Position numbers and translations under genes: made by a program | Virus genome (UHGV): UHGV-1561195 | Direction: 5' to 3' (one strand) | Origin: a virus | Length of the DNA: 12,053 nt | Shown: positions 1 through 12,053 of the stretch, piece by piece | Layout: the number at the start of each line of letters is the position of its first letter | Position numbering within the stretch: position 1 is the stretch's first letter | The notes under the pieces: generated by a model | Seen by the model: the letters and a program-made list of their open reading frames with translations, nothing else | Told to the model about the DNA's origin: nothing | The model's database searches: none

Positions 1-16
1 CGATAGGACGGTAGAA

Positions 17-457
17 ATGCAGAAATATATTTTCAGTGCTGATAAAAATGCGTTTTTCCCTGTGGAGCTTAAAATTGCTTATCAGGAAGCGGGGAAATGG
101 CCTGATGATGGAATCGAAATTGACGACACTGCTGCCGCTGAATTTATGAAGGAAGCACCAGAAGGAAAGTACAGAGGTGTCATCGACGGAATGCCAGCAT
201 GGATTGATATTCCACCACCAACACATGAAGAACAGATTGCAGCAGCTGAATTGCAAAAGCAGCAATTGATTAATAAGGCCAACGCATACATAAACAGTAA
301 GCAATGGCCTGGTAAAGCAGCTATTGGTCGTCTGAAAGGTGAGGAACTGGCGCAATATAATTTGTGGCTGGATTATCTGGACGCACTGGAACTGGTCGAT
401 ACTTCCGGTGCTCCAGATATTGAATGGCCTACGCCTCCGGCAGTTCAGGCCAGATGA
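17..457 (+). CDS. Tail fiber assembly protein, alternative copy (Tfa'/U'-like) inside the invertible segment
   Basis: ATG at 17-19. C-terminus LWLDYLDALELVDTSGAPDIEWPTPP matches the conserved tail-fiber-assembly C-terminal motif as I recall it. Lies on the opposite strand to the rest of the operon and converges on the other tfa gene, overlapping it by 29 bp, as in Mu U/U' and e14 tfaP/tfaE. Confidence 0.75.
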   Translation: MQKYIFSADKNAFFPVELKIAYQEAGKWPDDGIEIDDTAAAEFMKEAPEGKYRGVIDGMPAWIDIPPPTHEEQIAAAELQKQQLINKANAYINSKQWPGKAAIGRLKGEELAQYNLWLDYLDALELVDTSGAPDIEWPTPPAVQAR

Positions 458-1022
458 CATCCGGCGCGGTGCTGGTATCTGTTGCCGTCACCGCGTCAAT
501 GTAATCCAGCACGGCGTTTAGTCGGGTGGTTTCTGTTTGCGTCAGCTTCCGTCCGGCCTGCAATTTCAGTTGAATAAGACTAATGGACGCCATTGCAGCA
601 TTAATCAGCGACTGGCGCTGTGTTTCTGCCGCTTCTACTGCAGCACCGTGCTGTGCCTCAGTATCTGTCACCCATTTTTCCCCATCCCATTTATCGTATG
701 GCGTTAACGGTGAAAGCGTGACATAACCGTCTTTGATGGCACCGATATAATCCACTGTAACGGCAGCGCCATTTTCGGTTGAGTAAACAGTCTCATGGCG
801 ATGGTCTTCTTCATGGTGCCATCCCTTCCCCGTAAATACTGCCACTTTCCCCGAAATGTTTTCGCCCGGGTCAATATAAGTGGAACAAGCGGGCATACTT
901 ACACCAGTATTAATATATTCATCAGACCAACCCGTATATTCATACGTTACTGCATCATAATAAAAACAACGCATATCACCCGGTACTGTAGCCAGCCCAT
1001 TTTCATCAAAAACAGGTTTCAT
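429..1022 (-). CDS. Tail fiber assembly protein (Tfa/U-like)
   Basis: 197 aa. N-terminus [11 protein letters not shown]...EYTGWSDEYINTGVSMPACSTYIDP and C-terminus LDYIDAVTATDTSTAPDVIWPELP are typical of the Tfa family. Its ATG overlaps the tail-fiber stop (TAATG), indicating translational coupling. Confidence 0.8.
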   Translation of the reverse strand: MKPVFDENGLATVPGDMRCFYYDAVTYEYTGWSDEYINTGVSMPACSTYIDPGENISGKVAVFTGKGWHHEEDHRHETVYSTENGAAVTVDYIGAIKDGYVTLSPLTPYDKWDGEKWVTDTEAQHGAAVEAAETQRQSLINAAMASISLIQLKLQAGRKLTQTETTRLNAVLDYIDAVTATDTSTAPDVIWPELPEA

Positions 1023-1768
1023 TATTTAGCCCTCACCAGAAAGTTAAATGCGATGTTACGTGGCCTGACGGCAATAAAATTCACACCATCACCCACTGAA
1101 TTACTGGTGTAATGGTATCGAGAGAAACCCGGCTCGTGTGCTGATATTCCATCGTGATTAGCAATCGAATGGCCGGAGCCCTCTGGATAATTACCTCCAA
1201 ATTGCGATAAAGATGTTGCTGCCTGCCAGCTTAATAATGCTCGCCCACTATCCACCCCGCACCCATCATCCCAGATACGAATGAAATCACCCCGTGCGTC
1301 AGGTAATACCAGCGACGGAAACACTTTCGCCAGCACAGGGTAATCAGTGGCAGAAAATTTCGCTCCGTTGAACTTCAAAAACACCATACCGGACCAGCTG
1401 TTGATTACGGTATTTGGCATTGCGGCGGAGGGCCAGAAGAACGGAACTCCAATAGCCGGAGCACCTTCTCCCAAACCAAGGTTTTCGAGAGCCGTTTGCA
1501 CAGTGCCATCCGATTTGATATCGCCAAACGGATTCTTGCGGCTTAACAGCAGCGCACGAAGCGCGGTAAGCAACTGATCGTGCCGCGCCTTCTCCAGACT
1601 GGCACCGGAGGCCTCCACCACGCTGCAAAGTTCTTCCTGCAACATGTCAAAGTAGTCATCATCCAAATCGGTGGCAGGCGTACCGGTCTGGGGGTTACCA
1701 CGGGTAAAACCGTTCTTACCCGCGCCGAACTTATCCTTCTGCGCGGTTTTCGTGTCTATACGATGCAT
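1022..1768 (-). CDS. Tail fiber protein, short, with phage tail collar domain; constant N-terminal part (about aa 1-96) joined to an invertible variable C-terminal part
   Basis: 248 aa. The segment [49 protein letters not shown] matches the tail collar domain pattern (YP.LF...LPDLRG.F.R.WD.G.G.D.GRAL). GGAG-type ribosome-binding site 7-8 nt upstream of the ATG at 1768. A Hin/Gin-type crossover site lies inside the gene at 1466-1491. Confidence 0.8.
1466..1491. other. Candidate DNA invertase crossover site (gix/pix/hix-like, 26 bp): TTCTCCCAAACC-AA-GGTTTTCGAGAG
   Basis: Two 12-bp imperfect inverted half-sites flank a central AA dinucleotide. Compare hixL TTCTTGAAAACC-AA-GGTTTTTGATAA and gixL TTCCTGTAAACC-GA-GGTTTTGGATAA, both recalled from memory. 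It sits inside the tail-fiber gene at codons 93-101, where the constant/variable junction is expected. Confidence 0.6.
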
Positions 1769-1771
1769 GGA

Positions 1772-2356
1772 TTACTCCGGATATTTAAAAATTACGTAAG
1801 TATGCGACGGGCAGAGTTTGTTAAGCACACATTCGACAACGGTGTCGCCCCAGATACGCAGTGCGGAATCACAGGGATCGCCACATGTCATCCAGGTGGT
1901 GTTGGTGGCGGCTGGCATGTTGACCTGCCAGTAATACCGCCATTCAGGCGCGTTCACCGCGTCAGTACAGGCCGATGAGCAGGTGAACGTGCTTTTGTCG
2001 TATCGCGTGATGGTGGCATCCGGTCTGCCCAGGGCAGCAAGCTGTGCAAGATAAAAATCCTCGTTGATGCCGCCCGCCAGATTAACCTTCGCATCCAGTC
2101 GTTGCTGACGCTGGCGAAGGGTCTGTGTCCCTGCGGGAATACATTCATCCGGCAGGCCGCACAGACGCTCCCAGCGATTTATCAGTTCGGTGGTGGTGCG
2201 CGGATCCAGCTCCCGCATCAGGGCATCCGCACGCTGATGAATGCGGGTTAATGACGGTGCCGCACCGGCAATCGCCGGATCGCTGGCTGACCACGCCGGA
2301 CCGGGGGGCAACAGTGCCGACAACAGACGGATGTAATCATCGTTTGTCACGTCCAT
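1772..2356 (-). CDS. Mu gp48-like / DUF2313 (YmfQ-like) tail or baseplate protein
   Basis: 194 aa. Occupies the position between the J-like baseplate gene and the tail fiber, as Mu gp48 and e14 ymfQ do. Overlaps the upstream J-like gene by 10 nt. Family assignment is from memory. Confidence 0.7.
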
Positions 2357-3405
2357 GAAATCGTCCCCAGTACCGCCAGTTCATTTTTTGCAATGGAGAT
2401 ATTGTCTGCCGGTGCAAGCAACTGATGGCTGTATTCCCCGTTCGCACCGGAAATCGCCTCACTGATACGCGACACCTTCAGTTCTCCCTGCGGATAACCA
2501 TCACGCAGCAGGAACGAACGCAACTCGGCGGTGATGGCAGCCCGTATTTCCGGTGTGTCCGGCGTCACGCGGATATGAAAATCCACTTTATGCGCCACCG
2601 GCCTGAATACATACAAATCAGAGCCTGCCACCGGGGCCAGTGGCTCAATGTGTTGTCTTGCCGCCGTTTCCGTTGATTCTTCCGGAATGGGATTAATCAG
2701 GTCACTGCCGGCAATCATCACACCGACAGTCCCCGTTCCCATCCAGTGGCGGTATGTCCATGCACGGGTAATGCCGGGCACTTCTTTAGCCCAGACAACA
2801 TAGTCCCCGTCAGCCCCGCCCTGAGGCGTCCAGTAATACCGCTCAATGACGCGGGCGCGCCACGTTTCCAGATCTTCAGTATCGAATCCGCCAGTCAGGG
2901 TATCTGCAACACCGGAAGACGGCAGACCATTCACCGGCGTGACCAGGATTAATGCCGTACCGTCGTCAGCGTTACCGACCGCGCCTGCACTTGAGCAAGT
3001 GATCGGCACGCGCAGGACACCACCGGAGCTGGTTGCATCAGCAGTTGCCGTGTACTGAACCAGGTCATCGCGCTGAATCACGCTCCCGGCAGTCACCTTC
3101 AGGCCATCGCTGACACCTCCCCAGCGCATATACCCGCTGGCAGCCGTGGCCCCCTTGCGCGGACACCGTTTCATCGCAGCATGTCGCGCCAGCCAGGACT
3201 CATCGCACAGGTCAGGCAGCATGTTCATTGCCAGATAATCGATGTAACCGTAAACCGTATGCAGCGCCGCCGCATACACCTTTGCCCGCACGTCTTCATC
3301 CATGCGCCGGAGCGTGTCGCTGACGTCCAGCCTGGCGAATAAATCGTTACGGAGCATACTGATATTTTCTGCCAGCGTCGGGCGCTGAAATTCACTGTCC
3401 GCCAT
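2347..3405 (-). CDS. Baseplate J-like protein (Mu gp47 / P2 gpJ family)
   Basis: 352 aa. Its size and its position after the gp46-like gene match Mu gp47, and the sequence resembles the Baseplate_J family as recalled. ATG at 3405. Confidence 0.8.
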
Positions 3406-3820
3406 GCGTTATCGCACTCCACAGATCATCAAAAGAAATCATTACCGGTCCGTCACGACGCCAGAGAGTGATACTGTTACCCAGTTCATTAATCCCGGTG
3501 CGGCGGATATCCAGATCAATACGGGACACCACGCCATCATCAATCATCCATTGCAGGCATTCGCGGATATACCCCCTTACCGTCTGCACCAGCTGATTGG
3601 TCAGTTTGCTGCGCTGAAGCAGCCACAGTCGGGAGCCGTAACGGTCATTCTGTACCGCAGGCCAGGTATCCCCCCACCATCCCATCGGGACGTCGGCGTT
3701 GTCATCAGGCTCCGCCCGCCGCCAGGTAAACAGGGAAATCACCACGGCGCGGGTCAGCGGATCCAGCGGTGCGCTGGCGCAGGTGCGTTTACCGTTCACC
3801 GTCAGCCACAGTTCCATCAT
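3392..3820 (-). CDS. Mu gp46-like baseplate protein (gp25/W-like)
   Basis: 142 aa. Position and size match Mu gp46. ATG overlaps the upstream stop (ATGA). Confidence 0.7.
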   Translation of the reverse strand: MMELWLTVNGKRTCASAPLDPLTRAVVISLFTWRRAEPDDNADVPMGWWGDTWPAVQNDRYGSRLWLLQRSKLTNQLVQTVRGYIRECLQWMIDDGVVSRIDLDIRRTGINELGNSITLWRRDGPVMISFDDLWSAITHGGQ

Positions 3821-4365
3821 GCCTCCATCGCTTTATCCGGTTTGTCGGTGTTACTGCCCTGACCGTTCTCTCTGTGACGATGCCCGTTATAGGCAAGCCG
3901 CATCGCTGACATGGTGGTGCCGCCGGAGTCGCACAGGTCTTTCACCTGTCCTGTCACTTCCAGGTCCATTTCAAAACGTGCTTCAGGTGCATTGCGAAAC
4001 GTGATCGTTTTACCTGCACCGTCCACCACGATCCCCTCCCGGGTCAGCGTCACGGACTGCCCCTGATCGTCATAGACAGCCACCTCACCCGTCTGCAGCC
4101 CTTTCAGCCGGTAGCGACGGTCCGACACCGTAACAACCACCGCATGAGAACGGTCGCCATCCGGAAACAACACCACCGCTTCCGCACCGCTGTTTGCCCT
4201 TGCGGTAAAACCGTAGGGTTCAAGATGTTCAACCCCGGCTTTGGGTTCACCGGCAATCAGGGACACATCCACGGTCTGACATTTCGTGGCGGCACTGATG
4301 CTTTTTACCACGGCCCGCCCAATCAGGCCGAGGAGTTGTCGCTGCATGGCTTCAATCGTCCTCAT
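3817..4365 (-). CDS. Baseplate assembly/spike protein (Mu gp45 / gpV-like)
   Basis: 182 aa. Position and size match Mu gp45. ATG at 4365 overlaps the hub-gene stop by 1 nt. Confidence 0.75.
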   Translation of the reverse strand: MRTIEAMQRQLLGLIGRAVVKSISAATKCQTVDVSLIAGEPKAGVEHLEPYGFTARANSGAEAVVLFPDGDRSHAVVVTVSDRRYRLKGLQTGEVAVYDDQGQSVTLTREGIVVDGAGKTITFRNAPEARFEMDLEVTGQVKDLCDSGGTTMSAMRLAYNGHRHRENGQGSNTDKPDKAMEA

Positions 4366-5444
4366 CAGAACGGGTCCTCCTGTACTCTGGCTTTTTTCTT
4401 TTTCCGCGCGCCGGGGGCTTCGGGTTCAGGCAGATAAGCATCAGGCGGGCCGACACGGATTTCCGTCAGGGTGCCGTTCTGGTCCTGAGTAAACGTGACT
4501 TCCGAGACAAGCAGTTCGGTATTGTCGAAACCACAGACCGGATCGAAGACAATCACCCGCTGGTTGGGCTGCCACAGCGTACCGTTACCCTGTCGCCAGC
4601 CCTGCACCACATAGGTGGTTTCATCCGTCCGCGCCGCCCGTTGTCGGGCTTCAAAGTCAGCACGGGCAATACAGCCTGCCCCCGTAGCCTGCCCTGTCTG
4701 CCTGATATACATCGGACGGTAACGGGCAATAAATGCGTCCTCTGTGCGGGCCCGCAGCGCGGTGGTGGTGGCCTCACCGAAATCATCGTCGTTTCCGGCA
4801 CGCTGCCCCGCCACCTGGTAAACTGAAAACCGCTCCCGGATACTCTTCTCCGTATCACAGGAAAGGATGTTTTCCCCAAGTACCAGCGCGGTATGTGCCC
4901 GCGTTGAGCCAATACAACCAATCACCAGCCTGCCGTGCGGGTCGTCATAAGCCAGCGCCTGCTGCTGACCGAGTATTTTGTTGATCACCTCGATCACCGT
5001 TTCACCGTGATCAGGCTGGACATCCGGAATAACACCCGACGGCGCACCGCTGTTCACCACCTCAATGCCGAAAGGCGCAGCAAGCGCCTGCGCAATCTGT
5101 ACCAGCGATCGTCCGTTAAATTGTGTCGGTTCGGCTGCACAATCAATCAGGTCAGCGGTCAGACTGCGTCCGGCAATACCGGTGCTGACCGAACGGGCAT
5201 CGTAACGAACGGGCGTCGCCTCCACCCAGCCGGTGATCACCAGCTCATCACCAATCAGCACTTCCACTTTTGAACCGTTTTTAATGCGCGGCTGAAGCGT
5301 GGTGATACCCTCATCTCCCGGCCACTGGCGGGTGATCTCCACACTGAAATCCCGCGCCAGCCGTTCAATACCGGCACCGATGCGCACCGATGTCCAGCCA
5401 TTCCACTCCCGGCCATTTACCCGTAGCGTGACGTTATCGTTCAT
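4365..5444 (-). CDS. Baseplate hub / late control D-like protein (Mu gp44, P2 gpD family)
   Basis: 359 aa. Follows the DNA circulation protein as in Mu. Basic C-terminal tail ARKKKKARVQEDPF. Translationally coupled to both neighbours. Confidence 0.75.
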   Translation of the reverse strand: MNDNVTLRVNGREWNGWTSVRIGAGIERLARDFSVEITRQWPGDEGITTLQPRIKNGSKVEVLIGDELVITGWVEATPVRYDARSVSTGIAGRSLTADLIDCAAEPTQFNGRSLVQIAQALAAPFGIEVVNSGAPSGVIPDVQPDHGETVIEVINKILGQQQALAYDDPHGRLVIGCIGSTRAHTALVLGENILSCDTEKSIRERFSVYQVAGQRAGNDDDFGEATTTALRARTEDAFIARYRPMYIRQTGQATGAGCIARADFEARQRAARTDETTYVVQGWRQGNGTLWQPNQRVIVFDPVCGFDNTELLVSEVTFTQDQNGTLTEIRVGPPDAYLPEPEAPGARKKKKARVQEDPF

Positions 5445-6817
5445 TGCACTGGCACCTTCAGAGGGATCACCGGCACAAAACCGGGATGCGTAATGGCATT
5501 ACGCCGGATAATGTCCGCGTCACGCGCCGCGTTATCAAACCAGGTCGCCGCCAGCACCAGCGCGGGTAAAACCTCATCCGGTGTGCGCTGAATGATCCGT
5601 GCAGACTGTTCAAGGCGCGTGTTGATATCCGCATTCAGATCTGCTTTCACCCGGCGCAGCGCCAGAAACAGCGCATCACTGGTTGTACGGGACAACTCCT
5701 TATCAATTGCCGTATTCAGTGTGTCGCGAATGTCGGTCAGTTCTTCCCACGTTGGCAGGTCAACCGTGTTTTTCACCGCCGGTGCATTGTTCAGTGCCGG
5801 ATGCGTGACAGAAGGCCAGCCGGTGCTCTGCGCGGGTGTTGTTGACTGCCCCACTGTGGCATTCTGCATCACCGCGGAAGTTGTTGGCGCAGGCAATCGT
5901 GTGACGGCATACGCCGCTTCGCTGATTGCGGTCGTACGAAGGGTGCTGGCAACCACGTTACGCTGCTGCGTCGCCGTGGCGGTGGTTTTACTGTCCGTTT
6001 TCCAGACGCCGCGCGGTTGCAGATCGCTGCCGAGGCTGACACCGGAAAGCGTTTTGATCATGGTGACCAGGTCGCTGGCGTTACCATAAAGGCGTTTCCC
6101 GGTACGCCACATTTTCTGCACCTGCTCAACGAAATTTTTGCCTGACGATGGCGGCGGCAGAAGTACCGAGATATCCCCCTGCAACAGCCTGGCAGCATCC
6201 GATACGGCAGAATCCACCACTTTCATCGTATCAGAAACATACCCCAGCATTATGCTGGCATTACCAATAACGTCGTTCTGCACAAAATCTGCCACGCCAT
6301 CGATACTGAAACCACTGAAGCTGTCACTGATGCAGTCATCCAGTGCAGAACAGGATGACATCAGCGTCTGCGCCGTCGCCGCACCTGAAGTGGGGTAAGA
6401 GAGTTCTCCCGCTTCGACAAACTTCAGGTCAAAGCGGACAATACGCCCTTCACTCTTCGATGTGCTGACCCGAACTTCCCCGTCAACACAGACTTTCAGC
6501 TCACCGTAAGTCGGATGGACAAGCGTGCCGGGACCGGGTTTATTCAGCGCTTCAATCAGGCGATCGCGCTGGTCAAAGCAGTCATCTCCCACCACATAAG
6601 CTGTGATGGACGGGCGGAAAGTGATTTTCCCCAGGTCTTCGGTATAGGGTTTGTCGCGGTTCGGGTATTCGTGTGTTTCCACACGGCGACCGGTTCCCGC
6701 ACTTTCTTCTTCAACCTTAAACGATACGCCGCGAAATGACGCGTCCTGAAGTCTGTCACGCCAGCCTGAAGACGACGAAAGTAATGAAGGTCGGGTGGGA
6801 AATGAGGATAAATCCAT
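5441..6817 (-). CDS. DNA circulation protein (Mu gp43/N-like)
   Basis: 458 aa. N-terminal region WRDRLQDASFRGVSFKVEEESAGTGRRVETHEYPNRDKPYTEDLG resembles the DNA_circ_N domain as recalled. GAGGT ribosome-binding site 8 nt upstream of the ATG at 6817. Confidence 0.8.
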   Translation of the reverse strand: MDLSSFPTRPSLLSSSSGWRDRLQDASFRGVSFKVEEESAGTGRRVETHEYPNRDKPYTEDLGKITFRPSITAYVVGDDCFDQRDRLIEALNKPGPGTLVHPTYGELKVCVDGEVRVSTSKSEGRIVRFDLKFVEAGELSYPTSGAATAQTLMSSCSALDDCISDSFSGFSIDGVADFVQNDVIGNASIMLGYVSDTMKVVDSAVSDAARLLQGDISVLLPPPSSGKNFVEQVQKMWRTGKRLYGNASDLVTMIKTLSGVSLGSDLQPRGVWKTDSKTTATATQQRNVVASTLRTTAISEAAYAVTRLPAPTTSAVMQNATVGQSTTPAQSTGWPSVTHPALNNAPAVKNTVDLPTWEELTDIRDTLNTAIDKELSRTTSDALFLALRRVKADLNADINTRLEQSARIIQRTPDEVLPALVLAATWFDNAARDADIIRRNAITHPGFVPVIPLKVPVQ

Positions 6818-6841
6818 AGACTGACCTCAAAAAGGACTGCG

Positions 6842-8749
6842 TTATCGTGGAAAACGAAAAGGGGAATACCCCACATCGTGCGTGATTTTCATCAGGGGAT
6901 CGGCTTTGTCCGGTACATCAATTATCTTCATACCTGGCGGAGCATTCTCGAACGTGACTTTCAGCTCGCTGTGCTGTGTCATGGAAGAAGATGGATTCAA
7001 CAGCGGAACATTGGGTTTGTACTGACTCAGGCTGGCCTGATATTGCTCGTACTCTTTACGATCAAAAAAAGGCGTCCAGTCTGAAGCCAGAAACAGCCCT
7101 TTATTATCCAGCCAGTTAACCGTATCTTCAGGAACAACACTTTCCAGAGTATCTTTAACCGGCTCATACATCAGGGTTCCCAGAAAACCATATACCCCGG
7201 CCTTCCCGATAAAGCCGCGGCCTTTCCCCATCAATCCCGTTTCTGCCGATACCTTCCCCAGCGTACGCATCTCTCTGGTCACTGCGGTAATGGATTTGGT
7301 AACGTCAGCAACCCATTTGGTTGCCATAAACAGGGCAATCGCTTTCAGAACAGTTTCCCATCCCCCCATCGCCTGCGCCGTTTCATCCATCACGTGCCAG
7401 ACTTTTTTTATGACAGGACCTACGGTTTCCCAGTTATCAATAATGAGGTAAGCGCCACCAACCAGAAGAGCAATCAGCCCCTTAGCAGGCGTCATATTCA
7501 TCACACCGCCGAGAACTTTCATAATTCTGGACAAAGAGCCTGCAGCGGCTCCCACCGTCAGTAAGGCCAGACCGATTTTAGCAATGGTCTTAACGAGCTC
7601 CGGGTTTTCACGGACAAACGTTCTCACTTCCTCAAGGAGCGGTTTTACCGCTTCAAGACCATCATTAACCTCAGGAAGAAACGTTTCCCCCAGCGTGGAA
7701 GAAATGGCATCAAGTTGATTTTGCAGAAGTAAAAGCTGGTTTTCCGTCGTCGCTGCCCTCGAAGCATATTCCTTCTGCATCGAACTGCCATACTGCTGGG
7801 AATCCGCAACCCGCCTGAAGTTGGTACGCAACAAATCAAGGTTAGTCAGCAGAGGTGCTATCGCGCCCAGAGACTCTTTCCCGAACAGGGCATTCAGCAC
7901 AGCTGCCTGTTTTTCTTTAGGCACTTTAGCCATCGCATCCAGTACAGACAGCATGGTGCCCCGGGCATCTTTCTGCATATCAGCAGCTAATTTCTTCGGA
8001 TTGATCCGCAGAAAACGCAATGCCTGTTTCTGCGATTTTGTCGCAGAATTTCCCGCGGTCAGGGAAAGCATGAAGTTCTTGATCCCTGTGGCGGCAATTT
8101 CTGACTCCACGCCCATCCCGGCAATGGTTGCCCCCATTGCCGCGATTTCGCCGGAAGCCACACCTGCAACACCACCTAAAGGACCAATACGCGTAACAAT
8201 ATCGGAGATTTTCTTCGCGTTCGCCGGGCCGGTATTACCAAGGTAGTTGATTTTGTCAGCCAGCCCGGCCACTTCATCCTGCGTCATATTAAACGCAGTA
8301 CGCCACTGGGCCATCATCTGCCCGGACTCTTCAGCCGTGGTATCAAAGGCCACGCCCATCTTCACCGCATCAGTGGCAAACTGCATCAGTTCATCACGTG
8401 CAATCCCGGCCTGACCACCCGCCGCCACGATTTCAGCGATACCTTCCGCCGACATAGGCAGTTCGGTTGACAGGTCACGCACCTGCTCCGTCATGGCCTT
8501 AAACGCATCCGGCGTATCCAGACCGTCCACCACTTTGCGGACATCAGCCATCTTCGATTCAAGGGTGATGGCTGATTTTACAGGGAGTACCAGTGCCCCC
8601 ATTATTGCAGTACCCGCCCCGGCAGCGCCCAGAGCAAGGCTGGAGACTTCTTTCTGAAATCCCTTAAGCTGACGCTGCATACCTTTAAGCGGGCCGGATA
8701 GCCTGTCAACGGCGGTGATGATGGCTTTCAGCTGAAAATTATCAGCCAT
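6842..8749 (-). CDS. Tail tape measure protein
   Basis: 635 aa, Ala/Gly-rich and predicted largely helical, with a hydrophobic segment (IAKIGLALLTVGAAAG). Sits after the chaperone gene. GAGGAG ribosome-binding site upstream of the ATG at 8749. Confidence 0.85.
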   Translation of the reverse strand: MADNFQLKAIITAVDRLSGPLKGMQRQLKGFQKEVSSLALGAAGAGTAIMGALVLPVKSAITLESKMADVRKVVDGLDTPDAFKAMTEQVRDLSTELPMSAEGIAEIVAAGGQAGIARDELMQFATDAVKMGVAFDTTAEESGQMMAQWRTAFNMTQDEVAGLADKINYLGNTGPANAKKISDIVTRIGPLGGVAGVASGEIAAMGATIAGMGVESEIAATGIKNFMLSLTAGNSATKSQKQALRFLRINPKKLAADMQKDARGTMLSVLDAMAKVPKEKQAAVLNALFGKESLGAIAPLLTNLDLLRTNFRRVADSQQYGSSMQKEYASRAATTENQLLLLQNQLDAISSTLGETFLPEVNDGLEAVKPLLEEVRTFVRENPELVKTIAKIGLALLTVGAAAGSLSRIMKVLGGVMNMTPAKGLIALLVGGAYLIIDNWETVGPVIKKVWHVMDETAQAMGGWETVLKAIALFMATKWVADVTKSITAVTREMRTLGKVSAETGLMGKGRGFIGKAGVYGFLGTLMYEPVKDTLESVVPEDTVNWLDNKGLFLASDWTPFFDRKEYEQYQASLSQYKPNVPLLNPSSSMTQHSELKVTFENAPPGMKIIDVPDKADPLMKITHDVGYSPFRFPR

Positions 8750-9157
8750 GCTTCATCTCCTCATTTATACGGACGGCCTCTGCCTCCAGATCAGCAAAGT
8801 GGGAAATAGCCGTCCGGCGAAGTTCAAGGGGGTTTAATTTCCAGAACCACGCGACATTGTAGAATCGCTTCCGGAGGTCTCTTCCGTCTCCAAGCCGGTA
8901 AAAAAACGCATTACAATCATGCCTGCCTTGAAAATATCCAGCTTCGTCATCTGCGCTGCAGACGAGCGCGGGATCCCGGCCAGAAGCGGGATATATTTCA
9001 GCGCCACCTGACTGTCCATTTTCATACCACCATCAGGCGAAACAGAGAAAGGGAACCCCAGCGCCTCAATCTCGTCATACGTAGGCTCACGTATTTCCAG
9101 CACATGCAGTGTTTCTTTGTGGGCGATGATCGGTTTTTTAAGTACAAGCTCAATCAC
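8742..9157 (-). CDS. Predicted -1 frameshift-extended tail chaperone (G-T / E+E'-like fusion product)
   Basis: After a -1 slip at T-TTT-TTT (8900-8906), the new frame stays open for 52 codons (YRLGDGRDLRKRFYNVAWFWKLNPLELRRTAISHFADLEAEAVRINEEMKHG) and stops at TGA 8742-8744, overlapping the tape-measure ATG at 8749. Translated by hand from the sequence. Confidence 0.45.
8834..9157 (-). CDS. Tail assembly chaperone (Mu gp41 / P2 gpE / lambda gpG-like), in-frame product
   Basis: 107 aa, acidic, located between tube and tape measure. GTG start at 9157 overlaps the tube stop (GTGA), with an AAGGGG ribosome-binding site upstream. Contains the slippery heptamer. Confidence 0.7.
   Translation of the reverse strand: MIELVLKKPIIAHKETLHVLEIREPTYDEIEALGFPFSVSPDGGMKMDSQVALKYIPLLAGIPRSSAAQMTKLDIFKAGMIVMRFFTGLETEETSGSDSTMSRGSGN
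8900..8906 (-). other. Slippery heptanucleotide T-TTT-TTT (X-XXY-YYZ), candidate programmed -1 ribosomal frameshift site
   Basis: Seven consecutive A on the plus strand at 8900-8906. In the chaperone reading frame this reads cgT TTT TTT acc. Confidence 0.5.
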
Positions 9158-9510
9158 TGGTAATCCCCTTCTTCACCGTGGAACTCAAGATCAACCGTGC
9201 CTTCTTCGGCATTATGGTTCGCTTCACCGTGCAGCCAGGCGGACGACAATACATAGACCTGACCGTTCGCCAGCTCGGCAGTGATGGTCATCTCATCAGA
9301 CGAGGTGATTTTGCTCACCGGAAAATTCTTCGGCACCTTGAAGGTCCCTTTGACATAAGGTGCACGGTGAGTTTCCTTGCGGTCCACTGAACCGTCCAGG
9401 CCGATGATGTCATCATTGACCGTCCTGTTCATGGGCACCTCAATGCCGCCGGTCAGCGATAGCTGCTGACCGTCAATTTTGAAATAACAGGTTCCCCCGA
9501 TACGGGCCAT
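9154..9510 (-). CDS. Tail tube protein (Mu gpM / P2 FII-like)
   Basis: 118 aa. Immediately follows the sheath-like ORF and precedes the chaperone. ATG at 9510 overlaps the upstream stop by 1 nt. Confidence 0.8.
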   Translation of the reverse strand: MARIGGTCYFKIDGQQLSLTGGIEVPMNRTVNDDIIGLDGSVDRKETHRAPYVKGTFKVPKNFPVSKITSSDEMTITAELANGQVYVLSSAWLHGEANHNAEEGTVDLEFHGEEGDYQ

Positions 9511-10793
9511 TATGCAGACTCCTCTGAATACTGAAGACGGAACTGGTTAACCACGGCAAAGACACGCAACTGGTTAACATAGTCAGGCGGGAACAGCGTG
9601 TTCAGGCGGTTCGGATCGCTGGCATCACGCTCCACAACCAGGTACTGCTTAAACAGTTCGTAGTTTTCCACGATCCCCGCACGCTCAAGCTGACGGTAGG
9701 TTGCCAGCAGTTCCCCTTTGATCACCGCCGGGGTGACAATCGCCTGACCGGGACCAAAGCGGGTACCGTCACTGGCAAGCTTGTGACGCCCGTACTTACT
9801 GGTAATGACGGATTTCAGTTTGCGCAGTACATACGCGCTGGTATGCAGCGTCTCACTGTCGAGGTAGCTGTTATCCGCAACCCCGTAAGCGTTTTTCCTG
9901 TACGTGGTGACATCACGCTGAATGCGCAGTACCCCACTTTCGACATACGCCGTTGCCACGCCATGAGACAGCAGGGTCTGTTGCTCGGTCATCGTGAACC
10001 GTTTCCCCTTCGGTGCAGGCAGCATACCCACCAGCTCACCGGTCTGCGTGGGACGTGCCGGATCGTTGCGAATAAACACCGCTGCGCGGGCGGTACGGCT
10101 TGCCGCCAGCTCGTCGGCTGGCGTCTGAGTGTCTTTTTCGTATCCCGCCAGGGTAATGTGCTGCTGGTTAAACTGGTCACCTGCGGTCACCAGTTCTGAC
10201 AGCGTGCCGATCTTTGCCGTATACACATGACCATACAGCTGACGCGCATAGCTCCAGCGACCGCTGGTATCGTTCATCTCGGTCAGCATGGGTGTGCGTT
10301 TACACATCAGTCGCGCCGGGCGAAAGACTTCCCACGCCTGTTTCTCTGTCGTGGCACCGGAATACACTTCCGCGCCAAACTCGTTATCACAGGCAAAACA
10401 ATACAGGGCAACACCGGCAGAGATTGCCGATTTGCCGTTCTTACGGGGGATTTCGGTATACACCTCCCGGAAGCGGCGCAGCCGGGAGCCTTTATTGACC
10501 CAGCCAAACGCGCAGCAGATCACAAAGAGCTGCCACGGCTCCAGCGTGATGGGCATCCTCTTGAATGCCCACTCACCCTTGGTGTGCGGCAACAGCTGAA
10601 TAAATTTGGCGGCCCGTTCAGCCAGGTCCTTGTCGAAGCGGTAACGAAACGACTTACTTTTTTCCGCCATCAGATCATCAAGATGGCGCTGGCAGGCCTG
10701 AATCACAAACTGGCAGGCCACAATCTTTCCGCGAACGACATCCCGGGCATACTGATTGGCAGCATTTACGTTGGGGTAAGATTTCCGGCTCAT
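9510..10793 (-). CDS. Chimeric ORF: N-terminal about 165 aa of large terminase (Terminase_1 ATPase fragment with Walker A PRKNGKS) fused in frame to about 260 aa of tail sheath C-terminus; probable deletion-scar pseudogene
   Basis: N-terminus [24 protein letters not shown]...FGW...[18 protein letters not shown]...[24 protein letters not shown] matches lambdoid TerL N-termini as recalled. The C-terminal part ([15 protein letters not shown]...[26 protein letters not shown]) is sheath-like and sits directly upstream of the tube gene. TerL-like sequence stops near aa 165 (about nt 10290). Confidence 0.6.
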
Positions 10794-11284
10794 GATTCGA
10801 TAATTTTCAGAAACGGGTTAGTGGCTTTCTTCTGCCCCGCCAGGCCAATCAGACGCTGGCGGCTGCTGGGGTCGAGTCCGAGCATTGCCCCCGTACTGCT
10901 CATCTCGGACTCCTGTTCTTTTTTGGCGGTCAGCTCAGGATTTTTGACCATACCGCCCATTGCACCGGTGATGGTGTTGCCCTGTCTGGCAATATTTTTC
11001 ACGGCACGTCGCCAGAACTCATAGGCCACACACCACCGCTCAAGCACCGCGAGGTCAGTCACGCACAGCAGGCCCTGACCGCAGAGTTCTTTGGTTGTCA
11101 GTTGCCACATGATCGTGGCGAGAGGGAGATCTTCTTCAGCGAACCACTCCGGTGGCTCAACACCTTTGATGGGCGTAAAAACAGGTTCATCTTTATTCAG
11201 GGCTCGCTTGCCGGGGTTTCCGGCCAGCGCCTTGCGCGCCGTTGGCTTGGGGCGACGCCCGGAACGCCCCGCCGTTCCAGCCAT
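10790..11284 (-). CDS. Terminase small subunit, P27 family
   Basis: From the ATG at 11284 the protein begins [36 protein letters not shown], matching the P27-family TerS N-terminus as recalled. AGGAG lies 8 nt upstream. The ORF track's longer start at 11293 is a GTG and adds only three codons. Confidence 0.8.
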
Positions 11285-11293
11285 ATGCGGCAC

Positions 11294-11409
11294 TCCTGGT
11301 TAAATTTCATTTTTCGCGGGTATAAAAAAACGATGGGGCGGGCAGTCCGGAAGACGTCAGGTCACAGGGATTTGACCCGCCCCTCCCCTCAGGAAGTTGA
11401 GAATCATTA
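11294..11409. promoter_or_regulatory. HNH-TerS intergenic region with GC-rich inverted repeat; candidate cos / terminase recognition region
   Basis: GGGGCGGG at 11335-11342 and CCCGCCCC at 11376-11383 form a perfect 8-bp inverted repeat with a 33-nt spacer. The spacer contains a GACGTC palindrome and a GGTCA/TGACC repeat. HK97-like phages place cos between the HNH and terminase genes. Confidence 0.3.
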
Positions 11410-11760
11410 TCACTTCAACCGTTCACGGGCCGTCTTCGCCTTATGACACGGCCAGCACAGACTCTGCAGATTACTGTCGGCATCAGTGCCGCCATGTGCT
11501 TTAGGGATGATGTGGTCAACGGTTTTCGCCTCGCGCACCACACCGGCACGCAAACACAAGTGACACAGGCCTTTGTCACGCTTGAGCACACGTTCACGGA
11601 TAACATCCCATTTCGCACCATAACCGCGCTGGTGTCGGGACTGGCCTGGCTTGTATTGCTTCCAGCCTTCGCTTTTGTGGCTTTCGCAATAGCCTGACGG
11701 GTCTGTGGTGGTATTACGGCAACCTCGAGCACGGCAGGCTTTCGGGATACGAAGAGGCAC
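11410..11760 (-). CDS. HNH endonuclease (phage terminase-associated HNH)
   Basis: HNH motif CHLCLRAGVVREAKTVDHIIPKAHGGTDADSNLQSLCWPCH. Cys-rich N-terminal region KACRARGC...GYCESH. Likely starts at GTG 11758-11760 (AAGGT 6 nt upstream), which coincides with the composition boundary. The ORF track's ATG at 11817 would add 19 codons of AT-rich sequence with no ribosome-binding site. Confidence 0.75.
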   Translation of the reverse strand: MPLRIPKACRARGCRNTTTDPSGYCESHKSEGWKQYKPGQSRHQRGYGAKWDVIRERVLKRDKGLCHLCLRAGVVREAKTVDHIIPKAHGGTDADSNLQSLCWPCHKAKTARERLK

Positions 11761-11836
11761 TTTATTACCTTGATTATTTATAGGGTTAAAATAAGTATAT
11801 TCACAAAAAACATTCATTGATTATGAGAATCAAAAA

Positions 11837-12053
11837 TCAGGAAATAATACCCTCCGATTTTCCTTTGCTTATGTAAACTAATTTATCATTACCTAATGAT
11901 AACACTTGTTGAAATTGTGGCTTTATTTTTATGCATCCTCCCAAAAAATAAGCAAAACTACTTACCCCTCCAATAACATTATAAGGATAATCTACTGACA
12001 TAGATAAAACAGTTCCCGCCAGACTAAATATTTGTGAAAAATCGAACTCAAAG
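11837..12053 (-). CDS. 3' end of an unidentified AT-rich ORF entering from the right edge (hypothetical protein, partial)
   Basis: Minus-strand frame is open from the window edge to TGA at 11837-11839 and encodes ...FEFDFSQIFSLAGTVLSMSVDYPYNVIGGVSSFAYFLGGCIKIKPQFQQVLSLGNDKLVYISKGKSEGIIS. Codon usage is strongly AT-biased, unlike the phage operon. No motif recognised. Confidence 0.3.
   Translation of the reverse strand, partial: FEFDFSQIFSLAGTVLSMSVDYPYNVIGGVSSFAYFLGGCIKIKPQFQQVLSLGNDKLVYISKGKSEGIIS

Follow-up and report, generated by a model that had tools for sequence, protein, structure and literature searches.

The window analysed here, 12,053 nucleotides of virus genome UHGV-1561195, carries close to its left end a gene for a tail fibre of 248 amino acids together with two genes for tail-fibre-assembly chaperones (Table 1). 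Upstream of the fibre gene, and likewise on the minus strand, we found a complete Mu-type tail module encoding the tube, a chaperone, the tape measure, a DNA-circularisation protein and gp44-gp48. The initial annotation had described two convergent tail-fibre-assembly genes on opposite strands, and this description was correct, as both products match Caudo_TAP; the genes share 29 bp at their 3' ends (window 429-457). The gene for the 197-aa chaperone is co-oriented with Sc1, the variable part of the fibre gene. The gene for the 146-aa chaperone is co-oriented with a silent cassette, Sc2, and is itself silent in the window orientation. The segment therefore holds two pairs of fibre cassette and chaperone in opposite orientations, and the constant N-terminus of the fibre lies outside it.

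Table 1. Coordinates of features at the fibre locus and at the deletion junction; negative positions lie left of the window and were read in sister contigs.
Feature	Coordinates	Strand	Remarks
Invertase gene, 184 aa	-965..-411	-	54 bp from partner site
Inverted partner site	-356..-331		TTCTCCCAAACC-AA-GGTTTATGAAAA; L003, L008, L012
Silent cassette Sc2, 3' end	1..14	+	codons I-G-R 3-11, stop TAG 12-14; remainder beyond left edge
Invertible segment, portion inside window	1..1478	.	entire ~1.82-kb segment ~-343 to 1478
Second tail-fibre-assembly chaperone, 146 aa	17..457	+	Caudo_TAP E=4e-34; phrog_188 E=2e-62
Tail-fibre-assembly chaperone, 197 aa	429..1022	-	Caudo_TAP E=4e-28; phrog_105 tail fiber assembly E=3e-83
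Fibre ORF, 248 aa	1022..1768	-	
Variable C-terminal cassette Sc1	1022..1465	-	codons 102-248 + stop; joined to constant part = expressed tip
Fibre-side pix site, 26 bp	1466..1491	.	TTCTCCCAAACC-AA-GGTTTTCGAGAG
Constant N-terminal fibre part	1466..1768	-	codons 1-101; outside invertible segment save site's inner half
Terminase-sheath fusion, 427 aa	9510..10793	-	in frame

When the fibre was compared with PHROGs, the N-terminal ~100 and the C-terminal ~170 residues matched different fibre families; the constant part matched tail-fibre PHROGs in their N-terminal regions, and residues 76-248, the region of Sc1, matched tail-fibre and tail-collar-fibre PHROGs. A Pfam search with the whole 248-aa protein gave no hit above threshold. 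In RefSeq, homologues of this fibre are named 'integrase' (WP_204608482.1; L001 7022-7768; hits H31-H42). Since the domain and PHROG matches are those of a tail fibre, the name looks like an annotation error, and the label is misleading.

The GC content is 0.477 over window 1-1478 compared with 0.557 over 1769-9000. A drop across about 1-1000 had been reported from the sequence, and this is roughly right; the composition is lower overall but is not uniform, consisting of two troughs (0.42 over 1-300 and 0.42-0.43 over 750-1200) separated by a hump of 0.52-0.53. The hump arises because the conserved C-terminal halves of both chaperone genes lie there.

The 26-mer at the end of the constant part, TTCTCCCAAACCAAGGTTTTCGAGAG, covers codons 93-101 of the fibre gene (ALENLGLGE). 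Its 12-bp half-sites agree as a dyad at 9 of 12 positions around a central AA. With up to 3 mismatches allowed it is the sole match in the window on both strands, and the number of matches expected by chance, from 200 dinucleotide-preserving shuffles, was 0. The initial annotation had recognised here a site with the architecture of the Hin/Gin/Cin/Pin family, and the dyad, the AA core and the uniqueness in the window agree with that reading. It had further called the site hix/gix-like. The architecture is indeed shared, and 18 of 26 positions are identical to gixR of Mu, but the assignment can be made more exact because all 26 positions are identical to the site within stfP (ycfK) of the e14 element of K-12 MG1655. 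The 16-mer CCTTCTCCCAAACCAA is present at window 1464-1479. Strand exchange would be expected at the central AA, positions 1478-1479. No partner site was found within the window, either with up to 3 mismatches or by a scan for half-sites. A scan for additional half-sites with up to 2 mismatches likewise found none in the window, which holds one site, or in L003 6901-9800, which holds two.

The left flank in sister contigs

The left flank was read in sister contigs, which were chosen because they exactly encode the 146-aa chaperone and the 248-aa fibre of the window. The contigs L003 and L013 are 99.85% identical to the window over 9.8 kb, L012 and L015 are 99.83% identical, and L008 and L014 are 99.97% identical and also have the terminase-sheath deletion of the window that is described below. 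The best identity among complete E. coli genomes was 95-96.7%, whereas the contigs reach up to 99.97%, none being identical over the full length. Coordinates were transferred by subtracting 7984 from the L003 coordinate.

The predicted partner site begins 331 bp beyond the left edge of the window, and the partner and the invertase are known from the sister contigs. An inverted partner beyond the left edge, as had been anticipated from the window, was found at -356 to -331 in L003, L008 and L012. The fibre-side and partner sites have the inner half-site and the AA core in common (19 bp) and differ in the outer half. In L003 the site centres lie at 7640/7641 and 9462/9463, 1822 bp apart.

Between the partner site and the window there is a second variable cassette, again as anticipated. 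This is the inverted Sc2, a plus-strand ORF of 132 aa with a Gp53-like_C domain, whose final I-G-R-stop forms window 3-14; window 1-14 aligns with the end of this ORF in L003 (7600-7998) and likewise in L002. Reading inward from the partner site gives ...NLGLGE-AARRNVG..., which is in frame with the constant part of the fibre.

A serine invertase of roughly 190 aa had also been foreseen to the left. The sister contigs carry an invertase gene of 184 codons there, and its product has the Pfam domains Resolvase (E=1e-51) and HTH_7 (E=5e-13), matches phrog_125 'DNA invertase' (E=2e-96) and contains the catalytic-serine motif GYVRVSTNDQ (Ser9). The protein of L003 is identical to PinE at 174 of 184 residues (95%) and to Gin of Mu at 142 of 184. 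Every contig of at least 99.8% identity whose left flank was retrieved (L003, L008, L012, L016 and L022) has both the partner site and the intact 184-aa invertase. From these relatives we infer that the genome of the window probably still has both as well.

Invertases of the Hin family act on 26-bp sites and use a 65-bp enhancer bound by Fis (PMC3798978). A 15-mer that fits GNNYRNNWNNYRNNC, a degenerate Fis consensus, is present at nt 71-85 of gin, of pinE and of the L003 pin gene, and nucleotides 1-200 of the invertase gene are identical to pinE at 189 of 200 positions. In a degenerate-consensus scan of the invertase gene, a second Fis site at the expected spacing was not confidently identified. 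By analogy with the family, catalysis would depend on Fis and the enhancer.

Just past the invertase gene, most close relatives have an ORF of 1484 aa that gave no Pfam hit (L003 2042-6496, ~1.5-5.9 kb left of the window). This position is occupied by mcrA in e14, by a gene for a TrlF AAA-like ATPase in L002 and by cdtABC in L001. It looks like a hot spot for cargo or defence genes at the prophage end.

Inversion of the segment

Contig L011 contains the same prophage, with the ~1.8-kb segment in the opposite orientation. On one strand this contig is 100% identical to window 1-1484, and on the other it is 99.84% identical to window 1465-9118. Its two junctions correspond exactly to those of L003 after reciprocal recombination: the inner flank of Sc1 is joined to the outer half of the site on the invertase side, and the inner flank of Sc2 is joined to the outer half on the constant side. 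The switch of partners falls within the stretch common to both sites, and over the inner 1.8 kb the two contigs differ by 1 base.

As a result Sc1 in L011 faces the invertase side, and the fibre gene of L011 encodes a protein of 215 aa in which the 101 constant N-terminal residues are continued by Sc2, read in frame through the site. The 146-aa chaperone gene comes after this alternative fibre gene on the same strand. Residues 1-101 of the window fibre are identical to those of the L011 fibre at 101 of 101 positions, and to those of StfP of e14 at 100 of 101; the window and L011 fibres diverge from residue 102. This places the site at the boundary of the constant N-terminus and the variable C-terminus, where the initial annotation had put it. 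The earlier statement that the fibre expressed depends on orientation also holds, since the window encodes the Sc1 fibre of 248 aa and L011 the Sc2 fibre of 215 aa.

The metagenome scaffold L021 (4300-4416) contains the junction of Sc1 with the constant part and terminates in the junction of Sc2 with the constant part. Having both types of junction, it indicates that molecules of both orientations were present in one sample. Among complete E. coli genomes, a contiguous fibre gene of the constant part with an Sc1-like cassette was found in 38 and one with an Sc2-like cassette in 19. The flipped L011 and the two junctions of L021 together demonstrate that inversion occurs in this lineage; both orientations were seen in sister contigs. 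Assemblies of this locus may differ in orientation without being wrong.

The same junctions bear on the suggestion that the 26-mer is a chance palindrome, a mere piece of coding sequence for the conserved fibre motif ALENLGLGE that has no role in recombination. This motif is conserved across many fibre proteins, and so conservation of the 26-mer alone could stem from the protein. Against this, the reciprocal recombinant junctions of L011 and L003 fall exactly within the 26-mer, the sequence recurs beside the invertase gene where it heads a silent cassette that lacks a promoter rather than an expressed fibre gene, and it is identical to the experimentally inverted repeat of e14. The flipped L011 and its junctions thus refute a chance palindrome, to which we assign a negligible probability.

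Taken together, these data make it very likely that the window contains the right-hand two-thirds of a Pin-type invertible tail-fibre segment, of the Hin/Gin/Cin/Pin family, in a prophage with an HK97-like head and a Mu-like tail. In the mechanism we propose, the late operon would read via the baseplate genes into the fibre gene, whose first 101 codons are constant. The small serine invertase, whose gene lies just past the left edge, would pair the fibre-side site with the inverted partner ~1.82 kb away. By analogy with other members of the family, Ser9 of the invertase is expected to cut both sites at the central AA, and a 180-degree rotation of subunits would then flip the segment. In the window orientation the constant part would be read with Sc1 and then the 197-aa chaperone gene, giving the 248-aa fibre; in the inverted orientation it would be read in frame with Sc2 and then the 146-aa chaperone gene, giving the 215-aa fibre. 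The two fibre tips may recognise different receptors, as the analogy with other fibre switches suggests.

Known inversion systems and movement of the cassettes

The initial annotation had noted that such switches are known from Mu, P1 and e14, and this is so: the present system is itself an already known one, an allele of the Pin/P-segment switch of e14 with a different pair of cassettes. As a discovery it carries little weight, being a correct reading of a classic system (Pin/P of e14, Gin/G of Mu). The prophage belongs to the family from which e14 derives. In K-12 the P segment of e14 has the order stfP-tfaP-tfaE-stfE-pinE, and its fibre-side site is the identical 26-mer. The partner site next to pinE, TTCTCCCAAACC-AA-CGTTTATGAAAA, differs by one base from the partner of the sister contigs. 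Window 1461-3134 is 95.5% identical to e14 DNA over the N-terminus of stfP, ymfQ (gp48) and a fragment of jayE (baseplate J). The layout and the length are shared as well, the distance from centre to centre being 1827 bp in e14 and 1822 bp in L003. In contrast, neither variable cassette matches its counterpart in e14; alignment is limited to the C-terminal halves of the chaperone genes (88%), and the prophage of the window keeps the whole Mu-like tail module of which e14 has only fragments.

The P segment of e14 has been described as 1797 bp flanked by 16-bp inverted repeats of CCTTCTCCCAAACCAA, and it is inverted by PinE, PinQ and PinR (2025 paper, PMC12529663). It inverts in ordinary K-12 cultures, as was observed by sequencing and PCR (PMC4272514), and its inversion by PinE has been measured by these methods (PMC4272514, PMC12529663). 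The chimeric StfE2 fibre of e14 is reported to block the adsorption of other phages (2025 paper, PMC12529663).

The locus also resembles the G segment of Mu, in which the constant N-terminus of S lies outside, S/U and S'/U' lie inside in opposite orientations, and the invertase gene is located beside the far site. The gix sites of Mu have the same design, TTATCCAAAACC-TC-GGTTTACAGGAA and TTCCTGTAAACC-GA-GGTTTTGGATAA. Their cores read TC and GA on the plus strand of the Mu record, as would be expected for one core in inverted orientation, compared with AA here. The baseplate genes gp43-48 of Mu are homologous to those of the window prophage. The systems differ in size, with a segment of 3 kb and a fibre of 504 aa in Mu and a segment of 1.8 kb and fibres of 215-248 aa here, and the head module of the present prophage is HK97-like rather than Mu-like.

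P1, like the present system, switches tail fibres, and in Min of p15B and the R64 shufflon, too, the C-terminal part of a surface-recognition protein is exchanged by rearranging cassettes. The locus differs from Min and the shufflon in having only two sites and two cassettes, as judged from the half-site scan of L003 6901-9800 and the window. The C segment with Cin of P1 and the H segment with Hin of Salmonella have the same family of invertase and the same design of 26-bp site, as is well established (see also PMC3798978). Hin differs in that it flips a promoter and not a coding cassette.

The cassettes themselves are found in other surroundings. A segment that matches window 1-1484 at 99.8-99.9% is present in L004, a P2-like prophage in which the constant part of the fibre is of the P2 H type and the invertase has 197 aa, and in L020, a decayed element. 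Two further contigs, L006 and L009, share only window 1-1063, which holds both chaperone genes, at 99.1% and 95.3% respectively, and have a different Sc1 cassette behind other constant parts. Modules of the segment are thus present in P2-like (L004) and other myovirus (L006) prophages, and the cassette pair occurs at 87-90% identity in deposited phages. The cassettes travel from one phage type to another as modules. The many alternative cassettes, all attached to one and the same crossover site, offer a convenient supply of receptor-binding tips, and they are candidates for the adsorption-blocking role that has been proposed for fibres of cryptic prophages.

In L007, at ~7628-7653, the inner half-site of Sc2 continues, past an AA core, into GGGTTTCTTCGT. 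In L020 (~2170-2200, 1.7 kb upstream of the fibre site) GGGTTTCTTCGT belongs to a site-like sequence, TTTTCGAAATGG-AA-GGGTTTCTTCGT, which is weak, agreeing with the crossover site at 14 of 26 positions. The arrangement has the appearance of a deletion made by the invertase at a secondary site.

A switch in a defective prophage

Compared with the intact relatives L025 and L026, the window lacks ~7.2 kb. The deletion removed the C-terminus of the terminase, the portal, the protease, the capsid, the connectors, the terminator and the N-terminus of the sheath. It left the 427-aa fusion listed in Table 1, in which the N-terminus of the large terminase (TerL_ATPase) is joined to the C-terminal two-thirds of the tail sheath; the junction, at 10282-10295, is a microhomology of 14 bp that L008 and L014 share. 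With ~7.2 kb of head and neck genes gone, the prophage of the window is defective, and with the head genes and an intact sheath missing the switch cannot now determine which hosts a self-sufficient phage would infect. The initial annotation had spoken of a host-range switch. This fits the ancestral role, but probably not the present one in a viable phage.

In L010 the break falls at the same window coordinate, which raised the question of whether Pin had made the junction at 10282. We rejected this origin because L010 keeps more of the terminase and its own deletion ends inside Sc2; neither junction resembles a crossover site.

What the switch is at present can be read in different ways. It may be frozen, if the invertase or the partner site or both have been lost from the genome of the window and the fibre can no longer leave the Sc1 form. 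Locked copies do exist: in L001, an E. coli relative of 95% identity, the recombinase is a pseudogene of 108 bp and there is no partner site. In L010, L027, L029, L032 and L034 the segment or its immediate surroundings carry deletions or IS66 insertions, and the prophage of the window is itself decaying. Yet the five relatives of at least 99.8% identity named above (L003, L008, L012, L016 and L022) all retain an intact partner site and invertase, and among them L008 does so although it has the terminase-sheath deletion of the window. Moreover, inversion can be driven in trans by other Pin invertases of the cell (PMC12529663). A locked copy in the genome of the window is possible, though all closest relatives are intact, and we regard loss of inversion here as quite improbable.

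The switch could instead still flip and be kept because the alternative fibres benefit the host, for example by blocking the adsorption of other phages, so that phage host range would not be the reason for its retention. Such a function would fit the loss of ~7.2 kb of head and sheath genes while the ORFs of the fibre, of both chaperones and, in L008, of the invertase are intact, and a role in defence has been published for the homologous segment of e14 (PMC12529663). On the other hand, the cassettes differ from those of e14, and the deletion may be recent. In the flanking DNA the window and its intact relatives are less than 0.3% apart, and intact ORFs therefore need not mean selection. By analogy with e14, one or both fibres might serve as a reversible adsorption block; a switch that still flips for the host in this way seems unlikely to us, if a little less so than a locked one. 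If true, the cassettes of the window would represent a new specificity of a recombinase-controlled defence. The Pin-type segment is thus either a recent relic or, less likely, kept for a host function such as an adsorption block of the e14 type.

Other rearrangements were seen in the family. L008 and L014 are without 1.1 kb of the tape-measure gene that is kept in the window (7485-8610), and the invertible segment of L032 and L034 (18100-20700) is interrupted by an IS66 element. Both findings add to the signs that this family of prophages is still decaying.

Follow-up and report, generated by a model that had tools for sequence, protein, structure and literature searches.

The 12,053-nt stretch of DNA analysed here (UHGV virus genome UHGV-1561195; hereafter, the window) carries on its minus strand, in this order, an HNH gene, terS, a terL::sheath fusion and genes for a tail tube, a chaperone, a tape measure, six baseplate proteins, a fibre and a fibre assembly protein, the two fibre-assembly genes being convergent and every gene from the tube onwards being of full length (Table 1). 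Overlaps between adjoining genes measure 4, 1, 4, 4, 1, 4, 14, 10 and 1 nt and the gaps 84, 24 and 3 nt, in agreement with the tight packing and 1–14 nt overlaps described in an initial annotation of this DNA.

Table 1. Features of the window (positions are those of the whole stretch; aa, amino acids).
Feature	Position	Strand	Evidence or remark
Alternative tail fibre assembly protein (TFA), 146 aa	17..457	+	PF02413, 4e-34; silent orientation in the window
TFA, 197 aa	429..1022	-	PF02413, 4.3e-28; expressed copy in the window orientation
Tail fibre, 248 aa	1022..1768	-	PHROG tail-fibre families
Pin-type crossover site AAACCTTGGTTTGGGAGAAG, 20 bp	1465..1484	-	Single copy in the window, 0 expected by chance
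Mu gp48/YmfQ-like baseplate wedge, 194 aa	1772..2356	-	PF10076
Baseplate J/gp47, 352 aa	2347..3405	-	PF04865, 3.1e-53; homologue of e14 pseudogene jayE
Mu gp46-like baseplate wedge, 141/142 aa	3392..3820	-	PF07409
Mu gp45-like baseplate spike/assembly protein, 182 aa	3817..4365	-	PF06890
Mu gpP/gp44-like baseplate hub, 359 aa	4365..5444	-	PF21683, PF22255, PF21929
Mu gpN-like 'DNA circularisation'/baseplate hub, 458 aa	5441..6817	-	PF07157 (DNA_circ_N); phrog_184
Tape measure protein, 635 aa	6842..8749	-	PF10145, 6.2e-43; 627/635 residues identical to SfIV
Tail assembly chaperone, 107 aa (9157-8834), with predicted -1 extension	8742..9157	-	PF10109; sequence and translation
Tail tube protein, 118 aa	9154..9510	-	PF10618, 2.4e-33; identical to SfIV protein
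terL::sheath fusion ORF, in frame, 427 aa	9510..10793	-	TerL residues 1-170 + sheath residues 242-498
Deletion junction, 4-nt microhomology TGAC	10282..10285	-	Three-way alignment and blastn end points
Terminase small subunit, terS	10790..11293	-	PF05119, 2.4e-21
Inferred cos site	11351..11352	.	Position at which the linear SfIV record begins and ends
HNH endonuclease, packaging-associated type upstream of terS	11410..11817	-	PF01844, 1.8e-15
DUF6236/phrog_23128 gene, 287 aa, 3' end, function unassigned	11837..12053	-	Between lysis cassette and HNH; continues past the window edge

Blastn comparison showed that the window is collinear with phage SfIV at ~98% identity across positions 1465–11351, save for one deletion. 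The segment 1465–10288 corresponds to SfIV 17314–8491 (97.9% identity), the segment 10279–11351 to SfIV 1073–1 (97.95% identity) and the segment 11352–11759 to SfIV 39758–39351. The HNH-cos-terS-terL packaging module is recognizable, with HNH and terS intact and the 5' 512 nt of the truncated terL retained; the TerS product, 164 aa from an ATG at 11284, matches that of SfIV at 163/164 residues, while the HNH gene shows just 87.5% nucleotide identity. Like terS, the nine genes from the tube to gp48 are equal in length to their SfIV homologues, encode proteins with 97–100% identical residues and are free of internal stops, so that the tail and baseplate genes had rightly been called intact. The DUF6236 gene at the window edge gave no matches in PADLOC or NCBIfam.

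What the window lacks is the complete head module (portal, protease, capsid and connectors). The equivalent of SfIV 1071–8497, or 7,427 nt, is missing, and with it the 3' two-thirds of terL, the portal, protease, major capsid and head-tail connector genes and codons 1–241 of the sheath gene. The tetranucleotide at the junction is common to terL (SfIV 1067–1070) and the sheath gene (SfIV 8494–8497), and the two reading frames agree. In the resulting ORF, Pfam detects TerL_ATPase at residues 86–175 and Phage_sheath_1/1C at 167–418, and PHROG profiles place the terminase at 3–170 and the sheath at 171–420; the boundary thus falls at TerL residues 1–170/172 on one side and sheath residues 242–498 on the other. 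This verifies that the head genes are gone and that terL and the sheath gene are truncated and fused. The tail module is not otherwise complete, as had been proposed, because the tail terminator (SfIV gp09, PF23840) and the tail completion/Neck1 gene (SfIV gp08, phrog_879) were also deleted.

Two devices of the tail module are preserved, as the initial annotation had stated. In the chaperone gene, a slippery run of seven T residues lies at 8906–8900 (T_TTT_TTT in the zero frame), and reading in the -1 frame can continue as far as 8742, past the tape-measure ATG at 8749. Both hallmarks of a programmed -1 frameshift are therefore found in the sequence, with a predicted product of 138 aa. The second device is a fibre switch of the Din family (Pin/Gin/Cin). 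The fibre gene consists of a constant N-terminal part (1768–1485) and a switchable C-terminal part (1464–1022), separated by the crossover site, and the match to SfIV stops at 1465. The partner arm and the pin invertase gene lie just past the left end of the window, as seen in the related contig L002. In L002 and in another relative, L004, perfect 20-bp inverted repeats are 1,794 nt apart, next to a gene for a 184-aa Resolvase/HTH_7 protein. Compared with the window, L002 and L003, the segment 1–1484 is inverted in L004 at 100% identity, the remainder of L004 being identical, and the alternative TFA of Table 1 is the expressed one in that orientation. Crossover sites, an invertase and both orientations are thus all present.

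The prophage host is E. coli and the site is thrW-proA, which lies outside the window. In the carrier L022 the integrase adjoins proB-proA, and the relative L015 and strain 26561 show the thrW-proA locus as well, with tRNA-Thr. The rest of the prophage, read from L002 and L021, comprises an S24 repressor, a cII-like gene, replication genes, RusA, Q and holin/endolysin/spanin. Since relatives on longer contigs retain the repressor, replication genes, Q, the lysis cassette and the integrase, the element is not 'tail only'. A gene for the terminase-sensing defence protein Avs2 (PADLOC, 1767 bits; NF041813, 1702 bits) lies outside the window, some 1.5 kb from its left end.

The junction was found in two isolate genomes and six metagenome or read-archive contigs. 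These carriers differ from the window by 0–2 SNPs per ~12 kb (99.97–100% identity); their substitutions number five in total, two of them synonymous, and are too few for dN/dS. Among 5,426 complete E. coli genomes, none spans the junction, ~1,141 carry one side of it or the other, ~1,450 match the tail module and 209 hold at least 80% of it. Three relatives with an intact sheath gene (L011, L019 and L020) are identical to the window over 8.8 kb, apart from 1–2 SNPs and a 10-SNP recombination patch within the gp48 gene (1799–2045). Given such near-identical relatives, intact reading frames are expected without selection.

Both isolate carriers have acquired further lesions. In GCA_029999495.1 an in-frame deletion of 1,128 nt removes residues 47–422 (376 aa) of the tape measure protein. 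In GCA_029998595.1 a CAG>TAG change creates a stop at codon 88 of the fusion ORF (Q88*), and the early region that should separate the int-proximal genes from DUF968 is missing. The same prophage genotype has independently undergone another deletion (L018/L023), which joined terL 1–267 to the invertible fibre segment and removed both head and tail, while L015 retains no more than int, the invertible segment, pin and avs2. Together these genomes are a decay series at the thrW locus, running from the intact phage through head deletion (the window), to an added tape-measure deletion or loss of the early region, to deletion of head and tail and finally to the invertible segment, pin and avs2.

We put the probability at about 0.9 that the window is the late (structural) region of an ordinary, early-stage defective member of the SfV/SfI/SfII/SfIV/e14 family of lambdoid prophages and, equally, that its head genes were lost through one recent deletion of ~7.4 kb with decay now starting, a purpose-built tail-only weapon not being favoured. 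A single illegitimate recombination event between TGAC in terL and TGAC in the sheath gene would have removed ~7.4 kb; that the resulting terL::sheath ORF is in frame would be due to chance (1 in 3). The deletion would be very recent, and the downstream tail genes would be intact simply because decay has not yet had time to reach them. On this reading the Pin invertase still inverts the fibre segment, and individual strains have already begun to decay further. The element should be unable to produce virions or a contractile tail; upon induction, the late operon would be transcribed from a Q-dependent promoter and the cell would lyse, releasing at most sheathless baseplate-tube-fibre assemblies. 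Two observations sit less easily with this explanation. The main deletion preserves the reading frame and so does the tape-measure deletion in GCA_029999495.1; the joint chance is ~1 in 9, and this may be a faint sign of selection for translation of the operon. The recovery of the deletion lineage in several unrelated studies indicates that, at the least, it is not being purged quickly.

A first alternative, which we consider very improbable, is that the element is a helper-dependent defective phage or nascent satellite, for which a co-resident SfV-like prophage would provide TerL, head, sheath and terminator in trans. The intact cos region, HNH and terS are consistent with this reading, as are the int, regulatory and lysis genes in L021/L022, and potential helpers are plentiful, SfV/e14-like prophages being very common in E. 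coli. The shortened genome is ~81% of the length of SfIV, which falls within the usual limits of cos packaging. However, horizontal spread is unsupported, the copies being near-identical and all at thrW-proA where the context is visible; one carrier is without the early region required for excision and replication, and nothing resembles the helper-manipulating genes of true satellites.

More generally, the headless state might not be neutral, reflecting either a helper-dependent, cos-packageable remnant that still supplies switchable fibres and baseplate parts or selection against self-triggering of Avs2. We regard this as very improbable; if true of either kind, the window would be a snapshot of a defence-carrying prophage being tamed. 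The Avs2 version holds that terL-truncating deletions are selected, since Avs2 encoded on the same prophage senses the TerL ATPase domain and loss of terL would relieve self-triggering. EcAvs2 is activated by terminase ATPase domains (PMC13601566), avs2 is close by, and both independent deletions in this genotype begin within terL. The L018/L023 deletion, however, retains the entire TerL ATPase domain (residues 1–267), and in three of six sampled complete genomes the neighbour of avs2 is an apparently complete lambda-like prophage whose terL is full-length. Moreover, a lysogen does not express the late genes and induction kills the cell in any case, so that the benefit to the host would probably be small. 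We find this version extremely doubtful.

The initial annotation had left the choice between a recent deletion caught before decay and a selected tail-only element. Clonal carriers and near-identical intact relatives strongly support the former. The latter would be a domesticated R-type tailocin or tail-derived particle under selection, working with a sheath from another prophage or with none. It would account for the absence of head genes alongside retention of the tube, frameshifting chaperone, tape measure, baseplate, switchable fibres, lysis cassette and regulators, and for the in-frame terL::sheath deletion. Against it, sheath residues 1–241 are missing, among them all of the domain-II region and the beginning of the sheath_1 domain, and, judging by sheath structures in general, such a truncated sheath would probably be unable to polymerise. 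The tail terminator and tail-completion gene are lost too, the junction is rare, clonal and absent from the 5,426 complete genomes, and the independent deletion in the same genotype drops the tail entirely. The two isolate carriers also bear a stop in the fusion ORF and the 376-aa tape-measure deletion, inactivating lesions of the kind that had been named in advance as a sign of relaxed selection on the tail genes. Intact ORFs are expected without selection. A tailocin is extremely improbable.

Finally, related prophages can be joined in metagenome assemblies, but a chimeric contig is most improbable here, since the identical junction and the exact 427-aa product occur on contigs of two NCBI isolate assemblies and in several independent ENA and Logan samples from different runs, and the join lies at a 4-nt microhomology within two unrelated genes rather than at a repeat.

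On the preferred reading of a recently deleted, ordinary prophage, the element is of little importance in itself; it captures, with clean dating, an early stage of prophage decay in a phage family that is very common in E. coli and Shigella. It also illustrates that, where near-identical intact relatives exist, a series of intact and closely packed genes is no sign of selection. What survives through the thrW decay series is the avs2 defence cargo and not the tail, in agreement with the established view that defective prophages are kept for their cargo.

The closest known systems are SfIV, SfV, SfI and SfII, serotype-converting lambdoid myoviruses of Shigella and Escherichia that combine an HK97-type head and packaging module with a Mu-type contractile tail. 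The element shares with the SfIV group the gene order HNH-cos-terS-terL...sheath-tube-chaperone-TMP-baseplate-fibre-TFA, ~98% nucleotide identity to SfIV over 9.9 kb, nine tail proteins of unchanged length and, in its relatives, an integrase beside proA/thrW. It differs from SfIV in the absence of the deleted interval, in its divergent HNH gene, in the fibre C-terminus and TFA genes, which are carried on a Pin-invertible segment, and in a cargo slot that holds pin and avs2 in place of the gtr O-antigen genes. The resemblance to the Mu tail module (gpL sheath to gp49) extends to Tail_tube, DNA_circ_N (gpN), GpP, Gp45, GP46, Baseplate_J (gp47) and Gp48 and to an invertible fibre segment with a Gin/Pin-family invertase, but the likeness does not go beyond the level of families: the element is lambdoid/HK97-like in its head, packaging, regulation and lifestyle and, unlike Mu, is not transposable. 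R-type tailocins such as the R-pyocins likewise have no head genes and possess a tube, tape measure, baseplate, fibres, chaperones, a lysis cassette and SOS-type regulation. They have a full-length sheath and a terminator, and are fixed at a conserved species-wide locus under purifying selection, whereas the element has a truncated sheath and no terminator and is a rare, clonal variant that is gaining lesions. The resemblance to e14 (PMC3636060), the cryptic prophage of E. coli K-12, which the initial annotation had suggested, is borne out by 95.5% identity over 1.67 kb between window 1461–3134 and jayE-ymfQ-stfP. The two belong to the same family, share the same 20-bp crossover site and Pin-type switch, and are both deletion derivatives that have lost the head genes and carry a chimeric terminase gene (ymfN in e14). 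In contrast to the element, which resides at thrW at a much earlier stage of decay, e14 is located in icd and has lit and mcrA instead of avs2; almost all of its tail is gone, with just a jayE fragment, ymfQ and the fibres remaining. e14 is a further-decayed relative (PMC3636060).

A single microhomology-mediated deletion of recent origin has removed the head genes from the prophage in the window, whose fibre switch still flips and whose carriers have additional lesions. The window is collinear with the Shigella phage SfIV (NC_022749): positions 1465-10288 correspond to SfIV 17314-8491 (97.9% identity), 10279-11351 to SfIV 1073-1 (97.95%) and 11352-11759 to SfIV 39758-39351 (87.5%). Since the linear SfIV record begins and ends at the point corresponding to the switch at 11351/11352, a cos site should lie there. 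Identity to SfIV is only 87.5% for the HNH gene whereas it reaches 98% for the adjacent terS, which places a mosaic boundary exactly at the inferred cos site.

A three-way alignment showed that the join falls on a microhomology of 4 nt, TGAC (window 10285-10282), with SfIV copies in terL (1067-1070) and in the sheath gene (8494-8497); from these positions, 7,427 nt are missing from the window. The terL and sheath frames coincide at the join, where residues TE are shared, giving a 427-aa protein of TerL 1-170 followed by sheath 242-498, in agreement with the truncated, fused genes reported in the initial annotation. Domain boundaries of the fusion were set using Pfam and PHROG matches and the DNA alignment, and the lost genes were identified from the annotation of the SfIV interval and from family searches with it. 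Missing are half of the TerL ATPase domain and its whole nuclease domain, the portal, protease and major capsid protein, a gp6-like connector and a head-completion protein, Neck1/tail-completion protein (phrog_879), the tail terminator (PF23840) and sheath residues 1-241, among them the domain-II beta-sandwich. This one event created the in-frame chimeric ORF and removed the head, terminator and completion genes together. The prophage is indeed headless, but since the terminator, the tail-completion gene and the sheath N-terminus are also lost, its tail module is not 'otherwise complete' as had been proposed. The fusion protein had no PADLOC or NCBIfam match and forms an unnamed singleton cluster.

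Fifteen genes were placed across the window, 14 on the minus strand and one on the plus strand, besides the end of a DUF6236 gene.

Genes of the window, with matches where relevant
Feature	Position	Strand	Remarks
DUF6236 gene	11837-12053		3' end at the right edge of the window
HNH endonuclease	11817-11410	minus	
Terminase small subunit	11293-10790	minus	
427-aa ORF	10793-9510	minus	N-terminus matches TerL ATPase domain; C-terminus matches Phage_sheath_1 and Phage_sheath_1C
Tail tube	9510-9154	minus	
Tail assembly chaperone	9157-8834	minus	
Tape measure	8749-6842	minus	
Mu gpN-like DNA_circ_N protein	6817-5441	minus	
gpP/gp44 hub	5444-4365	minus	
gp45	4365-3817	minus	
gp46	3820-3392	minus	
Baseplate_J/gp47	3405-2347	minus	
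gp48	2356-1772	minus	
Tail fibre	1768-1022	minus	
Fibre assembly protein	1022-429	minus	
Second fibre assembly gene	17-457	plus	convergent

The tight packing noted initially holds, with neighbours overlapping by 1-14 nt, and each of the nine proteins from tube to gp48 is exactly as long as its SfIV counterpart, with 97-100% identical residues. A -1 reading frame runs through the sole sizeable intergenic gap, 84 nt between chaperone and tape measure: a T_TTT_TTT slippery run lies within the chaperone gene (8906-8900), and the -1 frame stays open to 8742, overlapping the tape-measure start. Judged from sequence, this extension has the classical chaperone frameshift arrangement, as had been predicted. 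The full DUF6236 gene (287 aa, phrog_23128) is found at 8094-8957 of L002, the locus in assembly GCA_029999495.1, between spanin and HNH, a typical moron position. It is broken into two ORFs in a related locus, L024, and neither PADLOC nor NCBIfam recognized it.

Similarity to SfIV stops at one arm (1465-1484) of a perfect 20-bp inverted repeat, AAACCTTGGTTTGGGAGAAG; in longer relatives the partner arm is 1,794 nt away, adjoining a 184-aa serine invertase. The related locus L004 is 100% identical to the window yet has the fibre segment in the opposite orientation, indicating that the switch has flipped within the window's own lineage and bearing out the fibre switch first recognized from the window. 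The crossover site is also present in e14 and SfIV.

Exact scans for the junction found no match in genome_contigs (36-mer) or in metagenome_contigs (27-mer, GCACACCCATGCTGACCGAGATGAACG), and carriers were recovered through the exact-protein index alone. The exact 427-aa product occurs on contigs of two NCBI isolate assemblies, GCA_029999495.1 and GCA_029998595.1, and in several independent ENA and Logan assemblies, which rules out an assembly artefact. The junction is absent from all 5,426 complete E. coli genomes, of which about 1,141 have one side or other of it and 209 have 80% or more of the tail module. Identity to the window is 99.97-100% in every carrier, with five point differences in total (two synonymous, two missense, one nonsense), too few to yield a post-deletion dN/dS; those of L006 reflect a scaffold gap of Ns. 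Among complete RefSeq genomes, candidates for a near-identical intact parent reach 98.6% at best, but three draft genomes (L011, L019, L020) are much closer. These have a full-length 498-aa sheath, although their contigs or loci end inside the sheath gene, and they differ from the window only by ten SNPs in 250 bp of gp48 plus one or two more in 8.8 kb. The gp48 cluster (1799-2045; nine of the ten synonymous, the window agreeing with SfIV at five) is a small recombination patch. Given near-identical carriers and near-identical full-sheath relatives, the deletion is very young, and of the two possibilities raised initially, a recent deletion caught before decay is the correct one. The 13 tail and baseplate genes are intact as described, but at the observed divergence far fewer than one disrupting point mutation is expected in ~9 kb of tail genes. 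Their intactness is thus what neutrality predicts and is uninformative on selection.

Close relatives do carry damaged tail genes, which the initial annotation had named as a sign of relaxed selection that would refute its proposal. GCA_029999495.1 has lost a further 1,128 nt (L002 12045-12824, corresponding to window 7485-8612), taking out tape-measure residues 47-422 and with them all of the conserved PhageMin_Tail domain. Both this deletion and the main one are in frame, a joint chance of about 1 in 9. In GCA_029998595.1 (L022), codon 88 of the fusion ORF is changed from CAG to TAG (G>A, window 10532; Q88*), and the early region is gone from the int-proximal genes to mid-DUF968, with the repressor, replication, RusA and KilA-N genes. 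Two further loci, L018 and L023, match the window at 100% identity in the HNH-terS region and the invertible segment; in these two, an independent deletion (L018 9015-10000, L023 5504-6487) joins terL at residue ~267 directly to the invertible fibre segment, eliminating both head and tail. Seven samples contained the L023 contig. The L015 remnant is reduced to int, two small genes, the invertible segment, pin and the gene after it.

A 1,484-aa gene (L016 4042-8496, minus strand) located past the invertase, ~1.5 kb outside the window on the side of position 1, was identified unambiguously as avs2 (PADLOC, 1767 bits; NCBIfam equivalog NF041813, 1702 bits against a cut-off of 1000). Avs2 is AVAST type 2, a terminase-sensing STAND NTPase. 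Coming next after the Pin invertase, the gene takes the place that gtrABC has in SfIV; it occurs also in L011, L013, L015, L018, L019 and L020, and is present in 88 of the 5,426 complete E. coli genomes. What EcAvs2 senses in phages is the ATPase domain of the large terminase (PMC13601566), and terL loss could have been selected because it relieves Avs2 self-targeting. We judged this explanation weak on the basis of that paper and six annotated complete genomes sampled from the 88: the L018/L023 deletion leaves the entire TerL ATPase domain, and avs2 lies beside apparently complete lambda-like prophages with full-length terL in three of the six and beside heavily decayed SfV/e14-like remnants in the other three. 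It is avs2, not the tail, that persists through the decay series. In E. coli strain I4 (L029, NZ_CP195978.1 327500-341700), the pin gene of the remnant beside avs2 contains an IS26-bounded resistance island carrying qnrB19, tet(A), floR and ISCR2. In ETEC O6:H16 (L032, NZ_CP024232.1 1020300-1023260), only the invertible fibre/TFA segment is left beside avs2, flanked by two pinE copies, an extreme relic of the window's prophage family at the pao/thrW locus.

A selected tail-only element is unsupported, given the loss of sheath 1-241, terminator and completion gene and the lesions in close relatives. Sheath subunits interlock via N- and C-terminal arms, and contractile tails need a terminator. 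Since sheath residues 1-241 are absent, no sheath would be built, and we infer that no virion or contractile particle can form. Longer contigs rule out a tail-only island: upstream they carry an S24 repressor, a cII-like gene, replication genes, PerC, RusA, KilA-N, DUF968, antiterminator Q, holin, endolysin, spanin and DUF6236, and in relatives the integrase adjoins proA/thrW. With regulatory, replication and lysis genes and an integrase, the element is a defective whole prophage. In copies retaining the repressor-to-Q circuitry and lysis cassette, SOS induction would be expected to switch on the late operon and cause lysis, releasing at most sheathless baseplate-tube-fibre assemblies.

The initial observation is thus confirmed with one correction, to tail completeness; the element is an ordinary defective prophage of a well-described family, and only a trivial deletion variant of it is new here. 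The resemblance to e14 noted initially proved accurate, window 1461-3134 being 95.5% identical to jayE-ymfQ-stfP, and the kinship of SfI/SfV with e14 is already published (PMC3636060). e14 belongs to the same family as the window's prophage but is more decayed and is integrated at icd.

Follow-up and report, generated by a model that had tools for sequence, protein, structure and literature searches.

A very likely P2-type programmed -1 frameshift site in the tail chaperone gene of a deleted SfIV-like prophage

Introduction

In phage lambda, the slippery heptamer of the tail chaperone gene is G_GGA_AAG. Tail assembly chaperones of the conserved frameshift class of tailed phages (the Xu, Hendrix and Duda 2004 class) come as a short and a long protein in a fixed ratio, both of them needed for tail assembly. 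Work on the lambda G/GT frameshift (Levin et al. 1993; Xu et al. 2004, 2013, 2014) is reviewed in PMC5009743, and PMC3091744 cites Christie et al. 2002 for the E/E+E' frameshift of the P2 tail chaperone. For the chaperone of phage Mu, PMC5009743 and PMC2628397 report a -2 shift. In phage SfIV, the chaperone gene was described as a hypothetical protein in the genome paper.

We analysed a viral sequence of 12,053 nucleotides (UHGV-1561195), the whole of which is referred to below as the window. It carries the tail chaperone gene of a prophage of the SfIV-like kind, which has an HK97-type head and a contractile tail of the Mu type, and, judging from sequence comparison, we consider it very likely that this gene contains a programmed -1 ribosomal frameshift cassette of the P2 E/E+E' type.

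Results

The chaperone gene (Table 1) occupies the position characteristic of the conserved chaperone frameshift class, between tube and tape measure, in the canonical order tube, chaperone, tape measure according to Pfam and PHROG, and its GTG start overlaps the stop of the tube gene. Its N-terminal part belongs to Pfam PF10109 (Phage_TAC_7), the family of P2 E, with a score above the gathering cut-off of 25 bits, and the protein matches phrog_166 with E=1e-25. Compared with the gp12 locus of SfIV, the chaperone locus shows 99.1% identity. The surrounding tail module, assigned with Pfam and PHROG, is Mu-like and comprises sheath, tube, gpN-like, gpP-like, gp45-like and DNA-circularisation-type baseplate genes. 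A sequence search against solved structures returned nothing significant, and no Rfam family matched anywhere in the window.

Table 1. Features of the chaperone locus and of the neighbouring deletion, in window coordinates
Feature	Position	Strand	Description
Tail assembly chaperone gene ('G'/'E' analogue)	9157..8834	minus	GTG start; frame-0 product 107 aa
Tail tube gene, directly upstream of the chaperone	9154..9510	minus	PF10618 E=2e-33; phrog_185 E=1e-44
Tape measure gene, 635 aa	6842..8749	minus	PF10145 E=6e-43; phrog_28 E=1e-142
Putative slippery heptamer T_TTT_TTT	8906..8900	minus	X_XXY_YYZ register; codons 85 and 86, Phe-Phe
Predicted -1 frame extension ('T'/E' analogue)	8742..8900	minus	52 codons plus TGA; YRLGDG...EEMKHG
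Dual-coding overlap	8834..8899	minus	first 22 extension codons; frame 0 encodes the tail TGLETEETSGSDSTMSRGSGN
Apparent intergenic gap of 84 nt, chaperone stop to tape-measure start	8833..8750	minus	last 28 codons of the extension
Terminase-sheath fusion, in frame	9510..10793	minus	N-terminus of terminase large subunit (~170 aa) and C-terminal 250 aa of sheath, from the Pfam and PHROG domain split

A previous sequence-only reading of this DNA had pointed to a run of seven T in the X-XXY-YYZ register about 24 codons before the chaperone stop. The run is indeed in register, with frame 0 reading ATG CGT TTT TTT ACC and both the P-site and the A-site codon being TTT, and the stop codon comes 23 codons after the first slippery codon. 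Counted from its last T (8900), the -1 frame stays open as far as the TGA at 8744..8742, and translation gave the 52 codons previously counted, corresponding to a predicted fusion product of 138 aa (86 + 52). The heptamer lies in register within the overlap of two ORFs, the second of which is shifted and lacks a usable start of its own, an arrangement that defines the class. It had also been claimed that the extension accounts exactly for the apparent gap before the tape measure gene, which is the case for the -1 frame; the +1 frame closes after only 28 codons in the window, before the gap is filled, and the Mu-type layout, with an extension in the -2/+1 frame, is not present in the window. 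The proposed overlap of the TGA with the tape-measure ATG held in part: the extension and tape measure ORFs do overlap by 8 nt, but the TGA lies two bases past the ATG (8749..8747; context ATGGCTGA) and not on it. Within the tape measure gene, the same strand carries another T7 run at 7064..7070.

Translation of the extension ORF from a start of its own was ruled out, as there is no usable start codon: the only ATG, GTG or TTG in the window's -1 ORF is at codon 48 of the 52, and in three relatives (L012, L017, L044) the -1 ORF is without any start codon. Along with a separate small gene, one could imagine that the true gene is a single unshifted ORF, in which a sequencing error in the homopolymer produced the T7 run, and straight read-through proteins of 137-142 aa do exist in databases (e.g. 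P0001, P0007). These proteins, however, derive from different genomic indels and are not a common unshifted state: P0001 has a T5 run, and P0007 carries an additional A ten codons downstream. Moreover, the two-frame arrangement with its frame-0 stop recurs in over 60 loci that were sequenced independently, among them finished phage genomes, and we regard both the separate gene and the sequencing error as scarcely credible. A database search for an already annotated slippage product gave no exact product, only such indel-generated read-through alleles.

We estimated how often a comparable arrangement would arise by chance. In-register heptamers occur 14 times in the 3693 codons of the window's 14 genes, and at 6.7% of positions in the window the -1 frame has 52 or more open codons. 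The chaperone heptamer is the only one of the 14 to combine both properties. By a rough estimate, one given gene would be expected to show such a combination within its last ~25 codons less than 1% of the time.

Conservation of the heptamer and of the extension frame among orthologues had been suggested as a check. Genome loci of relatives were retrieved with the N-terminal 84 aa only, so that the set is unbiased toward having the extension. Both the in-register heptamer and the -1 extension are kept in 39 of the 41 loci, the most distant keepers being found in Rhodocyclaceae, Acetobacteraceae, Methylococcales and Kaistia at 33-40% identity. They are likewise kept in eight named phages (SfIV, phiP27, ST64B, F1055, SfII, SfV, Pantoea AH07 and Yersinia YeP1), where the extension has 52-53 codons and the predicted fusion has a constant length of 138-140 aa, while the frame-0 product varies from 89 to 111 aa. 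Among relatives in general the -1 extension spans 50-61 codons and retains the motif [YF][ND]xAxxFW[RK]xNP...QAxRI, and its end lies at most ~14 nt from the tape-measure start in nearly all loci where this start could be placed; the overlap geometry with the tape measure recurs in relatives and in P2. In addition, many viral contigs of 35-45 kb in IMG/VR encode products identical to the predicted ones. The comparative data place the predicted chaperone frameshift site far beyond chance.

At the position of the heptamer, the eight phages and the 39 loci carry TTTTTTT, TTTTTTC, TTTTTTG or, once, GGGTTTT. This variation bears on whether the same 138-aa fusion could instead result from transcriptional slippage, in which RNA polymerase would stutter on the T7/A7 run and add an extra U to some mRNAs. 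A homopolymer of seven T is located exactly at the shift point in the window, and polymerase slippage is a known alternative route to such products (review PMC5009743); as the proteins would be identical or nearly so, the two kinds of slippage are inseparable from sequence alone. What the family keeps, however, is the X_XXY_YYZ register, which is always preserved, and not the length of the run, which is seven in the window, just six in many relatives (TTTTTTC or TTTTTTG) and four in L043; a long homopolymer conserved in length rather than in register was not found. Efficient polymerase slippage typically needs runs of about nine or more, and the shorter runs of this family count against it. 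In addition, the literature treats the shift at the homologous site of P2, TTTTTTG, as translational (PMC3091744). Transcriptional slippage consequently seems improbable to us.

The substitution pattern was analysed separately in each frame. In the gap, pN/pS is 0.17 in the -1 frame compared with 1.55 and 2.93 in the other two frames, and the variable alignment columns are distributed 9/5/25 over positions 1/2/3 of the -1 codons. The gap evolves as protein, under purifying selection in the -1 frame. In the dual-coding overlap, pN/pS is 0.40 in the -1 frame and 0.99 in frame 0. The frame-0 tail following the slip site, which has 3 to about 21 residues among relatives, looks dispensable.

A downstream stem-loop or pseudoknot, which had been put forward as a further check, was not detected. 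The 50 and 100 nt that follow the heptamer folded with energies no better than those of shuffled sequences (z -0.23 and -0.13), and RNAalifold predicted zero conserved pairs on 21 diverse relatives. An upstream Shine-Dalgarno-like stimulator is absent in the window, and none is conserved among relatives. The heptamer appears to work without a conserved stimulatory RNA structure.

We also compared the element as a whole with phage SfIV, from which it differs by one 7.4-kb deletion. By BLAST, window positions 11351..10282 correspond to SfIV 1..1070 and window positions 10295..1465 to SfIV 8485..17314, with the deletion junction at 10282..10295. The deletion takes the portal, capsid and adaptor genes, the neck/tail-completion genes gp06-gp09 and the first ~237 sheath codons, leaving the terminase-sheath fusion of Table 1. 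Neither 5,426 complete E. coli genomes nor IMG/VR yielded the junction. The element derives from an SfIV-like prophage through this 7.4-kb deletion, which in these searches is private to it.

None of the records of the eight named phages annotates the fusion product, and all of them leave an 'intergenic gap' of 84-141 nt that is in fact coding.

Discussion

The frameshift interpretation is strongly supported by the conservation of the heptamer and extension, by the protein-type substitution pattern in the -1 frame, by the lack of an independent start, and by the homology and layout shared with P2 E, as predicted when the locus was first likened to lambda G/GT and P2 E/E+E'. In the mechanism that we propose, most ribosomes would read CGU UUU UUU ACC in frame 0 and produce the 107-aa chaperone, whereas a minority would slip back by one base, with two tRNA-Phe on U_UUU_UUU both re-pairing perfectly. 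The shifted ribosomes would then read UAC CGG CUU... for 52 codons and stop at the UGA within the first codons of the tape measure gene, giving a fusion ...MRFF-YRLGDG...EEMKHG. Judging by analogy to lambda G/GT and P2 E/E+E', the N-terminal domain common to both products would coat the tape measure protein, and the rarer C-terminal extension would recruit the tube protein; the fixed ratio of short to long product would set up tail polymerisation, with neither product staying in the virion.

This is an instance of a textbook mechanism, real but ordinary, and it raises no new question on frameshifting or tail assembly. Its main value is for annotation: by the same analogy, recognising the site would add one essential tail protein to the proteome of serotype-converting and Stx phages of Shigella, Salmonella and E. 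coli, which are medically relevant.

The state of this particular copy has to be considered separately. It had been suggested that retention of the cassette in a headless element reflects selection, present or recent, on tail assembly. This suggestion found no support, given that the sheath is truncated by a private deletion and that the locus is nearly identical to that of SfIV. An intact contractile tail is unlikely, since the N-terminus of the sheath is lost and the remainder is fused to terminase, and the tail pathway is probably broken in this element. A complete tail gene set with intact sheath, as a tailocin or a headless element under selection would have, is not present, with the sheath truncated and gp06-gp09 gone. 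The cassette may therefore be functionless in this copy, though intact in sequence. On balance we lean toward reading it as a relic without present function, intact only because the killing deletion is recent, with no G/GT made or needed. The loss of the head, neck and sheath N-terminus genes, the absence of the junction from the E. coli genomes and IMG/VR, and the identity with SfIV all point in this direction, and a recent deletion explains the retention of the cassette, so that selection is not needed. Against it, the chaperone, tube, tape measure and baseplate genes are undisrupted and equal in length to those of SfIV, so that the late operon may still be expressed upon induction. The relic reading is compatible with the frameshift explanation, as it concerns this copy and not the mechanism.

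A compound interpretation would go further, holding that after the slip site the -1 frame alone is the real unit of selection, the frame-0 tail being neutral as its pN/pS and variable length would suggest, and that the intact chaperone and tape-measure cassette is kept in the defective prophage because it is still useful, either as a recombination reservoir for matched modules or by interfering with tail assembly of superinfecting SfV-like phages. For the idea of a still useful cassette, the sole grounds are its undamaged state and the modular exchange of chaperone and tape measure among Sf phages, and we consider the two proposals taken together to be very improbable.

The programmed -1 ribosomal frameshift that we favour is closest to that of P2. 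The N-terminal domains of both chaperones match PF10109 (P2 E with 47.8 bits, the window protein with 32.1 bits), the shift is -1 in both, and the heptamers, TTTTTTG in P2 and TTTTTTT here, are located at equivalent codons (near codon 85), following a conserved Gly/aromatic residue. In both, the stop of the fusion is 8 nt into the tape measure gene, and the window shows the pattern of the P2 family, a T_TTT_TTN near codon 85 with a fusion ending just inside the tape measure. The products have 91 aa (E) and 142 aa (E+E') in P2, and 107 and a predicted 138 aa here. A downstream hairpin was not found by folding in the window, in keeping with its reported absence in P2 (PMC3091744). The two differ in the frame-0 tail past the slip site, with ~21 residues here and ~6 in P2, in overall sequence identity, which is only about 16%, and in the tail module around the chaperone, which is Mu-like here (gpP, gp45, DNA-circularisation-type baseplate genes) and not P2-like. 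As for the extension, searched alone against Pfam its 52 aa gave no match at E<=10 and did not reach the threshold of PF06528 (Phage_P2_GpE). An HMM of 31 family extensions aligned to the PF06528 core of P2 E' with 16.8 bits, a score reached by 0 of 1000 shuffles (highest 9.6), and hhalign of the whole fusion against P2 gave a collinear but weak match (E=0.0015, probability 16.5%). These results suggest a remote relationship between the extension and P2 E'.

The lambda G/GT site occupies the same genomic place, with the major tail/tube gene on one side and the tape measure gene on the other, and its logic, two products with a common N-terminus made through a low-level -1 shift and neither of them in the virion (PMC5009743), is the one that we propose here. 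Between lambda and the window no detectable sequence similarity was seen, and the lambda tail is non-contractile. With Mu, the element shares the type of tail module, and the description of PF10109, 'E, or 41 or 14', includes Mu gp41. The Mu sequence, in contrast, has no in-register heptamer with a long -1 ORF, its +1/-2 frame being open for 55 codons, and the +1-frame peptide of Mu scored 8.8 bits against the extension profile, within the shuffle range. The comparison suggests that phages with Mu-like tails can use a P2-type -1 site instead of the -2 shift of Mu.

Anatomy of the proposed frameshift site

The tail assembly chaperone gene is read in frame 0 as ...ATG CGT TTT TTT ACC GGC..., and the seven T stand in the X_XXY_YYZ register, as the sequence-only reading had proposed; they fall on codons 85-86. 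That reading had placed the site about 24 codons before the chaperone stop, and the location holds, with the first slippery codon 23 codons before it. The -1 frame, entered at the last T, translates as YRLGDGRDLRKRFYNVAWFWKLNPLELRRTAISHFADLEAEAVRINEEMKHG. This 52-codon continuation (the extension) had been described as ending on the tape measure start; its TGA indeed falls there, but two bases past the ATG and not on it. Because the tape measure ATG lies at 8749 (context ATGGCTGA), the extension overlaps the tape measure ORF by 8 nt and exactly fills the 84-nt space between the two genes, confirming the earlier account of this gap. The predicted products are a frame-0 protein of 107 aa and a fusion of 138 aa (86 + 52).

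As a chance control within the window, we scanned 14 genes (3693 codons) for in-register heptamers and found 14, while the -1 frame was open for at least 52 codons at 6.7% of positions. Heptamer and long open -1 frame were combined only at the chaperone site. The tape measure gene contains two more in-register homopolymer heptamers, TTTTTTT and AAAAAAA, whose -1 frames close after 0 and 6 codons, respectively; a slip at either would yield no more than a truncated protein, and both are probably incidental. An in-register CCCTTTT was also seen 6 codons upstream of the tape measure stop, followed by a -1 frame that is open for 33 codons and overlaps the beginning of the next gene.

Coordinates of the proposed frameshift site and of neighbouring features
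Feature	Coordinates	Strand	Description
Chimeric "sheath" ORF	10793..9510	-	427 aa; residues 1-170 terminase large subunit ATPase N-terminus, 171-427 sheath C-terminus (Pfam, PHROGs)
Terminase/sheath junction	10282..10295		in-frame fusion
Tube gene	9510..9154	-	PF10618 (Pfam, PHROGs)
Chaperone gene	9157..8834	-	107 aa; GTG start overlaps tube gene stop; PF10109 Phage_TAC_7, 32.1 bits vs cut-off 25; phrog_166
Heptamer	8906..8900	-	T_TTT_TTT
Space before tape measure gene	8833..8750	-	84 nt
Extension stop	8744..8742	-	TGA
Tape measure gene	start 8749	-	635 aa; PF10145
Heptamer in tape measure gene	7403..7409	-	AAAAAAA
Heptamer in tape measure gene	7064..7070	-	TTTTTTT
Heptamer near tape measure stop	6857..6863	-	CCCTTTT
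Next gene	6817..5441	-	
Mu-type baseplate genes		-	DNA_circ_N, GpP-like, Gp45 (Pfam, PHROGs)

Conservation of the heptamer and of the extension

All eight named phages carry the in-register heptamer, as TTTTTTT (SfIV, phiP27, ST64B, F1055, YeP1) or TTTTTTC (SfII, SfV, AH07); it follows a conserved G/R/N-F-F and lies at codon 84-89. In each of them the -1 frame stays open for 52-53 codons and overlaps the tape measure gene by 7-10 nt. The fusion keeps a length of 138-140 aa throughout, although frame-0 products measure 89-111 aa and apparent gaps 84, 123 or 141 nt. To avoid circularity, the alignment used to search genome and viral collections was restricted to the 84 N-terminal residues. The heptamer was found at the homologous position in 39 of the 41 genome loci (TTTTTTT, TTTTTTC, TTTTTTG and, once, GGGTTTT), the other two being spurious 15-residue matches in Bacteroidota. 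Extensions at the 39 loci measure 50-61 codons and, where the tape measure start could be placed, end about -10 to +14 nt from it, with one outlier (L023). The loci conserve the extension motif [YF][ND]xAxxFW[RK]xNP...QAxRI, which is kept as far as Rhodocyclaceae, Acetobacteraceae, Methylococcales and Kaistia, where the N-terminal part is 33-40% identical.

This recurrence, together with the origin of known read-through proteins from separate indels, led us to reject a sequencing error at the T7 run. Transcriptional slippage on this run, in place of ribosomal slippage, is the only serious mechanistic rival; however, what the family keeps is the reading register and not the run length, since T6 and GGGTTTT variants occur. 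The best explanation, which we consider very probable, is ribosomal: two tRNA-Phe would slip back -1 in tandem on U_UUU_UUU, giving a minority 138-aa fusion beside the 107-aa chaperone, with product roles inferred from lambda and P2.

RNA folding of the 50 and 100 nt 3' of the heptamer gave nothing better than shuffled sequences (z -0.23 and -0.13), RNAalifold on 21 relatives returned zero conserved pairs, no Shine-Dalgarno-like element was detected upstream of the heptamer, and Rfam gave no match. A stimulatory structure is likewise lacking in the account of P2 and relatives (PMC3091744).

Coding evidence for the extension

Seven sequences of the subgroup with the 84-nt gap were compared by pN/pS. 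For the gap, the -1 frame had a ratio of 0.17 and the other two frames 1.55 and 2.93; variable columns in the gap numbered 9, 5 and 25 at codon positions 1, 2 and 3. Within the overlap, the ratio was 0.40 in the -1 frame and 0.99 in the frame-0 tail: the chaperone tail after the slip site evolves neutrally, and constraint acts on the overlapping -1 frame instead. This tail (8834..8899 on the minus strand of the window, and L001-L048 among the relatives) is a low-complexity S/T/G/E stretch of 3 to ~21 residues. The -1 ORF has no ATG, GTG or TTG before codon 48 of 52 in the window, and none at all in the relatives' loci L012, L017 and L044. Independent initiation was therefore rejected, leaving continued synthesis from the chaperone as the only way to obtain the conserved extension domain.

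Annotation status and read-through alleles

The fusion is missing from the annotation of every phage record examined, although SfV, ST64B and phiP27 may already figure in earlier published surveys, and the SfIV genome paper lists ORF-12 as hypothetical and mentions no frameshift. When the fusion was searched against a protein database, no exact slippage product was returned. The full-length matches stem from genomic indels: P0001 carries a T5 run, and P0007, which is present on 661 contigs under the name of a Shigella flexneri bacteriophage protein, has one additional A ten codons past the heptamer. In Shigella flexneri P0003, P0004 and P0007, this extra A joins chaperone and extension in one ORF. 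Such alleles, P0001 included, would yield the long product only, and probably reflect prophage copies in decay or sequencing errors in homopolymers. The practical value of the site is an annotation correction.

Gene context and the deletion

The chaperone locus shares 99.1% identity with Shigella phage SfIV and 74-78% with phiP27, ST64B, F1055 and 118970_sal3. By BLAST, window 11351..10282 matches SfIV 1..1070 and window 10295..1465 matches SfIV 8485..17314; the aligned blocks therefore indicate a single deletion of ~7.4 kb (SfIV 1071..8484), and they overlap by 14 nt where they meet. The lost segment carried the genes for portal, protease and capsid, those for adaptor and neck (gp06-gp09), and ~237 codons at the 5' end of the sheath gene; its loss created the in-frame terminase/sheath fusion. 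From the junction through the baseplate, tail genes have essentially their SfIV lengths; the tail-fibre end differs.

The evidence gives no support to the earlier suggestion that selection has kept the cassette in a headless element: the deletion that took away the head genes cost the element its neck genes and part of the sheath as well, a search of 5,426 complete E. coli genomes and of IMG/VR did not find the junction, and many 35-45 kb viral contigs in IMG/VR encode identical chaperone products. A recent deletion is enough to explain the intact cassette.

Compared with window 6842..9157 (minus strand), SfI/SfII/SfV (L005, L006) are ~94% similar through the tube gene, with similarity ending ~37 nt into the chaperone gene, and the SfIV genome paper puts ORF-12 and the tape measure protein each at <50% identity; chaperone and tape measure thus appear to have been swapped as one module. 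The module comes in two allelic types, in which T7 goes with a gap of 84 nt and T6C with one of 141 nt.

Comparison with P2, lambda and Mu

The general phenomenon is textbook knowledge: the G-T frameshift is widely conserved among long-tailed dsDNA phages, with an efficiency 2-3-fold higher in P2-like phages than in lambda (PMC5009743). Mu lacks such a heptamer, and its open frame is +1/-2, running for 55 codons across the chaperone/tape-measure gap (L009, 1950..2117), in agreement with the reported -2 shift (PMC5009743, PMC2628397); the Mu +1-frame peptide scored 8.8 bits against the extension profile, which is not significant. As annotated, P2 has the layout of the window, with a T-rich -1 site (TTTTTTG), a short and a long product (E, 91 aa; E+E', 142 aa) and an E+E' reading frame that overlaps its tape measure gene, T, by 8 nt. 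P2 E shares family PF10109 with the chaperone of the window. P2 E' belongs to PF06528, a model that the window extension does not match; however, an HMM of 31 family extensions scored 16.8 bits against the PF06528 core of P2 E', a value reached by 0 of 1000 shuffles, and hhalign of the whole fusion with P2 E+E' gave a collinear, weak match. In conclusion, the conserved heptamer and extension, the coding signal of the -1 frame, the lack of an independent start and the P2 layout strongly support the proposed P2-type frameshift, and with it an unannotated member of the E/E+E' class within a Mu-like tail module.

Follow-up and report, generated by a model that had tools for sequence, protein, structure and literature searches.

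What does a gene encode when public records name it either 'terminase large subunit' or 'tail sheath' and neither name fits? The gene in question specifies 427 residues, has the NCBI name 'terminase large subunit [Escherichia coli]', and lies in a 12,053-nucleotide stretch of viral DNA (the window, by which we mean the whole stretch analysed). An earlier note, made from the sequence alone, had proposed that this ORF joins the start of a large terminase to the end of a tail sheath protein, and that a single in-frame deletion removing the head module had created it. We found the ORF exactly as described, on the minus strand, and conclude that the chimera adds one more allele to a well-known class, the deletion scars of defective e14/SfV-type prophages. 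Our results also refine the note, because the sheath endpoint of the deletion is a recurrent hot spot rather than a random position. The parts of the ORF are as follows.

9510..10793, minus strand: chimeric ORF, 427 aa, ATG start (ORF list; Pfam and PHROGs split)
10286..10793, minus strand: terL-derived part, codons 1-170 (98.2% identity to SfV nt 1-1070)
10282..10285, minus strand: deletion junction with the 4-bp microhomology TGAC (three-way alignments, exact mapping)
9510..10281, minus strand: sheath-derived part, equal to sheath residues 243-498 (96.9% identity to SfV nt 8223-9391)

Pfam and PHROGs assign the two halves of the protein to different families, as the note had supposed. Residues 3-170 match the terminase large subunit family phrog_4914 (E=8.5e-68), and residues 86-175 match TerL_ATPase (PF03354), only at profile positions 1-88 of 178. 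Residues 171-420 match the tail sheath family phrog_165 at profile positions 243-493 of 493 (E=1.8e-122), with Phage_sheath_1 (PF04984; profile 33-168 of 168) at residues 167-297 and Phage_sheath_1C (PF17482) at residues 306-418. The chimera consists of the N-terminal 170 residues of TerL in frame with sheath residues 242-498 (257 residues). By these matches, the first part comes from an HK97/P27-type large terminase and the second from a Mu-gpL-type tail sheath.

How much of each parent protein remains? The Walker A motif PRKNGKS is present at residues 115-121 and aligns with RKNGKT of HK97 TerL (6Z6D). In the intact TerL the ATPase domain (PF03354) spans residues 86-256 and the nuclease domain (PF20441) residues 268-558, and alignment to the same HK97 protein places the Walker B motif (hcavvDE) at residues 205-211. 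Because the breakpoint at residue 170 precedes this motif, the chimera is without Walker B and the catalytic glutamate; nor did Pfam detect the C-terminal RNase-H-like nuclease domain PF20441 in it, so that neither a complete ATPase domain nor a nuclease domain accompanies Walker A. The intact sheath has PF17481 at residues 95-196, PF04984 at 206-368, and PF17482 at 377-489. The chimera retains most of the subtilisin-like domain, including its core, and the C-terminal domain. Missing are the N-terminal 241 of the 498 sheath residues, including the beta-sandwich domain II, and the prediction that no full-length sheath could be made is borne out by the absence of residues 1-241. The N-terminal arm of the sheath is needed for the inter-subunit mesh in pyocin, T4, and T6SS sheath structures.

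No protein family spanning all 427 residues was found in Pfam, PHROGs, or the protein-collection search, and neither the TerL nor the sheath family covers the whole protein. We considered a natural two-domain family and rejected it: the full-length matches were only other deletion chimeras with different junctions, and TerL and sheath are separate genes in intact relatives. The start of the chimera overlaps the terS stop codon (ATGA) and its stop codon overlaps the start of the tube gene (TAATG), and the fusion therefore keeps the translational coupling signals to both neighbours.

To what kind of element does the fusion belong? The surrounding genes and sites are listed here from the cos end towards the fibre.

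11410..11817, minus strand: terminase-associated HNH endonuclease, 135 aa, adjoining cos (PF01844, phrog_144)
11335..11344, minus strand: cos cohesive end TGCCCGCCCC (sequence match to the published cos)
10790..11293, minus strand: small terminase of the P27 family (PF05119, phrog_83); gene callers pick an ATG giving 164 aa
9154..9510, minus strand: tail tube gene, intact (PF10618 along the full length; length as in the intact prophage)
8834..9157, minus strand: tail assembly chaperone, 107 aa, intact (PF10109; length as in the G47-1 prophage)
6842..8749, minus strand: tape measure protein, 635 aa, intact in the window (PF10145; length as in G47-1)
1022..6817, minus strand: Mu-type baseplate and fibre genes, all open (ORFs; Pfam on the identical contig L005)
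1..1491, strand not applicable: invertible tail-fibre segment with the fibre C-terminus and two opposed assembly genes (inverted in contig L006)
1466-1491, within the invertible segment: Pin-type crossover site TTCTCCCAAACCAAGGTTTTCGAGAG (crossover-site sequence)

The window covers the late region of an Escherichia coli temperate phage of the e14/SfV type that is defective. With the Shigella/E. coli phages SfV, SfII, SfI, and SfIV its DNA shares 96-98% identity. Present are the HNH gene, the cos site, and the P27-family terS-terL packaging module, together with a Mu-like tail module (gpL, tube, gpN, gpP, gp45-48) and the Pin-invertible fibre segment that belong to a lambdoid myophage of this type. 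The HK97-type head module (portal, protease, major capsid protein) is missing, so the element is a defective derivative of such a phage. In agreement with the note, the ORF list of the window contains no gene that could encode a portal, protease, capsid, or connector protein between terS and the tube gene, and both Pfam and PHROGs place the tube, chaperone, and tape measure genes directly downstream of the fusion. The baseplate and fibre block encodes a DNA-circulation protein, a gpP-like hub, gp45, gp46, baseplate J, gp48, and the tail fibre. The downstream tail genes are intact, as had been claimed: their lengths equal those of the intact G47-1 prophage, except at the variable fibre C-terminus. 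In contig L006 the fibre segment is inverted and the remainder is 100% identical to the window; a Resolvase/HTH_7 invertase gene adjoins the segment in contigs L004 and L006. The window and the retrieved contigs stop inside the prophage, and the integration site (icd or tRNA-thrW) lies outside them.

Comparison with known elements places the fusion more precisely. SfV (NC_003444) has the same architecture as the window, with 97-98% DNA identity at terS, the terL 5' part, the sheath 3' part, the tube, and the baseplate genes, and it shares the cos overhang and the neighbouring HNH gene. Unlike the window, SfV is complete and viable; its TerL has 577 aa, its sheath 498 aa, and its head and neck module is whole, the gene order being terS, terL, portal, protease, capsid, adaptor, head closure, neck, orf9, DUF2635, sheath, and tube; the window in turn differs in its tape measure gene and fibre and in having an invertible fibre segment. 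The 10-nt cohesive end of SfI and SfV was determined by experiment, and SfI, SfV, and e14 are close relatives that package from a cos site (PMC3636060). The closest intact relative that we found is a prophage of E. coli G47-1, located at icd beside pinE and mcrA, with genes that have e14 names (ymfL, ymfQ, ymfR, tfaE). As in SfV, the whole head and neck module lies between its terL (577 aa) and its sheath gene (498 aa). We take K-12 e14 itself to be a deletion-riddled remnant of such a phage, with morphogenesis ORFs fused or truncated. Its deletion is a different one: the tube, baseplate, and fibre block is largely lost there and kept whole in the window. R-type tailocins (R-pyocins) resemble the window in having a contractile-tail block without head genes beside a lysis cassette, but they need a complete sheath and a tail terminator, whereas the sheath of the window is truncated and its terminator, neck, and DUF2635 genes are deleted.

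Where are the ends of the deletion? The note had suggested that alignment to intact relatives would map them, and it did. In BLASTN alignments to SfV, window positions 9129-10295 correspond to SfV 9391-8223 and positions 10282-11351 to SfV 1070-1, two collinear blocks that abut at the junction. The missing stretch amounts to 7,165 bp relative to SfV and 7,413 bp relative to the G47-1 prophage, and the join is in frame in both comparisons. Microhomology had been predicted near 10260-10320, and TGAC is found at the join itself. These four bases are common to terL (CTGAC/GGAA; here and below a slash marks the breakpoint) and to the sheath gene (GTGAC/CGAG), where the copy sits in GGTGACC. Written out, the junction letters are CCCATGCTGAC/GGAAG in terL, CGCTGGTGAC/CGAGATG in the sheath gene, and CCCATGCTGACCGAGATG in the window. 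Using the annotated intact relatives (SfV and the G47-1 prophage) as the source of the gene list, we found that the deletion took TerL residues 172-577, a ymfR-like ORF, portal, protease, capsid, a small ORF, the connector, head closure, neck, the tail terminator (PF23840), DUF2635, and sheath codons 1-241; Pfam confirmed the tail terminator and DUF2635 among the lost genes. The claim that the head module was lost is therefore right as far as the head genes go, but too narrow, since neck or tail-completion genes, the terminator, and DUF2635 went with them. Identity to the G47-1 prophage is only 95% in the terS-terL flank, against 98% in the tail flank, and this prophage is therefore not the true parent.

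These observations very probably reflect a microhomology-mediated deletion that left an inert fusion ORF in a defective prophage. Illegitimate recombination would have joined terL codon 171 to sheath codon 242 at the TGAC microhomology, deleting about 7.2-7.4 kb that included the head genes, presumably through repair of a DNA break. The in-frame join may be due to chance or to ascertainment, with the result that gene callers report one 427-aa 'terminase-sheath' protein. A local predisposition to breakage at the recurrent sheath breakpoint described below probably set the right end of the deletion, and the position of a short match (TG, here with AC added) probably set the left end.

How widely is the junction distributed? 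At least 10 contigs encode the exact 427-aa protein, and they come from 8 or more samples, comprising one NCBI isolate assembly (GCA_029999495.1), four ENA gut-type metagenome assemblies, and three Logan assemblies. The carriers were found only through exact-protein look-up, and the DNA of their contigs is 99.7-100% identical to the window. Of the 5,426 complete E. coli genomes, about 1,100 have terL and sheath sequences that are 95-99% identical, and none contains the junction. The junction 26-mer, which occurs once in the window, is likewise absent from GTDB species-representative genomes and from IMG/VR. In the isolate assembly (contig L004) the tape measure gene has lost a further 1,126 bp, with a frameshift and the microhomology TA, and the fibre segment is seen in both orientations within the lineage of the window. 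The element is a real, vertically inherited, still-decaying prophage remnant.

We searched the chimera against a collection of 5.8 billion proteins and inspected the matches for junctions. In many further E. coli chimeras the sheath sequence starts again at precisely the residue used in the window (/TEMND). At least 22 distinct upstream contexts are joined to it at sheath V241/T242: terS (one), TerL at five positions, portal at three, capsid at two, the adaptor (one), the N-terminal part of the sheath at three positions, and several early genes. For 21 of these 22, the last codon of the partner is NTG. When sheath residues 1-241 served as the query in a mirror search, at least 13 distinct downstream contexts were found after ...SVNTLV/, with gp45, gp46, baseplate J, gp48, the DNA-circulation protein (twice), three internal sheath positions, and out-of-frame continuations as partners, every one of which resumes just after an NTG codon. 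At any other position of the sheath gene there were three contexts or fewer. These tallies come from protein-match counts, automated junction mapping having been only partly successful. Several of the reference loci themselves carry junctions, which hampers such mapping.

Seven junctions, including those in CP019361 and CP021722, were checked as DNA, and all cross at GG-TG/ACC with 1-7 nt of microhomology; TG lies within the microhomology in every case except terS, where only G is common. The same breakpoint (GGTG/ACC), with varying partner breakpoints, is used by many of the other chimeras in this prophage family, which include the AR_0128 remnant, a portal::sheath fusion in CP019361, terS::sheath, and sheath::gp48; several of the elements that carry them have multiple deletions. 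The sheath endpoint (GG-TG-ACC, codons V241/T242) is a hot spot for deletions on both sides. Recurrence at the other GGTGACC sites of the sheath gene (codons 129/130 and 273/274; nt 826) is far less frequent, T242 being about 10 times hotter than two other such sites. Among complete genomes, a breakpoint lies within 100 nt of the site in only 17 of 1,088 records. The DNA-circulation gene has recurrent sites of its own, V/TRLPAPTT (GTC/ACC) and NAD/INTRLEQ (GGA-TA-TC), the latter two-sided and always with TA as microhomology. Fixed two-sided breakpoints with an invariant core of 1-2 nt are a general property of these prophages. A literature search returned nothing relevant on a deletion hot spot at this motif.

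Did the junction in the window arise only once? A 427-aa variant, P0002, has the identical terL::sheath join on another prophage background. The P0002 prophage has a lambda-like early region (CII, O, P, Nin genes, Bor), and the early genes in the lineage of the window are CP76, HTH_36, PerC, and KilA-N. Over 10,268 aligned bases the two elements show 224 differences (2.2%), with SNPs as near as 29 nt and 136 nt to the junction. Their terS-terL flanks are 98.0% identical to one another, and each has a closer relative in a different intact prophage (99.5% and 99.7%). On these comparisons the identical junction probably arose more than once. Independent recurrence seems the simpler reading; movement of the junction between backgrounds would have to proceed by transfer via very short conversion tracts. 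The single in-frame deletion of the earlier note accordingly stands as to its form, two abutting collinear blocks, but perhaps not as to its number, given the same junction on two diverged backgrounds.

Could the fusion have another origin, or a use? Most carriers are short-read contigs, which might suggest an artefact of assembly or gene calling. However, the junction was recovered by different assemblers and projects, including a 130-kb NCBI isolate contig, the four bases shared at the join are far below what misleads a de Bruijn assembler, and analogous junctions at the same site stand in the finished chromosomes CP019361 and CP021722. We reject an artefact on the strength of the independent carrier contigs and these finished analogues, and regard its probability as negligible. 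It is also improbable that the fusion joins two co-resident SfV-like prophages, or a prophage and an infecting relative. An E. coli genome can have up to 4-8 places that match these genes, and the two flanks are unequally identical to the best intact relative, at the values given above. Yet the gene order and orientation over the junction are exactly as in one phage genome, mosaicism of such a size is normal in the group (the tape measure gene and fibre differ from SfV), and an exchange between loci would also rearrange the chromosome.

The fusion could instead have been retained for a function, either as a dominant-negative decoy that interferes with terminase or sheath assembly in superinfecting related phages or as part of a domesticated tail-only particle (tailocin). 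Every tube, tape measure, baseplate, and fibre ORF is open, the fibre-inversion switch is active with both orientations seen, the coupling to terS and the tube gene is kept, and the same fusion is found on two backgrounds. But what defines a contractile tailocin is lacking: sheath residues 1-241, the tail terminator, and the neck genes are gone, and the tape measure gene is already frameshifted in one lineage. The copies are nearly identical, leaving too little time for decay, so open tail ORFs are uninformative about selection. Dozens of same-site junctions join unrelated partners, some of them out of frame, which points to a mutational and not a selective cause, and the junction is missing from the complete E. 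coli genomes. We consider retention for a function a slim prospect. The open tail ORFs and coupling signals could, taken by themselves, be read as maintenance by selection.

Under the preferred reading, an inert product of microhomology-mediated deletion, the missing motifs suggest that the fusion protein is non-functional. With the portal, protease, capsid, connector, neck, and terminator genes gone and the domains described above missing, the element is predicted to be unable to package DNA or to build a normal contractile tail. The note had reached the first of these conclusions, and the lack of TerL Walker B and nuclease, portal, protease, and capsid supports it. The loss of the terminator and neck genes would cripple tail assembly beyond the effect of the sheath truncation. 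The chief importance of the fusion gene itself is for annotation: neither 'terminase' nor 'sheath' is a proper label for it, and it would mark its carrier as a packaging-dead, tail-dead prophage remnant. As prophage decay, the loss of head genes here is ordinary but for one of its ends, which falls at a repeatedly broken spot. The deep public sampling of E. coli shows the same few exact positions being used time after time by deletions in this prophage family, and prophage decay is in this sense partly deterministic. The hot spot and the apparent convergent recurrence are relevant to studies of illegitimate recombination and of prophage domestication.

Why does the sheath gene break at this position? 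One tentative idea, which we think is less likely to be right than wrong, is that DNA is broken in a sequence-specific way at the sheath site, and that breaks there repeatedly truncate prophages of the e14/SfV type from either side. Other late genes may have fixed sites of the same kind, GGA-TA-TC in the gene for the DNA-circulation protein being an example. The enzyme could be the phage's cos-associated HNH nickase, a host restriction enzyme, or a topoisomerase such as gyrase (core T^GRYC). Terminase-associated HNH endonucleases are site- and strand-specific nickases, most of the characterised ones nicking at G^GT (AC^C) (PMC3592412). The window carries such an HNH gene beside cos, and since GGTGACC has the G^GT core on both strands, two opposed nicks would make a double-strand break. 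If this idea is true, a defined nuclease drives reproducible, convergent inactivation of prophages, and identical terL::sheath fusions arise independently from strain to strain. A specific nuclease, if responsible, would make these junctions a natural, population-scale read-out of its cleavage sites and would offer a mechanism for convergent prophage domestication.

Three results weaken GGTNACC, whether as a BstEII-type cut or as double HNH nicks, as a sufficient cause: no junctions were found at a GGTCACC site in the DNA-circulation gene, the other recurrent sites differ in sequence, and T242 far exceeds the other GGTGACC sites in the same gene. A single motif does not explain all of the recurrent breakpoints. 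A pseudo-cos site was rejected, as the cos overhang and its flanks are unlike the hot spot; a GTGACC motif 22 nt upstream of cos is unconserved, reading GCGGCC in contigs L012 and L020. A quasi-site for the Pin invertase was also rejected: the real crossover (core AA, arms AAACC and GGTTT) is unlike the hot spot, and crossover would fall after ACC and not at TG. The orientation of the Chi-like sequence GCTGGTGA fits only the leftward-retained class, and it was rejected by reasoning. Hairpin folding energies at the sites were not significant (z = -1.7, -1.75, and +0.75); T130 lies without structure, T274 sits in a quasi-palindrome, and the T242 site tops an 8-bp stem.

The prophage on contig L020 (GCA_045011435.1) carries, at 10001-11284, a terL::sheath junction identical to that of the chimera at window 9510-10793. 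The early region of L020 is different and lambda-like. The DNA of the two elements diverges by 2.2%, and SNPs lie as near as 29 nt and 136 nt to the junction. This combination of a shared junction, a second background and flanking divergence suggests that the identical deletion recurred independently in the two backgrounds.

The sheath side of this junction falls in a site at which deletions end from both directions:
window 10282-10288, two-sided deletion hot spot at sheath codons 241/242, GGTGACC in intact phages (proteins P0001-P0234)
Among these proteins, sheath sequence beginning at TEMND is joined to at least 22 distinct upstream partners, and sheath sequence ending at NTLV is joined to at least 13 distinct downstream partners. 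Nearly all fusions at codons 241/242 have a TG core in common. In contrast, any other position in the sheath gene has at most three fusion contexts. The 1.5-kb sheath gene (L012, 22811-24307; SfV, 7511-9007) contains five copies of GGTGACC, where about 0.1 occurrences of a specific 7-mer would be expected. Every copy derives from coding sequence read either as xxG-GTG-ACC (Val-Thr) or as GGT-GAC-C. Two of them lie 10 nt apart and together make up a 21-nt quasi-palindrome.

Recurrent breakpoints are also found in a second gene:
window 5441-6817, DNA-circulation gene, with additional recurrent breakpoints near codons 302 and 395
One of these breakpoints separates V from TRLPAPTT (GTC/ACC CGA). 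The other separates NAD from INTRLEQ (GGA-TA-TC), always with TA microhomology, and is used in both directions. The GGTCACC of this gene (window 6062-6068) is not used as a breakpoint.

The isolate assembly GCA_029999495.1 (L004) shows that decay of the window's element is still going on. Its tape measure gene is short of 1,126 bp, corresponding to window 7485-8610, with TA microhomology at the junction (L004 12182/12183); the resulting frameshift leaves a 259-aa ORF. Multiple deletions occur together in other SfV/e14-type remnants (L001, L017 and L018), two of which have the following junctions:
E. coli AR_0128 (L001, CP021722), 11700-15100, remnant with junctions ymfL/terS, terL/orf9, sheath V241/R361 and chaperone/fibre-assembly
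L017, remnant with junctions TerL/connector and sheath/gp48
The AR_0128-type sheath allele is present on 154 contigs.

Directly upstream of cos, a conserved region (window 11362-11373) contains one short polymorphic motif. The window shares the version CTGTGACCTG with SfV and L013-L019; L012, L020 and L021 have CTGCGGCCTG. The HNH gene exists in 135-aa and 116-aa forms. The last 200 bp (window 11837-12053) have a GC content of ~42%, compared with 54-59% elsewhere in the window. In L004, this region is part of a gene for a 287-aa DUF6236 protein. That gene, flanked by the lysis cassette and the HNH gene, may be an accessory gene acquired by insertion (a moron).

The opposite end of the window is invertible:
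window 1-1491, invertible tail-fibre segment, in opposite orientation in contig L006
window 1466-1491, Pin/Gin-type crossover site TTCTCCCAAACCAAGGTTTTCGAGAG
Because the fibre segment is flipped in L006 while the remaining DNA is 100% identical to the window, the invertase was active after the samples diverged.

Follow-up and report, generated by a model that had tools for sequence, protein, structure and literature searches.

At the right end of the 12,053-nucleotide stretch of DNA analyzed here (the window), phage genes give way to AT-rich DNA holding the end of an open reading frame, which raises the question of what this gene is, how it came to lie beside the packaging genes and what it does. 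The GC content of positions 11761-12053 is 0.287, compared with 0.547 +/- 0.043 for all 293-nt intervals of positions 1-11760 (z = -6.1), among which the lowest value is 0.41. Between the adjoining 100-nt blocks the GC content drops from 0.57 (11661-11760) to 0.24 (11761-11860). The switch, placed at about 11761 by an earlier note made from the sequence, thus falls exactly at 11760/11761. The same note had read a minus-strand frame that stays open to the window edge, and this reading was confirmed: the frame at 11837-12052 holds 71 sense codons without a break, ends with a TGA at 11837-11839 and encodes within it the peptide VIGGVSSFAYFLGGCIKI. Because a stop is expected about every 12 codons at 29% GC, such a frame is unlikely to have arisen by chance; hand arithmetic gives p of about 0.002 per frame for an open frame of 71-72 codons.

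We searched 5426 complete E. coli genomes by megablast with window 11300-12053 as the query. The part containing the HNH endonuclease gene was matched in 1181 genomes and the entire query in only 32. The AT-rich DNA is therefore carried by 2.7% of the sibling prophages, and about 97% have the same lysis and packaging genes without it. Homology with about 1150 other E. coli prophages stops at window 11742-11767. In an alignment of nine prophages the break coincides with the HNH start codon (11758-11760), with a perfect match before it and nothing shared beyond, in agreement with the compositional switch. The HNH gene (11410-11760, minus strand, 116 aa), identified by Pfam (HNH, E 1e-15), by the RefSeq annotation of the best-matching prophage and by the nine-prophage alignment, is the conserved proximal border of the variable DNA. 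A longer, ATG-started HNH ORF of 135 aa (11410-11817) was rejected as an artefact, the true start being the GTG at 11758-11760, where eight siblings have ATG. The start codon is GTG in both the window and its best match and ATG in the other eight aligned siblings, and this change lies exactly at the junction with the AT-rich DNA.

The best match, NZ_LR890198.1, is 99.7% identical to the window and is called L001 here; an L001 position equals the window position plus 3701. By extending the window rightwards along L001, as the earlier note had proposed, we recovered the full ORF and its neighbours. The AT-rich cassette measures 1012 bp (L001 15462-16473, window 11761 to about 12772, with the first 293 bp inside the window) and is AT-rich throughout. 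Its limits, defined by GC content and by the break and resumption of homology, are the HNH start codon on one side and the stop codon of Rz (spanin) on the other. The gene that it carries spans 864 bp (L001 15538-16401), runs in the same direction as the late operon and encodes a protein of 287 aa annotated in RefSeq as "DUF6236 family protein". Its 3' end in the window (11837-12053, minus strand) comprises codons 217-287 and the TGA, and the translated fragment is identical to the C-terminal 71 residues of the L001 protein.

Upstream of the gene are 72 nt with a GGAG Shine-Dalgarno sequence. A 10/12 sigma-70-like site lies at L001 16465-16438, but such sites number 2 as compared with 4.3 expected in shuffled sequence. 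Downstream, a 76-nt AT-rich spacer (11761-11836, minus strand) separates the DUF6236 stop from the HNH start and supplies the HNH ribosome-binding region; its sequence is different in every sibling of the nine-prophage alignment. The spacer has no terminator-like site (RNA fold -5.9 kcal/mol, z +0.9). A search of the 1012-bp cassette found no second credible ORF, no Rfam match, and no bounding repeats or transposon hallmarks. When compared with homologues at 47-72% identity, the gene has a dN/dS of 0.06-0.14. The start codon, the Shine-Dalgarno sequence and this ratio together indicate a real gene under selection, so the earlier concern that the frame might not continue as a bona fide gene beyond the window can be set aside. 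The E. coli copies among the matches listed are all annotated as intact.

The window prophage is an E. coli prophage with an HK97-type head and a Mu-like tail, and all of its genes in the window are on the minus strand. Read in the direction of transcription, L001 has the Q antiterminator followed by an AT-rich island of two genes; the lysis genes (holin, GH24 endolysin, Rz), DUF6236 and HNH come next, and then the small (P27 type) and large terminases, portal, protease, HK97-type capsid and Mu-like tail genes. The genes for immunity, replication and the integrase are located about 9-15 kb upstream. The expectation that this position would hold lysis genes or morons, as in lambdoid phages, was borne out: holin, GH24 endolysin and Rz lie directly beyond the DUF6236 gene, and morons at this position are textbook.

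Two further features of this prophage were observed. Outside the window, the two genes between Q and holin (L001 17900-19500) form a second AT-rich island, which has a GC content of 0.25-0.31 and encodes a 214-aa Transgly-domain protein and a 175-aa protein without a Pfam match. The corresponding interval of siblings carries a gene for a DNA methyltransferase or a large metallophosphoesterase, or one with the annotation "ATP-dependent nuclease", "nucleoid-associated protein" or "ATP-binding protein"; it therefore looks like another accessory or defence hotspot. Within the window, the ORF at 9510-10793 (427 aa) is an in-frame fusion of the N-terminus of the large terminase (TerL ATPase) to the C-terminal two-thirds of the tail sheath, with the junction at about 10280-10290 and about 7 nt of microhomology. 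Compared with the intact L001, about 7.4 kb is missing, namely what remains of the terminase gene, the genes for portal, protease, capsid and connectors, and the N-terminus of the sheath. No instance of the junction turned up among the 5426 complete E. coli genomes. With this loss and a junction found in no complete genome, the window prophage is either defective or mis-assembled (an assembly chimera).

The earlier note had suggested comparing what occupies this slot in related prophages. The interval between Rz and HNH proved hypervariable, taking at least eight different forms across ten sibling prophages. It is nearly empty in one (L002). Two siblings have iss there, which encodes a Bor-like serum-survival lipoprotein, and another two have a 169-aa ORF. 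The other fillings are an ORF of 64 aa, an ORF of 83 aa, a pair of plus-strand ORFs, a DUF2513 gene with a small ORF, and a GrlR-family gene. A moron is defined operationally by its absence between the same flanking genes in relatives, by a base composition distinct from the surrounding phage genes, and by its own promoter upstream and terminator downstream, both of which classical morons carry. The DUF6236 cassette is absent between the same genes in its relatives (L002 nearly empty, eight siblings with unrelated genes). Its gene has a GC content of 0.34 and a GC3 of 0.23, compared with 0.47-0.60 and 0.43-0.69 for six neighbours, in line with the z of -6.1 at the window end. The cassette thus matches the definition, save that a terminator is absent from the spacer and that its own promoter is a consensus-level site only. 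The horizontal acquisition of a moron or accessory gene, which had been proposed from composition, is upheld by this absence from most siblings and by the GC3 difference. We conclude that the cassette is a horizontally exchanged single-gene moron with a conserved DUF6236 gene, and that it occupies a hypervariable slot with the lysis module on one side and the packaging module on the other.

Because no repeats flank the cassette, we infer that it was swapped in by recombination at the conserved flanks and not by transposition. Since the gene is co-oriented with the late operon and no terminator follows it, late transcripts must read through the cassette. The GC-richest stretch of the right end (0.62-0.63) is window 11100-11400, which contains the small terminase start and the 116 nt that separate this gene from HNH. 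The cos site of HK97-type phages is located between the HNH and small terminase genes, and by analogy the Rz-HNH slot of the window's phage probably also adjoins the packaging site.

The ORF that had not been recognized from the sequence is an already catalogued DUF and not something new. Its product matches Pfam PF19749 (DUF6236) with 109.7 bits against a cutoff of 26.2 (E 2e-31), over residues 24-227 and profile positions 74-266 of 324 only. The match to PHROG 23128 is full-length (E 5e-144; residues 1-285 on profile positions 1-288 of 288). The profile and structure work used the protein P0001, which is identical to the L001 protein at 286 of 287 residues. PF19749 was also matched by all 61 aligned homologues. 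NCBIfam, PADLOC and the PDB (phmmer and profile) gave nothing beyond Pfam's DUF6236 for the protein. PADLOC-DB v2 returned 0 families for it and chance-level matches only (E >= 0.013) for the 61 homologues, and a literature search found no papers on DUF6236, PF19749 or WP_021556491. An ordinary holin, endolysin or spanin, which the earlier note had kept as the alternative, is contradicted by the Pfam result, which is DUF6236 only. An endolysin or spanin identity was rejected in particular: Pfam gives no lysozyme, transglycosylase or Rz match, and separate GH24 and Rz genes lie upstream.

The family is large. A word-indexed search found 88 clusters, mostly from Enterobacteriaceae, and an exhaustive search with a profile yielded 1736 clusters (50% identity), of which 409 had E values below 1e-30. 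Nearly all of the 1736 are full-length (270-310 aa, about 285 aa). The genome matches include Flavobacterium, Winogradskyella, Pelagicoccus, a Paraclostridium MAG, Kordiimonadaceae and Aliivibrio. In the 61-sequence alignment the residues D40, W106, L136, P137, P139, F151, K152, R155, Y170 and D178 are invariant.

The AlphaFold model built from the same alignment (pLDDT 75, pTM 0.77) is tripartite. An alpha/beta domain predicted with confidence (residues 1-137, pLDDT about 80-94) is followed by a helical hairpin (residues 145-204), with the invariant Y170 and D178 in the hairpin and its loop, and then by C-terminal beta-strands that include a poorly defined stretch at 225-251. A fold search gave no significant match, the weak ones being generic Rossmann-like domains. 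Among these, CARF domains (Csm6, Cad1, Can1, Cam1) recurred, and the DUF6236 protein has no significant structural or sequence similarity that would place it in CARF. Because the CARF matches scored no better than PIN, PP-loop or cytidylyltransferase folds, CARF was rejected and the alpha/beta domain was left unclassified.

The hydrophobic, Gly-rich stretch that drew the earlier note's attention corresponds to V242-I259 (VIGGVSSFAYFLGGCIKI; 11924-11977, minus strand), a small-residue-rich segment. Its conservation holds, as the position of the segment is kept across the family, but it makes no convincing transmembrane helix here. The best 19-residue Kyte-Doolittle value is 1.25, with 1.3-1.9 in homologues and a conventional threshold of 1.6; on the Wimley-White octanol scale a hand calculation comes to about 0 kcal/mol, and AlphaFold shows part of the segment as beta-strands (pLDDT 34-74). 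As a membrane helix it is borderline at best, and a transmembrane or holin reading is unsupported for the L001 protein. By inspection the protein sequence contains no signal peptide or lipobox (N-terminus MERGVVFSACELLKTEDGKG), and the 287-aa product looks cytoplasmic.

We surveyed the neighbourhood of the gene at 97 loci. No neighbour or partner gene is conserved across them, which suggests that DUF6236 acts by itself or together with components of the host or the phage. The DUF6236 gene is AT-richer than its flanks at 93 of the 97 loci, by 11 GC points on average. The phage and prophage loci comprise 80 distinct architectures. A recognised lysis gene lies no more than four genes upstream in at least 42 of them, and a packaging gene no more than four genes downstream in at least 30. 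The same lysis-to-HNH position is taken by a Klebsiella homologue (47% identical) in prophages whose lysis and replication modules differ, and an Enterobacter paralogue (28-33% identical) follows the lysis genes of an unrelated phage type. Another position is after tail-fibre genes (L068, L070, L080). Distant homologues adjoin gpQ/gpP in phiCTX/P2-like prophages; the P2-type hotspot is bordered by gpA at its other end, and the ORF that was the candidate for it at these loci matched nothing in the phage collection. The gpQ-adjacent, cos-proximal P2 hotspot holds old, tin and tested single-protein defences (PMC9122126).

Other genes share the lysis-to-packaging interval in some of these phages. 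In an Enterobacter prophage (L013-L015, 6972-7976) a tyrosine-recombinase (Phage_integrase) gene lies directly downstream of the DUF6236 paralogue, an unusual mid-phage place for an integrase, between lysis and packaging genes. In many Enterobacter/Klebsiella-type viral contigs (L037-L050; examples are L043 7061-8518 and L055 8921-9514) proteins of 485 aa and 197 aa are encoded after DUF6236 and before the packaging genes. Neither matches Pfam, and their genes may be further cargo in the same slot.

Members of the family also occur outside phages. On chromosome II of Aliivibrio fischeri MJ11 (L103 1-14867) the DUF6236 homologue is a single cassette in an array that contains eleven copies of a 130-nt attC-like repeat, one directly after its stop (7865-7994) and others upstream (6274-6403, 6850-6971). 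It is accordingly a single ORF bounded by attC-like repeats, as in an integron cassette, an assignment judged from the repeats. The array also contains an AAA_15/AAA_21 ATPase and HNH pair, which we take to be Septu-like, as well as GNAT, NTP_transf_6 and duplicated CoiA_N cassettes. Integron cassettes have been reported to carry phage defences. A metagenomic homologue lies between metH and mutY with a Mrr_cat gene and AAA_14 ATPases, and a Flavobacteriaceae homologue (L024) is directly downstream of a complete SIR2-HerA system (E 1e-130, 1e-157).

Two Acinetobacter plasmids (L113 6934-8882 and L117 2934-4882) carry an identical homologue 20 nt downstream of a gene for a 346-aa protein that is annotated "HEPN domain" or "Abi family" and matches PADLOC PD-T4-5 (E 9e-10) and Pfam HEPN_RiboL-PSP. 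The plasmids have different backbones and flanks, yet they represent one lineage. The two genes may form a module in this Acinetobacter lineage only; as a general partner HEPN/Abi was rejected for this confinement. Other plasmid copies are near RelBE or an N-6 DNA methylase, and some chromosomal copies are among housekeeping genes. At 17 non-prophage loci, 10 of 117 neighbour proteins matched PADLOC, including SduA (5e-87) and PDC-S02 (1e-140), which is well above random genes if the yardstick is our own estimate of "a few percent", not a matched control.

From these results we infer, at somewhat short of an even chance, that the DUF6236 protein is a single-protein phage defence or exclusion factor that benefits the lysogen. 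The grounds are that the gene is solitary, has a foreign composition and a patchy distribution, travels on many mobile elements, occupies accessory hotspots, has defence genes as neighbours and encodes conserved polar residues. Of the possibilities first raised for an accessory gene here, namely toxin, immunity or defence, it is only the genomic context that suggests the last. The broader proposal, which we hold more tentatively, is that DUF6236 is a new defence or exclusion family whose fold is unlike any solved or viral-library structure, and which would have spread between bacteria in several guises: phage moron close to the packaging site, integron cassette, and cargo of plasmids or defence islands. 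In certain lineages it would cooperate with an Abi/HEPN RNase.

In the lysogen, the gene may be expressed from the sigma-70-like site that precedes it. If the protein is such a factor, its N-terminal Rossmann-like alpha/beta domain (D40, W106, LPxP 136-139, F151-K152-x-x-R155) would recognise either a ligand resembling a nucleotide or some component of the phage. The effector step would fall to the helical hairpin together with the hydrophobic beta/Gly-rich module at the C-terminus, possibly via oligomerisation or membrane perturbation. Because no structural or sequence relative is known, this division into sensor and effector is conjecture. The Gifsy-1 defence protein GiPD474 was considered and rejected, since it is an unrelated ATPase-domain protein encoded in the immunity region.

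Several observations stand against the defence reading. PADLOC models match none of the 61 family members, and iss/bor, the known occupant of the slot, is a serum-resistance factor. The two Acinetobacter plasmids count as one lineage, and there are copies with housekeeping neighbours. The promoter-like site is no more than chance would give, and the C-terminal segment of this protein is not convincing as a transmembrane helix.

The precedent of iss/bor leads to the rival that survives best, though we regard it as unlikely: a lysogenic-conversion factor unrelated to phages that alters host physiology, envelope or virulence. The same slot holds iss in two siblings and a GrlR-family regulator gene in another, the DUF6236 gene is AT-rich like many H-NS-controlled virulence genes, and the hosts include clinical and animal isolates. 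An envelope role is harder to reconcile with a protein that has neither a signal peptide nor a lipobox nor a convincing transmembrane helix. The presence of the family in marine Flavobacteriia, Verrucomicrobiota, Psychrobacter, Vibrio integrons and small plasmids argues against a role specific to host animals, and the recurrent neighbours are defence genes and not virulence genes.

The read-through of late transcripts, which must include a co-oriented gene without a terminator, would also suit an accessory of the lytic cycle expressed with the late operon, such as a modulator of lysis timing or DNA packaging. The recurrence of the gene between lysis and packaging modules in many unrelated phages fits this second alternative as well. 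We nevertheless give it a low probability, ranking it below lysogenic conversion, because about 97% of the siblings have the same lysis and packaging genes without it and one sibling has next to nothing in the slot. The modules for lysis and packaging that flank the gene vary among its carriers, and the family also occurs outside phages, as an integron cassette, on plasmids and as solitary chromosomal genes.

Patchy distribution, foreign composition and residence on many kinds of mobile element would also be expected of selfish or near-neutral cargo that benefits neither phage nor host, such as a hitch-hiker or the toxin of an addiction module. Against such cargo we find strong purifying selection (dN/dS 0.06-0.14), a full-length architecture kept over 1736 clusters in several phyla, and intact annotation of all the E. 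coli copies among the matches listed. An addiction module is further opposed by the lack of an adjacent antitoxin-like gene or second ORF in the cassette. We consider this third alternative improbable. Functions outside the readings named here take the remaining share, about a tenth. Finally, the idea that the AT-rich DNA is the junction of prophage and chromosome or an ordinary lysis gene (holin, endolysin, spanin), which drew on AT-rich DNA beside packaging genes and a hydrophobic stretch in the earlier note, is refuted, as L001 continues through a complete holin/GH24/Rz set just upstream, Q, replication and immunity genes to an integrase about 15 kb on and the protein is DUF6236 only in Pfam.

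If the DUF6236 protein is indeed a defence factor, a widespread single-gene system with an unassigned fold, present in 1736 clusters and several phyla, has been missed by current annotation tools, and the lysis-packaging slot of HK97-like and lambdoid prophages is a place to seek more defence genes, much as the cos-proximal hotspots of P2 and P4 have been mined for them. If it is not, a recombination hotspot has still been delimited to the nucleotide, from the Rz stop codon to the HNH start codon. As a candidate defence family, the cassette is well delimited and testable.

Three known systems can be compared with the cassette. The first is lambda bor and its E. coli counterpart iss, which occupies the same Rz-HNH slot in sibling prophages and is a single-gene insert like DUF6236. 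Iss is a 97-aa lipoprotein encoded on the opposite strand, whereas the DUF6236 protein has 287 aa, is encoded in the direction of the late operon and has no signal peptide or lipobox; the two proteins share no sequence similarity. The second is the set of morons of HK97-type phages, which reportedly include gp15, a superinfection exclusion factor (Juhala et al. 2000; Cumby et al. 2012). They have in common with the DUF6236 cassette an extra gene between genes that are adjacent in relatives, a deviant composition and an HK97-like prophage as carrier, and by analogy a role in protecting the lysogen is plausible in both. They differ in that the promoter is only a consensus-level match and the terminator is absent in the cassette, and the proteins are unrelated.

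The third is the cos-proximal hotspot of P2-like prophages. Rousset et al. 2022 describe single proteins of unknown biochemistry from the P2 hotspot, such as the DUF4238 system, that protect against phage (PMC9122126). DUF6236 does not appear to be among the systems tested there. Like the occupants of the P2-like hotspot, DUF6236 is single-gene cargo of unknown biochemistry, and its distant homologues lie beside the same gpQ gene.
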